Source of the DNA: Nanobdellota archaeon | GTDB taxonomy: Archaea > Nanobdellota > Nanobdellia > Pacearchaeales > GW2011-AR1 | DNA length: 64,000 nt | Assembly (NCBI GenBank): GCA_018815925.1 | Contig: JAHIWS010000017.1 | Coordinates: 15,285-79,284 of the forward strand | Direction of reading: 5' to 3' | In this document: positions 1 to 64,000 of the stretch, in pieces | How the letters are laid out: every line of letters starts with the position of its first letter | Numbering within the stretch: the first letter of the stretch is position 1 | Position numbers and translations under genes: made by a program | The notes under the pieces: generated by a model | Told to the model about the DNA's origin: nothing | Database searches by the model: none | What the model saw: the letters and a program-made list of their open reading frames with translations, nothing else

Positions 1-33
1 TATCTTTATATATGATTTAAATGAATTGTTTTT

Positions 34-723
34 ATGAATAGTCTCTCTTTAATCATTCCAGTCCATAATGGAGAAAAATTCATAGAAAGAAGCTTAAAAG
101 AGTATTTTGATTTTTTTACAAAAAGATTCCAAAAATTAGAGATTGTTGTTGTTTGTAACGCATGTACAGATAATACCTTCAACAAATCTTTGAATTTTTC
201 TTCTAAATTTCCTTTAAAGGTTCTAAATGTTCCAGAAAGAGGTAAAGGAAATGCTTTAATTGCTGGGTTTGGTCAAGCACAAAACGAAATAATTGGATTT
301 TTAGATGCAGATAATTCCTTTGATTTAAATGAAATTTCAAAAATGATTAGTTATTTAGAAAATGCAGATGTGGTTATAGTTTCTAAGTTTAAAAAGAATG
401 ATTTTAAACACCAAACTTCTTTAACAAGAAGATTCTTTTCTTTAGGAGCTTCTTTAGTTTCAAAAATGTTTTTTGGAATAAATGCTAGTGATACTCAAGG
501 GGGAGCAAAATTTATGAAAAGAACTGTCTGGAATAAAATAGATAAAAAATTTATTTGTAAAGGATTTGAATTTGATATAGAACTTCTTTTTAATCTCAAA
601 AAAGTAAATGCAAAAATAAAAGAATATTTTATTTTGCCAAAAACAACAGATTTCAGCACAGTAAAATTAAGAATTTTACCGGGAATTATATTTAGATTAT
701 TAAAATTAAGATTTTTAAGATGA
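34..723 (+). CDS. Family 2 glycosyltransferase, dolichol-phosphate sugar synthase-like
   Basis: N-terminal IIPVHNGEKFIERSL, DxD-like DADNS and GKGNALIAGF motifs typical of GT2 DPM1-like enzymes; first gene of the glycosylation block. Confidence 0.65.
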   Translation: MNSLSLIIPVHNGEKFIERSLKEYFDFFTKRFQKLEIVVVCNACTDNTFNKSLNFSSKFPLKVLNVPERGKGNALIAGFGQAQNEIIGFLDADNSFDLNEISKMISYLENADVVIVSKFKKNDFKHQTSLTRRFFSLGASLVSKMFFGINASDTQGGAKFMKRTVWNKIDKKFICKGFEFDIELLFNLKKVNAKIKEYFILPKTTDFSTVKLRILPGIIFRLLKLRFLR

Positions 724-1502
724 AAAAAATGCTTTTAACTTTAGATGTAGAGGAATTTGACCTCCCCTTACAGTTTAATCAAAAAATTTCTGAAAAAGAA
801 ATGTATGAAACTTCTAAAAAAGGATTAGTTTTACTTTTGAATCTTTTAGATAAATATAAAATTAAAGCAACTTTTTTTACTACTGCAAATTTTGCTAAAA
901 AATACCCTAAACTAATCAAATCTTTAATACTAAAAAAACATGAAATAGCAAGTCATGGATATTCTCATTCAGATTCTTTTCAAACAATCGATCAATTAAA
1001 AAAAGCAAAAAAAGAATTAGAAAAAATAACAAAATTTAAGATTAAAGGGTTTAGGGCTCCAAGATTTAATATACAAAATATAAATATTCTACCTGGATTA
1101 GGTTTTAAATATGATTCTTCTTTACATCCAACATTTATTCCAGGGAGATATAATAATTTTTTTAAATCAAGACAGATTCATAAAATTGGAAAGATTATTG
1201 AAATTCCCCCTTCTACAACCCCTTTTGTAAGACTGCCTTTGTTTTGGCTTGCTTTTAAAAATTTAGGAATTAATTATGCTAAGCAAACAACAAAATTTAA
1301 TTTTTTAGATTCAAAATATACAATGCTTTTATTTCATCCCTGGGAATTTACAGACATCTCAAAATTTAAGGTCCCAAATTATATAAAAAAGAATAATGGA
1401 AAAAAACTACTAAAAATATTAGAAAATTACATCTTATTCTGCTTAAAAAAAGGATATGAGTTTGATACTGTTGAAAGTTATTTGGAAAACAATAAAATTT
1501 AA
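720..1502 (+). CDS. Polysaccharide deacetylase (NodB/CE4-like)
   Basis: ATFFTTANF...HEIASHGYSH matches NodB-domain motifs; start overlaps upstream GT2 stop (translational coupling). Confidence 0.55.
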   Translation: MKKMLLTLDVEEFDLPLQFNQKISEKEMYETSKKGLVLLLNLLDKYKIKATFFTTANFAKKYPKLIKSLILKKHEIASHGYSHSDSFQTIDQLKKAKKELEKITKFKIKGFRAPRFNIQNINILPGLGFKYDSSLHPTFIPGRYNNFFKSRQIHKIGKIIEIPPSTTPFVRLPLFWLAFKNLGINYAKQTTKFNFLDSKYTMLLFHPWEFTDISKFKVPNYIKKNNGKKLLKILENYILFCLKKGYEFDTVESYLENNKI

Positions 1503-1511
1503 AAACAAGGT

Positions 1512-2339
1512 TTGGGGTCTTTTTCTATAAAAATGAATGTGGATCTTCATAATCATTTAGGTCCAAATGGGACTAACCCAGGATTTGATGAAACAATTGA
1601 TATAGCTTATTCTAGGTTAGGGGATGGAGGGATCTTTGGTATTTGTAATGATGGGCCAGATGACTCCAGATATGAAAAATTTGTAAATCAAAAACCAGAA
1701 AAATATGAAAGAATTTTTACAGATGATTTCAAAAAATATGTTTATGTTCCTCAAAAAAGAATAAGTATAGTAAAGGTTGAAGAAGTTGAACCTAGAGAAG
1801 GGCATTTTTTAGCTGTAGGTATGCCTTCAATTAAGAGAATATGGAAAAATAAAAATCCTCCAAGTCTTGAAGATGCATTAAAATCAGCAGAAGATTTTGA
1901 TGCAATTAAAATTATTGTCCATCCTTTTTCAAGAGATGGCCTTGGAGAATATCTTAATGAGAATTTTCCCCTATTAGAAGAATTTGATGCATGGGAAGTT
2001 TATAATGCGTCGGCAGAACTTTTAATTCCTGGTTTGCTTCCAAAAAATGCAAATAAAAAAGCCCAAGATTATTATAAGAATTTTATAGATCAGAATACTC
2101 CTTTAGGGTCTTTTAGCTCCATTGGAGCATGTGCATTTACAGATGGACATTCTGCAGAAGTTATTGGAACTAGTTATACAAAGATAAAAGATAATGGGGG
2201 TTTGTTTTTGTTAATGTTAAAATCAGGAATAAAACAAAATAAGAATTTTGATAATTTATATATGCAACCTGCAAAAAAAGATGCTTTAAAACATTGTTAT
2301 CATATGGCTAAACAAATTGCTTTTAAAATTCTTGCTTAA
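1512..2339 (+). CDS. Hypothetical protein, possible PHP-like metal-dependent hydrolase
   Basis: N-terminal VDLHNHL His-rich motif reminiscent of PHP/amidohydrolase metal sites; otherwise unrecognised. Confidence 0.3.
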   Translation: MGSFSIKMNVDLHNHLGPNGTNPGFDETIDIAYSRLGDGGIFGICNDGPDDSRYEKFVNQKPEKYERIFTDDFKKYVYVPQKRISIVKVEEVEPREGHFLAVGMPSIKRIWKNKNPPSLEDALKSAEDFDAIKIIVHPFSRDGLGEYLNENFPLLEEFDAWEVYNASAELLIPGLLPKNANKKAQDYYKNFIDQNTPLGSFSSIGACAFTDGHSAEVIGTSYTKIKDNGGLFLLMLKSGIKQNKNFDNLYMQPAKKDALKHCYHMAKQIAFKILA

Positions 2340-3799
2340 TTTTTCTTTAAAGAAAAATCCCTTAAATGACCTAGAACTGCTTTGAAACCTCTTAAATTTA
2401 AAATTATTTCATCTTTACTTCTCATAGCAAGCATCCTAGATAAGATATATTGAGGAGTTAGAAAAATAGTGTAAATTTTACCACAAATAGCAGCAATCTC
2501 ACTGGCTCTTGAATCTTTTGTTTTTAATACAGGTTCTCTCATATCATATCTTTCATAATCTAGGGGGTTAAATAAAAACCACTTTTTCTGTTTTGCTTCT
2601 TTCCATAAAGGGGTTCCAGGATAAGGAATTAACACAGTTGCTTGAAGTAAGCCGGCATCTCCTGATTGCATTAGTTTTTTAGCTAATTCAAGAGTCCTAA
2701 GAGCATCTTTCTTAGTTTCCCAAGGATAACCAACAATCATTGTCAAATGTACTGTTAAACCAGCTTTTTTAGCCATTTTACACCCATTTATAATGTCTTT
2801 AATTTTTACTCCTTTGTTTAATTTATCTAAGGTTATTTGGTTTCCTGATTCTAATCCAAATTTTAAAAGTCTAAAGCCTGCTTTTTTCATTAGATTATAA
2901 TCTTCTTGATTTAAGACTCCAAATCTCATATTACAAGAATATCTTATTTTTTTATTATAACCTCTTTTAATTAATCCCTTGCAAAGATCTCTTAACCATT
3001 TTCCAGTCATGAGTGTTCCAGAATCATCAAAAATTTCTTTAGCATTATATTTTTTAATTAATTCTCCAATTTCATCTAACACGTTTTTTACACCCCTGAC
3101 TCTAAATTTAGGAAAAAGAGTTGGCCAAGCACAAAATTTACATTTTCCCCACCAGCAATCTCTTCCAGACATTATATAAAAATATGGTTTTCTACTTATG
3201 TTATATTCTGTTTGATAAAGCCACCATTTTGTTAAACTTCTATCAGTAAAAGGGAGTTCATCAAGATTGTGTTTTAATTCAAATTTTCCAGAGCTTACAA
3301 TCTTATTTTTTTCTCTGTAATAAATGCCTTTTGGAATTTTTTTAATTTTTCCCTCTAGGAAATCAATTAAACCATCTATTAAAAAATCAAAATCTCCCCC
3401 ACAGAGAATAAAATCAATTTTTGAATTTTGCAGAGATTCTTTAGGCAAAGAAGTTACATGGTCTCCCATTAAAATTATTTTTAATTTTGGAAATTTTTCT
3501 TTTAATTTATTAATTGTTTTCCAATGCTGTTTTATTACAGGAGTCTTGGTTTCAAATGCAAAAAGATCTGGTTTTTCTTTTTTAATTATTTTTTCAAATT
3601 CAGACCAATTTATTCCTTCTGCAACACAATCTAGCCATTTTACCTTATGTCCTTTGAATTTTAATAAACTAGCTGCACTCCCTAAAACAACAGGGTAGAG
3701 ATAAGAAGCATTGCTGAACCACTGAAATTGTCTGTTTTGTGATAACAAAGCTATTCCTTTTTCAGATTCTGTGGGAGGATAACCAATGAGAATTTTCAT
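2336..3799 (-). CDS. B12-binding-domain radical SAM-like protein (variant CX4CX2C cluster motif)
   Basis: N-terminal Rossmann-like B12-binding-type region (KILIGYPP...GHKVKWLDC); Cys triad RDCWWGKCKFC; 487 aa; located inside the glycosylation locus. Confidence 0.5.
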   Translation of the reverse strand: MKILIGYPPTESEKGIALLSQNRQFQWFSNASYLYPVVLGSAASLLKFKGHKVKWLDCVAEGINWSEFEKIIKKEKPDLFAFETKTPVIKQHWKTINKLKEKFPKLKIILMGDHVTSLPKESLQNSKIDFILCGGDFDFLIDGLIDFLEGKIKKIPKGIYYREKNKIVSSGKFELKHNLDELPFTDRSLTKWWLYQTEYNISRKPYFYIMSGRDCWWGKCKFCAWPTLFPKFRVRGVKNVLDEIGELIKKYNAKEIFDDSGTLMTGKWLRDLCKGLIKRGYNKKIRYSCNMRFGVLNQEDYNLMKKAGFRLLKFGLESGNQITLDKLNKGVKIKDIINGCKMAKKAGLTVHLTMIVGYPWETKKDALRTLELAKKLMQSGDAGLLQATVLIPYPGTPLWKEAKQKKWFLFNPLDYERYDMREPVLKTKDSRASEIAAICGKIYTIFLTPQYILSRMLAMRSKDEIILNLRGFKAVLGHLRDFSLKKN

Positions 3800-3835
3800 T
3801 TAAATTTTTTAATCAAAGTCTTTTTTAAACTTTAT

Positions 3836-4819
3836 TTATCTTATATTTAGACCTCTATTAGCTTGTATATTCTTATTCTTAAAAAGAATTCCATAAATCC
3901 ATCCAAAACCATAGTAAAAATGAGTTAAGATTGTGGTGGTTGTTATCCAGAAAGTTATATTAATATTTTTGTGGATGCTTGTAGAAAATATAATAAGCAA
4001 ATAAATAAGCATTAAAAATAAAAAAATAACTTTAATAATTGAAGAAAAAAAAGACAAAATAATACCTCCAACAACTCCTAAAGTAAATATGCTTAATACA
4101 GAGTAATAGAATTTATCAAGAGTAAATTTTTTTTTAGATAACCATGCGATATCTCTTCCATAAATAAACATCTGTTTTAAATGTTTTTTTAAGGTATCTC
4201 TTCTATGGTGAAACACAACAACATCTTTAGCATATAAAATTTTATACCCTTGATCTTCTACTTTAAAACAAAATTCAGAATCTTCAGCAGTTAAAAAAGA
4301 GGGATCATATTTTGGAGAAATTTCTTTTCTTGAAATATAGTTGCAAGATGGAAGTTCTTTCACAAAACAATTTTTACTTTTTTTGTACCTTACACAGGCA
4401 TCTCCACTTGTCCAAAAATTAGAAAGTACATACCCTGAAATTTTTTCCCAGAAATTTCCTTCAGTAGGTGTCAGATTTGGGCCACCAACAATCCCAATTT
4501 TTTCTTCTTTAAAATATTGCATTGCATTTTTAAGCCAATCTTTTTCAGGATAAGCATCAGAATCAATAAATGCAAAAAAATTCCCTTTAGATTTTTCCAT
4601 ACCAAGATTTCTCTTAAAAGCTGGTTTAACAGGGCCTGTTTCTATTATTCTTAATTTTTTATCTTTATATTTTTTTGAAGCTTCTCTATCAATTGTGTCA
4701 GGAAGAATTAAAATTTCAAAATCTTCATAATCTAATTTTAAACATTTAATAATACATTTTCCAGTCATAAAGTCTATTTCTCTACAAGGAACTATTATTG
4801 AGACTTTTTTCATTCCCAT
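3836..4819 (-). CDS. Family 2 glycosyltransferase with C-terminal membrane anchor
   Basis: VSIIVPCRE...FIDSDAYPEKDW GT2 motifs; C-terminal hydrophobic segments. Confidence 0.65.
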   Translation of the reverse strand: MGMKKVSIIVPCREIDFMTGKCIIKCLKLDYEDFEILILPDTIDREASKKYKDKKLRIIETGPVKPAFKRNLGMEKSKGNFFAFIDSDAYPEKDWLKNAMQYFKEEKIGIVGGPNLTPTEGNFWEKISGYVLSNFWTSGDACVRYKKSKNCFVKELPSCNYISRKEISPKYDPSFLTAEDSEFCFKVEDQGYKILYAKDVVVFHHRRDTLKKHLKQMFIYGRDIAWLSKKKFTLDKFYYSVLSIFTLGVVGGIILSFFSSIIKVIFLFLMLIYLLIIFSTSIHKNINITFWITTTTILTHFYYGFGWIYGILFKNKNIQANRGLNIR

Positions 4820-5742
4820 CCTTTATTTTTTATGCTTAAAAAACTTCCTATAATTGCTGGAATAATTCCATAAAGAATAAAAGTTAAAAGAGACATAGAA
4901 AAAACTTTAGCACTTCCAAGCCCAAACAACGAAAAGAGGGTGATAAGTGTTGCTTCTCTTGTTCCTAAACCATTTATGGTTATAGGTATTAAAGCTATTA
5001 TCGTTCCTATTGAAAGGATAGCAAGAAAATAATAAAAAGGAAGATTTATTCCTAAAGAAACCCCTATAATGTAAGTTACAAAATATATTACAATCCAATT
5101 AAACATATTAAAAACAGAAAAAAGAAGGAACTCTCTTTTTTTTGGAATTTTTTCATAAAAAGAATCAAAAGCTTTTCTAGCTCTTTCTTTTATTTTTTTT
5201 GGAACCAAATATATATAAAAAATTCTTAATATTGGTTTACTTCTGTCTTTTTTTATAAATAACAAAAAAAGTAAGATCCCTGTAAGGAAAATAGTTATTA
5301 AAAGGGATATTGGAATAATTTCTAAGTCTTTTCCAATTAAAATAGAAAAAATTATTGCTAAAAAGAAGATAGAAAAAATATCTAAAAATTTATCTAAAAC
5401 AAAATTACTAAAACCCCTCCCCCTATTTTGAGTATATTTTTTTAAATATTCCACTCTCAAAATTGTTCCTAGTTTAGAAGGAGTAATAAAAGAATAAAAA
5501 TTAGTTATAAGGTTTATCTTAAATGCATCTTTGAAAGGTATTTTTATTTCTTGTTTTCTAGCTATTACAAACCATTTTAGGGTTTCAGTGATAAGTACAA
5601 GAAATACAAAAAAAAGAGCAATAAATAGTAAAAAAAGATTAGCATTTTTTATTTCTTGAATAATTTCTGAGAGATCTAATTTAATTAAAAGATATATGAA
5701 AATTAAAATTCCTATAAGTGGAAGAAATCTTTTAATTTTCAT
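4810..5742 (-). CDS. UPF0104 / LPG-synthase-TM family membrane protein (flippase-like)
   Basis: Polytopic membrane protein with GLGTREATLITLFSLFG motif typical of PF03706; often paired with GT2 genes in archaea. Confidence 0.5.
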   Translation of the reverse strand: MKIKRFLPLIGILIFIYLLIKLDLSEIIQEIKNANLFLLFIALFFVFLVLITETLKWFVIARKQEIKIPFKDAFKINLITNFYSFITPSKLGTILRVEYLKKYTQNRGRGFSNFVLDKFLDIFSIFFLAIIFSILIGKDLEIIPISLLITIFLTGILLFLLFIKKDRSKPILRIFYIYLVPKKIKERARKAFDSFYEKIPKKREFLLFSVFNMFNWIVIYFVTYIIGVSLGINLPFYYFLAILSIGTIIALIPITINGLGTREATLITLFSLFGLGSAKVFSMSLLTFILYGIIPAIIGSFLSIKNKGWE

Positions 5743-6746
5743 GTAAATAAAACCCCTCTAAAAAAAACTAATGATAATCCTATTAATATTAATTGGAATA
5801 AAAAGATTAAATAAACAACATCTTTTTCATAAACTCTTTTTTTAATTTTACTAAGGATAAGAATAAAAAGGTGTGTTAAACTATAAATTTTTTTATATGG
5901 CATTTCTAAAAAACCTTCTTTATTTGGTTTACCATAACATTGTTTTACCAACCTACCTCTTATTGTTAGGATTGTTTCAATTATATAGGGGATAAAGATA
6001 AAGATGGCAATTTTTTCAAAATTTCCTAAAATAGCCATAATTGCTATTAATGCCCCTATACTATATGTGAGAACATCTCCGGGAAAGACTTGTGCAGGAT
6101 ATTTATTAAAAAAATAAAAAGCCAATAATGAAACAACCATACACAATCCAAGAATTGATAACCAAGTACTTCCAGTTTTATAGGAAACAAAGGATAAAAA
6201 ACCAATTATTAAGACTCCTTGTCCTGCTTCTAATCCATTAAAACCAGCAAGAAAATTATAACTAATTGTAGCACCTAAGATTCCAAGCGGAATAAGAAAT
6301 AAGGGGTATATTAAACCAAGATTTGTGTGTCCAAAAAAGGGAATTAATACTTGATGTACTCCTGCATTTATAACTATCAAAGGAATTGTACCCCCCAGAA
6401 CCAAAAAGATTCTTGTTTTTTTTCCAAGACCTATTTTCCATCCAAAAAAATCATCCATAATTCCAACATAAGAAATTATTATTATTGAAGTTGTCAAAGC
6501 AAAAATTTCAGTTAAATTTGTTAGGTCTTTAAAATAAAAAGTTTTTATAGCAATGTAAATCAACACACCAATAAGAAAACCTAAAATTACAATTATTCCT
6601 CCAGATTCTGCTATTTCTAATTTACTTAACTTATTCAAATCTTTGCCTGTTAACCTAGTCTTTTTTGCTTTTTTTATCCAGGATGGTAAAACTAACATAG
6701 TTACAAAAAAACTTGTTAATAAGGGGATAAATAAGAGTGATTGCAT
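5739..6746 (-). CDS. aglH: UDP-GlcNAc:dolichyl-phosphate GlcNAc-1-phosphate transferase-like GT4 (AglH/MraY/WecA family)
   Basis: GIMDDFFGWK and NFLAGFNGLEAGQG motifs of the MraY-like polyprenyl-phosphate hexose-1-P transferase family; polytopic. Confidence 0.65.
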   Translation of the reverse strand: MQSLLFIPLLTSFFVTMLVLPSWIKKAKKTRLTGKDLNKLSKLEIAESGGIIVILGFLIGVLIYIAIKTFYFKDLTNLTEIFALTTSIIIISYVGIMDDFFGWKIGLGKKTRIFLVLGGTIPLIVINAGVHQVLIPFFGHTNLGLIYPLFLIPLGILGATISYNFLAGFNGLEAGQGVLIIGFLSFVSYKTGSTWLSILGLCMVVSLLAFYFFNKYPAQVFPGDVLTYSIGALIAIMAILGNFEKIAIFIFIPYIIETILTIRGRLVKQCYGKPNKEGFLEMPYKKIYSLTHLFILILSKIKKRVYEKDVVYLIFLFQLILIGLSLVFFRGVLFT

Positions 6747-6784
6747 TTTTTGAAATAGTTTTAATATTTTTTAAATATCACCTA

Positions 6785-9709
6785 TTATAATTTCCATTTA
6801 ATGTATTTGGAAGCATCTTTATCTAGATATTCTTCACGGATTTGTTCTTCTCCAGTATATTCTATTTCCCATATTTTAATTGGGCCTTGGATTCCTTGAT
6901 AATAGATAAATTCAGGAAGATTCATCCCTTGATTACGTAATTGATCAATAATAAGGTTTTGTTCAGAATGAACTAATTCAAAGTTTTGGAATTTTTTTAA
7001 AGGATCATCTAGGATATATATTTGAGCCACCATGCCCCTCATTAATCTGGGGGAAATGTACATTGCAGCCCCAAGAACATTAGATGTTAAACTTTGTCCT
7101 TGTTGTTTCATGGCTGGGAAAACATAAATTGCTGCTTCAATACCAGATTTAAAATCAACAAATTCTCCAGATATAGAAAGATATCTTAAGTTTACTTGGT
7201 ATTGTTGTCCTTGATAAACCATTATTACATAAGGTTGGGAAAATGTGGTTTTATTTTCTTTTTTTTCTACAGAAAGAATTATTGCTCCTGCTCCTGCTTG
7301 TTGTGCTGGAAGTAATATCTCTTTGTCATCCTTTGTTATTATTAAATCTTCATCCAATGCACTTCCTCCAGAATAAACATAAATAGTTTGATTTTTGGTT
7401 TCATGTGTTTGTTTTTCATCTTGTAAAAAGACCCCAATCCAAGAATATCTATCATAATTTTCATCACTTCCAATGCTTGAATAAGCCCCATATTTACCAA
7501 TATCTGAAGAATCAATTAGAAGATGTGTTGCATTATGGTTATATAAAAATTCCAAAGCATTTTTTTGATTATCTCCTGTTAACACATGCCTGCCCATCAA
7601 GTAGTTCCAATAAGTGATTGCATTTCCCCCATCTAAGACAGTAGCTCTATTTCCTATGCTTTGGACCCAATATCCATAATCCCACCAATGTGAAAATACA
7701 GCATCTTGTGGTGTTTCATCTCTAACCCATTGCATTGCTTTTTGCCATTGTTGGTTATAATAAGATGGTATAAAATTATATGCTTGTACTTTTATTGTTT
7801 TATAAAAATTCCAAAAAACAAACATACTCAATATAAGTATTATAATAATAAATACTCCTATAAATAGCTTTTGAGTTTCCTCATTTGTTTTTTTAAATTT
7901 GTCAATTGATTCAACAATAAGATAAGAAACAAAAATAGGAGCAATTGGAGCTAAAACCATTGTAAGCCTTACAGCACCTCTTGCACTAAACAAACATAAA
8001 ATAAATAAAACAAACAAAAATAAATATTCATAAGAAATTTGTTGAAAATTATTATTCCCTTCCTTGTAATATTTATCATAATAATAAATTAAAACACCTA
8101 TTAGAAGTATAGCAGAAAGATAATAAAAGCTTTTACTTATAAAATTTTCACCATTTAAAATACTTGATGAAGAATATCTCGAAAAAATCATACCAAATAA
8201 AAATAAAATGTAAAATCCAGTTAAAACCCAATTATCTTTATTTTTTATCTTATTCAACATTTTTCTAAATAAAACTATAGAACCGATTATAAATGACCAA
8301 AATAAGATAGGGATATTTTTAATAAAAGGACCAAAACTTGATCCCCATTCTGTAAAAAAAGGTTGCCTATTTTCAGCAACAGTTGTGTTCCATCTCCCGA
8401 TTACAGGCCTAAACATTGTTTGATGAATTGCTTTTATTTTACTAATAATAAAGTCAGGACCAAAAAAAATCAAGGCAAAAAAGAAAATCAAAACTATTGC
8501 AATAATTAAAGAGATAATTGTCTTTGGAAATTTTAGATTTTTTAGAAATTTTATGTTCCCTAATTTTGTATTGTTGAGGATAAAATGAACAGTCATAATA
8601 AAAAAAACTAAAAAAACCAAGCCTGTATTTATTGATGTAAGGAGACTAATCAATGAAAATTTATTTGTAAGGAGAAGCAATAATGAAAAAGAAGTAAAAA
8701 ACCAAAGAGTGTATATTAAAAATTCTTTTTTATTTATTTTGTTTAAAATAAAAGCAATCAAGTTTGTAGCAGAAATAACAATAAAAATATACATTACCCC
8801 TCCCCAAATTAGCCCCATACAAGCAGTAGAAATTCCTGCTAAAATTGTTAGGATAGAAGCTTTTTTTATTTTTTCAGTTTTCCAAGCTTTTAAGAAAAGA
8901 TAAAATGTAAGAAACATAAAAAAGAAAGCAGCTGATTCTTTTTCAGGAATACCTGCAACTGTTCTTGATAAGAAAACAGGAATAACAATCATGAAAAATG
9001 TGGAAATCAAGGCTATAGTATTAGCTTTAAGTATGCTTTTTTTGGAATTTTTTATAAAAATTTCTCTAACAAACAAAAAGAAAGAGATTATTGTTAATGC
9101 AAACATTATTACAGGAAAGATAACCCCTGCAAGTTCAATATTAGCCTCCATGAAAATATTTAATATGTGGTAAGTCCAATCTATCAGGCGTGGGAGAAGC
9201 ATAGATTCTTTACTCATATCAAATCCCAAGGGAACATTTCTCATCATATCTATTTTTGGTAATGAACCTTCTTCAACAATAATTTTAGCATATCTTTCAA
9301 ATAACCAAGGATCTAAGTCAGGTCCAAGAGTCCAAGTATTTGTTGTTATATCCCATAAACCTGGTGTGCCTCCATGATCTTGCATCGGAAGGCTTCTAAT
9401 ATAAATCCCTAAAATTAATGCAATGATTAATACACCCATAACCCAGATTTGTTTATTTTTTAAAAAATTAATTATTTTCTTTTTTCTTTCCTCTATTTCG
9501 TCTTTTGGTTCAGTTATTTTAGTTGTTATAGGCAATTCTGAAACAGCTTCTGAAATTTTTTCTTCTTTTTCTGCTATTTCTAGATTTACTACTTCTTGTT
9601 TTGGAACACTTTTTTGTATTTCTTTACTTATATCTTCAGAGTACTCTTTTTTTTCCTTAGTGCCTGAAGTTTTATCTTTAGGTGCTTGTTCTTTATTTTC
9701 TCCAATCAT
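6785..9709 (-). CDS. aglB: Oligosaccharyltransferase AglB (STT3 family)
   Basis: 974 aa; polytopic N-terminal half with large C-terminal soluble domain carrying the hallmark WWDYGYW motif. Confidence 0.85.
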   Translation of the reverse strand: MIGENKEQAPKDKTSGTKEKKEYSEDISKEIQKSVPKQEVVNLEIAEKEEKISEAVSELPITTKITEPKDEIEERKKKIINFLKNKQIWVMGVLIIALILGIYIRSLPMQDHGGTPGLWDITTNTWTLGPDLDPWLFERYAKIIVEEGSLPKIDMMRNVPLGFDMSKESMLLPRLIDWTYHILNIFMEANIELAGVIFPVIMFALTIISFFLFVREIFIKNSKKSILKANTIALISTFFMIVIPVFLSRTVAGIPEKESAAFFFMFLTFYLFLKAWKTEKIKKASILTILAGISTACMGLIWGGVMYIFIVISATNLIAFILNKINKKEFLIYTLWFFTSFSLLLLLTNKFSLISLLTSINTGLVFLVFFIMTVHFILNNTKLGNIKFLKNLKFPKTIISLIIAIVLIFFFALIFFGPDFIISKIKAIHQTMFRPVIGRWNTTVAENRQPFFTEWGSSFGPFIKNIPILFWSFIIGSIVLFRKMLNKIKNKDNWVLTGFYILFLFGMIFSRYSSSSILNGENFISKSFYYLSAILLIGVLIYYYDKYYKEGNNNFQQISYEYLFLFVLFILCLFSARGAVRLTMVLAPIAPIFVSYLIVESIDKFKKTNEETQKLFIGVFIIIILILSMFVFWNFYKTIKVQAYNFIPSYYNQQWQKAMQWVRDETPQDAVFSHWWDYGYWVQSIGNRATVLDGGNAITYWNYLMGRHVLTGDNQKNALEFLYNHNATHLLIDSSDIGKYGAYSSIGSDENYDRYSWIGVFLQDEKQTHETKNQTIYVYSGGSALDEDLIITKDDKEILLPAQQAGAGAIILSVEKKENKTTFSQPYVIMVYQGQQYQVNLRYLSISGEFVDFKSGIEAAIYVFPAMKQQGQSLTSNVLGAAMYISPRLMRGMVAQIYILDDPLKKFQNFELVHSEQNLIIDQLRNQGMNLPEFIYYQGIQGPIKIWEIEYTGEEQIREEYLDKDASKYIKWKL

Positions 9710-9801
9710 TTTAGATTATATGAAAGAAAATTAACCTCTATATAAAGATTTCTTATAAAAAAAAGGTAGGTGTTTGTATCTTATCTACTTACAAAAAATT
9801 A

Positions 9802-10662
9802 TTAATTAAATATTAAAGGAGTAATATAAACTTCTATTGTTGCAGCAAGAAGTAAGAGAACAATTGCTACAAAAAGCAAGATAATTGTGTTTTCTAAAAC
9901 CCTTAGAAATTGAGGGCTTTTTATTCCATTTTTAAGAATTCCAACTCCAAAAATTCCGCCAGCTAAAGCAGTTACAAAATATGCTGCAATTTCAGGAAAT
10001 CCATGAATCATATACCGCGCTATTCCAAGAGGTATTTGAGTTAATTGGTATTTTGTGAATATACCTATTGCTGCAGAAATTACACTTGCATTCCATGCTA
10101 AAACAAATATAGCTCCAGCTCCAAAGAGCAGTGAAAAAACCAGCGTGAAAATCATAACATAAACATTGTTTTCTATTATTGAAAAAAATCTTTTTCCATG
10201 TGTTGCAGCTCCTGTAGAAGTTATTTTTTCTGTAGGAGAATACCTAACAAAACAATCTTCAATATTTCCAGGACTATTTATCATGCAATAGGTTTTTATT
10301 TGGGCATTAAATAATTCATTATTATTCAATATAGGGTGCCAAAATGCAAAAGCAATTATAAAACCTAGAAAAAGCCACATAAAACCATAAAGAGCATCAC
10401 TATGTATTTTCCAGACACTAAAAAAGCCCTCTACTTGTTCATCTTCCTCCTCCTCTTGCTTTATCATATAATACATAAAAGGTAAAGAAAACATAACAGC
10501 AAAAGTTACAACAATTATTCCTGAAAATTTAGATAAAACAGGATCTCCAGCAAAAAACCAGTGTACTAATAAAAGTGAAAGTGAAGCATAGACAAGCCCT
10601 ATAAAAAACATTTTCCAAGGACCTTTCTCAGCTCTTTTTGGATTAATTAAAGATTCTAACAT
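9802..10662 (-). CDS. SpoIIM-like (DUF95) family membrane protein
   Basis: Multi-TM protein with ARYMIHGFPEIAAYF motif resembling the stage II sporulation protein M family. Confidence 0.45.
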   Translation of the reverse strand: MLESLINPKRAEKGPWKMFFIGLVYASLSLLLVHWFFAGDPVLSKFSGIIVVTFAVMFSLPFMYYMIKQEEEEDEQVEGFFSVWKIHSDALYGFMWLFLGFIIAFAFWHPILNNNELFNAQIKTYCMINSPGNIEDCFVRYSPTEKITSTGAATHGKRFFSIIENNVYVMIFTLVFSLLFGAGAIFVLAWNASVISAAIGIFTKYQLTQIPLGIARYMIHGFPEIAAYFVTALAGGIFGVGILKNGIKSPQFLRVLENTIILLFVAIVLLLLAATIEVYITPLIFN

Positions 10663-10712
10663 ATATCTATTAAAAAAAGAGATTTTTTAAACTTTCGTGA
10701 TTTCTTTTAATA

Positions 10713-11519
10713 ATGAATAAAAAAAAAGAGTTTAACCAAATTTTAAAAAACATAAAAAACATAAAAATTCAAGGAGCAAAAAATATTGCCAAAGCCGCAT
10801 TAAAAGCTTATTTTCTTTTTCCAACAAAATCTTCAAAAAAGAAACTTCTTTATTTAAGACCAACAGAACCTATGCTGGAGCGTGTTTTAAATTTAGCAGA
10901 AAAAAATTCAAAAGAAAAAATATTAGAACATTTTAAAATATCTCAAAATAAAATTAATAACCTCGTATATAAATTAATTAAAAATAAAGATGTAGTTTTT
11001 ACCCACTGCCATTCTACAAATGTTGTTAATGCTTTGGTTTATACAAGAAAAAAAAGAAAAAAGTTTGAAGTTTACAATACAGAGACCCGTCCTTTGTTTC
11101 AAGGAAGAAAAACTGCTAAAGAACTTAAGAAAGAGGGAATCAAAGTTACAATGTTTGTTGATTCTGCTTTAGGAATAGCTCTTTCTAAGGAGCTAGGAAC
11201 AAAAAAAGTTTCTAAAGTTTTTTTAGGTGCAGATGCTCTGACAAAAAAAGGAATAATCAATAAAGTTGGAAGTGAAGTAATAGCAAAAATAGCTAAATCA
11301 GAAAAAATTCCTGTTTTTATTGTAGCTGATTCTTGGAAATTTTCAAGGAAATTTGTTCCTATTGAACAAAGAAAACTAAATGAAGTTTGGGATAAAGCTC
11401 CTAAAAACATTAAAATAAGAAATCCTGCTTTTGAATTTGTAGATAAAAAATATATAACAAAGATAATTACTGAACAAGGCGTACTCAGTTATGAAAAATT
11501 TTGGAGGAAAGTAAAATAA
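10713..11519 (+). CDS. eIF-2B alpha/beta/delta family protein (aIF-2B subunit or ribose-1,5-bisphosphate isomerase-like)
   Basis: GADALTKKGIINKVGSEVIAKIA matches the eIF-2B/MtnA/E2b2 family signature GADxxxxDGxxxNKxGT. Confidence 0.55.
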   Translation: MNKKKEFNQILKNIKNIKIQGAKNIAKAALKAYFLFPTKSSKKKLLYLRPTEPMLERVLNLAEKNSKEKILEHFKISQNKINNLVYKLIKNKDVVFTHCHSTNVVNALVYTRKKRKKFEVYNTETRPLFQGRKTAKELKKEGIKVTMFVDSALGIALSKELGTKKVSKVFLGADALTKKGIINKVGSEVIAKIAKSEKIPVFIVADSWKFSRKFVPIEQRKLNEVWDKAPKNIKIRNPAFEFVDKKYITKIITEQGVLSYEKFWRKVK

Positions 11520-11921
11520 TCACTTTTCTTTTTCTTGAACTTCTTTAAATGTTTTTATTAGTTCTTCATTAACTTTTTCCAAGTTTTTACTTAATTCTTT
11601 TTTAATTTCTTCTAGTTTTTCAATCTGAGTATCAATTAGTTCTTGAGTTTTTGGAATCGTTTTCTTAACAAATTTTCTTTCCCCAATATCTACTATAAGC
11701 TCTTCTGATAATAATTTTGTTTTTGCAAAAATTCCTTTTCCAATTGAAGTTAGAATTTCTTTATCTTTTGCTCCTTTAAGATCATTAAGACCTAAATTTA
11801 AAGAACTCATTTCAACAATTCCTTGTTCAACAGCCTGCAATTGTTGTTGTAACTGCTGTATTTGCTGTTCAAATATGCTTAGCTTATACATAATTTCTTG
11901 TTGATTTTGATCCATTTCCAT
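11520..11921 (-). CDS. pfdA: Prefoldin subunit alpha
   Basis: 133 aa with flanking coiled coils and central double beta-hairpin segment KEILTSIGKGIFAKTKL...IVDIGERKFVKKT. Confidence 0.6.
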   Translation of the reverse strand: MEMDQNQQEIMYKLSIFEQQIQQLQQQLQAVEQGIVEMSSLNLGLNDLKGAKDKEILTSIGKGIFAKTKLLSEELIVDIGERKFVKKTIPKTQELIDTQIEKLEEIKKELSKNLEKVNEELIKTFKEVQEKEK

Positions 11922-12177
11922 TATAAACTCAGAAAAAGTATGTTTTTAAGGGTTGTGATTAGAGCAAATAATTGTTTGGTTTTTTTGAAACTGATTTGGA
12001 AGGAATTGTTGAAATGTTTGTTCTGGAGGGATACAGGGTATAAACCATTAATTAATATTGATTTCTGAATTATTAAATCTTACTAAAAATCAGGTAATAA
12101 TTTATTTTTCAGTTTCCTTTTAGAACCTTTATAATATTTTTTAAAGGGTAGATTATTTAATCCAGAAATTTATTTTC

Positions 12178-12576
12178 CTAAACAACTTTTAAAACCTTTC
12201 TAAGAATCATACTAGATATAATTCCTGTTGCAATATACCACCATATCCAGCTAGAGAATACAGGTGAATAAATTCCTCTAATCCACCAGAATAATATAAT
12301 GAGTGGGAGAAAAGTATATAGCATTGGTTTAAATGAGTGTTTCATAAGCTCCATAGAACAATCCATCATTTGTTTTTGAACTTTAGTCATTTCACCTGGG
12401 TCATGTCTAGCATCTTTGAGTTTTATTTGACAAGCTTTTTGAATCTGCTTTAACTCTTTCATCCGGTTCTGATTTGTGAATTTTTTAGTTACAAGAGTCA
12501 TTACAAGTGTAATTAAAAAAGAAACAACAATCACACTTACTTTGGGGTTTGCGATGAGTATTTCTTCCATAGTCAT
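12178..12576 (-). CDS. DUF106 family membrane protein (archaeal YidC/Oxa1-like, short form)
   Basis: TM1, then charged coiled region, then two TMs; sits directly downstream of secY where archaea usually encode the DUF106/Mj0480-like insertase. Confidence 0.4.
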   Translation of the reverse strand: MTMEEILIANPKVSVIVVSFLITLVMTLVTKKFTNQNRMKELKQIQKACQIKLKDARHDPGEMTKVQKQMMDCSMELMKHSFKPMLYTFLPLIILFWWIRGIYSPVFSSWIWWYIATGIISSMILRKVLKVV

Positions 12577-12622
12577 TTTAAGCTCTTTTAATATTTATAT
12601 TTATGAAGAGGTGTTTTTAAAA

Positions 12623-14062
12623 CTAACCCCCTCCCATGAACTTTCTCATTGCAGGAGCCATGTCCATTTGATGTTGTTGTGCAATGTTTTGATAGAACTG
12701 AAACATAATCATTATTACTAGTAGCATAGCTGTTCCTGAAACTAGAGCTCCTAGTAAATTAGTAACTGAAGCCAGCAAACCAATAGCAAGACCACCCATG
12801 ACTGTTAAGGGCATTATATATCTGTCTAAAATACTCTCAAGGATTCTTTCATCTTGTCTAAAACCAGATACTTGTAATCCAGAAGAAGCTATTTTATGAG
12901 CTTGTGCTTTTGAATCCATTCCAGAAGTTTTAACCCAGAATATAGCAAAAATAGTTGAAAAAAACATAAAGAACAAGGTATGTGTTAAACCTTGAAGAAG
13001 ATATTTAGGAAGAAATCCTCCTTTAATAGTTAATTGAAGAAGATTATTTGAACCCATCCAAAATGATAATCCTGAAATAGCTTGCCCTTCTACAAAATGA
13101 CCTAAAAAACCAAAGTATGAAGCAAATTTAGCCATTCCTGTACAAATTCCTTCTTCAACACAAGGTGCAGCAGCATTCTCAATCATACCTCCAAAAAGTT
13201 GCACATTAGCCATTAGAGCAGCAGTTAAGATAACAGGAATAACAGAAGCATAGAAAAAAGATAATGGCCATTTAACCCCATATCCTCTAATCCTACCAAA
13301 AGATAAAGGTATTTCTACCTTTAATGATTGTGCCCATACAACCATTAGAAAGATGAGTATTGTAGCTAAAATTGCTGCTAAAGCTGATAAAAGTTCTGTG
13401 GGATATTTATTAATTACAGATTGTATTAAAACAAAAACCTTTCCAGAGCACGGAGTTCCTTTAAAATCAAGTAAACAATTTCTTCCTTGTTGGTTTATGA
13501 ATTGGAAAGCACTAGTTACTAATCTCCAGCTAACTCCAGCACCTATAAATAGACTTACTCCTGATCCAAAACCCCATTTTTGGCACACATCGTCCATATA
13601 AAAAATAGCTAGTCCTCCAAGTATTAATTGGAAAACAACTAATCCTGTAAATCCTGGAGCTGCTTGAAGACCTTGCATCAAAACATATATTAGTGCTTCA
13701 AAAATAATAAAAAAGAAAACCAAAATTTTTTGAATGCCTTGGAAAAATCTTTTACCTTCATCTGTTGTAGTATCAATATTAAGGATTCCTGATCCAGTAA
13801 GTAATTGTAAAATAATAGAGGCCATTACAATTGGACCAATTCCTAAAGAAATAATACTTCCAAAATCTGTTCCAAGAAGAATAGCAAGATATTCAAATCT
13901 TGAAAGAGCATTTTCTGAGAGTCCAAAAAGAGGAATATTAGCAAGGACAAAAAATGCCCCCAAAATAATTAGAGTCCATTTTAGCTTTGTATTAAAACCA
14001 ACTTTTTTTTCAGAAGGTTTTGTAACTTCTGGAATATATCCAAATAAATCTTTAAGAGCCAT
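12623..14062 (-). CDS. secY: Preprotein translocase subunit SecY
   Basis: 479 aa, 10-TM SecY architecture and conserved motifs; terminal gene of the r-protein cluster. Confidence 0.9.
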   Translation of the reverse strand: MALKDLFGYIPEVTKPSEKKVGFNTKLKWTLIILGAFFVLANIPLFGLSENALSRFEYLAILLGTDFGSIISLGIGPIVMASIILQLLTGSGILNIDTTTDEGKRFFQGIQKILVFFFIIFEALIYVLMQGLQAAPGFTGLVVFQLILGGLAIFYMDDVCQKWGFGSGVSLFIGAGVSWRLVTSAFQFINQQGRNCLLDFKGTPCSGKVFVLIQSVINKYPTELLSALAAILATILIFLMVVWAQSLKVEIPLSFGRIRGYGVKWPLSFFYASVIPVILTAALMANVQLFGGMIENAAAPCVEEGICTGMAKFASYFGFLGHFVEGQAISGLSFWMGSNNLLQLTIKGGFLPKYLLQGLTHTLFFMFFSTIFAIFWVKTSGMDSKAQAHKIASSGLQVSGFRQDERILESILDRYIMPLTVMGGLAIGLLASVTNLLGALVSGTAMLLVIMIMFQFYQNIAQQHQMDMAPAMRKFMGGG

Positions 14063-14690
14063 TTTTATTCTCTTTTTTTAAACTTAAGATAATTTCGCTA
14101 CCAGCTTTAGTTTGACTTTTAGGAAAACTATTTAGGGAGTGTGATTCACCTCCAGCTTTTTCTACTTTTTTTATTGTTGATTTAGGGGCTTGTTTTGCTT
14201 TTGTTTGGCCATGTTTGGACAAACAAATGAGAATGATTTCTCCACCTTTTGATTTCACTTTCTCTCTTGCAGATTTAGAGGAATCATTTGCTTTTATAAT
14301 TAACTTGTTTTTTACCTCTCCTGTTCCAAGAATTTTATAATCTTTTAAATTAATTTCCCATTTATCACCTATTTTTTTACCATATTTTTCTAAACTAAAT
14401 TCTATTTGTTGAAGATTTATTCTTTTTCTTTTATCTTTTTTTGTTCCTTTACTTGTAATTCCTTGTTTTCCAAAATATTTGTGTCCATAAAGTTTTGTCA
14501 CAAGTGTTTTTTTCTGATCTGCTCTTTTTCCACTACCAGACATTCCTTTTCCTCCCTTATGTCCTGATTTTTTGTGTTTTTTTCTAGCTCCCCATCCATG
14601 ACTCCCCCTATTTCTACCATGCATTCTTGATGATTTTGTACGTTTTGTTAGTTTCATTTTAATTGTATTTTTAACCTTATAATATTCCAC
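14052..14690 (-). CDS. rpl15: 50S ribosomal protein L15 (uL15) with C-terminal extension
   Basis: N-terminus RTKSSRMHGRNRGSHGWGARKKHKKSGHKGGKG is a classic uL15 signature; about 60 extra C-terminal residues. Confidence 0.85.
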   Translation of the reverse strand: MEYYKVKNTIKMKLTKRTKSSRMHGRNRGSHGWGARKKHKKSGHKGGKGMSGSGKRADQKKTLVTKLYGHKYFGKQGITSKGTKKDKRKRINLQQIEFSLEKYGKKIGDKWEINLKDYKILGTGEVKNKLIIKANDSSKSAREKVKSKGGEIILICLSKHGQTKAKQAPKSTIKKVEKAGGESHSLNSFPKSQTKAGSEIILSLKKENKNGS

Positions 14691-14916
14691 CTTCTTTTAA
14701 TTTTTCTGAATAACTATTAAAATTGGGATTATCAGTTTCGATAATCTCTTCACTTAATGGTTTTAATTTTTCACCATCAATTATATATTTTGCTTTTATT
14801 ATTACCCCATTATATCCATCATAATACATAGTATCAAGAGAAACATCTGTTTTTCTAATAATTAATTCATCCCAACCTTTTTTGACTAAAATATTTTTTA
14901 GGTTTTTTGTTTCCAT
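14677..14916 (-). CDS. Hypothetical small protein inserted between L30 and L15
   Basis: 79-aa ORF precisely filling the L30-L15 gap with 1-nt/14-nt overlaps; no recognisable family. Confidence 0.35.
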   Translation of the reverse strand: METKNLKNILVKKGWDELIIRKTDVSLDTMYYDGYNGVIIKAKYIIDGEKLKPLSEEIIETDNPNFNSYSEKLKEGGIL

Positions 14917-15263
14917 TATAGCATCCTCTCTACTAATTTATTAATTTCTTTTCCATTATTTCCTAAAACACCTTTTCCAACTCCAAAATGTTTTTTACTC
15001 TCAATTCCTCCTCGGGGAGGATGCAATCTAAAGAAATTTTTTATTTTTGTTTTTCTTTTTTCTACAAGTCTTTTATAGACTTCTTCACTGATTTCTCCGA
15101 ATGCAACAAAATCTCTAACTTTATTTATCATTCCAAGTTGAATCTTTGTTGGTTTATCAATAACAATACAGGAATATTTTTTCCTAAGCCTAAGTCTATA
15201 TAGGGTTTCAATTATTTCTTTTTTTAATCCTACCTGCCCTTTTATTCTTATTATTAATTTCAT
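14916..15263 (-). CDS. rpl30: 50S ribosomal protein L30 (uL30)
   Basis: KLIIRIKGQVGLKKEIIETLYRLRLRKK matches uL30; start moved to the internal Met (MKLII) so that it no longer overlaps S5. Confidence 0.8.
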   Translation of the reverse strand: MKLIIRIKGQVGLKKEIIETLYRLRLRKKYSCIVIDKPTKIQLGMINKVRDFVAFGEISEEVYKRLVEKRKTKIKNFFRLHPPRGGIESKKHFGVGKGVLGNNGKEINKLVERML

Positions 15264-15271
15264 TTTATTTC

Positions 15272-16105
15272 CTATAAATTTGTTTTTTTTAAAGCACCTA
15301 TACATGCTTTAACAAGGTTAAAAGTTGTTCTTTTTCTACCAGATGTTCTACTGTAAATATCTTTTATTCCTGCTAATTTTAATATTTTTTTTAATTCACT
15401 TCCAACAACAAGACCTGTTCCTTGCGCCGCAGGAATAAGAGTTATTCTTACACTTCCTGTTTTTCCAGTTACTTTAAAAGGAATTGTGTGATTTTCTGAA
15501 CAATCACAATCAAATCCTGCACAGCTTCTTTTTATTTTCATAATATTTAGTTTAGCTTTTCTTATTGCTTTATCTCTAGCAGGAAGGGTTTCTTTAGATT
15601 TTCCTGTTCCAATTCCAATATGTCCTTTTCCATCCCCAATAACAGCAAGAGTTGAAAAGGTAGGAATATTTCCTTCTTTTCGTTTTTTTTGTGTTTGACG
15701 CCAAGCCCTTCTTTTTCCACCTCCAAATTTTCCTTTTGATTGACCTATAGAAATTAAATCTGATTCTACATTTAATAATGAATCTACAATTTCTGGTTCA
15801 AGAATTTTTCTTTTTTTGTCTAAAATTTCATCTATTTTTTTTATTTTTCCATCTTTTACTTCTTGCCCAAGTTTAGTTTTTGGATCCCAGGCAGCTAAAG
15901 CTTCTTTTTCTTCATCTTCTCTTGATTTTCTTCTCATATCTTTTCTAGATTCAACTTTTTTTGGTTTTTCTTTAGTTTCTGAATCTTGTTCAGAAATTCT
16001 TTCATTAGACTGCTTTGCCTTTTCTCCTATTTTTTCCATAGTTCTTGGGATTTCTTTATCTTCAATTTTTTCTCCAACGCCTTGATTTTTGATTTCTTTA
16101 GTCAT
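15272..16105 (-). CDS. rps5: 30S ribosomal protein S5 (uS5) with K/E-rich N-terminal extension
   Basis: GKRRAWRQTQ...VIGDGKGHIGIGTGKSKE...AIRKAK uS5 core; about 90-aa charged N-terminal extension. Confidence 0.85.
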   Translation of the reverse strand: MTKEIKNQGVGEKIEDKEIPRTMEKIGEKAKQSNERISEQDSETKEKPKKVESRKDMRRKSREDEEKEALAAWDPKTKLGQEVKDGKIKKIDEILDKKRKILEPEIVDSLLNVESDLISIGQSKGKFGGGKRRAWRQTQKKRKEGNIPTFSTLAVIGDGKGHIGIGTGKSKETLPARDKAIRKAKLNIMKIKRSCAGFDCDCSENHTIPFKVTGKTGSVRITLIPAAQGTGLVVGSELKKILKLAGIKDIYSRTSGRKRTTFNLVKACIGALKKTNL

Positions 16106-16584
16106 TTTTCTATTTTAGATTTAATTTCTTCAAAGGGAATTTTATTTTTTAGGTTAGAACCTTTTATGATATCTTCACTTGGGAAAACTTTTTCCTTGGT
16201 TTTTATTTTAACTCCAGCATCAACCAAACCTTTCAAAAAAGCATAGATTTTTGTTTTATGCAAATTTCTTATCATCCCAAAATCAATAATAGGGGTTTCT
16301 TTTTTGGTTTTTATTTCCTCTCCAATTAAAAAACCTGTAAAATATGCAGCAGGAATTGATTTTAGACTCCCAATAAACTCTTTTGGCCAACCATATTTAA
16401 TAAGATCTTTTGAGTTAACTCCTATTTCAACTTTGTCTTGTGCCTCTTTACTTAAAATGTATTGTGCAATAAGATATTTATTTGTTTTTCTAAAGACAAT
16501 CCTCGGAGACATGCTTTTAAGTAATTTTATTCTTTTTGAATAATTTGTTTTACTTTCTTTTCTTCTACGTTTTTGTGTTTTCAT
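16102..16584 (-). CDS. rpl18: 50S ribosomal protein L18 (uL18)
   Basis: KRRRKESKTNYSKRIKLLKSMSPRIVFRKTNKYLIAQ matches uL18. Confidence 0.85.
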   Translation of the reverse strand: MKTQKRRRKESKTNYSKRIKLLKSMSPRIVFRKTNKYLIAQYILSKEAQDKVEIGVNSKDLIKYGWPKEFIGSLKSIPAAYFTGFLIGEEIKTKKETPIIDFGMIRNLHKTKIYAFLKGLVDAGVKIKTKEKVFPSEDIIKGSNLKNKIPFEEIKSKIEK

Positions 16585-16988
16585 TTTTTACTTCCCCCTA
16601 ATTGTTCTTTTAAATGTGTTTTACTTCTGTATATTTTGTTTCTTATTTTTTTCCTAATTTCAGAAACTTCTTCTTTACTGACTTTTCCTTGTTCTTTTAG
16701 TTCAGAAATGTATTTTCTTAATTTTCTAGTTAAAGTAACATATTTTGATTTTCTTTTTTTCACCTTTTTTCTTATATTTCCTTTACTTCTTTTTGATTTT
16801 CTTTTTTTCACCTTTTTTCTTCCTTTAACTTCTTTTATAATTATTGCTCCATCTTTTTTTAAGTCTTTAATGTCTTGTTTTGTTATAGCTTCTTTTATTT
16901 CTTCTAATCTTTCTTTTAGAAAAACAATTCTTTTTTTTCCAACTTTTAAAGTTCTTGCAGATAATAATTTCTTTTTTTTCAAGTTCAT
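16581..16988 (-). CDS. rpl19e: 50S ribosomal protein L19e
   Basis: MNLKKKKLLSARTLKVGKKRIVF...EAITKQDIKDLKKDGAI matches eL19. Confidence 0.85.
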   Translation of the reverse strand: MNLKKKKLLSARTLKVGKKRIVFLKERLEEIKEAITKQDIKDLKKDGAIIIKEVKGRKKVKKRKSKRSKGNIRKKVKKRKSKYVTLTRKLRKYISELKEQGKVSKEEVSEIRKKIRNKIYRSKTHLKEQLGGSKK

Positions 16989-17503
16989 TTTTTAGTTTCC
17001 TTAGTGCCTGAAGTATTTTTGTCTTTAAGTGCTAGATTTGAGTTTGCCTCAGAGTTTTGTTTTTCTCCTTGCGGTTTTACAGCTATTTTTTCAGGAATTT
17101 TTTTTAAAGGTTCATTTTTCTTTTCTTTTTTCTTACTTTCTTTCTTTTCTATTTCTTTTAAAAATTTATTGATATTTACATTCCTAAACTGAATTTTTCT
17201 CTCTCTAGCTTTTTTTATTATTTCTATTTTCTTTTTTTTCCCGATATTACCCAAAATTAATTTTTCTTTTCCTATTTTTTCTAAATCTTTTAAATTTTGA
17301 ATTATTTTTGTTTTATTTTTTTTTGGTTTTTTATATCCAATACTAACTGTTTTTGGATATCCTTTTCTTTTTTCTCTCATTTTATTATCTCTTCCAGTAG
17401 GTCTCCTCCAAACTTGTTTTTTCTTTCTCCTTTTTCCAAGTTTTGAGTATCTATTTGATATTCGTCTGATAAAATTTTTTGTCATTTTAAATTTCCTTCC
17501 CAC
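16985..17503 (-). CDS. rpl32e: 50S ribosomal protein L32e with K-rich C-terminal extension
   Basis: KKKQVWRRPTGRDNKMREKRKGYPKTVSIGY matches eL32. Confidence 0.85.
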   Translation of the reverse strand: MGRKFKMTKNFIRRISNRYSKLGKRRKKKQVWRRPTGRDNKMREKRKGYPKTVSIGYKKPKKNKTKIIQNLKDLEKIGKEKLILGNIGKKKKIEIIKKARERKIQFRNVNINKFLKEIEKKESKKKEKKNEPLKKIPEKIAVKPQGEKQNSEANSNLALKDKNTSGTKETKK

Positions 17504-18029
17504 CTTTATTTGTTATGTATATTCCATCTTGAAATACTCTCTTGTCTCTTCCTCTTATTTTTGTGGCTGTTTCAAAGTTTGCTGCAGCCTGTCCACCCAA
17601 TTCTTTATTAGGTGAGATTATTGTTATTATTTCTTTATCTATTTTGACTTCAACTCCTTCAGGAATTTTAAATTTTCTTGGTATTTTTTCCCCTAGAAAA
17701 TTTTTTAGAATAACTTCATTACCTTTTAATTCAACATTCATCGGGAAATGACTGAAACATACCTTTAATTTATATTCAAATTTTTCTTGTACACCATGAA
17801 TCATATTTTTAATGTGTGCAGCTATTGTGTTTATTTTTTTCTTTTCGTGCTTGGTTGTTTTTTTATGCCCTACAAGTATTTTATTTTCTTGTTTTTTGAA
17901 TTCTAAATTTGCCATTTCAAATTCTCTTTTATTTTCCCCTTCAGGACCCTTTACGATTAGTGTTGAATCTTCTAAATTAGCTTCCACTCCTTCTGGGATT
18001 TCAATTTCTTGATAAAATTTTTTTTTCAT
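17487..18029 (-). CDS. rpl6: 50S ribosomal protein L6 (uL6)
   Basis: EIEIPEGVEANLEDSTLIVKGPEGE two-domain uL6 pattern. Confidence 0.85.
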   Translation of the reverse strand: MKKKFYQEIEIPEGVEANLEDSTLIVKGPEGENKREFEMANLEFKKQENKILVGHKKTTKHEKKKINTIAAHIKNMIHGVQEKFEYKLKVCFSHFPMNVELKGNEVILKNFLGEKIPRKFKIPEGVEVKIDKEIITIISPNKELGGQAAANFETATKIRGRDKRVFQDGIYITNKGGKEI

Positions 18030-18030
18030 T

Positions 18031-18411
18031 TTAATAAAAATATGCTATTAAGCATCCTCCTATGTTTTCTTCTTGTGCTTCTTCATGAGTAACAAGGCCT
18101 TTATTAGTAGAGATAATTAATGTTCCAATTTGTCTAGAGGGAAGATACCTTCTTCTATATTTTTCAATTTGAGTTTTTTTAACAGTAAACCTTGGTTTTA
18201 TGGCTTTACATTCATGCAAATCACCTATTGTTATTTGCAATGATTTATTTTTGCTATTAATTTTATATTTTTTTATGATATTTTTTTGTTTCATAATTTT
18301 TAGAATTTCGATTAATACATTTGAGATTATTTTTATCTCTATTGTTTCTTTTCCAGCTTTTTTTGCGTTTTTTATATTGTTTAGTGCATCGGCAACTATA
18401 TCTTGTGACAT
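18031..18411 (-). CDS. rps8: 30S ribosomal protein S8 (uS8)
   Basis: MSQDIVADALNNIKNAKKAGK uS8 N-terminus; conserved operon position. Confidence 0.85.
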   Translation of the reverse strand: MSQDIVADALNNIKNAKKAGKETIEIKIISNVLIEILKIMKQKNIIKKYKINSKNKSLQITIGDLHECKAIKPRFTVKKTQIEKYRRRYLPSRQIGTLIISTNKGLVTHEEAQEENIGGCLIAYFY

Positions 18412-18419
18412 TTTTTCTC

Positions 18420-18650
18420 CTATGAATATTTGTTAAAACCTATCTCTGTAGCTATCTCTCTAAAACATTGACGGCATAAATTTAATCCATGTGTTTTTAT
18501 ATGTGATCCAAATCTCCCACATTTTTCACATTTTCTTACAGCTATTCCAATTTTTCTTTGTTTTGGTTTGTTGTGTTTTAAGAATCTTGCAAGTATTTGG
18601 GGTTTATTTCTTAGTTGTACTAGTATTTTATTCCAATCACTTGCAGTCAT
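18420..18650 (-). CDS. rps14: 30S ribosomal protein S14 type Z (uS14, zinc-binding)
   Basis: CEKCGRFGSHIKTHGLNLCRQCFRE zinc-ribbon uS14 signature; true start may lie downstream. Confidence 0.8.
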   Translation of the reverse strand: MTASDWNKILVQLRNKPQILARFLKHNKPKQRKIGIAVRKCEKCGRFGSHIKTHGLNLCRQCFREIATEIGFNKYS

Positions 18651-18714
18651 TTGATAAATTCTCCATATTTTTTATTTAATGGATGAGCTAAAAATTTTAT
18701 ATTTGTATTCATTT

Positions 18715-19224
18715 TTAATTAAACTCCACTTGAAAGTTATCTTCCATAAATTTAATTATTTCTTCTTTACTTATTGTTTGTCTCTTAGGTATTTTTCCCC
18801 TTTTTATTTTCCTTAATTTAATTCTTCTTCCAGATCTTTTAAAAACTATAGTAACATCAAAACCTATAATTCCTATTTCTCTTTGGTATTCTACTCCTGG
18901 AATTTCGATATATTCTTTAATTCCAAATGAAAAATTGTTTTCACTTATTTGTTTTTTATTAAGGGAATTTTCTCGTGCAATTAATAATCTCTTTAAAAGT
19001 TCTTCATATTTTCTCCTAATTGTAACTACTGCTCCAACCTCTAATTTTGGCCTCACTCCTAAAGAAGGGATTCTTTTTTTTGATTTCATTTTTGCAGGTT
19101 TTCTATTTGTGATTATTTTAAGAAGTTTAAATCCTTTTTCAAGTTCTTCTCCAATTCCCCCAACACTTAGTATAACTTTTTCTATCTTTACTTTCTGCAT
19201 GATGTTTTTCTTTTTATTTTCCAT
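18715..19224 (-). CDS. rpl5: 50S ribosomal protein L5 (uL5)
   Basis: KVKIEKVILSVGGIGEE...KIITNRKPAK uL5 pattern. Confidence 0.85.
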   Translation of the reverse strand: MENKKKNIMQKVKIEKVILSVGGIGEELEKGFKLLKIITNRKPAKMKSKKRIPSLGVRPKLEVGAVVTIRRKYEELLKRLLIARENSLNKKQISENNFSFGIKEYIEIPGVEYQREIGIIGFDVTIVFKRSGRRIKLRKIKRGKIPKRQTISKEEIIKFMEDNFQVEFN

Positions 19225-19225
19225 T

Positions 19226-19897
19226 TTATTCTAAAACCATTAATTGTTTAATTAAAACATTAATTTTTTTATTCTTTAATTCCAGCTCTGCTATTTTTGT
19301 CTCTTTGTTTATTTTTTTTATAACTCCATATTCTCCAGCGTGTTTCCCAGCAAAAATAATAGCCTTTGATTTTTCTTTTAAGGGTAAACATTTTTCTATT
19401 TTTGATTTTTCTTTAAAATTAATTAAAACAGAATCATTAACGTCGCATTTATTTGGGTAGATAAAATTTTTTCCATCGCTTAAATTCAATTGAATCTTTT
19501 TTCCTTTTAATATTTTTTTATTGATAATTTTTGATGTTTTTGAGTTGGCCTCGGATTCTTTTATTTCTAGGAGATTAAATTTTCCTTTTTCAGATAATCC
19601 AAGACGGTAATATTTTTTTAAAATATTTTTTTCATCTTTTGGAGGAAGAATTGTTATAGTATCAAATAATAGTGCAGAATTTTTTTCATCTCTAATTTTT
19701 TTATTATTCAATAAAACCTGTTTTAAATGTATTGCTTTTTTTACTTCTTTTCTATTTTGAGCTAGTTTTAAAATATCTCTTAAAATAACAAGGATAGGCA
19801 TTCCTCCTTGAATATTAAAATTTGGTCTAACTATATACCTATTTTCTTTTCTTTTTATTGGCCAACTCTTTGGAATTATTTGTCTTTTTAAATGCAT
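19226..19897 (-). CDS. rps4e: 30S ribosomal protein S4e
   Basis: MHLKRQIIPKSWPIKRKENRYIVRP eS4 N-terminus. Confidence 0.85.
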   Translation of the reverse strand: MHLKRQIIPKSWPIKRKENRYIVRPNFNIQGGMPILVILRDILKLAQNRKEVKKAIHLKQVLLNNKKIRDEKNSALLFDTITILPPKDEKNILKKYYRLGLSEKGKFNLLEIKESEANSKTSKIINKKILKGKKIQLNLSDGKNFIYPNKCDVNDSVLINFKEKSKIEKCLPLKEKSKAIIFAGKHAGEYGVIKKINKETKIAELELKNKKINVLIKQLMVLE

Positions 19898-19898
19898 T

Positions 19899-20360
19899 TT
19901 ATTTTTTCTCCTCTGCTACTTCTTTAGATTTTTCTGGTTTTTGTTTAGTTTCTTTGGCTTTTTCTTTTTTCTTATCTTCTTTTTTAATTCCTATTTTTTT
20001 TGCTCTTTTTTTATCTTCTAGGTTTAATTCAAAAATTTGTAAATTTGAAGGACGAAGTTTAACATTTACTTTTGAACCATCTTGTTTTTTTATTTGAATA
20101 CCTTCTACAACCACACTTATTTTTTTTAGTTTAACTTCACTAACTTTTCCTCTTTTTGTTTTAAATTTACCTCTCATTACTTTTACACTATCTCCTTTTA
20201 TCACAGGGATGTTTCTTTTACCTGTCTTTTTTCTTAATTCTCTTGAAAGATTAACACTCAAAAATTTCTTTCTAAGATGTAGGGGGGCATTTGCTAAATA
20301 TTTTCTTTGCTTCCTTGGTTGTTTACTTGCCTTCCACTTTGTTGAAAATTCTTTTTTCAT
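19899..20360 (-). CDS. rpl24: 50S ribosomal protein L24 (uL24) with K/E-rich C-terminal tail
   Basis: [20 protein letters not shown]...[17 protein letters not shown] motif. Confidence 0.85.
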
Positions 20361-20404
20361 TTTATTTTTTATTCTGGTTTGGGAACTTTTTTAAAAGGTT
20401 CATT

Positions 20405-20806
20405 TTAATATACCATAGAAGCGATTTTAGCAACTTGTGGCCATCGCTCTAAAACCTCCCTTGCAATTGGTCCTTTAATTTGGGTTCCTTTTGGGTTTCC
20501 TTTATCATCTTTTAATATTGCCACAGCATTGTCTTCAAAAGCTATTCTTTCTCCATTTAATCTTCTGTAAGGTTTTTTTTGTCTTATCACAACAGCATCA
20601 AAAACCTTACCTTTCATATCCGGAATTCCTTTTTTAACACTGATTTTTACCCAATCTGCCATTTTTGCTGCGACTTGTTTTCCTTTTTTAGCTTTGCTTT
20701 TTTTCACGGAGACTATTTTTACCATTTTTGCCCCACTATTATCTGCTGAAATCATCCATGATCCTATATTCAATCCTTCTGTTGCTCTAGCTGATATTGC
20801 TTTCAT
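20405..20806 (-). CDS. rpl14: 50S ribosomal protein L14 (uL14)
   Basis: MKAISARATEGLNIGSWMISADNSGAK uL14 signature. Confidence 0.88.
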   Translation of the reverse strand: MKAISARATEGLNIGSWMISADNSGAKMVKIVSVKKSKAKKGKQVAAKMADWVKISVKKGIPDMKGKVFDAVVIRQKKPYRRLNGERIAFEDNAVAILKDDKGNPKGTQIKGPIAREVLERWPQVAKIASMVY

Positions 20807-21153
20807 TATAAATTTACCCCTATTTTATTTAGGATGAATTGAATTATTCCGTTTTTTCGTTCTCTTGATGAATAATTCATGTTTATTCCACTGTGTTCTG
20901 CAGGTAACATAGAAGGGCTGGGAGATCCTATTTTTTTATCCAATTCATTAAGTTTAGTTTCTAATAATTTAATTTCATATTTTTTATTTTTATTTTCAAT
21001 AATTTTTCTTTCTCCTTTTAGTTCTAATAATAAATTGTGTGCATTATCACTAGCTTGTTTAGCAACCATGTAATTTTCCCTAGATAAACATCTTTTAAAT
21101 AAACGTAAACTAGAATTTATTCTATTAACATATTCCATATAATTTTCACTCAT
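20806..21153 (-). CDS. Hypothetical protein inserted between S17 and L14
   Basis: 115-aa ORF translationally coupled on both sides (1-nt overlap with L14, 2-nt gap to S17); no recognisable family. Confidence 0.4.
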   Translation of the reverse strand: MSENYMEYVNRINSSLRLFKRCLSRENYMVAKQASDNAHNLLLELKGERKIIENKNKKYEIKLLETKLNELDKKIGSPSPSMLPAEHSGINMNYSSRERKNGIIQFILNKIGVNL

Positions 21154-21154
21154 T

Positions 21155-21517
21155 TTATTTTCCCTTTTCCTCCTTATTTTTTATTTTTTCAACAACTACA
21201 AAATGAGTTATTTTACTTAAGGGTCTGCACTCTTGAATTCTAACATAGTCTCCAACATTAATTTTATCTTTCATACAATCTGGAAGTCTGGCATGCATTT
21301 TTGTTTTTGATTTAGAATATCTTTCATATTTTTTTACATAAACCATCCTTTCAAATTCAATAACAATTCTTTTTGGAAATTTTTTAATTATCTTCCCTTT
21401 GAAAAATTTCCCCCTTGTTTTTAAATTTCCATGAATATGACAATCTTTGTTTTTGCATTCAGCCTTAGCTAGTTCTAGCTTTTCTACTCTTCCTTCTGTT
21501 TTTTTTACTATTTTCAT
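21155..21517 (-). CDS. rps17: 30S ribosomal protein S17 (uS17)
   Basis: CHIHGNLKTRGKFFKGKII...VGDYVRIQECRPLSKITHFVVV matches archaeal uS17. Confidence 0.88.
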   Translation of the reverse strand: MKIVKKTEGRVEKLELAKAECKNKDCHIHGNLKTRGKFFKGKIIKKFPKRIVIEFERMVYVKKYERYSKSKTKMHARLPDCMKDKINVGDYVRIQECRPLSKITHFVVVEKIKNKEEKGK

Positions 21518-21535
21518 TTTATTTTTTGTGTATGC

Positions 21536-21835
21536 TTACTCTGAGATGGATTCTTCACTAAATCCGAGTTTGACCATGATTTCTTTTATTTTGTTTCTAT
21601 GGTCTCCTTGAAGTTCTATTATGTTATCTTTGTAAGTCCCACCACAAGCTAGCTCATTTTTCAGAGCTTTTGTGATTTTTTTCACATCGACTTCACTCTC
21701 AAATCCTGTAACAACAGTCACTATTTTCCCGTATCTTTTTTTGTCTGTTGTTATCTTTATCTTTTGTGAACTTTTTACAATCTGTTCACATACACAAGCT
21801 TGCTTAGGCAAGCCACATTTTGGGCATATTTCCAT
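21536..21835 (-). CDS. Translation initiation factor SUI1 (aIF-1)
   Basis: 99 aa with ACGGTYKDNIIELQGDHRNKIKE, the SUI1 hallmark (GG...IQGDHR); canonical position between L29 and S17. Confidence 0.8.
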   Translation of the reverse strand: MEICPKCGLPKQACVCEQIVKSSQKIKITTDKKRYGKIVTVVTGFESEVDVKKITKALKNELACGGTYKDNIIELQGDHRNKIKEIMVKLGFSEESISE

Positions 21836-22029
21836 CAGATTCTTTTCAATACCTTTTTTTGAGGGGCATTGAGTGTGAGTATTCGTGCTATTATCTTTTT
21901 AATTTCTTTGGTTTTTGAGTTTCCACTTTTAGATGCATTTGCCTTTGATTTTAATAATTCTAATTTTAATTCTTTTAGTTTCTGCTTTCTGTTTTCCATA
22001 GTCATTTCTTTTAATTCCTTTGTTTTCAT
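21835..22029 (-). CDS. rpl29: 50S ribosomal protein L29 (uL29)
   Basis: 64-aa helical hairpin KELKEMTMENRKQKLKELKLELLK. Confidence 0.8.
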   Translation of the reverse strand: MKTKELKEMTMENRKQKLKELKLELLKSKANASKSGNSKTKEIKKIIARILTLNAPQKKVLKRI

Positions 22030-22709
22030 TTTTTATTTGCTGTTTTTTTTATTTTTTTTAAAAGGAGTTTTTCAGAATTTTCTTTAATTTTTTCAACCAT
22101 ATTTTCATCAATTTTTATTTTATCTTTTAATATGATGTAAGGTGATAATATGCTTACTTTTATTCCAACAGTCCCTGGTTTTGTTTCTGCTCTTGCTTGG
22201 GCTCTATCAACAACTTTTGCACTATCCCCTGTTTTCTTTAAATATCCTTGAGCAAATCTCCAAGATTTAGCTCTTGCTCCAGGAAGTTTTCCATTTAGTC
22301 TTATTTCAACACCCAAAGCTCCAGCACCCATTATTCTTTGTAGAGATCTATATGCAATGACTTTGAATCTCATAGGACCAAATCTCTCAAGTGATAATGC
22401 AATTTCATCAGCTACTGTTTGTGCATCAAATTGAGGTTCTTTAATTTCATCTATTTCAATATGGGGGTTTTCTAGTTTGAATCCTTTTTTTAACACCCTT
22501 GTTAATTCTGCTATTTTTTCTCCTCCTCTACCAATAATTAAGCCAGGTTTGCTTGTTGATATTATAATTTTTTCACCTACAGGAGTATATTCTATTTTTA
22601 CCCTGCTTGCTTTTCCTTTTCCAAGTGTTTTTTTTATGTACTCTTTAACTGAAAATTCTTCTTTCTTGAATTTAACTGTGTTTTTTTCTTCGATTTTGTT
22701 TTCCTCCAC
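22026..22709 (-). CDS. rps3: 30S ribosomal protein S3 (uS3)
   Basis: KH domain GRGGEKIAELTRVLKK plus uS3 C-terminal domain. Confidence 0.88.
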   Translation of the reverse strand: MEENKIEEKNTVKFKKEEFSVKEYIKKTLGKGKASRVKIEYTPVGEKIIISTSKPGLIIGRGGEKIAELTRVLKKGFKLENPHIEIDEIKEPQFDAQTVADEIALSLERFGPMRFKVIAYRSLQRIMGAGALGVEIRLNGKLPGARAKSWRFAQGYLKKTGDSAKVVDRAQARAETKPGTVGIKVSILSPYIILKDKIKIDENMVEKIKENSEKLLLKKIKKTANKK

Positions 22710-23355
22710 TTTTTTTTAATTCTTTTTTGCTTTTTGCAATTATTTTTATATGTGTTCTTTTTCTTTTTACTCTACCAAATCTTCCAAAAGGCCTTACAGC
22801 AATATTAGAGATAGCTTCTGCAATTATAGGGTCTTCTAATCCATTAGCATGGGAATTTGATAATAAACTTTTTAGTAATTTTATAAAATTTTTTACAGCT
22901 TTTTGAGGATATCGTCCAGATCCAATTCTTCCTTTTCTATGAGGGATTTCTCCTTTCATAGGTATAGCTTTTTTAAATATTAAAACCTGCTCTAGATCTG
23001 AGATAGCTTTTTCTATTTTTTTTCTTTTAATAAATTTGCTTATTGCTACAGATTCTTTTGTAGAGATAGGAACTCCAACTCCCCTTACAATTGCTTGATT
23101 TTTTTTGATAATTGGTTTTTTTTCAGCTACTTGTTTTTTAGTTTCTTTTTTGTCAAGTGCTTCTTCTGCCTTTGTAATTTTTTCAGGAACTCCACTTTTT
23201 TCTATATCTTTTATTATTTCTTTTTTAGTTTGAACTTGAGATGATTTTGGTATATTAATTATTTTTGCAGTTTCCGTTTTATTTGCTTTAGGAGTTTGAA
23301 ACACTCCTTGTTTTTTTTGCTCAGCTTTTGTTGCGGGTTTCTCTGTTTGTGTCAT
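22672..23355 (-). CDS. rpl22: 50S ribosomal protein L22 (uL22) with about 80-aa N-terminal extension
   Basis: AISKFIKRKKIEKAISDLEQV...RKGRIGSGRYPQKAVKNF uL22 core; N-terminal T/K/E-rich extension; 38-nt overlap with S3. Confidence 0.85.
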   Translation of the reverse strand: MTQTEKPATKAEQKKQGVFQTPKANKTETAKIINIPKSSQVQTKKEIIKDIEKSGVPEKITKAEEALDKKETKKQVAEKKPIIKKNQAIVRGVGVPISTKESVAISKFIKRKKIEKAISDLEQVLIFKKAIPMKGEIPHRKGRIGSGRYPQKAVKNFIKLLKSLLSNSHANGLEDPIIAEAISNIAVRPFGRFGRVKRKRTHIKIIAKSKKELKKSGGKQNRRKKHS

Positions 23356-23356
23356 T

Positions 23357-23752
23357 TTATTTTTTTGATTTATGTTTAGTTCCTTTTGTTGCTCCTACTC
23401 CAGCTTTACTATGTTTTACTTTTGGTCTTGTTGGTGCAAATTCACCAAATTTATGACCTAACATTTCTCCTATTACCTCAACAGAAACAAAAGTATTTCC
23501 GTTGTAAATTTGTATATTCATACCAACCATTTCTGGAACAACAATTAAATCTCTTTGATGGGTTTTTATTTTCTTATTTCTTTTTTGTTTTTCTTTAGAT
23601 TTTTTAATAAATTTTTCAATCTCTTGGAAATTTCTAAGAACATTTCTTCTTTCTCTTGACCTTAAATATTTTGCAAATTCTCTTACATCTAGGGTTTTAA
23701 GTTCTTCTAATGTTTTTCCTCGGTATGTGAATGTTTTCTTTTTTAGTATCAT
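23357..23752 (-). CDS. rps19: 30S ribosomal protein S19 (uS19)
   Basis: HQRDLIVVPEMVGMNIQIYNG...GHKFGEFAPTR matches uS19. Confidence 0.9.
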   Translation of the reverse strand: MILKKKTFTYRGKTLEELKTLDVREFAKYLRSRERRNVLRNFQEIEKFIKKSKEKQKRNKKIKTHQRDLIVVPEMVGMNIQIYNGNTFVSVEVIGEMLGHKFGEFAPTRPKVKHSKAGVGATKGTKHKSKK

Positions 23753-24447
23753 TTTCTTTTTCCTGTCCTTCTTGGTCTTAATAGTCCTACTTTTGCTCCA
23801 GGAGGGGCATTTCTTTTAGCTATTTTGGATTTTGGATTTTTTCCCCTTCCAGAACCAAAAGGGTGGTCTATTGCATTCATTTTTATAGCAGATGTTCTAG
23901 GCCAAAGTTTTCCTTTTGATTTTTTAATATAATAGTTTTTCCCAGCTTTAACAAGAGGTTTATCAACTCTCCCTGTTCCTGCGATAATACCTATGATTGC
24001 TCTACAATTTTGATTAAGTTTTTTTTCTTTTTTTGATGGCATTAAAACAAAAACATTTTTTCCTATAATTTTACTTACTATTGCAGAATTTCCAGCAGTT
24101 TTAATAAATATTCCCCCATCTCCTGGTTTTCCTTCAACATCATAAATGGGTGTTTTTAAAGGAATATCTTTTATGCTTAAAATATTTCCCGACTGAACTT
24201 CTTTTCCATTAAATTTTATTTTTTGACCCTCTACCATTTTTTTAAATGCAGGAATGTAAAAAAATCCATTTTTCCAAGAAATTTTTGCTAAGGGGGCACT
24301 ATGTGCTGTTGAATTAAAAAGTTTAATTACAGTTCCCTCTCCATCAAGAATTTTTGGATATTTTAATTTATATCTAAATGCTTTTTTATTCACTTTGTAA
24401 GTATTACTTCCTCTTCCACGCCTTTGTTGAATTATTCTTTTAGCCAT
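23749..24447 (-). CDS. rpl2: 50S ribosomal protein L2 (uL2)
   Basis: MAKRIIQQRRGRGSNTYKV and C-terminal GRGKNPKSK...GLLRPRRTGKRK uL2 signatures. Confidence 0.9.
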   Translation of the reverse strand: MAKRIIQQRRGRGSNTYKVNKKAFRYKLKYPKILDGEGTVIKLFNSTAHSAPLAKISWKNGFFYIPAFKKMVEGQKIKFNGKEVQSGNILSIKDIPLKTPIYDVEGKPGDGGIFIKTAGNSAIVSKIIGKNVFVLMPSKKEKKLNQNCRAIIGIIAGTGRVDKPLVKAGKNYYIKKSKGKLWPRTSAIKMNAIDHPFGSGRGKNPKSKIAKRNAPPGAKVGLLRPRRTGKRK

Positions 24448-24449
24448 TT

Positions 24450-24692
24450 TTACATCAATCCCATCTTAGTAGCTATATCAATAGCAGGAAATTTCTTATT
24501 TAATTTAATATAAACATTTTTTTTATTATCTTGTATTAAAGTTCTAATTTTATTGATTTTTATATCAAACATCTCTTCAATTTCTTTTTTTATCTGTTCT
24601 TTTGTTTTCCTTTTATCTGTTTGAAATGTTAAAATATTCTGCGATTCAATCATCATTATTGCTTTTTCAGTTGTTATTGGTTTAAGATTCAT
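24450..24692 (-). CDS. rpl23: 50S ribosomal protein L23 (uL23)
   Basis: 80-aa; MNLKPITTEKAIMMIESQNILTFQ uL23 pattern. Confidence 0.85.
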   Translation of the reverse strand: MNLKPITTEKAIMMIESQNILTFQTDKRKTKEQIKKEIEEMFDIKINKIRTLIQDNKKNVYIKLNKKFPAIDIATKMGLM

Positions 24693-25318
24693 TTTTTAAG
24701 ATTCTCCGGAATTTTAAATTCATCATATTCTGGAAAAAGATTTTTTCCATAAATTAATCTTGAGAAACACTCAGCTGTTAATTTAGCATCTTCTAGAGCA
24801 TTGTGAGGTTTACCTTCTTTAGTTAATTTTCCTTCTGTAAACTCAACTCTTTCTGGATTTAACCCACAAAAACCTATCACTTCATTTAAATTGAAATTAC
24901 TTTTATTATCTTTAATTGATAAACTATTATTTATTTCAGAAAATTTTGTTTGAACTATAGAATGTGTATCAAAAGCTCTATGGTGGAAAGTTTCTTTTAT
25001 TCCATATTTACTACACTTTACTCTAATAAAGGATACATCAAATTGAGGACATTGACAGATAAAATTTTTTATTTTTCTTTTTTCAACCCATTCCATAAAT
25101 TTTTCTAACATTTCTTTTTGTGTTTTTTTATTTGAATCTCTTAGTTCTTCTTCTGTTTTTCCAGTTACTTTTAATGATTCTTCTGAAACAATTTCTTCAT
25201 CATCTATTTTGCATTCATCAAGATATTCTTCTAAAGTGTCTAGATCTATTGTTCCTATTTGCCAAATTCCATTCTTAATAAAATCTACTCCACTTGTTTC
25301 TATATCTACTACTATCAT
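24689..25318 (-). CDS. DEDDh-family 3'-5' exonuclease (DnaQ/RNase T-like) embedded in the ribosomal protein operon
   Basis: Exo I VVDIETSG, Exo II QFDVSFIRV, Exo III HNALEDAKLTAECF; 209 aa; 4-nt overlaps with both L4 (upstream) and L23 (downstream). Confidence 0.75.
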   Translation of the reverse strand: MIVVDIETSGVDFIKNGIWQIGTIDLDTLEEYLDECKIDDEEIVSEESLKVTGKTEEELRDSNKKTQKEMLEKFMEWVEKRKIKNFICQCPQFDVSFIRVKCSKYGIKETFHHRAFDTHSIVQTKFSEINNSLSIKDNKSNFNLNEVIGFCGLNPERVEFTEGKLTKEGKPHNALEDAKLTAECFSRLIYGKNLFPEYDEFKIPENLKK

Positions 25319-26106
25319 TTGAATTCCTCCAGATCGTTAATTGCTTCTTCAGTATAAATAACAATTCTTCCAAGCCCACCTTTAGCAAGATCATTTATAC
25401 CCATTTTTTTAGCATAAACAATATCAAAAATTTTTGTTTTTAATTTTTCTTTTTTTCCAACCACAATTAGTAAACCCAAATTTTTTTTATATTTTCTTCC
25501 TCTTAATTTTCCTTTTCCTGCCCTAATCTTTTTTTTCTGCAATATAACCTTAAACATTTTTTCTCCTAAAATTTCTTTTAAGGATTTAACTAATTCTTTT
25601 GTTTTTAATGAAATTATTTTAGAATCAACTACAAATGGAACTTCCTTAATATCCTTTTGATCTAGAGTTTTATATTTCTCAACAATAAATTTTTTAGAAG
25701 CTGTTGCACTTAAGGCAGATGCAAAAGCTATTTTTAATTCTTTTTTATTTATTTTTTTTATATAAAAGGAAATTATTTTTGGGGGATGGGTTCTCATACC
25801 TCCTCTTGCCTGTGGAACTTCTGCAGCTTCCCAATTAAATTGAGATCCTTTTCGAGAAAATATTTTTCTTGGGACTCTGGATGCACCTCTTCCATAACCA
25901 CTTCTCCAAACATGCCTCCTATGTACTACTTTTCCTTTTGCAGCATGTTGTTTTCCAGCTACAGGTGAAGGAGAATATGGTTGTTTGTTTTTCTTTATTT
26001 CTAAAATTTTTTGAACAACATCTTTTCTTATTTTAGAAGAAAATATTTTAGGTAAATTTATTTCTTTTATTTTTTTTCCGTTTATGTTTAAAATATTTGA
26101 TTTCAT
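25315..26106 (-). CDS. rpl4: 50S ribosomal protein L4 (uL4)
   Basis: AGKQHAAKGKVVHRRHVWRSGYGRGASRVPRK uL4 core. Confidence 0.88.
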   Translation of the reverse strand: MKSNILNINGKKIKEINLPKIFSSKIRKDVVQKILEIKKNKQPYSPSPVAGKQHAAKGKVVHRRHVWRSGYGRGASRVPRKIFSRKGSQFNWEAAEVPQARGGMRTHPPKIISFYIKKINKKELKIAFASALSATASKKFIVEKYKTLDQKDIKEVPFVVDSKIISLKTKELVKSLKEILGEKMFKVILQKKKIRAGKGKLRGRKYKKNLGLLIVVGKKEKLKTKIFDIVYAKKMGINDLAKGGLGRIVIYTEEAINDLEEFK

Positions 26107-26366
26107 AATCTTACCTCTTCTAGTAATTTATTTCTTTTATTATACTCTTCTCCATCTATAGGGTAAAAATCATATCCTATAAGTGGTTTTAATATAATTC
26201 CTTTTTGTAACCAACCTGTTTTTTCTTTCATATAAGACCATTCTGTTATTTTTCTTGAATCTGTTCTTTTTAAACTTACTAAGGAATTATTATCTTCATA
26301 GATAATTCTTTCCCCTTCCACTACTCTTTTATGTTCAAGTGAATTTGGTATAGTTATATTTATCAT
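26103..26366 (-). CDS. Hypothetical small protein inserted between L3 and L4
   Basis: 87-aa ORF with 4-nt overlaps on both sides (translational coupling); no recognisable family. Confidence 0.4.
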   Translation of the reverse strand: MINITIPNSLEHKRVVEGERIIYEDNNSLVSLKRTDSRKITEWSYMKEKTGWLQKGIILKPLIGYDFYPIDGEEYNKRNKLLEEVRL

Positions 26367-27301
26367 CTTAATTCCACCAACTCGTAGTTCTTTTTTGATT
26401 GTTTTTTTGATTCTCTTAAGGGTGAAGTTGCAATCAGGGCTCTTTTTGCTGGGCCTTGAATTGAACCATTAACAATAAGATAATCTGTTTTTAAATCTCC
26501 AAAGTTTTTTAGATTTTTAATAGGTTTATTACTAGATTCTCCAATATCAATTATCTTATTATTATAAATAATTCTGGTGAACATTCCTAATTGACCAGCC
26601 ATTGGAACTCTAAATGTAACTCTTGCTGGATGCCAAGGACCAATACTTCCTGGGCCTCGCCTCCCTTTTTCTGATTTATGGTTTCTCAGTGTAACTCCAA
26701 ATCTTTTTACAGGGCCTTGAAAACCTTTTCCTTTTGTTAAACCTCTAAAATCAACTAATTGCCCCTTTTCAAAAACTTGGTTAATAGAAATTTCCTTATT
26801 AAAATTTTCCTTAATAAAATTTAATTTTTCATCTAAATTTCCAACCAAACCAATTTCCAATAAATTTGGTTTCTTTTTTAAACCAGTTTTTTTAATAACA
26901 GAATAAAAAATAAGATGGATATCATCATAATCTTTTATATCCTCAATTTTTTTCCTACTCTTTTTGGGCAATTTAACCTTCTTTTTTAATTCTTTATCAA
27001 GATTTTCAGCTAAAATATCTTGAGTCACCTTTCCATTTTTATAAAATCTAACAGAGAAGATCTTCATAGGAGGACATTCAAAAATAGTACAGGGGATAGC
27101 AATTTTTTTATCTTTTGTCATAGAATTAGGTGTATTGTTTTTTACAATAGCAGACCTCATTCCTGCTTTATAACAAATAAATCCTTTAAGTGATTTTTTC
27201 CCAGGAATAGAATTCCAGTTTACTCTAGGTAAAACTCTTGATGCCCTTTTTCTGGGCCAAAATTGCAAACTTCCTTTTCTTGGTGATTTTCTTGTAGGCA
27301 T
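26363..27301 (-). CDS. rpl3: 50S ribosomal protein L3 (uL3)
   Basis: MPTRKSPRKGSLQFWPRKRASR...FICYKAGM uL3 pattern; first gene of the cluster. Confidence 0.9.
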   Translation of the reverse strand: MPTRKSPRKGSLQFWPRKRASRVLPRVNWNSIPGKKSLKGFICYKAGMRSAIVKNNTPNSMTKDKKIAIPCTIFECPPMKIFSVRFYKNGKVTQDILAENLDKELKKKVKLPKKSRKKIEDIKDYDDIHLIFYSVIKKTGLKKKPNLLEIGLVGNLDEKLNFIKENFNKEISINQVFEKGQLVDFRGLTKGKGFQGPVKRFGVTLRNHKSEKGRRGPGSIGPWHPARVTFRVPMAGQLGMFTRIIYNNKIIDIGESSNKPIKNLKNFGDLKTDYLIVNGSIQGPAKRALIATSPLRESKKQSKKNYELVELR

Positions 27302-27476
27302 TTCTTATAGCGGAGATTACCATTTTATTTATTACCCTGGATAAATTAGAGAGAAAAAATGCCTATTTAAACCTTATGGAGAAGGTTTTACCTGTGCAAT
27401 CCATAGACATATGTCACCTAGGAGCACAAGAAAGTTTTACCACAATATTTATAAACTAATTTTTCTTTGATTTGTT

Positions 27477-27653
27477 ATGCAAACAATAACAAAAGGTGAT
27501 ACAGATGGAGGAAATTATCTAGGTGGCGGATCTGATGGATTACACTTAGGTGGCGGAGATGAAGGTTTACATCTAGGTGGAGGATCTGGCGGACATCACT
27601 TATATGGTGGCGGAGATTCAAATTTCAATGCTGGTAGTGGTGATGGTCCTTAA
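27477..27653 (+). CDS. Small Gly/His-rich repeat peptide (58 aa) encoded by GC-rich tandem repeats
   Basis: ATG...TAA open frame of 59 codons: MQTITKGDTDGGNYLGGGSDGLHLGGGDEGLHLGGGSGGHHLYGGGDSNFNAGSGDGP. About 30-nt tandem repeats (TAGGTGGCGGA...) in an otherwise AT-rich intergenic region; below the ORF-track size cutoff. Confidence 0.35.
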   Translation: MQTITKGDTDGGNYLGGGSDGLHLGGGDEGLHLGGGSGGHHLYGGGDSNFNAGSGDGP

Positions 27654-27717
27654 TTTTACTTCTTTTTAATTTTTTTCACAACAAAGTTTTTAAACCCTGA
27701 TAGATGAAAATCTATTT

Positions 27718-28149
27718 ATGGGAAATAAATCTTTAGATAAAAATTATATTTTAAAGTTAAAGGATCTTTCTGGAGAAAGTGCTAAAATAGCTAGTAATAT
27801 GTATTGCTATGGAAAAAAAGAATATATCACCTCTCAATATATTTCAAAAATATGGAGAGAAGAACTAAAATTAGAAAAACTTCAAGGAGGAAATAGGTCT
27901 TTAACAACTAAACAAGTTTCTGGATTATATAATTTTTGTAAAGGGGACTTTAAATTAATGTTAAAAATTTCAGGAACAGAAAAATCAAGGTTAATTAAAG
28001 CATGCTTAAATAATAATTTAAAACCAAATAATATGCCCATACTTAAATCTAGAAAAAAGAATAACAATAGCAAAGTTGGAAAAATTTATAAAACTAATCC
28101 TTATGGGAGAAAAATTACAGGAAGAAAAGTTTTTGGAGATGACTATTAA
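27718..28149 (+). CDS. Hypothetical protein
   Basis: 143-aa ORF, K/N-rich, no recognisable family. Confidence 0.4.
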   Translation: MGNKSLDKNYILKLKDLSGESAKIASNMYCYGKKEYITSQYISKIWREELKLEKLQGGNRSLTTKQVSGLYNFCKGDFKLMLKISGTEKSRLIKACLNNNLKPNNMPILKSRKKNNNSKVGKIYKTNPYGRKITGRKVFGDDY

Positions 28150-28151
28150 AC

Positions 28152-28850
28152 TCAAGCTTCAAATTCAATTTCCTTAGAAGTCTCTTTATTATCAATCATA
28201 ATTTTTCTTATTATTTTTCCTTTTCTTTTAGCTAATTCTCTGATTTTAGAATAATCTTTTTCACCTTCTGGTATAATTAATTTTTCAACAATTACACTAT
28301 GTTTTATATTGACTTTTTTAGTTTCTGGAATATCCCAAAAAAGATATTGTTTTATTTTTGAATAATATTTTTCATCTGCTTCTAATTGACAAAATTTGTC
28401 ATCTATTTTATCTTCACTCTTACCAGGTTTTGGAAGTTTTTTCTTAATTTTTAATTTAAATCCTTCTCCTTCAATATTTAATAATGTAGCATAAGAGGCT
28501 TTTTCTAATTCTATTAATTGTTCTGGTGTTAATTCTTGATCAGAAATATTATTTTGATAATATAATCCTCCTTTTTTTGTTTCAGAGTTTCCTTTTATAT
28601 TTTTTTCAGATAAAATCTTTGCTATGTTTTCTTTACTTAAAACTATTCCAGAAACTTTGCAGTTTCCAAATTCTGAACATAATAATACCAAGTCATTAAC
28701 AAATTCAAAACTTGTTTTAAGTTTAATTTTTTTTGTTTTCCATAAGGTTAAAAGAAACCTCCCGCCATATTCTCCCTTGCCAAATCTAATAAATTGTTTA
28801 TGAACAGGTTCATCAATTTGCTTCTCAACAATCTTTTTTATAAAATTCAT
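28152..28850 (-). CDS. Hypothetical protein
   Basis: 232-aa ORF, no recognisable family. Confidence 0.4.
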   Translation of the reverse strand: MNFIKKIVEKQIDEPVHKQFIRFGKGEYGGRFLLTLWKTKKIKLKTSFEFVNDLVLLCSEFGNCKVSGIVLSKENIAKILSEKNIKGNSETKKGGLYYQNNISDQELTPEQLIELEKASYATLLNIEGEGFKLKIKKKLPKPGKSEDKIDDKFCQLEADEKYYSKIKQYLFWDIPETKKVNIKHSVIVEKLIIPEGEKDYSKIRELAKRKGKIIRKIMIDNKETSKEIEFEA

Positions 28851-28941
28851 ATTAACTATTTGTTATTTTTACTTATAAACATTTTCCTTCTACAAAGGTT
28901 TATAAATTTCAGCGCCTTTTAACCAGTGTTTAAGAATAAAA

Positions 28942-29979
28942 ATGAAAGAAAATTCTTTTAAAAAGGCTTTGGTAATGGGGATTTTATTAGTCTTATTAGT
29001 TTTATCTTTTTTTCTTCTGAAACCTATTTTGATTCCTATGATAGTAGCATTTATTTTAGCATTTATTTTTAACCCGGTTTATAATATGTTTTATAAAATT
29101 TTTAAATCTAAAAATATTTCAGCTTCATTAATATGCTTAATCTTGCTTTTTTTAATAATCTTGCCTATTTGGTTTTTAACACCTATTGTTATTGATCAGT
29201 CTTTTAAGATTTATTTAGCTGCCCAGCAGATGGATTTTGTTACTCCTCTTAAAGGTATTTTCCCTTCTTTATTTGCTTCAGAACAATTTTCTGCAGAAAT
29301 AGGCTCTATTCTCCACTCTTTTTTTACCAAAACAACAAATTCCTTAGTAAATGAACTTTCCCAAATAATTTTTAATTTTCCAACTTTGTTATTGCAATTT
29401 TCAGTTGTATTTTTTACTTTTTTCTTTGTCCTTAGAGACAAAGATAAAGTCATAGATTATATTAAAACTTTATTACCTTTTTCAAAAGATGTTGAGACAA
29501 AAATGTTTGAATCTTCAAAAGGAATAACCACTTCACTTATTTATGGGCAAATTATAGTAGGTATAATCCAAGGTATTATTGTTGGGGTTGGACTTTTTAT
29601 TTTTAGTGTTCCAAATTCTCTTTTTTTAACACTTTTAGCAATTTTAGGGGGAATTTTACCTATCATAGGAACAACCCTTGTTTGGGTTCCTGTGGTTATT
29701 TACTTGTTTATAGCAGGAAACACATTTTCTGCAATCGGTGTTTTACTTTTTGGAATTTTTTCCTCTACAATAGATAATGTTATTCGTCCTTTAATTGTCT
29801 CAAAAAGAACTAATATACATCCTGTAGTTGTTTTAATAGGGATGATTGGGGGGTTATTCTTATTTGGTGTGTTAGGTTTTATTTTAGGCCCTTTAATACT
29901 TTCTTATCTTTTAATACTACTAGATACTTATAGAAAAAATCAAGCACCTTCACTTTTTATTGAGCAGAAGAAGAACTAG
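28942..29979 (+). CDS. AI-2E family transporter (UPF0118/PerM-like permease)
   Basis: 345 aa, about 8 TMs, characteristic C-terminal GMIGGLFLFGVLGFILGPLIL segment. Confidence 0.6.
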   Translation: MKENSFKKALVMGILLVLLVLSFFLLKPILIPMIVAFILAFIFNPVYNMFYKIFKSKNISASLICLILLFLIILPIWFLTPIVIDQSFKIYLAAQQMDFVTPLKGIFPSLFASEQFSAEIGSILHSFFTKTTNSLVNELSQIIFNFPTLLLQFSVVFFTFFFVLRDKDKVIDYIKTLLPFSKDVETKMFESSKGITTSLIYGQIIVGIIQGIIVGVGLFIFSVPNSLFLTLLAILGGILPIIGTTLVWVPVVIYLFIAGNTFSAIGVLLFGIFSSTIDNVIRPLIVSKRTNIHPVVVLIGMIGGLFLFGVLGFILGPLILSYLLILLDTYRKNQAPSLFIEQKKN

Positions 29980-30069
29980 ATAGATATAAAAATCTTTTTT
30001 TCCAATTAATTCTAGGAAAAAGGAAGAAAATCCTTTCTATGCTTTCCACAAGATAAAAAAAAGGGGAAA

Positions 30070-31545
30070 ATGAAACTTAAAACAAAATTTTTAAATTGGT
30101 CTGCAGGATTCCCAGTAGTTATGTTAAATGAAAAAACAGCAGGTGAAATGGGGGTGCCGGCCAAAGGAAGAGTTCTTCTTAAAACCATTTCAAAAAAATC
30201 AAAAGAAACAATGGCTATAACAAATCTTGTTAAGAATATTGTTAAAGAAAATGAGGTAGCTGTTTCTTCTGAAATCAAAAAAATACTTTCTGTTAAAAAG
30301 AATCAAAAAATTGAAGTTATTTTAGGCGAAATTCCTAAAAGTATAGAGTTAATAAAAAAGAAATTAGATAATAAACCTCTTTCAGAAAAAGAAATAGATG
30401 AGATAATAATTGATGTAGTTAAGGGAACTTTATCTGATCCAGAAATTGCTCTTTTTGTTTCTGCTCTCTATAAGCAGGGATTGTCAATGAAGGAAACAAT
30501 TTCATTAATAAAAGCTATTTTAAAAACAGGGAACCGTCTTTACTTTAAGAATAAATTAGTTGTAGATAAGCATTCAATAGGGGGAATAGCAGGAAGAACC
30601 ACTCCTATTGTTGTTTCTATTTGTGCAGCTGCAGGACTTATAGTTCCAAAAACCTCTTCTAGAGCTATAACAAGTGCAGCAGGAACAGCAGATATCTTGG
30701 AATCAGTAGCTGATGTTGATTTTCCACTTAAAAAAATAAAAAAAATAATACGAAAAACAAATGCATGTATTGTTTGGGGTGGTTCTTTAGGTTTGGTTCC
30801 AGCAGATTCAAAAATAATCAATGTCGAAAAATTACTTAAAATTGATCCTGAGGCACAACTTCTCTCTTCTATAATTGCAAAAAAACTAGCAGTAGGAAGC
30901 AAATATATTGTTATTGATATTCCCTATGGAAAAACAGCTAAGGTTAACAAAAGTAAAGCGTTAAAGCTAAAAAAGAATTTTGAAAAAATTGCAAGATATT
31001 TTAACAAAAACATAAAATGTCTTTTGGTAGAAAATACAGGCCCATTAGGAAATAGTATTGGTCCTTGTTTAGAATTAATAGATGTTTTAAAAATACTAAG
31101 AAGAGAAAGTCCTTGCCATTTACTAGAAAAAAGATCTTTAGAGCTTTCTGGAGCTCTTTTAGAAATGTCTGGAAAAGCAAAAAAAAATCAGGGCAAGAAA
31201 CTAGCTAAAGAAATTTTAGATTCCGGAAAAGCATTAGACAAATTTAAACAAATAATTAAAGCTCAAAATGGAGATTTGAATAGAATTTATCTTGGAAAAT
31301 TCAAAAAAAATATTTTAGCTTCTAGTTCTGGAAAAATACAAGAGATTGATAATAAAAATATTAATTTGCTTGCAAGAATTACTGGTTCTCCTATTTACAA
31401 GGGTTCTGGAATTTCTTTGCATAAAAATGTTGGGTCTAGGGTTCAAAAAGGACAGTCTCTTTTAACAATTTATTCAGAATCAAAAACAAGATTAAGAAAT
31501 GCTTTGGATTTTTATAAAAAATCTAAACCAGTAAGAATTAATTAA
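30070..31545 (+). CDS. AMP phosphorylase (thymidine phosphorylase family, archaeal long form)
   Basis: DKHSIGGIAGRTTPIVVSICAAAGLIVPKTSSRAITSAAGTADILESV matches the pyrimidine-nucleoside phosphorylase family signature; 491 aa with extra N-terminal domain as in archaeal AMPpase. Confidence 0.6.
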   Translation: MKLKTKFLNWSAGFPVVMLNEKTAGEMGVPAKGRVLLKTISKKSKETMAITNLVKNIVKENEVAVSSEIKKILSVKKNQKIEVILGEIPKSIELIKKKLDNKPLSEKEIDEIIIDVVKGTLSDPEIALFVSALYKQGLSMKETISLIKAILKTGNRLYFKNKLVVDKHSIGGIAGRTTPIVVSICAAAGLIVPKTSSRAITSAAGTADILESVADVDFPLKKIKKIIRKTNACIVWGGSLGLVPADSKIINVEKLLKIDPEAQLLSSIIAKKLAVGSKYIVIDIPYGKTAKVNKSKALKLKKNFEKIARYFNKNIKCLLVENTGPLGNSIGPCLELIDVLKILRRESPCHLLEKRSLELSGALLEMSGKAKKNQGKKLAKEILDSGKALDKFKQIIKAQNGDLNRIYLGKFKKNILASSSGKIQEIDNKNINLLARITGSPIYKGSGISLHKNVGSRVQKGQSLLTIYSESKTRLRNALDFYKKSKPVRIN

Positions 31546-31905
31546 ATTGTAACTATTTCTAAAAAGTAACAATAGAAAACTTTTTAAGTCAAGAATCTAT
31601 AAAAAAAGCATGGTACGAGTAAATATTGAAGCAAGCATTAAAGGTTTAGGAGATATTGGTTACATTGTTATATCTTGGGATCAATCATTAAGGGAATTAA
31701 AATCAAAAGAAGCATTAACAATATTTTAATAAAAATTAATGAATTTTCTCAAGGAAATATGAGTTATTATAAGATTTTAGAAGTTCACCAAGGTTGGCAA
31801 GCATATGCTGGGGAGCTAACACTTACAAACTAAGAAAAAGTGTTAAATTTAAAATTTTAAGTAAACCACAACTAATCTTTTAAAGTCTTTTTTTTTACAG
31901 AATTT

Positions 31906-32175
31906 ATGAGAGAAGTCAGTTCTAAAAATAAAGTTGTAGGATATTTTAAAAAAAACTTATCAAAAGGATACACTCCTGATACACTTAAATATGCCCTATT
32001 TAATCAAGGTTATTCAAGAGCAATAGTTGAAATGGCTCTAACTCAAGCAAATAAAGAACTAGCAGAAAAAGCACCTATTCTTAAAGAGAAGCCAATAATA
32101 AAACATGAAGTTCTTGATGAAGATGATAATCCTATTGAGATAAAAAAATCCTGGTGGAAGAGGGTATTTGGTTAA
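31906..32175 (+). CDS. Hypothetical protein
   Basis: 89-aa ORF, no recognisable family. Confidence 0.3.
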   Translation: MREVSSKNKVVGYFKKNLSKGYTPDTLKYALFNQGYSRAIVEMALTQANKELAEKAPILKEKPIIKHEVLDEDDNPIEIKKSWWKRVFG

Positions 32176-32271
32176 GTGACTAAATTTGAAGTTAATAACA
32201 GCTTAGTCAAGTAGGAGGAAGATTTTCTCCAACTAAACAAAATATTTAAACTCTTATAGGCATTGTAAAAT

Positions 32272-33807
32272 ATGAAGAAAAAGAAAATTATTAAGACTTT
32301 GCTTGTTTTAGCAATTGTTTTTATACTGGCTGATGTTGCTTTTCTTTTTTCAAAATCTAATTTAAAAATAGTTGATGCAAAAAATTTACCTGTTGTTTTA
32401 TCTTCTTGTGAAGATTCTGATCAAGGAGTAGAGCCTTTTTTTAAAGGAAGTGTTACTATAGGGCCTTCTGGAAAAAAATATGATGATTATTGTATAGGGG
32501 ATGACACTTTAGTAGAATATTCTTGTAATAGAAACAAAATAGCATCAGAACAAATAAAATGTGAATTAGGTTGTTCAACAGGTTTATGTTTTGATCCAGA
32601 ACCTCATTTATATCTTACACTCACAGTATATTCTGAAGCACTTGTAAATTCAGAAGAAGATTGGGACAGATATGATGTTATTTATAATTTTAGTAATTAT
32701 GATAAAACAAATAGTATTATGGCTGATTTTTTTAATACTGAAAAAAGAGAAAATATAAAAGATTCTTATGGTGTTCCTCATAAAATATCGTGGATGGCTT
32801 ATAGTTCTGAGGACATGTGTAATGCAAATAATGCAGATTGCACCTCTTTATATGATGTCCTTACTAATAATTGGGGAAAAGAAATAGAAAAATATGGAGA
32901 TACTGTTGAATGGCATCTTCATAATGAGTACTGGCATCCTAATGGAGAATGTTGGACTCAAGCATTATTTTTTGATGAAGATAGGCAAGAAGTTGCAGAA
33001 CGTATTTTAAATCATCTGGTTATTGACCATTCATATTTTCCAAGTGTCTATGGAGGAGGATGGGCCTGGATGGATAATGATCTATCTAATTTTCTTGATA
33101 ATTTAGTATTTTCAGAATATACAAATATAGCACCTTTTAAAAATATGCCTGGAGCAGGAGGGCCTCCTGATTGTTCTGGAAATTATTATGATTGGTCTAG
33201 GGCTCCAGATGATTGGGGTTTTTATAATCCTAGTGTAACTGATTATCAAATTCCAGGAGATCAAAACAGGACAGTTTTTAGATGTAAAGAATTTTCTATT
33301 GTTTATCTTTACCAGATGTTTAATAGAGCAGAAGAAACAAATGAAAATGTAATGGGTTGTTTTTTTATTCATAATACTTTGGGAAATGAAGGAATGTATG
33401 TAGCTAATTTTCTTAATAATAATGTAAAAAACTTAGCTGAGCTATATAGTATACCTGTTTCCTATGTTAATGTAAGAGAAGCCACACAAATTGCTTTACA
33501 AACAACAGATCAAACTCCTGCGGAATTAATTTTAAATTATAATGGGGATAACTTAGTTAATATTCAATCAAATGAACCTCTTTATAGTATTTATTCAGCA
33601 ATTAAATATGATAATAATTATCAAAGAGTTGAGGTTACACAATTAGAAAATTCTTATCAAGCAATAATTCCTAAAGATATTGATGATTCTTTTGTTTTTG
33701 CAGTTGCAACAACAGATTTAGCAGGAAATGTAAATGTTGTTCAGAAAACCTACACTCCAATTAAGCCTGCTCCATTAGATAGGACTCTTGAGAAGGTTTT
33801 TGACTAA
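32272..33807 (+). CDS. Secreted/anchored Cys- and aromatic-rich hypothetical protein
   Basis: N-terminal signal anchor KTLLVLAIVFILADVAFLF; 511 aa with many Cys, Trp/Tyr and N-x-S/T sequons. Confidence 0.5.
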   Translation: MKKKKIIKTLLVLAIVFILADVAFLFSKSNLKIVDAKNLPVVLSSCEDSDQGVEPFFKGSVTIGPSGKKYDDYCIGDDTLVEYSCNRNKIASEQIKCELGCSTGLCFDPEPHLYLTLTVYSEALVNSEEDWDRYDVIYNFSNYDKTNSIMADFFNTEKRENIKDSYGVPHKISWMAYSSEDMCNANNADCTSLYDVLTNNWGKEIEKYGDTVEWHLHNEYWHPNGECWTQALFFDEDRQEVAERILNHLVIDHSYFPSVYGGGWAWMDNDLSNFLDNLVFSEYTNIAPFKNMPGAGGPPDCSGNYYDWSRAPDDWGFYNPSVTDYQIPGDQNRTVFRCKEFSIVYLYQMFNRAEETNENVMGCFFIHNTLGNEGMYVANFLNNNVKNLAELYSIPVSYVNVREATQIALQTTDQTPAELILNYNGDNLVNIQSNEPLYSIYSAIKYDNNYQRVEVTQLENSYQAIIPKDIDDSFVFAVATTDLAGNVNVVQKTYTPIKPAPLDRTLEKVFD

Positions 33808-33855
33808 AAAGCCAAACAGAAATCTTTAAAACTCTTTAATTAATTCTAATATAAT

Positions 33856-33983
33856 GCCTCCATCGCGTAATGGTATCGCACCGGTCTTGAGATTAAACAC
33901 ATTTGTGTTTGAATTCTTCGTTTCTTACGAACCGAGAAAACCGGGCCCTTCGGGGCATCCCCGTTCGATTCGGGGTGGGGGCG
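33856..33983 (+). tRNA. tRNA-Ser (anticodon UGA) with 46-nt intron at 37/38 and long variable arm
   Basis: Hand-folded: acceptor GCCTCCA/TGGGGGC, D-arm GCG-AATGGTA-CGC, anticodon stem CCGGT/ACCGG with loop CUUGAG|intron|A, variable hairpin GCCC-TTCG-GGGC, T-arm CCCCG-TTCGATT-CGGGG, discriminator G. Confidence 0.65.
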
Positions 33984-34303
33984 TATGTGTGGCTTTATGC
34001 CACACTTTCCTAGAACTGTTTAGGTTTAGAAATATTTTTCATCCTCGTTTAGTGCTTAAATTTATTTAAGTGCTAGTGAGAAATCTTTGATTTCACTCCG
34101 ATTCAAGGGGGGGTGTATTTCACTTCAATTCCTGAAACCAAAGAAAGCCAAAAATTAATCCAGGTATTAAAAAATAAAACCATATTTTATTGCTTAGAGG
34201 TGTAAATAAAATTGCAAGTAAGCTAAAAATAGATATCACCTTAAAAAAATCTTTTTTTTGCATAAATTATAAAAATTAGTTTAGTTATAAAAATTATTGC
34301 ATC

Positions 34304-34552
34304 TTAACTCAATATTTTATAAGCTAATGTTCCGTAAAGAAAAACTTTTGATGCAGGAATAAACACATTCACATATTTGTTTGCCCAGTCTACATCTGAA
34401 AAAGGTGCAACCAAACACATCCTATCTAATTTTGAAAACGGCCTTAATAAATGGTTTAACATACTTGCTATAGCTTTTTTATCTGAAACCCCTGTTACTA
34501 ATCCATCAAGTTCTTTTTTCTTTTGTAAAATATATCTTGTAGATCTTTTCAT
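34304..34552 (-). CDS. Hypothetical protein
   Basis: 82-aa ORF downstream of L12; no recognisable family. Confidence 0.3.
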   Translation of the reverse strand: MKRSTRYILQKKKELDGLVTGVSDKKAIASMLNHLLRPFSKLDRMCLVAPFSDVDWANKYVNVFIPASKVFLYGTLAYKILS

Positions 34553-34643
34553 GACAAAAATAAATTTCTAATCCTTTTAAAATTTATTATACCAATATAT
34601 TAAAGTTCTAACTAGAAGTATAGAACTCTCAGCTATTAATAAT

Positions 34644-34934
34644 TTAACCAAATAGTGCTGAGAGTCCTTCTGCTGCAGCTTCTTTCTTTTCTTCTTTAGG
34701 TTTTTCAGGCTTTTTCTGTTCAGCTGGTTCATTAGATCCAGCAGGAGCAGCCGCAACAAGGCTAGCATTTTCTAGCTCTTTTGCTATATCAACACCTTTT
34801 AAACTAGCAACAAGAGACTTTATTTTTGATTCATCTGTCTCTGCACCAGCAGCCGCAACAACACTTTTTACATTTTCTTCACTAACTTCTTTTCCAAGTT
34901 TGTGTAGCAATAAAGCAGCGTATGTGTATTCCAT
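34644..34934 (-). CDS. rpl12: 50S ribosomal protein L12 (P1 stalk protein)
   Basis: [35 protein letters not shown]...acidic tail...GLSALFG, classic archaeal L12/P1. Confidence 0.9.
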
Positions 34935-35244
34935 TATTTATTTTCCTCCGAATTTAGATGGAGAGTTTTATAAACTTCTTTTTCAGATTTAAGTACTTTT
35001 ATTAAGGACATTTCTAGTCTTTTTAATTTTTTATCCATTTCACTTAACTTTTCTTTATCTATAATTGAGATTATTCTATTGTTATTTCCATTAAGAGATT
35101 TTTCAAATAATTCTTTTTTATTAAAATAATTAATATATTTTGCAACACATTTTTCTCTTTGCTCTTTTGCATATGTTTTTATTTGTTCTGGAGGTAGTTT
35201 AATTAGTTCATCAGTAGTCATAGTCAAGGATAATTCATTCATTT
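34934..35244 (-). CDS. Hypothetical protein inserted between P0 (L10) and L12
   Basis: Track ORF 34934..35410 overlaps P0 in another frame; probable true start is the internal Met ([12 protein letters not shown]..., about 103 aa); helical, K/E-rich. Confidence 0.35.
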
Positions 35245-36194
35245 TTTTCTTCTCCTTCAGGTTTATCTGATTGAGTATTTTGCTCACTAGGTTTTTCGCC
35301 CGCTTGATTTGAATTAACTTCATCCTTTTCTTCTTGATTGGGAGCTTTATCTTCACTAGGCTTATCATTACTATTTTGAGCATTATCAGCCTTGTCTTTT
35401 TCACTAACATCTTTTTCTTCTTTACCTAATAAATTATCAAGAACTTTCTCATGGCCTGACGCCTTGCCAATTAAAAACTTAATAGTATCATCAGATGAAT
35501 AACCTATTTCCACTGCAAAACCTAAAGCTTTTGAAAATGCTTCTTTGAGTTCTTTAATTGTTGCTTCTGGATCAATATTAATATCCAAATATAATTTGTT
35601 TTCTTTTGTGTCAAAAGCAGCTAAAGGAGTAAAACCTATTGAAAAAGGTTTTATGTCTAGTTTGGCCATAATATCTGCAGCTGCTTGTTTTATTTTTTCT
35701 CCTTTTTTTGCAATTATTCTTGGTTCTTTAATAGTAATTTTTCCTTTTTCTATTTGAATTTGAATTCCTAAAGACCCTAGTTCAGAAATTGCTGGTCCTG
35801 GAACTAAATCAGTAGGTCCTTCTTGGACTTCAATGTCTTCTGGAGCTTCTTGCCCTGCTTTTGCTTTTGTAGGGGTCTTATTTTTTATAAGTTCTGCAGC
35901 AAGTTCAAAACAATCTAAATCTGAAAATAAAATAGCAGTATTTTCTTTAATATATTGACTAATTTTTTTAACAACCTCATTTCCTGAAGAATCAATTGCC
36001 CTAAAAACCAAAGATTTTTTTGGAACCTTAATAATTGCTTTTCCCCTGAGTTTTTTTCCAATTTCTTGGAATTGAGAGGCAGGAATATTTTTTATAGATG
36101 TTATTAAAACTGTTTTTTTGTCTTTGATTAGATTTTTTAAATCCTCTACTTCTTTTAGCTTTCTTTTTGGAATATTTTCTATTGTTTTTTTCAT
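35235..36194 (-). CDS. rplP0: 50S ribosomal protein L10 (uL10, acidic ribosomal protein P0)
   Basis: IPKRKLKEVEDLKNLIKDKKTVLITSIKNIPASQFQEIGKKLRGKAIIKV uL10/P0 N-domain; charged C-terminal tail. Confidence 0.88.
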   Translation of the reverse strand: MKKTIENIPKRKLKEVEDLKNLIKDKKTVLITSIKNIPASQFQEIGKKLRGKAIIKVPKKSLVFRAIDSSGNEVVKKISQYIKENTAILFSDLDCFELAAELIKNKTPTKAKAGQEAPEDIEVQEGPTDLVPGPAISELGSLGIQIQIEKGKITIKEPRIIAKKGEKIKQAAADIMAKLDIKPFSIGFTPLAAFDTKENKLYLDINIDPEATIKELKEAFSKALGFAVEIGYSSDDTIKFLIGKASGHEKVLDNLLGKEEKDVSEKDKADNAQNSNDKPSEDKAPNQEEKDEVNSNQAGEKPSEQNTQSDKPEGEEKNE

Positions 36195-36195
36195 T

Positions 36196-36825
36196 TTATC
36201 TTATTTTTATTTTTACAGGTTTAGTCATAGTGAATTTTATTTCCACATTCTTAATGTTTTCTTTGTCTCTTGGAAGAGCTTTTAAAATAGATTCATAAAT
36301 AATATTAATATTTTCAAGAATTTCCTCATCTTTCATACTCTGTTTTCCAATAGCAAGTTTAATAGAAGCCTCTTTGACCTTAATTTTAATACTATTATTT
36401 ATTTTATTTTTTAATTCATCAATTATTTTATCATTTATATTAACAATTATTCCAAGTTGTGGAGAAGGCATTTTTCCAGCAGGCCCTAAAACTCTTCCAA
36501 AAGTTGTAGCAACTTTTGGCATTAAACTTGCTTGAGAAATAAAAAAATCATATTTCTTAACTAAGTTCCTAAGTGCTTTTTTATCTTTATATTTTTTAAA
36601 TTCTTCTTGAGTTATAGTATCAACTTTTGGATTTTTTACTTCTAAAAATCCAGCTATTTTTTTATCTTTTATTCTAAATGGGACATTTATAAATAAGTTT
36701 AAGGGGGTTTTTTTAACATCAAACTTTTGAAGATTTACAATTAAGTCTACTGTCTGATCAAATTTTCTTTCTTTACTTTTCCGCAATTCAGCTAAAGCTT
36801 TTTTTAATTCTAATTTAAATTCCAT
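36196..36825 (-). CDS. rpl1: 50S ribosomal protein L1 (uL1)
   Basis: KERKFDQTVDLIVNLQKFDVKK uL1 signature; canonical position upstream of L10. Confidence 0.88.
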   Translation of the reverse strand: MEFKLELKKALAELRKSKERKFDQTVDLIVNLQKFDVKKTPLNLFINVPFRIKDKKIAGFLEVKNPKVDTITQEEFKKYKDKKALRNLVKKYDFFISQASLMPKVATTFGRVLGPAGKMPSPQLGIIVNINDKIIDELKNKINNSIKIKVKEASIKLAIGKQSMKDEEILENINIIYESILKALPRDKENIKNVEIKFTMTKPVKIKIR

Positions 36826-36973
36826 TTTATTCTTTTATCCTCCCAAATCATGCGTCACAAGCCTAGAATTTATCTTGTAACGATATGGTACAAACGGATA
36901 AATTTTTGAGATAAATTTAGTTTATAAATCTTCCTATCAAAATCTTTAAGTAATCTTCTTCTTATTTACTATC

Positions 36974-37900
36974 ATGAAAAAAGATGGTTTTTTGCAAATA
37001 TCTTTTAGTTGGCTTTTTGCATTTATTGTAGGAGGATTTATTTTATTTCTCGCAATATATGCAGCAGTAAAAATGATAAATACAAGTGAAACAGAAATAG
37101 ACGCTAGAATAGGAAAAGAAATAGGTATTTTACTTAATCCTCTTGAAATAAGTTTTGAATCTGAAAAAACAACTTCCTTAACAACACCCGTAACGACCAG
37201 GATAATTAATAAATGCTATCCAAGTGGGATATTCGGAGAGCAGGTAATTCAAATTCAACAAAAAAGTTTTAATAAGTGGACAAATACAAATATTGATATA
37301 GGTTTTTCAAATAAATATATTTTTTCAGAAAGACAAACAGAAGGAAAAAAATTTTATGTTTTTCTAAAACCTTTTGAATTTCCATTTAAGGTTGCTGATT
37401 TAATCTTTTTAAGTTCTGCAGATAAAAATTATTGTTTTGTTGATGCTCCAGAACAAATTAAAAACAAATTAACAGATCTTAGTCAAAAAAATATTTTTAA
37501 TGAGGATGATTTAAAAAACTGTCCTGAATCTAGTATTAAAGTGTGTTTTGGAACAGGAAATTGCAATATAAAAATAAATCAGAATGCTAATTATGTAGAA
37601 AAACAAAATAAAAGACTTTACTTTGAAACAGATGCTTTAATGTATGCTGCTATTTTTGCAGAGCCTGAAATTTATGAATGCCAGGTTAAAAGACTAATGC
37701 AAAGGACAAGCGAATTAGCAATACTCTATAAAGATAAGGCAACATTTATAGCTAGAACAGGTTGTAATTCTAATTTGGATTTAGTTTCTTTAAGTACTTT
37801 AGCCAGTGGGTTGGAGCAATCTTCTCAGCTTACCTCACTCTTCCAAATTGTAAATAAAATAGGAGAAAATAATAATGATGCAGATTGTAAATTATGGTAA
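36974..37900 (+). CDS. Type IV pilin-like protein (class III signal peptide), candidate 1
   Basis: N-terminus MKKDG|FLQISFSWLFAFIVGGFILFLAI: charged residues, Gly, then Phe-initiated hydrophobic helix (prepilin-peptidase-like site); rest extracellular and Cys-containing. Confidence 0.4.
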   Translation: MKKDGFLQISFSWLFAFIVGGFILFLAIYAAVKMINTSETEIDARIGKEIGILLNPLEISFESEKTTSLTTPVTTRIINKCYPSGIFGEQVIQIQQKSFNKWTNTNIDIGFSNKYIFSERQTEGKKFYVFLKPFEFPFKVADLIFLSSADKNYCFVDAPEQIKNKLTDLSQKNIFNEDDLKNCPESSIKVCFGTGNCNIKINQNANYVEKQNKRLYFETDALMYAAIFAEPEIYECQVKRLMQRTSELAILYKDKATFIARTGCNSNLDLVSLSTLASGLEQSSQLTSLFQIVNKIGENNNDADCKLW

Positions 37901-38423
37901 AACAAAAAAAGCACAACTCAAAATCCAGCAAATGGCATTTATGTTGATAGCAGTTACAATTTTTTTTGCATTAGTTGGTATGTTTGTTTTGGTATTTAAA
38001 TTTTCTGAATTAAAAGAATCAGCAAGTTTACTAGAAGAAAAAGATGCAATATTATTAGCTGAAAAACTTGCAAATTCACCTGAATTTTCATGTGGAGATA
38101 GTTTTGGAACACATAAGCTTAATTGTATTGATGCTGATAAAATAATGATTTTAAAATCAAGAATTTCAAGATATTCAAATTTTTGGGGAAGTTCTAATAT
38201 TGAAATAAGAAAAATTTACCCTGGAATTACTGGAAAAGTTCTTTGCAATTCTGGAAATTATCCTAATTGCAATATAATTAGACTTATTTCAGATGAAATA
38301 ACAGGAGTAGATGCTTCAACTTTTGTATCTTTATGTAGAAAAGAGCTTGATACAGGCTCTGATTTAGGGTTTTATAATAAATGTGAACTAGCTAAGCTTA
38401 TGGTGAGTTATGAACAAAAATAA
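37875..38423 (+). CDS. Type IV pilin-like protein (class III signal peptide), candidate 2
   Basis: N-terminus ...KIQQMA|FMLIAVTIFFALVGMFVLVF; overlaps upstream gene by 26 nt. Confidence 0.4.
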   Translation: MMQIVNYGKTKKAQLKIQQMAFMLIAVTIFFALVGMFVLVFKFSELKESASLLEEKDAILLAEKLANSPEFSCGDSFGTHKLNCIDADKIMILKSRISRYSNFWGSSNIEIRKIYPGITGKVLCNSGNYPNCNIIRLISDEITGVDASTFVSLCRKELDTGSDLGFYNKCELAKLMVSYEQK

Positions 38424-38480
38424 AGGAAACTAAGGTTTTCTTATTAACCCTTCTTTTAGGAGAGGGTTAAGTCTAATAAG

Positions 38481-39002
38481 ATGGTAAAAAATAAAACAAA
38501 AAAAACTCAGGAACAAAAATCAAAGATTTTATATAAGCCTAGAAAGGCTCAAGAAGAAATGGTCGGATTTACACTAATAATAGTGATAGTAGCTGTGATT
38601 TTACTTATTTTACTAGTATTTTCTTTAAAAAAACCTCAGCAACAAGCAGTAGATAGTCATGAAGTAGAAGCCTTTATTCAAGGATTATTACAATATACAA
38701 CAGATTGCAAAGATAATTTAGAATATTTTTCAGTTGAAAAGCTTATATATGCATGCAATAGAAATGAAAATTGTTTAGATGAAAGAAATACTTGTGATGT
38801 TTTACACACTACATTAGAAGATATTTCAGATCAAAGTTGGTTAATTTCAGACTCAAGTTCCATAAAAGGATATGGTCTAAATATAACAGTAAATGAACAA
38901 GAACTGTTTTCTTTTATAAAAGGCAATTTAACTAAAATATATAAGGGCACCATACAAGTAAAACCTTCAAAAATTAACATATTTTTTAGTGTTTATTATT
39001 AA
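38481..39002 (+). CDS. Type IV pilin-like protein (class III signal peptide), candidate 3
   Basis: N-terminus ...KAQEEMVG|FTLIIVIVAVILLIL closely resembles the G|FTLIE prepilin motif. Confidence 0.45.
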   Translation: MVKNKTKKTQEQKSKILYKPRKAQEEMVGFTLIIVIVAVILLILLVFSLKKPQQQAVDSHEVEAFIQGLLQYTTDCKDNLEYFSVEKLIYACNRNENCLDERNTCDVLHTTLEDISDQSWLISDSSSIKGYGLNITVNEQELFSFIKGNLTKIYKGTIQVKPSKINIFFSVYY

Positions 39003-39005
39003 AAC

Positions 39006-39359
39006 TTACACCTTAACATGTATTGTAATAGTATCTACAACAATTTTAGGAACATGCCTAATTCTTTTTTGGGTTTTTTCTTCAACCAATTCAATAAAGC
39101 CAAATCTTTTGAGTAGTTTTATATCATCACTCACAGATTTAAAGCCTCTTCCTAGTTTTTTAGCTAAATCATATATTGAATTTGGGTGTTGAATCTTTAT
39201 TACATGTAAAATACGTGCTTTTTCATTGCTTAATAGCTGTCTTAAAGCTAGAATACCATCAAAATCAAAATCTTTTTTAGAAATTCCTGGTTTTTTTAAA
39301 AGAGAAAACACTCCTTTTGATTCTTTTATTGTTACTTCTCTTGTTTTTGTTGAACCCAT
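39006..39359 (-). CDS. Winged-helix transcriptional regulator (ArsR/MarR-like)
   Basis: 117 aa; HVIKIQHPNSIYDLAKKLGRGFKSVSDDIKLLKRFGFIE HTH-wing pattern. Confidence 0.5.
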   Translation of the reverse strand: MGSTKTREVTIKESKGVFSLLKKPGISKKDFDFDGILALRQLLSNEKARILHVIKIQHPNSIYDLAKKLGRGFKSVSDDIKLLKRFGFIELVEEKTQKRIRHVPKIVVDTITIHVKV

Positions 39360-39872
39360 TTTTTCTTAAATCCCTTGTTTTTATATATCTATTATTTTTA
39401 AATAGATATTTTTAACATATGTTTTATAGTTATATGTTATTTATTAGTATATATTAAGATTAAAAACCATACATTAATAAATGTTTTGTTTTATGGGGCT
39501 TTTAAAATATGTGTTGATGACTTAGTGATAACATAAGCTTTATAAATAAAACCATTAAAAAAGAGTTTTTTTATTATATATAGGAAAAATATATATGTAA
39601 GCTTTATAAAGAAAAATAGTTTTTTGATATTACACTCTTTGAGTGTTCTAATAGGGTATTAGATAAAAAAGGTATTAACCAAAATGTACAATATATTAAG
39701 ATTCATAGAACAATTATTCATGCTTATCCAACCTATAGTTTACCCTATGCTATAGAGGATGTAGTTGTCATAGACAACAGAGGCTAATATAATGAAAAAA
39801 GAGAAATCAAAGATAAATCTTGAATTAACTATATTAGCTTATAGAGTTGAAAGGAGGTTAAAATAAAGAAAT

Positions 39873-42374
39873 ATGAAATTTAATTTTAAAAAAATTTCTG
39901 CAATAGGAAGTAGTTTATTATTAGCTGGTATGAGCATTGCTGCTCCAATTGCTGCTGCAAACTATCCAGCACCTTTTGTTGTTGGAGGTTCAGAAGATAT
40001 CTCAGCACTTGTGTATGGAGCTAATGCTGCTACACTTGATGGTGTTTTAGCAGGTAAAATAAACGAAGATTTGAATAGTTATGTAACCACTACAACTTCT
40101 GGTACTTCAAGTACAGTTACTGGGGGAGATAGTGTTCTAATTGGGAAGTCCAGTGACCATTTAAATCTTGGAAATACCTGGTCTGTTTTTACTGGATCAG
40201 TTGGAGATGATGATTTAAGTTTATTACTTGCTGATGGAACATATAGAGCAAATGATAATGATGAGTTTGACTATGAACAAAAAATCAATCTTGGTGCTCC
40301 CACATTCTCTTTTTTTAGAGATTCAGATTACGAAGATTTGATTGGTGCTAGTGGTAAAACGCCAACACTTGGATTTAGAATCACTTCAAACACGTATATT
40401 ATGAACTATACCCTAGATTTCACAACAGATGTTGAAGATGATAGTGCAGGAGCAACTGACTTGGCAGATATAGAAGGAAGTGACTTAACTATCTTAGGTA
40501 AAACATATTATGTATCTGATGCTAAGAATGGTACTTCAAGTAGTGTTGCAGGTAAATTTACACTTTTAGACTCAGCACAGATTGGAACAGTTAGTGAAGG
40601 AGAGAGTGTAACTATCTCTGGACATGATGTTAGTATTTCCTACATGGACAATAATGAGGTTAAATTCATTGTAGATGGGAAAGATGTTCCTTCAAGTGGG
40701 AAACTTACTGCTGGAAGTAGCTATAAGTTAGATGATGGTTCATACATTGGAGTAAGAGATATAAGTAAACTTGAAATCCAAGGAGAAATTGGGACTGCTT
40801 CATTTAGTATTGGGTCAGGAAAATTAGAAGTTACTTCAGGATCTGAAGTAAAACTCAACGATGATACTATTAGTGGTGTAAGAGGATGGATCCACAAAGG
40901 AACTGCATCTGGAGGAGTTGAAAAAATAGACAAGATTGTTCTTGAATGGAGAGTTGATGGTGAAGTTTTTATAACTCCTGAATCAGAATTGATATTACCT
41001 GGTTTTGGATCTATTAAGTTTTCAATGAATTCTATCATGAGAAATACAGAAGAAAAAATCACTATTGATAGAGATGGAGATACAAGCATTGAATTAACTG
41101 CTCCAATAAAAGATGGAGATGTTAGTATAAATCTTCTTTATTCAAATGCTTCAGGAGATTGGATTGGAATTGGAAAAGACGCTACAAATAGGTTAGCAAC
41201 AGATGGAGATAGGACTCTTACTTTCATCCAAAAAGTTGGAAGTGAAGATTACCATGAAGAATTTGTTGTTTCATACAATATAACTGGCGAAGCACAATCT
41301 TATTTAATGAAAGCAAAAATTACAGAAGATAAAACTGCAGGAAGAAATGAAACAGAACTTTTGAAATATGCTAATGGAGCATGGGTAACTGTTTGTAGTG
41401 AAAAAACAGCATTAGATACATGTGATGTTGGGGATGTTACTTTAACAATTAATTCCTTAATGTCCAATTCTTCAGATAAAAATGTGTCCTTAACAGGTAG
41501 TGCAAACACTAACTTTTATACACTTTTTACTGCAGGAGGACTTAAGATAATTCTTCCTTATACAAAAGCAACTATTTTAGCATCAACAGCTGATTATGAA
41601 AAAGGTGCTTTAAATGTTACTGCTGGAAATGTAACTGGAAATAATGAAATAGAGTGGTATTTGCACATGGAAGGTGAAGACAAGGATGATAATATTGGTT
41701 CTGGAACTGGATTTAGTTTTACATTAACTTCTACTACTGCAAACAAAGTACATGTTTCTGCTGTAAACACTACTGGAGGTGGAGCTGGTTCAGGAACAGG
41801 AGGATTAACTGGTCTTGAATTAGAAGAGAGCAATAACTATTACAATTATGTGATAGATGATGTGGCTCCTAAGATCATCCATTATACAGGTGGTGATGAA
41901 GATTATGCAGAAGTATATTATCCTTCAGGAGATTCTGAAAGTTATGCAGAAGTTTTCTTAGCTGAAGTTGGTGCTCAGATTACTGCTGGAAGTGTTGGAA
42001 GTTCAGGAGGAACCTCTTTCGGATATCTTGTGGTTTCAGATAATGAAGTGGCTTCTGTGGCTAATAAAAATATAATTGTGGTTGGTGGAACTTGTATTAA
42101 TTCTGCTGCTGCTAAAGTATTAGGTGTTGCTACAGGAACTTGTGGAGCTGAATTTACAACTGCAACTGGTGTTGGAGCAGGACAGTTCTTAATACAAAGT
42201 GTTGAAGGAGCTTATACTGCTGGAAAGATTGCATTGGTTGTTGCTGGATATGAAATGGCAGAGACACAAATGGCTACAACATACCTAACAACTCAGAAGC
42301 CGGATGTAAGTGCTGGTAACAAATATACAGGTACATCTTCTACAAGTGCTACTCTTGTTACAGAAACAGCTTAG
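39873..42374 (+). CDS. Secreted S-layer-like glycoprotein candidate
   Basis: Signal peptide MKFNFKKISAIGSSLLLAGMSIAAPIAAA; 833 aa, Thr/Ser/Gly/Asp-rich, many N-x-S/T sequons; preceded by a 500-nt AT-rich leader and followed by an oligo-T terminator. Confidence 0.55.
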   Translation: MKFNFKKISAIGSSLLLAGMSIAAPIAAANYPAPFVVGGSEDISALVYGANAATLDGVLAGKINEDLNSYVTTTTSGTSSTVTGGDSVLIGKSSDHLNLGNTWSVFTGSVGDDDLSLLLADGTYRANDNDEFDYEQKINLGAPTFSFFRDSDYEDLIGASGKTPTLGFRITSNTYIMNYTLDFTTDVEDDSAGATDLADIEGSDLTILGKTYYVSDAKNGTSSSVAGKFTLLDSAQIGTVSEGESVTISGHDVSISYMDNNEVKFIVDGKDVPSSGKLTAGSSYKLDDGSYIGVRDISKLEIQGEIGTASFSIGSGKLEVTSGSEVKLNDDTISGVRGWIHKGTASGGVEKIDKIVLEWRVDGEVFITPESELILPGFGSIKFSMNSIMRNTEEKITIDRDGDTSIELTAPIKDGDVSINLLYSNASGDWIGIGKDATNRLATDGDRTLTFIQKVGSEDYHEEFVVSYNITGEAQSYLMKAKITEDKTAGRNETELLKYANGAWVTVCSEKTALDTCDVGDVTLTINSLMSNSSDKNVSLTGSANTNFYTLFTAGGLKIILPYTKATILASTADYEKGALNVTAGNVTGNNEIEWYLHMEGEDKDDNIGSGTGFSFTLTSTTANKVHVSAVNTTGGGAGSGTGGLTGLELEESNNYYNYVIDDVAPKIIHYTGGDEDYAEVYYPSGDSESYAEVFLAEVGAQITAGSVGSSGGTSFGYLVVSDNEVASVANKNIIVVGGTCINSAAAKVLGVATGTCGAEFTTATGVGAGQFLIQSVEGAYTAGKIALVVAGYEMAETQMATTYLTTQKPDVSAGNKYTGTSSTSATLVTETA

Positions 42375-42415
42375 TAAATCAAATTTAATTTTTTCTTTTT
42401 TCTTTTTTCTTTTTT
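42375..42415 (+). terminator. Oligo-T transcription terminator downstream of the S-layer-like gene
   Basis: TTTTTTCTTTTTTCTTTTTTCTTTTTTT tract immediately after the stop codon (archaeal poly-T termination signal). Confidence 0.5.
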
Positions 42416-42491
42416 TAGGATATATTGGAAATCTAAGAAACCTCTTGAATGGTTAAGCAAAGTTTTTATACTCTTTATCATAAAAGAAAAT

Positions 42492-43073
42492 ATGAGAAAG
42501 ATAAACTTAAAAAATAAGAAAGAAAAGGACAAACGAACAAAACAATTTCTTGTAGGAGCCATTCTTATAGCTATAATGTTTTTTAGTGTTTTAGGATATT
42601 CTTTTAGTGGAAAAGACCAAAAAAATACAAATAAGGTGGTTTATAATGGATTTGAATTCACAAAACAAGATCCTTACTGGATTTCAGAAAAAGAAAGTTT
42701 AAAATTTGTTTTTACATATAATCCTGAAGAAACTTCTAGGATTGATTCATATTTAAAAGATTTAAATAATTATTATGGAAAACCTCTTTATATTTATTCT
42801 GATGCTGATGAATCAGAATTAGAAATTTATAGAAATCTTGATCCCAGAAATAATCCTATTGTTCAAAGAATTCAACCAGCATGTTTAGAAGAGCAGAAAT
42901 GTGAAGGAGATTTACCTATTAAAACTTGTGAAGATAATTTTATCATAATTAAAGAAGATAATATGACCACTATTGTGCAGGATAATAATTGTGTATTTAT
43001 TCAGGCTTCTAAAGAGGATTTAACAAAGATTACAGATGAATTTTTATTTAAACTATTTAAAATAGTGCAATAA
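42492..43073 (+). CDS. Secreted/anchored hypothetical protein
   Basis: N-terminal signal anchor FLVGAILIAIMFFSVLGYSF; 193 aa, Cys-containing. Confidence 0.45.
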   Translation: MRKINLKNKKEKDKRTKQFLVGAILIAIMFFSVLGYSFSGKDQKNTNKVVYNGFEFTKQDPYWISEKESLKFVFTYNPEETSRIDSYLKDLNNYYGKPLYIYSDADESELEIYRNLDPRNNPIVQRIQPACLEEQKCEGDLPIKTCEDNFIIIKEDNMTTIVQDNNCVFIQASKEDLTKITDEFLFKLFKIVQ

Positions 43074-43104
43074 ATCTTATAAACTAAAAAAATAGAAAAG
43101 AATA

Positions 43105-43767
43105 ATGGAATGGAAAAGAGATAAAGAAGAGGAGAACAAAAAAGAGCTAGAAGAAAAAATAAAAAATAACTTAGATATTGAACAAAATAAAACTCTAAAA
43201 AAAATTTTTGTTTTTCTTGGTGTTTTTATACTAATTATAACTTTATGGGTAATTTTTATTAATTCTACTAAACATTTTGAGTACAGAGGTATAACAGGAA
43301 ATGTTATTAAAGAAGGAGAACTAATTTTTTATCAAACTACTGTTCCAATGAAATATCAAGGAGAGTGGGTGGATTACAATATTTTTTTAAGAAATAGTCC
43401 TAAAAGTTTGGAGAGGATTCCTTTTGATGGAGAAATTAATTTATTACATAATATGGTTTTAGAAAGTGAGGAAGAGTTTTCATGTGATGGAAAAGGAATT
43501 ATTTCTATTGTAAATTTAAAAAATTTATATAATGTAGTAGGGACAAAAGTAATAAAAGATGAAAATGCAACCTGTGACCCAGAAGGAAGATATATGTTTT
43601 TAAGAATTCAAAATGGAGATGTGACAAGTATAGAACAAGTAGGTCCTGCCTGTTACAACCTTAATGTTAACAATTGTGAAATTTTAGAAGTAACAGAAAA
43701 ATTTATGGTTGAAACTCTTGTTAAAGCAAATGAGATAGTTAATGAAAATAAGGAAAATTTTTCTTAA
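43105..43767 (+). CDS. Secreted/anchored hypothetical protein
   Basis: N-terminal charged region then anchor IFVFLGVFILIITLWVIFI; 220 aa. Confidence 0.45.
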   Translation: MEWKRDKEEENKKELEEKIKNNLDIEQNKTLKKIFVFLGVFILIITLWVIFINSTKHFEYRGITGNVIKEGELIFYQTTVPMKYQGEWVDYNIFLRNSPKSLERIPFDGEINLLHNMVLESEEEFSCDGKGIISIVNLKNLYNVVGTKVIKDENATCDPEGRYMFLRIQNGDVTSIEQVGPACYNLNVNNCEILEVTEKFMVETLVKANEIVNENKENFS

Positions 43768-44386
43768 TTTTTTTCTTTTTCAAGATTATATAAACTAATA
43801 TTGTTAGTAAAGAAAAAAATAAGAGAATAAGAGTCATAAAATTCATGTTCTGATAAATCCACTCAAGATTAGTTCCAAAAACATATCCAAGATAAATTAA
43901 AACTAGAGCCCAGATTCCTGCTCCTAATGCAGTAAAAAAAGTAAATTTAAAAAAATTCATTCTTGAAAATCCTGCTGGAAGAGAAATTAGTTGTCTTATC
44001 ATAGGAATAAGTCTTCCAGCAAAAGTTGTGATTTCTCCGTGTTTTTTAAAATAAAGGTCTGCTTCACTTAATTTTCTTTTATTTAAAAATAAAAATTTTC
44101 CATGTTTTGAAATAAGATAATCAACTGTTTTTCTCCCCAGGAAAAAGGCTAAAAAGAAATTAATAAAAGCCCCAATCAGACTTCCTAATAATCCTGCAAA
44201 AAAAACAAAGAAAAAATTCATTTCTCCCCTAGCAATAAGTGCTCCTGCAGGAATTAAAATAACTTCACTTGGAAAAGGAAAAAAAGAACTTTCAATAGTC
44301 ATCCCCAAAAAAATACCTAAGTAACCTAAATTTCCTATAAAAGATAAAATACTTTCTATTAATTGAGATATTATTTCTAAAACCAT
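43739..44386 (-). CDS. DedA/SNARE-associated (VTT domain) family membrane protein
   Basis: LGYLGIFLGMTIESSFFPFPSEVILIPAGAL motif typical of DedA family. Confidence 0.65.
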   Translation of the reverse strand: MVLEIISQLIESILSFIGNLGYLGIFLGMTIESSFFPFPSEVILIPAGALIARGEMNFFFVFFAGLLGSLIGAFINFFLAFFLGRKTVDYLISKHGKFLFLNKRKLSEADLYFKKHGEITTFAGRLIPMIRQLISLPAGFSRMNFFKFTFFTALGAGIWALVLIYLGYVFGTNLEWIYQNMNFMTLILLFFSLLTILVYIILKKKKIKKNFPYFH

Positions 44387-44387
44387 T

Positions 44388-44921
44388 TTATTTTTTTAAT
44401 AGGGATTTAGAATATAAAAACTTTACATCTGAATAAAAAGGAATTTCTTTTATCTTAAACATTTTTACTTCTGTGAACCAGATTCCAATAACAAAAACAA
44501 TGCTTATCAAATACCAAAATAATTTATGAGTTATATCAAACAAAGAAGAACTTGTCACATTCAAAACATCCAATAAAAAAATCCTTAAAATATTTAAGAT
44601 TAAAAAAACTACAAAAGCAAACAAAATCATTTTTATTCTTTTAGAAAATTTTATTTGTGGAACAGAAAGATTAAATATAAGCAAAAGATAATAAGCAGAT
44701 CCTGCAACACAAGCAGGAATTAAGGTTATAGAGGATTCTCCTATTATTAAAATATTTTGGATAATTAAAATATCAAAGAATATATCCAATAAGAAGTAAA
44801 CAGGATAAATTGTAAGTGGAGTAAATATAAAATACAAAACATTTATTCCAACCCCCAGGGCAATCAGAATTAGGTATCTTGTTAAAATGCTAAATATACC
44901 TCTTTTCCATACCATTTCCAT
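44388..44921 (-). CDS. Archaeosortase/exosortase-like polytopic membrane protein (candidate)
   Basis: 177 aa, about 5 TMs, conserved-looking ITLIPACVAGSAYY Cys motif and later Arg residues; adjacent to a surface protein with C-terminal TM and basic tail. Confidence 0.35.
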   Translation of the reverse strand: MEMVWKRGIFSILTRYLILIALGVGINVLYFIFTPLTIYPVYFLLDIFFDILIIQNILIIGESSITLIPACVAGSAYYLLLIFNLSVPQIKFSKRIKMILFAFVVFLILNILRIFLLDVLNVTSSSLFDITHKLFWYLISIVFVIGIWFTEVKMFKIKEIPFYSDVKFLYSKSLLKK

Positions 44922-44970
44922 ATATGCAAAAGAAAAATATTATTTAAATAGTTGACCCTTAGAGTATTAT

Positions 44971-45267
44971 TTAAAAGTCACAGCTATCATTATAAGTTCT
45001 TCCTTTTAGTGGGCCTTCTAATATTGTTAAACTATAATCTACTGTTTCACTACCGCTTTTTAGAGTATAAGAAGAACAATCATATTTAACTGTTTTACCT
45101 AAAAGAGCTGCCTGAAAAGGAAGTAGACTAAAATCAGAATTAGTTTCAAAAGGAAACTCTACTTCTAATTTATCACCTTCTTTTTTTTCTATATCAAAAG
45201 TAAAAAATCCGTTGTGAATACTCCCCAAATCAACTACTTTTCCTTCAACTGTTGTATGATGTGTCAT
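44971..45267 (-). CDS. Hypothetical protein
   Basis: 98-aa ORF between archaeosortase-like gene and surface protein gene. Confidence 0.35.
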   Translation of the reverse strand: MTHHTTVEGKVVDLGSIHNGFFTFDIEKKEGDKLEVEFPFETNSDFSLLPFQAALLGKTVKYDCSSYTLKSGSETVDYSLTILEGPLKGRTYNDSCDF

Positions 45268-45285
45268 TTTTATATAATTAAAGAA

Positions 45286-47196
45286 TTATCTCTTAGCAAC
45301 TCTTACTGCTACGATTATGATTATAATAACAAGAATTATATTTAATAATCCAATTCCCCATAGATATGCATTGCCTCCACCAATAATTCCTCCAGTAATT
45401 CCTGCAAAACCTGTCTTTTCAATTGTAACAGAAGCAGGTTGACTTAAAATCAATTTATTGTTTGAAGTAACATCAATATAAAAAATTTGTTCCCCTGAAA
45501 TACCTTTGTTTACTATAAAAGTAAATAATGCATCTCCTGAATCTCCAGGAGCTAAAACAAGTGTTTTAAGGTTAACATCTGTTAATTCAGCCCAATCAGA
45601 ATACCCTGAAACATCTAATCCATATGCTGCTAAAACATCACTTGGGTTGGTTATTGTCGCTCTAACTACTAATTCTTTTCCTGCTTGACCTCCAGATTCT
45701 AATTGTGCAGTAACAAGAACATTCCCTACATCTGGAGTACTAACACTTTCTCCTTCTATTATGATTGGAAACCTAAATAATGCACTATCTTCTTCTTCAT
45801 CAGTTTCATAAAGATTATCATCATCATAAACTCTAAATTCAATATAATAAGTTCCCTTTTTTGCATCTCCTGGTATTTTTATAGTTGCTTCTAATTTTTC
45901 ACTATCAAATTCTTTTACCTCTCCAATAGTGATTTTTTTGTTTATTCCTAAACTACTCTCAGAAATGAATACCATAACATCATCTTGATCATTGTCTCCA
46001 ACATTCCAAACATCTGCAGTTAAATGTAATTCACTTCCTGGGGAAATTGTTGATTCTTGGATATTAATATCATCTAAAATAACAAAATTATCATCAGTTA
46101 TTACTTCTACTTCTTGAGAATCCCAATCACAAGTGTTTTCATTATCATATTCATCAGCATCATTATCATTTATTTTTCCTGTTGCTTTAACATAAAAAAT
46201 TGCATTTTCTCCTTTAAAATCATCTATATTTTTATTTAATTTAAATGTTATAGTAATTGTTTTATCATCATTGTAATCAAGATTAAAATTACTTTCATCT
46301 CCTTTCATTATTCTTTTACCATCTGTTGTATATAATTCCCATTCAATTTTTATTTTATCTATATCCCAGCTTCCATCAATATCTACATCTGTGTCAATTT
46401 CTATTTCATCAAAAAGATACCAGTATGAGTCATCATCTCCAAAACCTTCTTTAACATTTATTTGATCTATTGTTATGTCTAATTGCCCTGGATTTGGGTT
46501 ATCACAAAAAGAACCTATTGTGTTAACTCTTTCTGAGGCAGTAGTTGTTCCAGAAGTTGCAGTAACTGTTACAAAATTTGAGCCAAAATTTAAATTACTT
46601 AAGTCACTTGTTATAGTAATTATAACATTTTGGGATGCTCCAGCATTTAAATTAAAATTATTTGTATTAAAAGAAATATCAAAATCACTTCCAGATTTAA
46701 CTAAAGAAATTCCTGTTAAAACAGTGTTTCCCTTGTTTGTTATAGTCATAGTTCCTGAATTGCTTCCTTGTGATATTGTTAAAGGAGTAATTGAAAGAGA
46801 AGGAGAATCATTAATAGTAATTGTTGAAAAAGTTAAAGAATCAGTGTCTGTGGTATTAGTATCCTTTACAATAATTTCAGCATCATTAATGCTCCCTGAT
46901 GCATGTTCATTGATTTTTAGTGTTGCTGTTAAAGATAAATTATCTCCTGCATTTATAGAAGTTATTTTTGGTAATGATGTCCAAGTAGCTTTTGCAGGAT
47001 TAATAGTGTCTGACCAATCAAGATTTGTATAATCAGCATCTGATTCTAAATTAAAACTAATTGTAATTTCAGTATTATGCTCTGCTGTAGAAGGTACAGT
47101 AACTTCAGTTAAAGTTAAAGTAGCACTAGCAATACCTATAAATAAGAAAAGTACAAATATACTTAGACTATTCAAAACAATTGATTTTGTTATCAT
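45286..47196 (-). CDS. Cell-surface protein with N-terminal signal peptide and C-terminal TM anchor (sortase-type sorting signal candidate)
   Basis: Signal peptide; 636 aa, Thr/Ser/Asn/Asp-rich repeats with many sequons; C-terminus GGGNAYLWGIGLLNIILVIIIIIVAVRVAKR (Gly-rich linker, TM, basic tail). Confidence 0.55.
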   Translation of the reverse strand: MITKSIVLNSLSIFVLFLFIGIASATLTLTEVTVPSTAEHNTEITISFNLESDADYTNLDWSDTINPAKATWTSLPKITSINAGDNLSLTATLKINEHASGSINDAEIIVKDTNTTDTDSLTFSTITINDSPSLSITPLTISQGSNSGTMTITNKGNTVLTGISLVKSGSDFDISFNTNNFNLNAGASQNVIITITSDLSNLNFGSNFVTVTATSGTTTASERVNTIGSFCDNPNPGQLDITIDQINVKEGFGDDDSYWYLFDEIEIDTDVDIDGSWDIDKIKIEWELYTTDGKRIMKGDESNFNLDYNDDKTITITFKLNKNIDDFKGENAIFYVKATGKINDNDADEYDNENTCDWDSQEVEVITDDNFVILDDINIQESTISPGSELHLTADVWNVGDNDQDDVMVFISESSLGINKKITIGEVKEFDSEKLEATIKIPGDAKKGTYYIEFRVYDDDNLYETDEEEDSALFRFPIIIEGESVSTPDVGNVLVTAQLESGGQAGKELVVRATITNPSDVLAAYGLDVSGYSDWAELTDVNLKTLVLAPGDSGDALFTFIVNKGISGEQIFYIDVTSNNKLILSQPASVTIEKTGFAGITGGIIGGGNAYLWGIGLLNIILVIIIIIVAVRVAKR

Positions 47197-47280
47197 TTTG
47201 TTATCATTTTTGCGTTACTATGGTTTATAAAGTTTTCTATGTTTTAACATATAGTTTATAGAAAAAATATAATTTAAAGT

Positions 47281-48123
47281 CTAATCTTTATTTTCTTGAC
47301 GAAGCTTTATTAATTCTTTTTCATAATTTTCTATTCTTTTTTTGACAGCATCAATTTTTTCTTGTTTTTTACTTTTTTCTTTATTTTCACCTGTTTCCTT
47401 AATCTTTTTTATTTCTTCTTTAACTTCTCTTATTTTATCTTCTGATTCTTTTATTGTTTTTTCAAGATCATCAATTTTGTCTTGTTTTTTGGCTTTTACT
47501 TCACTTAATTTTCTTACTTTTATTTCTTTAGGTTCTTTTTCTAATTTGTATTTTGTTATTTTTGAAGTAATAAAAACAATAATTAGTAGAGCAAAGATTC
47601 CAACAATAAAATAAAATATTTTACTTGAAAAAACATTTCCAATAACAAAACCAGTAATAGCAGCACTGTTTTGACTATTTTCATCTTCTATTAAAATTTC
47701 ATCTTCTATTGTTTCATTTTCAGGTTCTTCTGTAATATTGATTTCATTGTTTGGAGTTTCAATAAATTCAAAGTAAGATGGGGCTCTTTCTATGTAGATT
47801 TCTTCTCCTGCTGCATTCTTTAGAAACATTTCTGGATTTAATGTCCAGGTTACTTTTTCTCCATCTTTTTTAATAAAGAGTATTAAATTAAATTCAGGCT
47901 CATTAGATAAAAGAGTAAAATAGCAATCTCCATATTGATTTGATATATTTTTAAAAACCTCTATTTTGCCTTCACTTGGAGAAAAACCAATCTTATAAGT
48001 AGTTATTTGTACTTCGTGATAAGGCATTGTTTTTATTTTTATTTCAGTAGTATATGCACTCACAACCTGAAATAATAAAATAAATACTAATAAAGCTAAA
48101 ACTAATTTACCTCTTTCTTTCAT
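47281..48123 (-). CDS. Membrane protein with extracellular N-domain and K/E-rich cytoplasmic coiled coil
   Basis: Signal peptide, central TM FYFIVGIFALLIIVFI, C-terminal coiled-coil KEIKVRKLSEVKAKKQDKIDDLEK... Confidence 0.45.
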   Translation of the reverse strand: MKERGKLVLALLVFILLFQVVSAYTTEIKIKTMPYHEVQITTYKIGFSPSEGKIEVFKNISNQYGDCYFTLLSNEPEFNLILFIKKDGEKVTWTLNPEMFLKNAAGEEIYIERAPSYFEFIETPNNEINITEEPENETIEDEILIEDENSQNSAAITGFVIGNVFSSKIFYFIVGIFALLIIVFITSKITKYKLEKEPKEIKVRKLSEVKAKKQDKIDDLEKTIKESEDKIREVKEEIKKIKETGENKEKSKKQEKIDAVKKRIENYEKELIKLRQENKD

Positions 48124-48222
48124 TTTTAAACCAGTATTTTTTTATTTATAAAGTTTTTTACATTGCAAAATAAGGCTTCTCAAAACATTTATATATTTCA
48201 GAGTCTTTAAATTTATAATAAA

Positions 48223-48615
48223 ATGGCTTTAAGATCTAATGAAAATTCTGCTGGTGCATGGGCTTTTTTAATAGGAGTTATTCTTGCAGTGGTTATTGGA
48301 TTAAGCACATCATCTTTTCTTTCTATAGAAAGCATAACAAAATATAGTTCTCAGATTTATGCTATTCTCATAATTTTAGGTTTTTTTGTTGGTTTTTCTA
48401 TAAATGTAGGTGGTAAGGATTCTCAGAGTTTTTTATTAGCAGGAGCTATTTTAGTCGTTGTTAGTAAATTTGGTATGGAGAGTGTTGTTGGTTCTTTAAT
48501 TGGAATAGGAATTGGATCCACAGTTTCTTCAACTTTTGCAGCTCTTTTAGCTTTGTTTGTACCTGCAACAATAATTGTAGCCCTCAAGACTGTTTTTTCA
48601 CTGGCTAAGGTTTAG
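48223..48615 (+). CDS. Small polytopic membrane protein, hypothetical
   Basis: 130 aa, 3-4 Gly/Ala-rich TM helices. Confidence 0.4.
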   Translation: MALRSNENSAGAWAFLIGVILAVVIGLSTSSFLSIESITKYSSQIYAILIILGFFVGFSINVGGKDSQSFLLAGAILVVVSKFGMESVVGSLIGIGIGSTVSSTFAALLALFVPATIIVALKTVFSLAKV

Positions 48616-49101
48616 AAGTTATTAGGATTAAACAATCTATCCTCACAGCCAATGTAAACTTCTAAAGCAAAAATAAGAAAGGAATAATTACTTAGTTTTT
48701 TAGAAATTTTTAAAAAACCAAGAATAATGTAAGATTATGGAAATTATAAATAATATGGAATTACTTTCTTCAATAAAATTTAATATTGTAATAGATAATA
48801 CTAAATTAAAACAATTTGAGGAGGTATTCCAATAACATTGAAAAGTGTTGCAGAAGTTTTAACAAGATCCCTTCCAAAACTGGGTGCAACCTCTGCAATA
48901 GGAGGATCTAATTCAAGGGATTATAAATTATATGCTTCAACAATATATATTATTGGAAATGAACAAAATGGTTATCACTTAGCCCCTAAATTTCCAAATA
49001 TTTCAGAAACCTATATCTCTTGTGGAAGATTAATTCCAATAAAATAATTCTTACCCTTTTTATTTCTAGGTGATTCTAAAAAACAAAAAACTAGATAATT
49101 T

Positions 49102-49722
49102 TTAATCCAATTTTTTTAAATTGCTCACATTAACAATCCTACTATCCATATCAAGCCTTGGGCAGGAAGTATTTATCCAAGAGTCAATTTTAAAGTTTTC
49201 AAATTCAAAAGAGTTAATATTATCTCCTAGAAATAAATAAGATTTTTTATTTTTTATTTTGTTTTTTACTTCTAAAGCTTTTTTTAGATTTTGCTGACCA
49301 GGTTTTGTTGAAATCAATATACCAATTTTATTTGCATGAAGAAATTTCAAAAAACTAGCTTTTTGCTTTTTTTCAAGTGTTTCAATATCTTTTTTTGAAA
49401 TTTTATAGAGTTGGTTTTGTTCTAGTATATAAATAGGGAGCTTTGTTTCTTGAGCAAGAGATATTGCATGAAATCTTCCAGAACCTACTAGGAGTATAGC
49501 TTGTGTTGTTTTTGAAAGTTTAGGTTTACTACAACCTAAAACCTGCATAGTTTTTGTTATTTCATGGTTTTTTGATAATATTTTTTCAATTTCAAACACA
49601 ATATTTTGATACTGTATAGAATAAGCTATAGAGATAGTCTTAGGTAATTTTTTTGATATTTCAAGTATCTTTGCTTTATTTACTTCTGATCTGACTTTTG
49701 CTGGGATGAATATTGTTTTCAT
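49102..49722 (-). CDS. Diphthamide synthesis Dph2-like protein (short form)
   Basis: C-terminal WINTSCPRLDMD resembles the conserved Dph1/Dph2 ...ACPRL... motif, plus GILISTKPGQ-type repeat; only 206 aa versus about 340 for archaeal Dph2. Confidence 0.35.
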   Translation of the reverse strand: MKTIFIPAKVRSEVNKAKILEISKKLPKTISIAYSIQYQNIVFEIEKILSKNHEITKTMQVLGCSKPKLSKTTQAILLVGSGRFHAISLAQETKLPIYILEQNQLYKISKKDIETLEKKQKASFLKFLHANKIGILISTKPGQQNLKKALEVKNKIKNKKSYLFLGDNINSFEFENFKIDSWINTSCPRLDMDSRIVNVSNLKKLD

Positions 49723-49775
49723 TGTAATTTTAAACAGAAATAAGTAGTTTTAAAGGTTTTGGGGTTAACAAGAAT

Positions 49776-50165
49776 TCAATCCCACCTATCTTTTTTTTCT
49801 TCAGGGGGTTTTACTGCTTTGTGAATTTTTGCAAAAGAAGGAGTTACAATTATCATGTTTTCTCCAAACCCGGCAATACTTCCTTCAAGAGCATCTGCTG
49901 TTTTTTTTATTTTTGATACAGCTCTTTTCAACTCTATTGAATCTTTTTGTCTAAGAATTTTAATATCAACTATCGCAATTGTATAACCTTCTCTTAAAGA
50001 ATTAAGAATATCAGTAACATCTTCGTATTGTTTTAGTGTAAATAGTTTTACAAGAACCTTGTTTTCTTTTTCAGGCTGATCTAAATCAATTTCTAAATAT
50101 TCATTGCCAACTTCTTCATCATCTGTTGAGCCTGAAAAAACCTTTTTTAGTTTATCAAAAACCAT
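49776..50165 (-). CDS. sepF: Cell division protein SepF-like (DUF552)
   Basis: DILNSLREGYTIAIVDIKIL...LKRAVSKIKKTADALEGSIAGFGENMIIVTP matches SepF core; FtsZ encoded 3.5 kb away. Confidence 0.55.
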   Translation of the reverse strand: MVFDKLKKVFSGSTDDEEVGNEYLEIDLDQPEKENKVLVKLFTLKQYEDVTDILNSLREGYTIAIVDIKILRQKDSIELKRAVSKIKKTADALEGSIAGFGENMIIVTPSFAKIHKAVKPPEEKKDRWD

Positions 50166-50218
50166 GGTAATTTTAACTTGCCGAGATTTATAAAGATTTC
50201 GGGGTTTTTTAATATATT

Positions 50219-50542
50219 TTATTTCTTGATAGAGTTCATAACTTCTTTTCTGAGTTTTTTGAGTTGATCAGTTAAAGAACCCTCTTGTTTTTCAAGACTA
50301 TTTATTCTTAAATTCAAAATTTTCTCTTTATTCAAAAGCTCTTCTTTAATTTTAGGTTTTTCTGTTTTAAGCATAAGTTGCCCTATTATTTTATAAACCT
50401 CTTCTCCAGAACATTCTATTTCTTTTAATGCAGATTGAGTTTCATTTAATTCAATTTGGAATGCTTGTTTTTGAAACATGACATTCTGTAGGTTTTGTTC
50501 TAACATTTGCAGTTCTTGCATTTTATTGTCTTGTTCCTTCAT
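50219..50542 (-). CDS. pfdB: Prefoldin subunit beta
   Basis: 107 aa, two coiled-coil arms around a single beta-hairpin (VYKIIGQLMLKTEK); follows rpoP as in many archaea. Confidence 0.55.
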   Translation of the reverse strand: MKEQDNKMQELQMLEQNLQNVMFQKQAFQIELNETQSALKEIECSGEEVYKIIGQLMLKTEKPKIKEELLNKEKILNLRINSLEKQEGSLTDQLKKLRKEVMNSIKK

Positions 50543-50551
50543 TTTATGATC

Positions 50552-50689
50552 TTATACAGCCCTTATTTTTTTTACTTTTGTTCTTGGTTTGTAAAAAATT
50601 TTACCCCCACAATTAGGGCATACAAATCTCTTTTCAAGGGCAGCACTCTTTATTTTTTTCTCACACTTGAAACATTTATATTCTACCAT
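50552..50689 (-). CDS. rpoP: DNA-directed RNA polymerase subunit P (RpoP/Rpb12-like)
   Basis: Hand-translated 45 aa MVEYKCFKCEKKIKSAALEKRFVCPNCGGKIFYKPRTKVKKIRAV with CxxC...CxxC zinc ribbon; below ORF-track cutoff. Confidence 0.75.
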   Translation of the reverse strand: MVEYKCFKCEKKIKSAALEKRFVCPNCGGKIFYKPRTKVKKIRAV

Positions 50690-50733
50690 TTTATTATATT
50701 TTTTAGTTTGTTTTTAAAGTATTCTATTTTATT

Positions 50734-50967
50734 TTAGTTGTATGTCTGAATAATCTCTTTGTCTAAATTCAGGTAGGCATTCATCCTACTTCCTCTTCCC
50801 TTGTTTTTTAATTTTTCTTCCATTTGTTTTTGAAAAACATTTATTTTTTTCAGATCCCCGTTAAAAGTATCTTTATTATAAATATAACTAGTAAGACTAA
50901 ATAATTCATTTGTATACAAAGGAGCTATATCATAAAAGCCCTTATAATCTACTTCTCTATTTATCAT
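50734..50967 (-). CDS. Hypothetical small protein inserted between L37ae and rpoP
   Basis: 77-aa ORF tightly packed (2-nt gap to L37ae); no recognisable family. Confidence 0.35.
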   Translation of the reverse strand: MINREVDYKGFYDIAPLYTNELFSLTSYIYNKDTFNGDLKKINVFQKQMEEKLKNKGRGSRMNAYLNLDKEIIQTYN

Positions 50968-50968
50968 T

Positions 50969-51193
50969 TTAATCTAAATAATATGTATTTGATGCAAATT
51001 TTTTATTGCATTTTTTCCTTGTACATTGCCAAATTCCTTTTGAAAGTCTTTTTACTCCTAATTTTCCACAAAAAGGACATTTTTGTTTTTTTCTTTGTTT
51101 TTCTTCGACTTTTACTAATTTATTTCTAACTCTTTTTCCGTATCTAGCTCCAAAACGGCCTGCTGATTTTGTTTTTTTTAATTTTGTTGGCAT
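50969..51193 (-). CDS. rpl37ae: 50S ribosomal protein L37ae (eL43)
   Basis: GRFGARYGKRVRNK...CPFCGKLGVKRLSKGIWQCTRKKC zinc-ribbon eL43 signature. Confidence 0.85.
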   Translation of the reverse strand: MPTKLKKTKSAGRFGARYGKRVRNKLVKVEEKQRKKQKCPFCGKLGVKRLSKGIWQCTRKKCNKKFASNTYYLD

Positions 51194-51204
51194 TTTTTAT
51201 TAAA

Positions 51205-51278
51205 TGGGGCTGCCAAGATTTGAACTTGGGTCGCCAGGTCCCAAACCTGGAATACTAACCAGGCTATACTACAGCCCC
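51205..51278 (-). tRNA. tRNA-Pro (anticodon UGG)
   Basis: Hand-folded minus strand: acceptor GGGGCTG/CAGCCCC, D-loop AGCCTGGTTAG, anticodon stem CCAGG/CCTGG with loop UUUGGGA, T-arm CCAAG-TTCAAAT-CTTGG. Confidence 0.75.
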
Positions 51279-51318
51279 TTATAATTTAAGGGGTCAGAGC
51301 AATTTATAAACCTAACCT

Positions 51319-51972
51319 TTATTTCTTTTCCTCTTTTTTATCTTCGACTTTCTCTTCTGTTTTTGTTTCTCCAACAGGTTTTTCTTTTTTTGCTTCTTCT
51401 GCTTCTTGTTCTTGTTTAATTAATTTTTCCTGTTCTTTTTGTATCGCTTTAAAATATTCATCTAATTTTTTCTTTTTTTCTTCTGGAGTTTCTGTTTTTT
51501 CTTCTTCAATTTCTTTACCAAACTTTCCTCCCGCAATTTGATGCCCTAAATCTGCAGCTAGTTGATTTTCTACTAAAATTCCAAGACTTGCACAAGTTCC
51601 TATTACATTTTTAACAGCAGTTTTTAAATTATTACAAAGAAGGTTTGGGAGTTTAGTTTTAGCAATAGATATTACTTGCTCTATTGAAATATTTCCAGCA
51701 TATTGTTTTTTTTGAAGTCCAGAACCCTTTTCAATTCCAAGTTCTTTTTTTAATAATTCAGATACAGGAGGAGAAAAAACCTTTACTTCAAATTCTTTAG
51801 TTCCTACATCCACATCAAGTTCAACAGGAACTTTCATTCCTTTGAAATTTTTTGTTGCTTCATTAACTTTATTTATAACCTCTCCAATATTTATTCCTAC
51901 AGGACCAAGTTTCTGGCTAAGAGCAGGACCTGGTGACATGCTTCCTCCTTCTGCTAGAATTTTAATTATCAT
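51319..51972 (-). CDS. rpl11: 50S ribosomal protein L11 (uL11) with E/K-rich C-terminal extension
   Basis: IIKILAEGGSMSPGPALSQKLGPVGINIGEVINKVNEATKNFKGMKVPV uL11 core; about 70-aa charged tail. Confidence 0.88.
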   Translation of the reverse strand: MIIKILAEGGSMSPGPALSQKLGPVGINIGEVINKVNEATKNFKGMKVPVELDVDVGTKEFEVKVFSPPVSELLKKELGIEKGSGLQKKQYAGNISIEQVISIAKTKLPNLLCNNLKTAVKNVIGTCASLGILVENQLAADLGHQIAGGKFGKEIEEEKTETPEEKKKKLDEYFKAIQKEQEKLIKQEQEAEEAKKEKPVGETKTEEKVEDKKEEKK

Positions 51973-52183
51973 TTTGCACTCCTAATAATTGGACCAATTT
52001 ATTTTGTTTTAAAACTAAATTATCATGTTCTATTAAAGTTTCTACAGCCGATTCATATTCCCCTGTACCTCCTGTTTTTTCTAATCTTGACATCCTACCT
52101 TCATAAAGAGTTGCCAAATAGGTTATTCTATTATTTATTTTATCTATTTTTAATTTTAAATACAACCCGTATATTTTATTCAT
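51962..52183 (-). CDS. Hypothetical small protein between spt5 and L11
   Basis: 73-aa ORF filling the spt5-L11 gap with short overlaps on both sides; no recognisable family. Confidence 0.3.
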   Translation of the reverse strand: MNKIYGLYLKLKIDKINNRITYLATLYEGRMSRLEKTGGTGEYESAVETLIEHDNLVLKQNKLVQLLGVQNDN

Positions 52184-52628
52184 CTTCTTCCTCCTCCCTT
52201 CGAATTACTTTTACATTATCGAGTTTAACTGTGACAGGCAATGGAACAACTGCTGCAAGTAAACTAACAACAACCTCTTCTTTTTGTTTATCTATTCTTA
52301 CTACTTTTGCTTTTTCTTTTTTAAAAGGTTCTGCAATCATTTCAACAATATCTCCTTCTTTAATTTGAATATCTGCTATAGAAGGTTCCACCATATTTTT
52401 GATTTCTTCATAACCTATTGTTTTTCCAATAATACCTTTTACATACGGAAGATTAAAAACAGCTTCTTCTGCACTTTCACGATCTTCTGCTTCTAAAAGA
52501 ATATAACCTCTAAGACCATGCGGACGTGATACTGAAAAAACATTTAGTTCTTTTTTTCTTATTCTGTCAGCAATCATGTCAACTGCTCTTTCTTCTTTGT
52601 TTGTTGTTACTTTTATAATAAATATCAT
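52176..52628 (-). CDS. spt5: Transcription elongation factor Spt5 (NusG homolog)
   Basis: NGN domain (IFIIKVTTNKEERAVDMI) plus KOW motif GDIVEMIAEPFKKEKAKVVRID; canonical position between secE and L11. Confidence 0.85.
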   Translation of the reverse strand: MIFIIKVTTNKEERAVDMIADRIRKKELNVFSVSRPHGLRGYILLEAEDRESAEEAVFNLPYVKGIIGKTIGYEEIKNMVEPSIADIQIKEGDIVEMIAEPFKKEKAKVVRIDKQKEEVVVSLLAAVVPLPVTVKLDNVKVIRREEEEDE

Positions 52629-52707
52629 TTTATTTTGCTTCCACTACCCCTCAACTTTGTAATGTGTTAAGAAGTATAAATATATTTAAAATTAAACCTT
52701 TATAAAA

Positions 52708-52956
52708 TTAATGTTTTCTTCTATTATAACTATCTTTAAGAACTACAGCAGCAGCAGATAAGATTGGAGGTATGACTCCTGCTGTTGCCAAATTCATTGA
52801 TGTTTCATACATTAAGGGATTTGGATTTGATATATGATACTCTAACGCTAGTCCAATACCAGATGAAATTAAAACAGCTCCAAATACAATTGATCCTAAT
52901 AAACCTTGTTCAAGTGAAATCCCTTTTTTATTATTTTTTAAATTATTGTCTTCCAT
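52708..52956 (-). CDS. Small two-TM membrane protein inserted between secE and spt5
   Basis: 82 aa, two hydrophobic helices (LLGSIVFGAVLISSGIGLAL; AGVIPPILSAAAVVL). Confidence 0.35.
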   Translation of the reverse strand: MEDNNLKNNKKGISLEQGLLGSIVFGAVLISSGIGLALEYHISNPNPLMYETSMNLATAGVIPPILSAAAVVLKDSYNRRKH

Positions 52957-53013
52957 ATATTAAATTACAAAAAGCCATTTAAATATTTAATTTTAATGGA
53001 TTATAACTTTAAT

Positions 53014-53190
53014 TTATACAAAAATTTTCATAATTAATGAAATTAAGAAGCCGAGCAATCCAAGAATAGCTATACCTATTGAAGATATTTTAGAAACTTG
53101 CTCATATTCTTTTTTATTTGGTTTTTTAAGAATATGCCACACTCTTTTACACTTAAGTAAAAAGGACTTTGATTTTAATAGTATTGTCAT
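53014..53190 (-). CDS. secE: Protein translocase subunit SecE (Sec61 gamma)
   Basis: Hand-translated 58 aa MTILLKSKSFLLKCKRVWHILKKPNKKEYEQVSKISSIGIAILGLLGFLISLIMKIFV: amphipathic N-region plus single C-terminal TM; canonical position upstream of spt5; below ORF-track cutoff. Confidence 0.65.
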   Translation of the reverse strand: MTILLKSKSFLLKCKRVWHILKKPNKKEYEQVSKISSIGIAILGLLGFLISLIMKIFV

Positions 53191-53224
53191 GATTTAAATA
53201 GAAATAAAGAGTTTTTAAAATTTG

Positions 53225-53716
53225 TTAATAATCATAATAAGAATAATCGTTTATTATTTCTATTCCCATTGCCTTTGCAGTTTTAATATTAGATTCTTCC
53301 ATAAACCATTTAGATAATCTTTCAAATTGAGCTTTTTTACAAATGTCCCAATTGGCTCTAGGAGTATCTTCTTTTGGGAGTTGTTTTTCTTCAAATCTTA
53401 ATAAAAGTTTTGTGGTTGGAGGAGCTCCAGGATAAGTTAAATCAACTTGAATAAATTGGTAACCTACTGAAAAACCCATATTGGTATTAATAGGCATAAA
53501 ACAAATATTATCTCTTTTAATAATTATCTCTATAATTTTCCCTAGTTGTCTTTTAGTTAATTTTTTATCTTTATAATTATCTACAAATCCTTCTCCATAA
53601 ACTTTAGAACATACTCTTTGAACACCTCTCATAGATTTATCTAGTTTAGTAAAGAAATTTATATCTGCTGAGGTTAATTTTTTTGATAATTTTGTCATAT
53701 TATTCAATAAACTCAA
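53225..53716 (-). CDS. Hypothetical protein
   Basis: 163-aa ORF between ftsZ and secE; 17-nt overlap with ftsZ; no recognisable family. Confidence 0.4.
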   Translation of the reverse strand: MSLLNNMTKLSKKLTSADINFFTKLDKSMRGVQRVCSKVYGEGFVDNYKDKKLTKRQLGKIIEIIIKRDNICFMPINTNMGFSVGYQFIQVDLTYPGAPPTTKLLLRFEEKQLPKEDTPRANWDICKKAQFERLSKWFMEESNIKTAKAMGIEIINDYSYYDY

Positions 53717-54821
53717 TTCCTAATTCTTCCTCGATTTCACGGTGTTTCATACTTTCTACAGATTCACCATGTCCTAGAATTTGAGCTGATTTAACTCCTG
53801 TAACAATTAATAAAACTCTAATTGATTTTTCCATATCAGCAGAAATCTGGGCTCCCCATATTAATCTCGCGTCAGGACTTAGTTTTTCTCCTATTGTTTC
53901 TATTATTATTTTACACTCTTCTAGGCTCATATTAGGACCTCCAACAATATTTACTAAAGAACCAGTTGCATTTGAAATATCAACATCAAGTAAAGGATTT
54001 TGGATTGCTTTGTTAACAGCATCCATAGCTCTTTGCTCTGTATCAGATTCACCCATTCCTATTAAAGAAACACCTCCATTTGCCATGACAGCCCTTATAT
54101 CTGCAAAATCAAGATTAACTAAACCAGAAGTTGTTACTAATTCAGTGACTCCTTTAACCGCATTAGTGAGTATTTCATCAGCAATTTTAAATGCTGTATG
54201 TAATGGAAGTTCAGGAGCTAATTCTAAAAGTTTATCATTGGGAATAACTATAAGGGTATCAACACTAGCTTCAAGTCTTTCAAGACCATCCATTGCATTC
54301 TCAATTCTTTTTTTACCTTCTATTGTAAAAGGAAGAGTCACAACCCCTATAGTCAAAGAACCTTGTTTTTTTGCCAAATCTGCAATAACAGGAGCAGCTC
54401 CTGTTCCTGTTCCTCCTCCTAATCCACATGTAATAAAAATCATATCGCTTCCTAAAAGTTTTTTCTTTATTTCAGATCCAGATTCTTTTGCTGCTTCTTG
54501 CCCTATTTTTGGATTGCTTCCAGCTCCTAAACCTTGTGTTAATTCTTTTCCAATCAAAATTTTATGGTCAGCATTAACATAAAGAAGATCTTGTGCATCT
54601 GTATTTATTGCTATAAGTTCCCCTCCTTTGATTCCAATTTCTCTCATTCTGCTTAAAGAATTGCCTCCACCACCCCCAACTCCAATAACTTTAATTTTAG
54701 CTGATTGTTTTTTAAGGAGTTCTTCTAATTCATGATCAATTTCTTTTAGTTCAGAAGAAAATTCAGACATAGGTTTAGAATATGAATTCCCTCCATTATT
54801 TGAACCATAAATATCATCCAT
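53700..54821 (-). CDS. ftsZ: Cell division GTPase FtsZ
   Basis: GGGGNSLSRM, GLGAGSNPKIGQEAA and GLGGGTGTGAAPVIA tubulin/FtsZ signatures; start set at the second Met (MDDIYG...) because the track start (54854) lies inside the conserved promoter motif at 54848-54864. Confidence 0.85.
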   Translation of the reverse strand: MDDIYGSNNGGNSYSKPMSEFSSELKEIDHELEELLKKQSAKIKVIGVGGGGGNSLSRMREIGIKGGELIAINTDAQDLLYVNADHKILIGKELTQGLGAGSNPKIGQEAAKESGSEIKKKLLGSDMIFITCGLGGGTGTGAAPVIADLAKKQGSLTIGVVTLPFTIEGKKRIENAMDGLERLEASVDTLIVIPNDKLLELAPELPLHTAFKIADEILTNAVKGVTELVTTSGLVNLDFADIRAVMANGGVSLIGMGESDTEQRAMDAVNKAIQNPLLDVDISNATGSLVNIVGGPNMSLEECKIIIETIGEKLSPDARLIWGAQISADMEKSIRVLLIVTGVKSAQILGHGESVESMKHREIEEELGIEFIE

Positions 54822-54847
54822 GTCTTGAAGTAAGCAGGAATTATTTA

Positions 54848-54864
54848 TAAGCATTATTGTGGTA
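54848..54864 (-). promoter_or_regulatory. Conserved BRE/TATA promoter motif (copy 1, upstream of ftsZ)
   Basis: Plus-strand TAAGCATTATTGTGGTA (coding strand TACCACAATAATGCTTA followed by AAAA), about 27 nt upstream of the probable ftsZ start; identical to copy at 62927. Confidence 0.5.
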
Positions 54865-54913
54865 CAAAAAACACCAAAGTGTTTTAGAGAATTATTGTGC
54901 TCTTTTAGGAGGG

Positions 54914-55237
54914 TTATTTTAAAATTTTAAAATTTTCTTCATCTATTTGTTTTTTATATTGATTAAAAAAATTCTTAACAGATGGAAGAAGAGCTTTGTT
55001 ATACAACACTTCTATTCTTTTATACCCTAATTTATGTGGTCCAGTAAAAGGATGTTCATAATTACCTATAAATTCTAATTTTCCTTTATTATCTATAACA
55101 ATTTTAACTAAACTTTCTTCACTATGTCCATCAAAGATAGTCCTCTCTAAAAATACTTTTTTATTTTGTTTATCTATTAAATAAAAAACTCCAAAATCAA
55201 GATCTTTAAATTCAATTCCTTCTGTTTCAGTTGGCAT
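54914..55237 (-). CDS. Hypothetical protein
   Basis: 107-aa ORF; no recognisable family. Confidence 0.4.
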   Translation of the reverse strand: MPTETEGIEFKDLDFGVFYLIDKQNKKVFLERTIFDGHSEESLVKIVIDNKGKLEFIGNYEHPFTGPHKLGYKRIEVLYNKALLPSVKNFFNQYKKQIDEENFKILK

Positions 55238-55267
55238 TTTTAAAAAATTAAATCTAGTATTTATAAT

Positions 55268-55921
55268 TTATTGTTCTTTATCAATATTTTTTTTGTTTTC
55301 AATTTCTTTAACTTCTAGATCCAAGCCCAAAATATCTTTGAATTTATCTTTGAAAAGCCCTGCAAATTGTTTCATGCCTTTATCAACATTTAATACAATT
55401 TTCTTCTCTTCTATCTTAAACTCAAAATCTTTTCTAAATAAGAATTCAATAATAGATTTTACTTTTTCATTTAGATCAGTTACAATTCTTTTTACATTTA
55501 TATCATAAATAACATCTTTTCCTGCTATTGGATTATTAAAATCAGTTAAAATTCTACCTCCAGAAGCACTTAATATTTTTCCAATTCTTCCATCAAAATT
55601 AAATATTGCTCCAGGAATTGGGTTAATTTGTTGTTCTTTAAAAACTTTCATTGGAATTCTTTTTATTAGTTCTGGATTTCTATTACCAAATGCTTTTTCA
55701 GGAGAAAGTTCAACTTTATATTCTCCAATATTTTTTTCAATCAAAAAATCTTCAACACTTTTCAGAAACATTTCTTGTCCAAGAACAATTATAAGTGGTT
55801 TTGCTTGTATCTGAGGATTTATTTTTTGAAGATCTTCTTTGATATTTGAATCAAAAATGTTTCCTTCTTTAGTTTTTGCTGTAAATTCTATTTCAATGAA
55901 ATCATTTTTTTTAAGAGGCAT
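55268..55921 (-). CDS. FKBP-type peptidyl-prolyl cis-trans isomerase (long archaeal type)
   Basis: FKBP fold motifs IEIEFTAKTKEGNIFDSN...LIIVLGQEMFLKSVEDFL with inserted IF/flap region. Confidence 0.55.
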   Translation of the reverse strand: MPLKKNDFIEIEFTAKTKEGNIFDSNIKEDLQKINPQIQAKPLIIVLGQEMFLKSVEDFLIEKNIGEYKVELSPEKAFGNRNPELIKRIPMKVFKEQQINPIPGAIFNFDGRIGKILSASGGRILTDFNNPIAGKDVIYDINVKRIVTDLNEKVKSIIEFLFRKDFEFKIEEKKIVLNVDKGMKQFAGLFKDKFKDILGLDLEVKEIENKKNIDKEQ

Positions 55922-55971
55922 AAAAGAAATTTCTCAGCAATCTTTATAAATCTACCTTTTCTTCCTAACTT

Positions 55972-56358
55972 ATGGTTGCTAAAATTATTAATGCTACAGA
56001 GGCGAGAGTAGGAACTAATATTCTTCTCGAAGGTGAACCTTATACTGTAAAAAAAATAGATATAAGCAGTACAGGAAAACATGGGCATTCTAAATGTAGG
56101 ATTGAAGCAACAGGCATAATTAGTGATAAGAAAAAAGTTTTTGTTATTCCAGGACATGATAGATTTGAGGTTCCAATGGTAAATAAAAACAAAGCACAAG
56201 TTTTATCAATAGGGGATAAAGTAAGTGTTATGGATCTTGAAAGTTTTGAAACTTTAGAAATTCCTTGTTCAGATGAAATAAAATCAGAATTAAATGAAAA
56301 CTCTAATGTTGAATATTGGGATATTGAGGGGCAGAGGATAATCAAACGGAAATTATAA
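55972..56358 (+). CDS. Translation initiation factor 5A (aIF-5A)
   Basis: Hypusine-loop STGKHGHSKCRIEATGII and OB-fold C-terminal domain; 128 aa. Confidence 0.85.
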   Translation: MVAKIINATEARVGTNILLEGEPYTVKKIDISSTGKHGHSKCRIEATGIISDKKKVFVIPGHDRFEVPMVNKNKAQVLSIGDKVSVMDLESFETLEIPCSDEIKSELNENSNVEYWDIEGQRIIKRKL

Positions 56359-56529
56359 AAATGAAAAAATATGATTCAAATAAACCAAATATAAAAATAA
56401 AGTATAATGGGGATAATTATGTGGCTCTTCCAATAAGAGAAAAAGCAAATTTATTTTTATTAGTGATTCAATCTCGAAAGAAATTTAAAAGTAGGTTAGA
56501 AAAAGATTCTTGTGGAAGTGTTAATTAAA

Positions 56530-56691
56530 ATGACAAAAATATTAGAGGCACAAAATAGATTGTTCAAGAACATGTTTGTTTGCAAGAGATGCAAAACAAA
56601 AATTAGAGCAGACCCCCAAAAAATTCTCAAAGGCAAAGTCAAATGCAGAAAATGTAAAAAATCTGCCTTTAGACCTTTAAAAAAGAAATAG
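56530..56691 (+). CDS. rpl40e: 50S ribosomal protein L40e
   Basis: Hand-translated 53 aa MTKILEAQNRLFKNMFVCKRCKTKIRADPQKILKGKVKCRKCKKSAFRPLKKK with the C..C...C..C eL40 zinc-ribbon pattern; below ORF-track cutoff. Confidence 0.65.
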   Translation: MTKILEAQNRLFKNMFVCKRCKTKIRADPQKILKGKVKCRKCKKSAFRPLKKK

Positions 56692-56702
56692 GTGATTAAA
56701 AA

Positions 56703-58127
56703 ATGGGATTTATTATTTATGATTATATTGTATTTGCTTTACTTATAATTTTTATCTTTGTTTTTTTGTATTCTAATAGAAAGAGATTGAAGAAGGAAGG
56801 GGGAGCATTTTTATATAAAACAAAATGGGGTATGAAATTAATAGAAAAAATTGGGGGAAAGTATAAAAAAACCCTTTATTTTTTAAGTTATATTTCTATA
56901 ACTTTAGGATATTTTTTAATGGTAGCATGTTTTTATTTAGTTGGAAAAATTGTTTGGCTTTATGCTTTTCACCCCCAGATTGTAAAAATAATAAAAGTTC
57001 CGCCTATAATGCCTCTGATTCCTTATATTGATAAACTAGTTCCAGGATTGCCTCCTTTTTATACTACTTATTTTATATTAATTTTAGCTGTTATTGCAAT
57101 AACCCATGAATTTGCTCACGGAATTTTTATGAAAAGATATGATATTAAGATAAAATCTACTGGTTTTGGATTTTTCCCTTTTTTCTTTCCTGTTCTTCCT
57201 CTTGCTTTTGTTGAACAGGATGAAGAAAGCATGGTTAAACAATCAAAATTTAAACAAATGGCTGTGCTTTCTGCAGGAACATTTGCTAATCTATTAACTG
57301 CAATTTTCTTTTTTATTGTAATTTTGATATTTTTTAGTTTAGTTTTTACTCCAACAGGAGTTGTTTTTGATGATTATTCTTATTCTATGTTGCAGATAAC
57401 AGGGATTTCAATGGTTAATGGAATTTCTTTAACTAATCCTAATTATGAGGATATATCAAACTCCTTAGATGAAGAAGGAATCAATGAGGTTAAGGTAGGG
57501 GATACAACTTATTTTTTAACAAAAGAATTTCTAAGTAAGCAGGCAAATAACATAGAAAATATTTATTTATATGATAATGCTCCTGCACTTAAATCTAATT
57601 TAGATGAAACAATTCTAGAAATTAATGGAATAAAAATAGATAGTGTGAATAAATTAGGAGAAGAATTATTAAAATATGCTCCAGGGCAAGAGATAACAAT
57701 AACAACTCTAAATGGTGAAGAAATCAAAGACTATAAAATTGTTCTTGAAGATAATCCTGCTTCACCAGGAAGACCTTGGTTAGGAATAGGTTTTGTTAAT
57801 AATGGGAATGGGGGGTTAATTAATAAAATTTTTAGTATATTATCTTCATTTAAAAAACCACATGTTTATTATGAACCTGCTCTTGATGGGTTGTGTTGGT
57901 TTATTTATTATTTATTATGGTGGCTTATTTTAATTTGTGTTAGTGTTGCTTTGATTAATATGCTTCCTGTAGGAGGTCTTGATGGGGGAAGATTCCTTTA
58001 TCTTACTATTTTAAGTTTAACTGGAAGAGAAAAAATAGCAAAAAGAACCTACAATTACTTAACTTATTTCTTTCTTTTTTTAATTGTATTTTTAATGTTT
58101 TTTTGGGTTTGGAATTTTTTTAGGTAA
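56703..58127 (+). CDS. Site-2 protease family (M50) membrane metalloprotease with PDZ-like insert
   Basis: HEFAHGIFM zinc-binding HExxH in a TM helix and later NMLPVGGLDGGRF LDG motif; polytopic, 474 aa. Confidence 0.75.
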   Translation: MGFIIYDYIVFALLIIFIFVFLYSNRKRLKKEGGAFLYKTKWGMKLIEKIGGKYKKTLYFLSYISITLGYFLMVACFYLVGKIVWLYAFHPQIVKIIKVPPIMPLIPYIDKLVPGLPPFYTTYFILILAVIAITHEFAHGIFMKRYDIKIKSTGFGFFPFFFPVLPLAFVEQDEESMVKQSKFKQMAVLSAGTFANLLTAIFFFIVILIFFSLVFTPTGVVFDDYSYSMLQITGISMVNGISLTNPNYEDISNSLDEEGINEVKVGDTTYFLTKEFLSKQANNIENIYLYDNAPALKSNLDETILEINGIKIDSVNKLGEELLKYAPGQEITITTLNGEEIKDYKIVLEDNPASPGRPWLGIGFVNNGNGGLINKIFSILSSFKKPHVYYEPALDGLCWFIYYLLWWLILICVSVALINMLPVGGLDGGRFLYLTILSLTGREKIAKRTYNYLTYFFLFLIVFLMFFWVWNFFR

Positions 58128-58158
58128 GATTTATATTCCTATTTCTCAGTTTAATTTA

Positions 58159-59148
58159 ATGATTCCAGAAAAAATTAAAAAGATTTTAAAAAAACAACAT
58201 TATGAAATAGTTGGAAATCATTCTGCTGTCCAAATATGTAGATGGACAAAAAATTCTTTAAGAGATCAAGGTGTTTGTTATAAAGAAAAATTCTATGGAA
58301 TAAAAAGTCATTTATGTTGTCAAATGACTCCTGCAATAATGTGGTGTCCAAATAAGTGTGTACATTGTTGGAGAGCAATTGAATATACTATTGGAGATAA
58401 ACTACCTGATAATATTGATAATCCCAAAAAAATAATTGATGGTTGTATTAAGGCCCAGAGAAAATTATTACAAGGTTTTAATATTGATCCTAAAAGCAAA
58501 AAGAAACAACTAAGTAAGGCGAATCAAAAAAAATATACTGAAGCTCAAGAACCAATGCAGTTTGCAATAAGTTTAAGTGGAGAACCAACACTTTATCCTT
58601 TAATAGGGGATTTAATCTCTGAATTAAGAAAAAGAAAAAAAACAAGTTTTTTAGTTACAAATGGACTTTATCCAGAAAAATTAAAAGAATTAAAAAATAA
58701 AAAACAACTTCCAACTCAACTATACATAAGTGTTAATATTTCTAATAAAAATCAGTATCAGAAGTTCCATAGAAGCTCATTGCTAGATGCTTGGACAAGA
58801 TTAATGAAATCTTTAAAAATAATGTCAGACCTAAAAACCAGAACTGTTTTTAGAATTAATTTAATTAGGGAAATTAATATGCAAGATAAAGATGTTCAAG
58901 AGTTTGCAGAGTTAATTAAGAAAGCTAAAAGTGATTTTATAGAAATAAAAAGCTATATGGCCGTAGGCTTCGCTAGAAAAAGATTGGGTTATGATCGTAT
59001 GCCCCTCATGAAAGAAATGTTGGATTTTTCTAAAAAGATTGAAAAAACAACAGGTTATAAAATAGAAGATCAGGATGAACGGAGCAGGGTTGTTTTATTA
59101 AAAAGAGATGATTCAGTTGAACGTTTTATTTCTAAGGCCGATTTGTGA
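58159..59148 (+). CDS. taw1: tRNA 4-demethylwyosine synthase TYW1/Taw1 (radical SAM)
   Basis: CPNKCVHC radical SAM CxxxCxxC plus N-terminal extra Cys cluster (CRWTK...CYKEKF); 329 aa as in archaeal Taw1. Confidence 0.6.
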   Translation: MIPEKIKKILKKQHYEIVGNHSAVQICRWTKNSLRDQGVCYKEKFYGIKSHLCCQMTPAIMWCPNKCVHCWRAIEYTIGDKLPDNIDNPKKIIDGCIKAQRKLLQGFNIDPKSKKKQLSKANQKKYTEAQEPMQFAISLSGEPTLYPLIGDLISELRKRKKTSFLVTNGLYPEKLKELKNKKQLPTQLYISVNISNKNQYQKFHRSSLLDAWTRLMKSLKIMSDLKTRTVFRINLIREINMQDKDVQEFAELIKKAKSDFIEIKSYMAVGFARKRLGYDRMPLMKEMLDFSKKIEKTTGYKIEDQDERSRVVLLKRDDSVERFISKADL

Positions 59149-60098
59149 GCCCAATTTCCTTTAAAATCCGTAAAAATAACATAACAATTAAAGTTTTTCA
59201 TAAACTCCCTTTCTTTTTTTACCCAATCTTGATTTCCCCAATCTTTATGTAGCACAAGAACTGTTGAGAGATTATGTAAATGGTTCCACTTAATTGAAAA
59301 ATAAAATCTCATCAAAATTTGTGATGCTTTGATGCTACTCATTCTATGTTGTGGTTGATTTGAATCTAAAGAAGGTTTTGAAGCTGTAACTTCTATAGGA
59401 ATTTTATTATTTTTATAATTAAAAATAATGTCTGCTTTTAGGTTATCAAATTTACTTGGTTTTTTAACAACCCCTATTTTGTTTAATTCGTTTGCTAACT
59501 GTCCATCTTCTAGAGACTCTGTACTAAATAGGTCACCAATAGAAACATCCCATTCATCAAGATAAATTCCTATTTTGACAGGCATTGCCTTTGCAGAAAG
59601 AATTTTTAAAATATTCTTGGAAATTAATTTACGGGAGAGAGATATCCCCACAGATTTGGATTTTAATAAATATAATTTACTTCCTGCAAATTTATTGCTT
59701 TTTCTTATTATTACCTTATCTTTTTCAAAACTTTCTACTACACAATATTTTCCATTATTTATCTCTCCAAATTTAGAGTTATAAACAGTTATCCAAACAC
59801 CGTTGCTAGAACCCATTACTCTAATACATCCTTTAATAAAAAATAAATCTCCTTTAATTTTAGAAATTTTGGAGTAATTTTCAAAAGTTTCTGGTAAACA
59901 ATAAAATCCTCTCTTCATTCTTTTTGTAAAACCCCATTTTTCTAATTTGTGCAGTCTTGGTTTTGCTGCACCATAAGTAATATTCAAAAACCTTGCAACT
60001 TCTTTTATAGATAAAGGTCCTTTTTCTAATAGTTTAATTATTGGTAGATAAAATTTTGGATCTTTTCCTTGCTTTCTAATAACTTCCTCGTTGTTCAT
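59070..60098 (-). CDS. Winged-helix domain protein, hypothetical
   Basis: N-terminal wHTH (LSIKEVARFLNITYGAAKPRLHKLEKWGF) then 250-aa uncharacterised domain; convergently overlaps TYW1 3' end by 79 nt. Confidence 0.4.
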   Translation of the reverse strand: MNNEEVIRKQGKDPKFYLPIIKLLEKGPLSIKEVARFLNITYGAAKPRLHKLEKWGFTKRMKRGFYCLPETFENYSKISKIKGDLFFIKGCIRVMGSSNGVWITVYNSKFGEINNGKYCVVESFEKDKVIIRKSNKFAGSKLYLLKSKSVGISLSRKLISKNILKILSAKAMPVKIGIYLDEWDVSIGDLFSTESLEDGQLANELNKIGVVKKPSKFDNLKADIIFNYKNNKIPIEVTASKPSLDSNQPQHRMSSIKASQILMRFYFSIKWNHLHNLSTVLVLHKDWGNQDWVKKEREFMKNFNCYVIFTDFKGNWAHKSALEIKRSTESSLFNKTTLLRSS

Positions 60099-60250
60099 AT
60101 AATAATAAATCCTTTAATCTTTATATATTTTACTATATGTCTGTTGGATTTGATAATGAAGAGTTCTCAGTAAATAATCTCCCCTCTACAAAAAGTGTCC
60201 TCTATTATGTATCGAGATTTAGAAATAAATAAGGACCTGATTGTTTGTAC

Positions 60251-60273
60251 TAATCCCTATCTGGGCGTTTATG
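60251..60273. repeat. GC-rich 23-nt intergenic element, copy 1
   Basis: TAATCCCTATCTGGGCGTTTATG; 20/23 identical to element at 61826..61848; overlaps stop codon of minus-strand gene 60269..60589. Confidence 0.4.
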
Positions 60274-60589
60274 TTTGTTTATTTCTTAAACTATAAGCCG
60301 AAGCTCCTAAAAGAGATAAGCTCCCCAATATAATGAATGGTGCTGAAACCCCATATCTTTCTGAGGCCTTATCTTCCAATTCTCTTATTTCTTCAATTGC
60401 AACATTACTTAGTTCCTTGAGATTAGATACTTGCCCAGAGATATAATCTCTTCTTGCTTGAGGAAATCTTTCACTTACTTCTTTGTATTTTAAGTTATCT
60501 CCTTGTAATCCAATCAAAGCACCTATACCAAATAAACTAGTGGCTACAATTGGAACTACTTTTCTTATTAAAGTTCTTTTAGTTATCAT
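60269..60589 (-). CDS. Hypothetical membrane-anchored protein
   Basis: 106 aa with N- and C-terminal hydrophobic segments. Confidence 0.35.
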   Translation of the reverse strand: MITKRTLIRKVVPIVATSLFGIGALIGLQGDNLKYKEVSERFPQARRDYISGQVSNLKELSNVAIEEIRELEDKASERYGVSAPFIILGSLSLLGASAYSLRNKQT

Positions 60590-60981
60590 TTTTTATGATC
60601 CTCAAAAGTATTTAAAATTCTTTTTTCCAATTCATCTCTTTTCATTGAACCAAGTAGTCGATAATCATTAAGTGGCTTATCTGGAGCTTCAGTTCCAACA
60701 TAAATTTCAATCTTGTTATCTCCCCACTGATCCGCTTTAAAATAAATTCTTTCTCTATCATTAAGAATTATCCCTTTGTAACCCAAAGCATCTAGAGCTT
60801 TTCTACTTTCTCCGTAATCTATTGTTCTATCTTCCCCAGCTATTTTTCTAGTTACTATTTCTGTTGTTTGGAAATTTTTTTGTATTTCTGTACAAGAGGT
60901 TATAAATCCTAAAGAAATGGCAAAACCTGTACCAACTATAAAATTTTTCATTTTGTCAAATTTGTTTTTATAATCTTTCAT
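60586..60981 (-). CDS. Hypothetical lipoprotein-like protein
   Basis: N-terminal signal with lipobox-like FITSC; 131 aa. Confidence 0.4.
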   Translation of the reverse strand: MKDYKNKFDKMKNFIVGTGFAISLGFITSCTEIQKNFQTTEIVTRKIAGEDRTIDYGESRKALDALGYKGIILNDRERIYFKADQWGDNKIEIYVGTEAPDKPLNDYRLLGSMKRDELEKRILNTFEDHKK

Positions 60982-61075
60982 AAATCTAGGGGATTTACTC
61001 CCTATTTATATGGAAGTAGTCGGAAAAGACCGACTAAAAAGAAAGATTTAAATAGTATTTCTACTAAAGATTGTT

Positions 61076-61828
61076 ATGGAGAGAGATTTATTCACGTTGT
61101 TTAAGGAATATGGGCTTAGTGAAAAGGAAATACAAATATACCTTTTTTTAGTTAGAAAAAATGAACTAACAGCATATAAGATATCCAAAGAAACTAAAAT
61201 CCACCGTTCTACTTGTTATGATGTTTTAGAAAGACTAATTTCTAAGGGATTTATCTCTCAAATAGAAGAAGGAAATAAAAAAGTTTTTTCTGCAAATAAT
61301 ATAACAAATGTTATAGCAAACCTAAAGGATAAAGAAACGATTTTAACTTCAATAATTCCCAAAATACAAAGATTAGAACAAAAACAAGACAGATATGTAA
61401 AGGTATTGGAAAGCCCCCTTAGTCAAAAAGAATTCTATAATAATTTATTATCTTTAATCAAACAAGGAAAATTAACTTTTGTTTATCTTTTAAGTCCAGG
61501 ACCAAGTGAAGGATCCAAATTAAGTACCAATATTTTTATTGAAAGGATTATAAATGAAGCAATTTCAAAGAGATTACTAAATAAAATAGACTACAAAGCA
61601 ATTTGGGATTCTAGATTTAAAGATTCTGATTTTTTTAAAACTGCTAAGAGATTGGGAGAAAATAAATTTCTTAATTTGCCAACACATGCTACAACAATGA
61701 TTTTTAATAACCATCTAGCTTTTTTATATACTCAAGAGGAATCTAATCTAATTGAAATTAAGAATCAATTTGTTTCAGGAGAAATGAAAGCATATTTTGA
61801 ACACCTTTGGAAACAAGCTAAACTCTAA
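61076..61828 (+). CDS. TrmB-family transcriptional regulator
   Basis: N-terminal LFKEYGLSEKEIQIYLFLVRKNELTAYKISKETKIHRSTCYDVLERLISKGFI TrmB-type HTH. Confidence 0.55.
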   Translation: MERDLFTLFKEYGLSEKEIQIYLFLVRKNELTAYKISKETKIHRSTCYDVLERLISKGFISQIEEGNKKVFSANNITNVIANLKDKETILTSIIPKIQRLEQKQDRYVKVLESPLSQKEFYNNLLSLIKQGKLTFVYLLSPGPSEGSKLSTNIFIERIINEAISKRLLNKIDYKAIWDSRFKDSDFFKTAKRLGENKFLNLPTHATTMIFNNHLAFLYTQEESNLIEIKNQFVSGEMKAYFEHLWKQAKL

Positions 61829-61848
61829 TCCCTGTTTGGGCGTTAATG
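61826..61848. repeat. GC-rich 23-nt intergenic element, copy 2
   Basis: TAATCCCTGTTTGGGCGTTAATG beginning at the TrmB-like gene stop codon, between convergent genes. Confidence 0.4.
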
Positions 61849-61877
61849 CAGAAAATAAACAATCAGATGATTATTTT

Positions 61878-62228
61878 CTATAAATCAATAACACCCTCTT
61901 TTGTTAATGCTGCAAACCTTACTCCAATAGGCAAATTAATCAAAGCAGAGATTAAGGCCATGTGTTCCTTACCATCTCCACTTGCTATTGATAAAGCAAC
62001 TTCCATACCTTCAAATTTACCTCTGAGTTTTTGAGACAAATCATCCCTAAGTTCTTTTAGTTTTTTATTAAGATCAACTTTAATAAACTCAAATTTTTTC
62101 TCGTGTTTAAAATCTTTAGCAAAATCACTTCCAAGAAGAATTATTTTTTCCCATTCTCCGTGTTTCATTAATCCAGAAACCTGTGCCCATGTTCCTTTTC
62201 CAGAAGATAATAATGCTATGAGTTCCAT
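61878..62228 (-). CDS. Hypothetical protein
   Basis: 116-aa ORF; first of a run of small minus-strand genes. Confidence 0.35.
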   Translation of the reverse strand: MELIALLSSGKGTWAQVSGLMKHGEWEKIILLGSDFAKDFKHEKKFEFIKVDLNKKLKELRDDLSQKLRGKFEGMEVALSIASGDGKEHMALISALINLPIGVRFAALTKEGVIDL

Positions 62229-62229
62229 T

Positions 62230-62586
62230 TTACAACATAATCCTCATTCCGTTTTTAAATATTCTTTTATTTCTTGCGGAAATTATATTAGTAGTTATTG
62301 GGAATTGGTTTTTTATTGAAGGTATTTTTTTGGAGTATTTTCTTTCAATTTCCTGTTTAGATATCTTTTCAATACTATAACTAGATTTTACAATAGGAGT
62401 TCCATCAGTTAAAATATGTTTTATTGAAGATTCATCAGGAGCTTCTCCCCATACTCTTTCTAACCCTCTATAAATACTATCAAAAATTTTATTATTTTGG
62501 TTATTATCTGTAAAAACTTTTATTACTAATCCCCCTGTCTTGCATGATCCATTATCAAATTTGATTTCATAATATTTAGGATTCAT
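62230..62586 (-). CDS. Hypothetical protein
   Basis: 118-aa ORF; 2-nt gap to downstream gene. Confidence 0.35.
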   Translation of the reverse strand: MNPKYYEIKFDNGSCKTGGLVIKVFTDNNQNNKIFDSIYRGLERVWGEAPDESSIKHILTDGTPIVKSSYSIEKISKQEIERKYSKKIPSIKNQFPITTNIISARNKRIFKNGMRIML

Positions 62587-62592
62587 TTTAAA

Positions 62593-62901
62593 TTATTCTG
62601 TTCTATTTTGAATTAAATCAAGATTTTGTTTAATTGTATTAGAAGTTATTAAATGATCTGGCTTACAATAATCTAACATAGCTTTAACATAAAAAGAATC
62701 CTTAGCTAATTTTTCAGCTTTTTTTTCATTAATTTCTGTTTTAGAATAATGGCTTGAAACTCTAAAATTTCCTTCTTTATCTAGAAAAAAACCTTTTTTT
62801 CCTTCTCCTGCAATAACTTCTAATTCTCCATCTTCAAATTTAACAACAATTCCGTCTCCATCGGGATTTTTTCTTGGCCCCACTCTATAATATTTAATCA
62901 T
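62593..62901 (-). CDS. Small conserved hypothetical protein, paralog A
   Basis: 102 aa; paralogous to 62972..63220 (shared MxxKYxxxxPRxKPxxxGDxVVxxDGxLxxxxGxG N-domain); own copy of the conserved promoter motif. Confidence 0.45.
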   Translation of the reverse strand: MIKYYRVGPRKNPDGDGIVVKFEDGELEVIAGEGKKGFFLDKEGNFRVSSHYSKTEINEKKAEKLAKDSFYVKAMLDYCKPDHLITSNTIKQNLDLIQNRTE

Positions 62902-62926
62902 AGAAAAAATATACTCAAGAACTTTT

Positions 62927-62943
62927 TAAGCATTATTGTGGTA
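62927..62943 (-). promoter_or_regulatory. Conserved BRE/TATA promoter motif (copy 2, upstream of paralog A)
   Basis: TAAGCATTATTGTGGTA 26 nt upstream of start codon; coding-strand TTAAAAA TATA-like element centred near -25. Confidence 0.5.
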
Positions 62944-62971
62944 TTAGTTAGTTATTGCAATTAAATTACTT

Positions 62972-63220
62972 TCACCATAAAGGCCTACAGTTCCATTTAT
63001 CGCGAGCTTGTTTGTGTCTGAGTGCTTCTTTTTCTGTGATTCTCTCTAAATAATATTTTTTTGAACAACTAACTTGATCATATCTATCTGCTTTTAATTC
63101 AGGATCCTCAGGATAACCATCTCCTGTAAAAGTTTTTAATTGTCCGTCTTTTAATATGACAACATCTCCATTAATTTCTGGTTTATTTCTTGGTTTAAGA
63201 GAAAAATATTTTACTTCCAT
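62972..63220 (-). CDS. Small conserved hypothetical protein, paralog B
   Basis: 82 aa; paralog of 62593..62901; own copy of the conserved promoter motif. Confidence 0.45.
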   Translation of the reverse strand: MEVKYFSLKPRNKPEINGDVVILKDGQLKTFTGDGYPEDPELKADRYDQVSCSKKYYLERITEKEALRHKQARDKWNCRPLW

Positions 63221-63245
63221 TTTAAGTAAATTAATAGAGAGTTTT

Positions 63246-63262
63246 TAAGCATTATTGTAGTT
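63246..63262 (-). promoter_or_regulatory. Conserved BRE/TATA promoter motif (copy 3, upstream of paralog B)
   Basis: TAAGCATTATTGTAGTT (1-2 mismatches) 26 nt upstream of start codon. Confidence 0.45.
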
Positions 63263-63263
63263 T

Positions 63264-63755
63264 TTACCTAGTTATTGTAACTAAACTATCACCAAAATCT
63301 TTTTTTAGGGTTAATTTGATTTTTCCATCTGGATTTGAAACACAGAACTTGTTGCCCTGAGTGATTGTCTTACTAAAATCTATATGGTTTAATGCATAAC
63401 CTGGTATGTGTTTTTCAGAAAGAAAAACTAGATTTTCATAATCATTATCTCTAAAACAAACAGATTCTACTTTTTTAGGTAAAAAATATGAAATTTCTTC
63501 TGAAGCTTGGGTTGCTTGCCATATTCGATTTAGGTCTTCTTGTAATTCTTTTTTAAACTTTGCTATTTCAGCAGTGTCTCTTAATTCAAGAAATTTTTTT
63601 ATTGCAAAAAAAGCAAACACAATAAAAACAATTATCAAAATGATTGAAAAAATCATCCCAAAAGACATTTTCATCTGACCTCTTTTCATGAATACAATAG
63701 TAAAATAGCAGTTATAAAGGTTTTTTATAGAAACATTTAAATATAAGTTATACAT
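63264..63755 (-). CDS. Hypothetical single-pass membrane protein
   Basis: 163 aa with TM MIFSIILIIVFIVFAFFAI. Confidence 0.4.
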   Translation of the reverse strand: MYNLYLNVSIKNLYNCYFTIVFMKRGQMKMSFGMIFSIILIIVFIVFAFFAIKKFLELRDTAEIAKFKKELQEDLNRIWQATQASEEISYFLPKKVESVCFRDNDYENLVFLSEKHIPGYALNHIDFSKTITQGNKFCVSNPDGKIKLTLKKDFGDSLVTITR

Positions 63756-63764
63756 GTATAATTT

Positions 63765-64000
63765 ATGGAAAGAATAACAACTAAAGTAAAAAAATGGGGT
63801 AATTCTTTTGGAATTATATTGCCAAGAAAGATATTTAATAAAGAAGTTAGAGAAGGATTAGAAGTTAATGTAATTATTCAACCAAAAAATAGAATGACTG
63901 TTGGAGATCTTTTAAATTTCAGTAAAAAAAACAAACTTCCAAAATTGAAAAAGTCCACCCAACAGATTATGGACGAAATAGATAAAGAGTTGTGGCCGGA
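63765..64000 (+). CDS. AbrB/MazE/SpoVT-family antitoxin-like protein (partial, runs off window end)
   Basis: N-terminus MERITTKVKKWGNSFGIILPRKI is the classic swapped-hairpin AbrB/MazE/VapB signature; no stop before window end. Confidence 0.5.
   Translation, partial: MERITTKVKKWGNSFGIILPRKIFNKEVREGLEVNVIIQPKNRMTVGDLLNFSKKNKLPKLKKSTQQIMDEIDKELWP

Follow-up and report, generated by a model that had tools for sequence, protein, structure and literature searches.

Within the 64-kb window analysed here (the whole stretch of DNA, from an organism that GenBank labels Nanoarchaeota archaeon), two genes on the minus strand encode a hydrophobic, polytopic protein of 177 aa that includes the motif PACVAGSAYY and a secreted protein of 636 aa. 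A single ORF separates them, and both were found where a sequence-only reading of this DNA had placed them. The features of the locus, including a conserved block of divergently transcribed neighbours, are collected in Table 1.

Table 1. Genes and sequence features of the predicted protein-sorting locus (positions in the window)
Feature	Position	Strand	Basis
Pacearchaeosortase, 177 aa, five predicted TM helices	44388-44921	-	NF033505 and TIGR04178 matches; identical to GenBank MBU0894374.1 ('pacearchaeosortase')
Candidate catalytic residues of the 177-aa protein	Cys71 44709-44711; Arg113 44583-44585; His132 44526-44528	-	Invariance in homologs
PACE-CTERM protein ('putative S-layer protein'), 636 aa, predicted sole substrate	45286-47196	-	NF033506; identical to GenBank MBU0894376.1 ('putative S-layer protein')
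Sec-type signal peptide of the 636-aa protein, residues 1-25, MITKSIVLNSLSIFVLFLFIGIASA	47122-47196	-	Direct sequence reading; cleavage site inferred
PACE-CTERM sorting signal, residues 596-636, GFAGITGGIIGGGNAYLWGIGLLNIILVIIIIIVAVRVAKR	45289-45411	-	Tail conservation and AF2 model
Core signature NAYLWGIGLLN, residues 609-619, abutting and entering the TM helix	45340-45372	-	Ortholog conservation
Intervening 98-aa ORF (KKF48_04815)	44971-45267	-	ORFan, between the substrate and sortase genes
DedA/VTT-family membrane protein	43739-44386	-	PF09335 VTT_dom, E 1.6e-23
Conserved divergent neighbour block, three proteins	39873-43767	+	Synteny
Secreted Gly/Thr/Ser-rich protein, 833 aa, anchorless	39873-42374	+	Beside the sortase in 26/40 loci
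N-terminally anchored protein, 193 aa	42492-43073	+	Beside the sortase in 31/40 loci
N-terminally anchored protein, 220 aa	43105-43767	+	Beside the sortase in 35/40 loci

The profile matches place the 177-aa protein in the exosortase/archaeosortase superfamily and, within it, in the curated pacearchaeosortase family. The NCBIfam HMM search gave 208.2 bits (E 8.2e-62, profile positions 2-166 of 167) against NF033505 'pacearchaeosortase', for which the curated cutoff is 80 bits, and 28.4 bits over residues 68-149 against the exosortase/archaeosortase signature TIGR04178 (curated cutoff 23 bits). All 48 divergent homologs that we aligned, with 32-55% identity to the query, pass NF033505, and 44 of them match TIGR04178. 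The Pfam model PF09721 (Exosortase_EpsH) is matched by six of the 48, and a Pfam search with the window protein gave no match. Only six columns are invariant in the alignment of these homologs, and three of them are Cys71 (located within PACVAGSAYY), Arg113 and His132; the same residues show no variation in a separate alignment of 28 closer homologs. The superfamily membership that had been suspected from the Cys motif is thus supported both by the models and by the invariant Cys/Arg/His set. The AF2 model of the enzyme (pLDDT 81.8) has five long helices. Its helix boundaries, together with the loop charges (four K/R in residues 86-97, seven at the C-terminus and none in residues 49-68), would place the three candidate catalytic residues towards the outer leaflet. 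No solved structure of a homolog was found. A profile search with the enzyme against 1.84 billion representatives returned family members only among the best 150 matches listed, and no second sortase (paralog) was found within the window.

Against NF033506 ('PACE-CTERM-PROT, putative S-layer protein'; curated cutoff 110 bits) the 636-aa protein scores 461 bits (E 7.3e-138, profile positions 2-627 of 627), its only NCBIfam match at E<=1. A signal peptide opens the protein, approximately five beta-sandwich (CARDB/Ig-like) domains follow, and a linker rich in Gly leads on to the C-terminal sorting signal; the CARDB domain PF07705 is present in its homologs. In the AF2 model (pLDDT 84.5) the signal-peptide helix spans residues 2-20, and among 30 homologs S24 of the signal peptide is invariant and A25 nearly so. 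The sequon density does not bear out the earlier description of this protein as glycoprotein-like: it has three N-x-S/T sequons, whereas about 9.5 would be predicted by its composition.

In the sorting signal, the Gly-rich linker GFAGITGGIIGGG is followed by NAYLWGIGLLN at the helix start, and the hydrophobic helix by the basic RVAKR tail. The AF2 model shows disorder over residues 597-609 and a helix over residues 610-635. The pattern conserved in orthologs reads GITG...N-x-Y-L-W-G-I-G-x-L-N, then the helix, and then R-x-x-K/R. Among 35 orthologous tails, the columns N619, L622 and I626 are conserved in 34 sequences each, W613 and A630 in 31 each, and G602 in 28, a degree of conservation that exceeds what hydrophobicity would account for. 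The tripartite signal of the adjoining secreted protein is conserved and, as described beforehand, is distinct from PGF-CTERM. NAYLWGIGLLN is the presumed recognition and cleavage region, the site being placed by analogy with PGF-CTERM and PEP-CTERM, whose motif directly adjoins the TM segment (Haft preprint 10.1101/2023.06.07.544157). With E-values of 8e-62 for the enzyme and 7e-138 for the substrate, and with the signature kept in 35 orthologous tails, these features are not due to chance. The expectation that several proteins of the genome would end in the same tail was not borne out within the window, where the 636-aa protein alone carries it and no further PACE-type tails were found. Likewise, a scan of 1595 ORFs gave the signature a single time in each locus. 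The motif thus recurs across orthologs of other genomes and not on several proteins of this genome region.

In its order of Gly-rich motif, TM segment and basic residues, the tail has a superficial likeness to GlyGly-CTERM signals (PMC6219818), and it could on these grounds be addressed to a rhomboid-family rhombosortase and not to the neighbouring enzyme. We give this reading practically no chance. NF033506 is the sole NCBIfam model that recognises the substrate at E<=1, no rhomboid protease is present among the window proteins scanned, and it is an archaeosortase-family enzyme that is syntenic with the substrate; the family assignments effectively refute a GlyGly-CTERM identity.

Of 40 related DPANN loci, which bear the labels Pacearchaeota, Woesearchaeota and Nanoarchaeota, 34 have the gene for the predicted substrate upstream of the sortase gene and in the same orientation, so that the pairing of enzyme and substrate by adjacency, proposed from this single locus, is a recurrent arrangement. 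Four of the six exceptions have no more than ~300 bp of contig upstream of the sortase, and the substrate would therefore sit off-contig. In L038 and L039, both with full flanks, the sortase has no adjoining substrate. Such unlinked sortases, and the permanent C-terminal TM anchors of S-layer subunits known in Sulfolobales (PMC6098224), would fit a C-terminal helix that serves as a permanent anchor, as in Sulfolobus SlaB, with a sortase homolog that is non-catalytic or has another target. However, W613, N619 and the GITG linker are conserved far past the needs of a generic anchor, the Cys/Arg/His triad is invariant, the synteny extends over the 34 loci, and no locus contains an alternative candidate tail. 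A permanent anchor is accordingly very unlikely, and processing of the neighbouring protein by the sortase is the reading that we prefer.

The intervening 98-aa ORF has no family match, no homologs but itself among 5.8 billion proteins, and no counterpart in the 40 related loci. As an ORFan absent from all of these loci, it was rejected as a third component of the system. In 19 of the 40 loci its slot is taken by a gene for a PAP2 phosphatase, transcribed divergently from the sortase. On the other side of the sortase gene, a single base separates its stop codon from the start codon of the DedA/VTT gene, and the two genes are thus probably co-transcribed. The DedA gene, which codes for a flippase-type protein, adjoins the sortase gene in 15 of the 40 loci, this window among them, and is an accessory neighbour of some loci only; its product matches the UptA-like model NF052604 below the cutoff. 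A promoter and terminator scan with a bacterial sigma-70 model, which is uninformative for an archaeon, gave counts at shuffle level. The 833-, 193- and 220-aa proteins of the divergent block have no family or PDB match; judging by synteny only, they may take part in the same envelope module. In addition, one sortase homolog forms an in-frame fusion with a CDP-alcohol phosphatidyltransferase. No such enzyme was found near the sortase in the window or in the 40 loci, so that the fusion stays a single case.

For the 636-aa protein, 'S-layer' is best taken as a database label only. The protein has no sequence match to solved S-layer proteins in the PDB, and a fold search gave generic Ig/macroglobulin-like chains only. 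It may instead serve as a variable surface adhesin or in host contact, or as the anchored 'stalk' of a layer with two components in which the 833-aa protein forms the lattice; we regard this as a serious possibility, although not the favoured one, and it contests the label and not the sorting mechanism. Homologs align with a hypervariable N-terminal part of ~230 aa and a conserved C-terminal part of ~400 aa, CARDB/Ig-like domains are typical of adhesins, and the anchorless 833-aa protein is kept at the majority of the loci, all of which, together with the generic result of the fold search, agree with such a role. The label, on the other hand, was chosen by the NCBIfam curators, the family occurs in a single copy and is conserved widely, as an envelope component should be, and the Haloferax SLG is itself an ArtA substrate (PMC6098224).

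Compared with the NF033505/NF033506 family, both window proteins score far above the cutoffs over the full models, and the gene order and the tail signature are the same. Nothing essential differs from other pacearchaeosortase loci; the particulars of this window are the ORFan in the slot held by PAP2 in 19 of the 40 relatives and the DedA gene directly 3' of the sortase. With the ArtA/PGF-CTERM system of Haloferax volcanii the pair shares the TIGR04178 superfamily, the same candidate triad, and a major surface protein as the target, which in both cases ends in a tripartite signal with its motif right next to the TM helix. The window enzyme is shorter, with 177 aa and ~5 TM helices against ~300 aa for ArtA (912-bp gene; PMC7157517). 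The signature is W-G-I-G-x-L-N in place of the P-G-F of ArtA targets, with no PGF in the window tail, and the host belongs to DPANN whereas ArtA is found in Euryarchaeota. Each locus has one target, whereas PGF-motif proteins number nine in H. volcanii and range from 1 to 52 among genomes with ArtA (PMC6098224). The ArtA model TIGR04125 gave no reported match to the 177-aa protein at E<=1 and was reached at E<=0.01 by only two of the 48 divergent homologs.

Similar in size are the short forms ArtD, ArtE, XrtX, XrtY, XrtH and heimdallarchaeosortase (models of 150-168 positions), to which there are weak cross-matches. The window protein itself matches XrtX (E 4.6e-6) and ArtD (E 0.005); among the 48 homologs, 26 match ArtE and 20 match heimdallarchaeosortase, with weak matches also to ArtD, XrtX and XrtH. 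The scores are nevertheless far under the respective cutoffs (26.6 bits against 170 for XrtX), and the cognate signals and host lineages differ. Sortase A of Gram-positive bacteria, with its LPXTG signal, is a functional analogue that has a Cys/Arg/His triad, a tripartite C-terminal signal and a proposed thioester-transpeptidation model. Its fold is unrelated, Sortase A being a soluble beta-barrel domain and the window enzyme a polytopic membrane protein; moreover, a spacer separates LPXTG from the TM segment, and Sortase A uses lipid II as the acceptor (Haft preprint 10.1101/2023.06.07.544157).

The mechanism that we propose, including cleavage, its site and lipid attachment, is inferred by extrapolation from the distantly related ArtA. 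In ArtA, for which alone removal of the C-terminal helix is known, Cys-173 is an active-site residue, cleavage and lipid attachment are coupled, and PssA and PssD are required (PMC7157517, PMC6098224). The superfamily has been described as having a Cys/Arg/His triad and targets whose motif adjoins the TM segment (Haft preprint 10.1101/2023.06.07.544157). The 636-aa preprotein would be exported by Sec, with its C-terminal helix holding the position in the membrane and the RVAKR tail in the cytoplasm. The sortase would then recognise the signature, its Cys, Arg and His residues lying near the outer membrane face, and attack of Cys71 on the peptide bond would remove the helix and leave a thioester intermediate. 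Resolution of this intermediate by the amine of a membrane lipid or a similar nucleophile would yield a surface protein anchored by lipid and not by a helix.

The enzyme might alternatively be a pure endopeptidase that clips the helix with no transfer to lipid, the protein being kept on the cell non-covalently, for example via the 833-, 193- and 220-aa neighbours. DPANN archaea are generally regarded as poor in lipid biosynthesis, which counts for this alternative, as do the conserved secreted or anchored neighbours, which could serve as docking partners, and the finding that no PssA or PssD homologs were seen among the window ORFs scanned. One-step transpeptidation by archaeosortases is, furthermore, unproven (Haft preprint 10.1101/2023.06.07.544157). 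We nonetheless consider a pure endopeptidase rather unlikely. Cys/Arg/His is the same residue set as in transpeptidase sortases, processing by ArtA goes together with lipid attachment, and genes for lipid handling occur by the sortase, namely PAP2 (19/40), DedA (15/40) and the one phosphatidyltransferase fusion.

Altogether, we estimate a probability of about 80% that the locus encodes a dedicated pacearchaeosortase/PACE-CTERM protein-sorting pair in a DPANN archaeon; with one enzyme and one target, it looks like a dedicated pair. The sequence-only reading had taken it for a new subtype. This part of the claim fails, since the NCBIfam models NF033505 and NF033506 already name both partners and GenBank gives these names to the very same proteins. 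The result is a correct re-discovery, from raw sequence, of a system named by curators, and for this reason it adds no new kind of system. Published reviews place archaeosortases in part of the Euryarchaeota and still call the envelopes of DPANN archaea uncharacterised (PMC6098224, PMC5744192). The literature that we searched contains no paper naming or describing the pacearchaeosortase/PACE-CTERM system and no experiments on it.

The residual value of the find lies in a pair that exists only as database models. The smallest kind of archaeosortase and matched 1:1 with its target, pacearchaeosortase offers a compact model for questions that concern the superfamily, such as whether the enzyme is a one-step transpeptidase and which acceptor it uses. 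With regard to lipid transfer by the sortase, the association with PAP2, DedA and the fusion raises the tentative and rather unlikely idea that, in this DPANN lineage, the sortase may be coupled to a lipid-acceptor supply of its own. If so, reduced and putatively lipid-scavenging archaea would remodel lipid specifically to anchor a single major surface protein. If the coupling to lipid is real, the anchored 636-aa protein and the anchorless 833-aa protein might together form a two-component envelope layer.

Five co-directional genes lie on the minus strand (see table), separated, from the 280-aa to the 215-aa gene, by successive gaps of 84, 18, 49 and 1 bp. Two of them had been taken, in a sequence-only reading, for an archaeosortase-like enzyme and a neighbouring substrate with a sorting signal; the ORF map recovers every feature described there in its reported place, and comparison with exosortase/archaeosortase models (NCBIfam) bears out this good inference. 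The 177-aa protein, hydrophobic along its whole length and containing PACVAGSAYY, scores above cutoff against NF033505 'pacearchaeosortase' (208.2 bits, E 8e-62, cutoff 80) and the superfamily signature TIGR04178 (28.4 bits, cutoff 23), with sub-threshold matches to the short sortases XrtX, XrtY, ArtD and XrtH. The 636-aa protein, which has an N-terminal signal peptide and the C-terminus GFAGITGGIIGGGNAYLWGIGLLNIILVIIIIIVAVRVAKR, aligns end to end with NF033506 'PACE-CTERM-PROT, putative S-layer protein' (461 bits, E 7e-138, cutoff 110).

Judged by these similarities, the pair belong fully to two existing curated families, pacearchaeosortase and PACE-CTERM. The expectation of a new subtype was wrong, since both families are curated and exact-sequence look-up found the identical proteins already named in GenBank, as pacearchaeosortase (MBU0894374.1) and 'putative S-layer protein' (MBU0894376.1), both on a 120.7-kb contig of a Nanoarchaeota archaeon MAG. 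In the literature searched, no paper contained the pacearchaeosortase or PACE-CTERM names or accession numbers or substantively linked archaeosortases to Pacearchaeota or DPANN, and no experiment was reported; the system is therefore known through database curation alone. The family is large, with 1883 matches at E<=1e-3 in a word-indexed search, several of them NCBI-named pacearchaeosortase, and 450 clusters at 50% identity in a HMMER scan of 1.84 billion representatives. One homolog (P0199, 261 aa) has an additional N-terminal membrane segment of ~95 aa, to which a weak DUF454 match among 48 homologs scanned may correspond. The Thorarchaeota label of another (P0033) is probably a binning error rather than horizontal transfer.

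Features of the pacearchaeosortase locus, its surroundings and related loci
Feature	Location	Strand	Remark
N-glycosylation / envelope-glycan-like cluster	window 34-10662		gene content
833-aa secreted Gly/Thr/Ser/Ala-rich protein	window 39873-42374	+	signal peptide, 10 sequons, no membrane anchor
193-aa protein	window 42492-43073	+	N-terminal membrane anchor, Cys-containing ectodomain
220-aa protein	window 43105-43767	+	N-terminal membrane anchor, Cys-containing ectodomain
215-aa DedA/VTT protein	window 43739-44386	-	ORF map
177-aa sortase	window 44388-44921	-	ORF map
98-aa soluble ORF	window 44971-45267	-	ORF map; between substrate and sortase; ORFan
636-aa substrate	window 45286-47196	-	ORF map
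280-aa product	window 47281-48123	-	ORF map
SepF	window 49776-50165	-	few kb from sortase locus
FtsZ	window 53700-54854	-	few kb from sortase locus
PAP2-superfamily membrane phosphatase, ~205 aa	L001:5287-5913	-	equivalent position in 18 other loci
Sortase without adjoining PACE-CTERM protein	L038:5944-6537		full 6-kb flanks
Sortase without adjoining PACE-CTERM protein	L039:5977-6516		full 6-kb flanks
P0280, CDP-alcohol phosphatidyltransferase-pacearchaeosortase fusion	L041:142-1179		ENA ERZ27254743 k141_415758

The proposed catalytic triad of exosortases and archaeosortases consists of Cys, Arg and His (Haft preprint, 10.1101/2023.06.07.544157), and Cys-173 is a reported active-site residue of Haloferax ArtA (PMC7157517; PMC6098224). 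In the sortase, C71, R113 and H132 are invariant in 28 homologs at 56-66% identity; in a divergent set of 48 representatives (32-55% identity; columns on average 22% identical), invariance is confined to six columns, namely C71, A76, N110, R113, H132 and P161. The AF2 model (pLDDT 81.8, pTM 0.72) contains helices 2-24, 26-48, 75-85, 92-122 (with Arg113), 127-154 (with His132) and 161-172, a small beta element (51-66) and a short helix (69-72) bearing Cys71; no solved structure resembling it was found. Lysines and arginines number zero in residues 49-68, four in 86-97 and seven in the C-terminal segment, so that by the positive-inside rule all three triad residues are predicted to lie towards the outer leaflet.

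The substrate model (pLDDT 84.5) comprises a signal helix (2-20), about five beta-sandwich domains (27-128, 134-228, 239-366, 372-480, 494-593), a Gly-rich linker modelled as disordered (597-609) and, at the C-terminus, a helix (610-635). In homologs, Pfam recognises CARDB and Ig-like domains, and the ~230 N-terminal residues are hypervariable while the remainder is conserved. In the PDB, Foldseek found nothing beyond generic Ig/macroglobulin-like domain chains (TM-score <=0.25), and a sequence search gave no match; 'S-layer' is here a label, not a finding. Nor is the description 'glycoprotein-like' supported by sequon density, as there are 3 sequons against 9.5 expected. Across 35 orthologs the tail has the consensus ...V-x-I-E-x-x-G-F-x-G-I-T-G-...-G-x-N-x-Y-L-W-G-I-G-x-L-N-V-I-L-...-V-A-V-R-V-A-R-K, best conserved at W613 (31/35), N619, L622 and I626 (34/35 each), A630 (31/35) and G602 (28/35), a conservation that exceeds what hydrophobicity alone would lead one to expect. 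The signature lies at the helix start without a spacer, and such signals have been described for deeply membrane-embedded cutting enzymes (Haft preprint). Applied to the 1595 stop-to-stop ORFs of the window and 40 related loci, its regular expression gives a single match in every locus, and the substrate is the sole protein in the 64-kb window whose C-terminal TM helix leads into a strongly basic end, with K/R at three of the last eight residues.

The 40 loci were taken from species-representative genomes, and 39 come from MAGs whose label reads Pacearchaeota, Woesearchaeota, Nanoarchaeota or simply 'archaeon'. The remaining one (L019, LCJG01000042.1) has its contig assigned to a CPR bacterium, Candidatus Collierbacteria, probably through a binning error and not horizontal transfer. 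A same-strand substrate homolog occurs upstream of the sortase in 34 loci, at distances of 43-1711 bp. Four of the six exceptions have the sortase start within ~300 bp of a contig end, so any substrate gene would be off-contig. In L038 and L039 the sortase is truly unlinked, and presumably the target gene is elsewhere in these genomes; the usual sortase neighbours are also missing nearby, save for a PAP2 gene kept in L039. The 98-aa ORF was rejected as a system component because it is absent from all 40 loci and a search of 5.8 billion proteins matched it to nothing but itself; it is perhaps not a real gene, or else an insertion specific to its lineage.

The system is predicted to work like that of ArtA and PGF-CTERM, yet stands outside that subfamily: the sortase has no reported ArtA model match and ~60% of the ArtA length, and the system lacks the PGF motif, has one target and resides in a DPANN host. 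Family membership, invariant triad, tripartite signal and one-to-one synteny are shown here. By analogy with ArtA, Sec would export the preprotein, the C-terminal helix would hold it transiently in the membrane, and the sortase would recognise the W-G-I-G-x-L-N region; Cys71 would then cut the chain, forming a thioester that a lipid nucleophile would resolve to yield a lipid-anchored surface protein. One-step transpeptidation by archaeosortases is a proposal even for ArtA (Haft preprint).

Lipid-handling genes offer modest leads. A divergently transcribed PAP2-superfamily phosphatase occupies the slot of the 98-aa ORF or lies just upstream of the sortase in 19/40 loci (the window has no copy, the ORFan filling the slot), a DedA/VTT protein follows the sortase in 15/40, window included, and one or both flank it in 25/40. 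P0280 is the single homolog with an in-frame fusion, pairing an N-terminal CDP-alcohol phosphatidyltransferase (PgsA/PssA-like, residues 2-170; PF01066 E 3e-29; pgsA model 98.6 bits, just under cutoff) with a genuine pacearchaeosortase domain (129 bits); its 3-kb contig has a DedA/VTT gene two genes away. This fusion, which occurs once, on one contig of one sample, bears on the lipid step and resembles the ArtA-PssA linkage of Methanosarcina and the PssA/PssD dependence of Haloferax ArtA (PMC7157517). Neither the window nor any of the 40 loci has a CDP-alcohol phosphatidyltransferase near its sortase.

The window (G+C ~28%) also carries archaeal housekeeping genes, including SecY, a ribosomal-protein operon, FtsZ, SepF, TYW1 and an AglB/STT3 N-glycosylation cluster. 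This cluster, which resembles a pathway for N-glycosylation or envelope glycans, includes genes for two glycosyltransferases (one of them GT2), a polysaccharide deacetylase, a flippase-like protein, a radical SAM protein of the B12-binding type, a MraY/GPT-like transferase and an AglB/STT3 oligosaccharyltransferase of 974 aa, which weakly matches the 'archaeosortase A system-associated' STT3 model (88.8 bits, cutoff 450). ArtA of Haloferax localises at midcell (PMC7157517); SepF is syntenic with the sortase locus in 23/40 relatives, and the closeness of SepF and FtsZ here may be coincidental. On the far side of the sortase, opposite-strand genes for the 220-aa (35/40 loci), 193-aa (31/40) and 833-aa (26/40) proteins are conserved; the first two have no family match, and the third has no family or PDB match. 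The 833-aa protein, often kept in relatives as its C-terminal ~150 aa only and encoded in a segment of locally higher G+C (0.35 vs 0.28), could itself be the lattice former, or else act as partner to the 636-aa protein, which is the anchored one.

Follow-up and report, generated by a model that had tools for sequence, protein, structure and literature searches.

The window, the stretch of 64,000 nucleotides analyzed here, has a G+C content of about 28% (26-31%) and is a Pacearchaeota-like DPANN contig; the nearest relatives of the FtsZ, PCNA, and p116 proteins are labeled Nanoarchaeota or Pacearchaeota. The window forms part of a 120.7-kb metagenome contig (ERZ27247128 k141_222294). The genes of interest lie on the minus strand. 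ftsZ (53700..54821, with the start corrected as argued below) encodes 373 aa beginning MDDIYGS and matches the Pfam families Tubulin and FtsZ_C. Between ftsZ and secE, a 157-aa gene without a family match (53225-53698, p157) starts about 2 nt after the ftsZ stop; in relatives, this spot holds other small genes (86, 107, or 43+107+102 aa). Just upstream of ftsZ is a 107-aa gene (p107, 54914-55237), which is kept beside ftsZ in locus L101 (70% identity), and sepF lies at 49776-50165. The window also contains an operon of three small genes: par1 (62593..62901, 102 aa), a member of a small, fast-evolving family; p118 (62230..62586, 118 aa), which starts 6 nt after the par1 end and ends 1 nt before the p116 start; and p116 (61878..62228, 116 aa), the last gene. 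The 82-aa paralog of par1, par2 (62972..63220), aligns with the par family. p107 and p118 show a faint similarity (28% over 92 aa, E of 0.03 in a tiny database). Just past the window end (L118 9387-9991, about 63765-64369), a PIN-domain gene and its 81-aa upstream partner form a toxin-antitoxin-like pair adjoining the 163-aa gene that precedes par2. About 3 kb before the window start (L119 6892-7236), a Y1 (IS200-like) transposase gene sits in a glycosyltransferase/radical-SAM cell-surface cluster. In the relatives L101 (11481-11999) and L102 (13624-14256), a LAGLIDADG endonuclease gene separates the L11 gene from the L37ae gene; the window has no such gene at the corresponding place.

We listed all upstream regions of the window and found the plain archaeal layout, namely an A-rich segment followed by a TTTAWAAA-like box and the ATG. 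The TATA-like 8-mer ends exactly 21 nt 5' of the ATG in 14 genes and at 19 to 25 nt in 25 of the 88 genes of the window, and 21 nt is the sharp genome-wide peak of this distance. Because TATA-like 8-mers end 21 nt before start codons, leaderless transcription is probably the default in the window. The earlier note had proposed a BRE-like segment and a TATA box centered near -25 for the promoters described below, and leaderless transcripts from them; the window-wide register supports both, the leaderless start itself being implied by the TATA-ATG spacing. In a scan for sigma-70 promoters and intrinsic terminators, which is irrelevant to an archaeon, matches were no commoner than in shuffles.

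A 17-mer, TAAGCATTATTGTGGTA, that had been placed by the earlier note at three sites indeed occurs without mismatch at 54848-54864 and 62927-62943 and with two mismatches at 63246-63262, and the window contains no further match at up to 3 mismatches. The chance expectation is 0.26, and three matches were reached in 0 of 100 dinucleotide shuffles. The 26 to 27 nt given for the distance to a start codon are correct if counted from the end of the 17-mer nearer to that codon. On the coding (minus) strand, each copy reads A-N2-ACAATAAT-G-CTTAWAAA and ends 21 to 22 nt before an ATG; the three copies are jointly described by (A/T)(A/T)AC(C/T)ACAATAATGCTTA(A/T)AAA, with ATGs at 54821, 62901, and 63220. 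The individual coding-strand sequences are gtACCACAATAATGCTTATAAAt followed by 22 nt and the ATG for ftsZ, atACCACAATAATGCTTAAAAAg followed by 21 nt and the ATG for par1, and aaACTACAATAATGCTTAAAAAc followed by 21 nt and the ATG for par2, and the 21 to 22 nt before the ATG contain no G-rich stretch or Shine-Dalgarno sequence in any of the three. The CTTAWAAA box keeps the genome-wide register of 21 to 22 nt at 3/3 window sites and at most sites elsewhere.

The ftsZ promoter (23-mer GTACCACAATAATGCTTATAAAT, 54843..54865, minus strand) scores 28.2 bits with the matrix described below; it comprises an upstream element, ACCACAATAATG (54863-54852), and a TATA box, CTTATAAA (54851-54844), that ends 22 nt before the ATG at 54821. 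The motif of the par1-p118-p116 operon, ATACCACAATAATGCTTAAAAAG (62922..62944, minus strand), scores 30.4 bits, with its TATA box (62930-62923) ending 21 nt before the ATG at 62901, and that of par2, AAACTACAATAATGCTTAAAAAC (63241..63263, minus strand), scores 27.8 bits, with its TATA box (63249-63242) ending 21 nt before the ATG at 63220. Two weaker sequences lie near ftsZ. A degenerate second copy, AGAGCACAATAATTCTCTAAAAC (54881..54903, minus strand; 4 mismatches to the 19-mer, 13.5 bits), precedes the main ftsZ motif by 38 nt; its role is uncertain, since orthologous ftsZ promoters have no counterpart of it. A variant before p107, gAACAATAAATTATAAATA (55258..55277, minus strand), has its ACAATAA start 37 nt before the ATG, and the p107 ortholog in L101 has AACAACAAAGTATAAATA at 38 nt, with AACAAYAAA common to both; the variant scores below the matrix threshold, so the membership of p107 in the class is uncertain. 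The motif is not palindromic. We considered a second half-site about 20 bp upstream as a defining feature and rejected it, as it is present in par1, par2, and the PCNA promoter of L117 and not generally.

We then analyzed the small proteins. par1 and par2, which the earlier note called paralogs, are weakly so (29% identity over 80 aa, pairwise E of 3e-9), and their promoters, identical at 19/21 positions, are far closer than their coding sequences. Pfam and NCBIfam gave nothing reliable for par1, par2, p118, p116, p107, or p157; a MetJ-like match for par2 (E of 0.017) and a Hef-like match for p116 (E of 0.11) were far below the cutoff and were disregarded. A search of 1.84 billion proteins returned 17 representatives of the par family at E ≤ 0.001, counting the cluster to which the query belongs. 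An AlphaFold2 model of par1 (pLDDT of 84) predicts a beta-sheet plus helices, for which the PDB holds no significant match, the best being a PC4-like fold (E of 0.5). No homolog of p118 was found among the sampled loci. p116 has 3664 homologs, of which the best 120 are 81 to 89% identical to it and all unnamed or "hypothetical." In a Foldseek search of the PDB with its AlphaFold2 model (pLDDT of 88), the best matches were CARF domains, and these weakly (E of about 1e-3, TM of 0.55 to 0.7); other Rossmann folds match too. We therefore treat the CARF likeness of the predicted fold as a lead only. Stand-alone CARF domains are sensors of cyclic oligoadenylates.

The occurrence of the element in other genomes was examined by motif scans. 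Among 185,579 species genomes, CYACAATAATGCTTAWAAA had 58 matches. All nine of those in genomes labeled DPANN (Woese-, Pace-, or Nanoarchaeia MAGs) lie 21 to 22 nt (one, 26 nt) before a long open reading frame, one of them before FtsZ (L059) and one before PCNA (L053); in other organisms, 3/49 matches lie at such a distance before a long open reading frame. A metagenome scan returned 40 contigs, with an ATG at 19 to 26 nt in 13 of the 25 distinct low-G+C contexts and in 0 of the 6 high-G+C ones, and yielded a third, different FtsZ with the motif (L074). Eight scattered matches were found in viral contigs, which contain no FtsZ relative. The taxonomic range of the element is that of Pace-/Woesearchaeota-type Nanoarchaeia. 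In Woesearchaeota-type contigs, the exact motif precedes a GH130-like enzyme, a radical SAM protein, a HAD-like hydrolase, tandem small membrane proteins, and a protein that we take, from its sequence, to be carbamoyltransferase-like; since these downstream genes are mixed, the set does not look purely like a cell cycle set. In a Pacearchaeota MAG, three motif promoters follow one another in tandem (L037 6357-7440), and the small genes behind them encode predicted membrane or secreted proteins of 123, 139, and 169 aa. An exact motif also precedes PCNA in a MAG labeled Methanosarcinales (L006 3453-3475); here the spacing is 32 nt, the ATG is preceded by a GGGGG stretch, and the PCNA is only 39% identical to DPANN PCNAs.

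As the scan matches had been selected by the motif, we sampled orthologs without regard to it. Four FtsZ homologs (83 to 89% identity), picked only for lying on long contigs, all have a variant that ends 21 to 22 nt before the ATG (TCACAATAATGCTTTTAAA, CCACAATAATTCTTATAAA, TCACAATAATGCTTATAAA, and CCGCAATAATCCTTAAAAA), which brings the ftsZ genes with the element at the equivalent place to seven genomes (the window, L101, L102, L104, L105, L059/L067, and L074). In the PCNA sample, 4/4 promoters have AACAACAAT(G/A)CTTAAAAA or AATAACAATGCTTAAAAA at a distance of 21 nt from the ATG (28 nt in one of them), for six genomes in all. Each FtsZ locus contained a second site, before a 116-aa gene about 75 to 82% identical to the p116 of the window. 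For p116, the motif was found in 5/5 genomes (L101, L102, L104, L105, and L095; five to six overall); it adjoins the gene directly in L102, L104, and L105, and in L101 and L095 a small leading gene comes between. The flanks of orthologous motif sites are not conserved. Because orthologs carry the element in an equal position within unrelated flanks, it is under selection, and ftsZ, PCNA, and the p116 operon have it in common, which upholds the shared promoter element of the earlier note and extends it to PCNA and p116. Near PCNA, a 61-aa histone-fold gene is kept at about 7 to 9 kb (L114 2689-2874, L116 2379-2564, and L117 1218-1403), and on the opposite side a wHTH (HVO_A0114-like) gene is kept at about 8 kb.

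The leading genes in L101 and L095/L100 match the par-family profile (E of 1.5e-10 and 8e-5), and a p116 homolog follows both. Since these are par-family genes before p116, the order motif, par, p116 recurs in three genomes. The small paralogs share their promoter element with ftsZ, as noted at the outset; the deeply conserved partner of ftsZ, and the conserved target of the promoter class, is p116, the paralogs being recurrent passengers between promoter and p116.

To describe the specificity of the element, we built a matrix from 16 sites that had not been selected by motif, with the consensus A-N2-ACAAYAAT-N-CTTAWAWA. At ≥17 bits, this matrix, which like its threshold was derived from the sites that it scores, finds, in 229 kb of nine genomes, the 16 sites and one other, which precedes an 88-aa gene of L105, and 0 in Markov controls. 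A further 20 kb of the source contig contains no additional site. In 13 cases, the ACAAYAA segment starts at exactly 38 nt upstream of the ATG; every other offset has 0 to 3 cases. Compared with 59 generic leaderless promoters, the class has in common an A at -3/-4 and an A/R at -6/-7, which correspond to the A-rich BRE that normally adjoins the TATA box. About six positions are specific to the class: A-12, A-9, C-8, Y-5, T-2, and C0, the first TATA base. The AAYAAT-N-C part occupies the ordinary A-rich BRE position of the genome, and the constrained stretch upstream of the TATA box spans 12 to 13 bp, versus 3 to 5 bp for an archaeal BRE (PMC7289017). The full motif is absent from the promoters of SepF, primase, histone, aIF5A, and the ribosomal (L1) operon. 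sepF is outside the gene set and has a conserved promoter of its own: in five genomes (the window, L101, L102, L104, and L105), GAAAT-N-TTTATAAA lies 21 nt upstream of the ATG, and all five keep GAAATNTTTATAAA. In L102 and L105, this promoter is preceded by CACA, a near-miss of the ftsZ motif. Such intermediates are found in the SepF promoters of these two genomes (CACAGAAATNTTTATAAA), in the PriS promoters of L114 and L116 (ACAAYAAACAAT(A/T)TAAA), and before p107; together with the BRE/TATA skeleton common to ordinary promoters, they suggest that the class may be one extreme, the most tightly constrained, of a continuous range of promoters.

We propose, as the more probable reading of these data, that the element represents a separate class of core promoter in archaea, a composite BRE/TATA with the consensus A-N2-A-C-A-A-Y-A-A-T-N-C-T-T-A-W-A-W-A, in which a dedicated factor beside TFB/TBP, or a TFB variant, recognizes the extra positions, resulting in coregulation. 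The 3' part, CTTAWAAA, would be the TATA box; with its end 21 to 22 nt before the start codon, transcription by RNA polymerase would begin on the ATG or beside it, yielding a leaderless mRNA. A-12, A-9, C-8, Y-5, T-2, and C0 would be contacted by the dedicated protein, either a sequence-specific factor just upstream of and touching TFB/TBP or a variant of TFB itself, and the genes with a promoter of this class would be switched together. The conserved set would consist of ftsZ (division), PCNA (replication clamp), and the p116 operon, which often includes par-family small genes (two in the window), and other members would vary by lineage; the set may be linked to the cell cycle, as the earlier note had suggested. 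The motif indeed precedes several unrelated genes, far above chance, and is kept before orthologs while the flanks diverge. We found no candidate DNA-binding protein for reading the motif; the neighboring TrmB-family gene (61076-61828) is convergent with the operon and not linked to it elsewhere. BLAST searches for TFB and TBP in the sampled loci, with Pyrococcus sequences as queries, gave no match.

Other explanations have to be weighed against this proposal. ftsZ is annotated from the ATG at 54854, and if this were its real start, the conserved sequence would be a coding or translational signal and no promoter. The frame is open from that codon, which gene callers chose in two sources (P0002, 384 aa). 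It is, however, the ATG within the invariant AATAATGC of the motif, the ATG-containing 20-mer also precedes unrelated genes in other frames, and the extended ftsZ would begin inside a TATA/BRE that fits the genome-wide register. The 11-residue extension is missing from the homologs (361 to 373 aa), and P0001, identical to the 373-aa FtsZ, is annotated with 373 aa by NCBI. FtsZ orthologs, whose N termini the earlier note had suggested comparing, begin with MDDIY, MDDLY, or MEDVY at an equal distance from the motif, and in L101 an in-frame TAG directly precedes the conserved start ATG of ftsZ. The true start is, judged from these observations, the downstream Met at 54821, as had been claimed, and we regard the start at 54854 as effectively excluded, with a probability close to nil. 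The identity of the copies could also stem from a recent duplication, gene conversion, or mobile promoter cassette in this genome, without function. The paralogs par1 and par2 lie in tandem, and the 20-nt stretches preceding their motifs resemble each other (TTGCAATAACTAAC and TTACAATAACTAGG), which fits a tandem duplication that carried the promoter along. Against this, the par promoters have stayed at 19/21 while the proteins fell to 29% identity, the ftsZ copy has nothing in common with the par copies beyond the 21-mer, and the element precedes orthologous ftsZ, PCNA, and p116 genes in many genomes within unrelated flanks. Duplication or gene conversion is effectively excluded for the ftsZ copy, and as an account of the element as a whole it is very improbable.

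A more serious alternative is that the element is an ordinary variant of the core promoter, a flavor of BRE and TATA box read by a single TFB/TBP pair and tuned to a constitutive strength, with no regulator and no regulon, the families concerned simply needing a similar level of expression. This would fit the location of AAYAAT in the normal BRE position, the A at -3/-4 common with the 59 generic promoters, the intermediate promoters, and the functionally mixed genes downstream of the motif in Woesearchaeota-type contigs. The generic SepF promoter is likewise kept across five genomes, so conservation alone is no proof of a dedicated regulator, and the lack of a palindrome or of a consistent second half-site, unusual for dimeric archaeal regulators, also counts against one. 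However, six positions outside the usual 3- to 5-bp BRE are nearly invariant across 16 sites from 9 genomes with randomized flanks, and in roughly 229 kb the class score is reached by only about 1 promoter outside the target genes. The histone, aIF5A, and ribosomal operon promoters, presumably highly expressed, and those of SepF and primase do without the full motif, which argues against a plain "strongest promoter" reading. We consider an ordinary variant possible and rather unlikely.

Our literature searches turned up neither this motif nor an account of promoter classes in DPANN archaea. The sites of the archaeal activators Ptr2, TFB-RF1, and EarA are found immediately upstream of the BRE/TATA, from where the recruitment of TFB/TBP can be assisted. 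These are sites of identified proteins of Methanococcales and Thermococcales, and their sequences are unlike the present motif, which resembles them in its placement by the BRE/TATA. With the canonical leaderless BRE/TATA promoter of archaea, the element shares the A/T-rich 8-mer at a fixed distance from the start codon, the A-rich segment upstream, and the absence of a Shine-Dalgarno sequence; it differs in that the loosely A-rich BRE of 3 to 5 bp (PMC7289017) is replaced by 12 to 13 nearly invariant bp, with the first TATA base fixed as C and few gene families downstream.

Two known systems involve cis elements of division genes, and the element is neither the CdrS/CdrL motif nor the aCcr1-box. 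In Halobacteria, CdrS/CdrL likewise comprises an element before ftsZ common to other genes and ties small uncharacterized genes to ftsZ regulation. CdrS is an RHH protein cotranscribed with ftsZ2, it has been reported in all major archaeal groups except DPANN, and the motif of this system is symmetric and located 41 to 110 nt upstream of the transcription start site (PMC7439475, PMC8406309), whereas the present motif is asymmetric and fused to the TATA box. We found no small RHH gene attached to ftsZ in the manner of cdrS-ftsZ2: the upstream 107-aa gene has no reliable match to RHH or any other Pfam or NCBIfam family, and ftsZ has its own promoter. The aCcr1-box of Sulfolobales, a short motif at equivalent positions in division gene promoters across the whole order, was the basis for inferring a cell cycle regulon (PMC9976878). 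The present element is similar in being a conserved short motif in division gene promoters and differs from the aCcr1-box in sequence and in its side of the TATA box: it is nonpalindromic, lies upstream of the TATA box, and is found in DPANN archaea that use FtsZ.

To our knowledge, nothing is known about the control of replication and division in DPANN archaea. If the distinct promoter class that we favor exists, one could tentatively go further and imagine the element as the operator of a putative master regulator of proliferation in Nanoarchaeia (Pace-/Woesearchaeota), which, through a single promoter of fixed register, would couple replication (PCNA) and division (FtsZ) to the universally conserved, CARF-like p116 and the fast-evolving par proteins as a DPANN-specific counterpart of the CdrS and aCcr1 circuits and might be tied to nucleotide signaling or host contact. 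The motif contains an ATG, hence the recurring misannotation of the ftsZ start codon, which the element corrects. As a 20-bp handle, it may serve as a pulldown probe, as a search pattern for complete genomes, and as a key to metatranscriptomes, and it singles out p116 and the par proteins as candidate factors of division or replication. Its presence before ftsZ, PCNA, and p116 in many genomes points to a previously undescribed set of genes that would be coregulated in these archaea.
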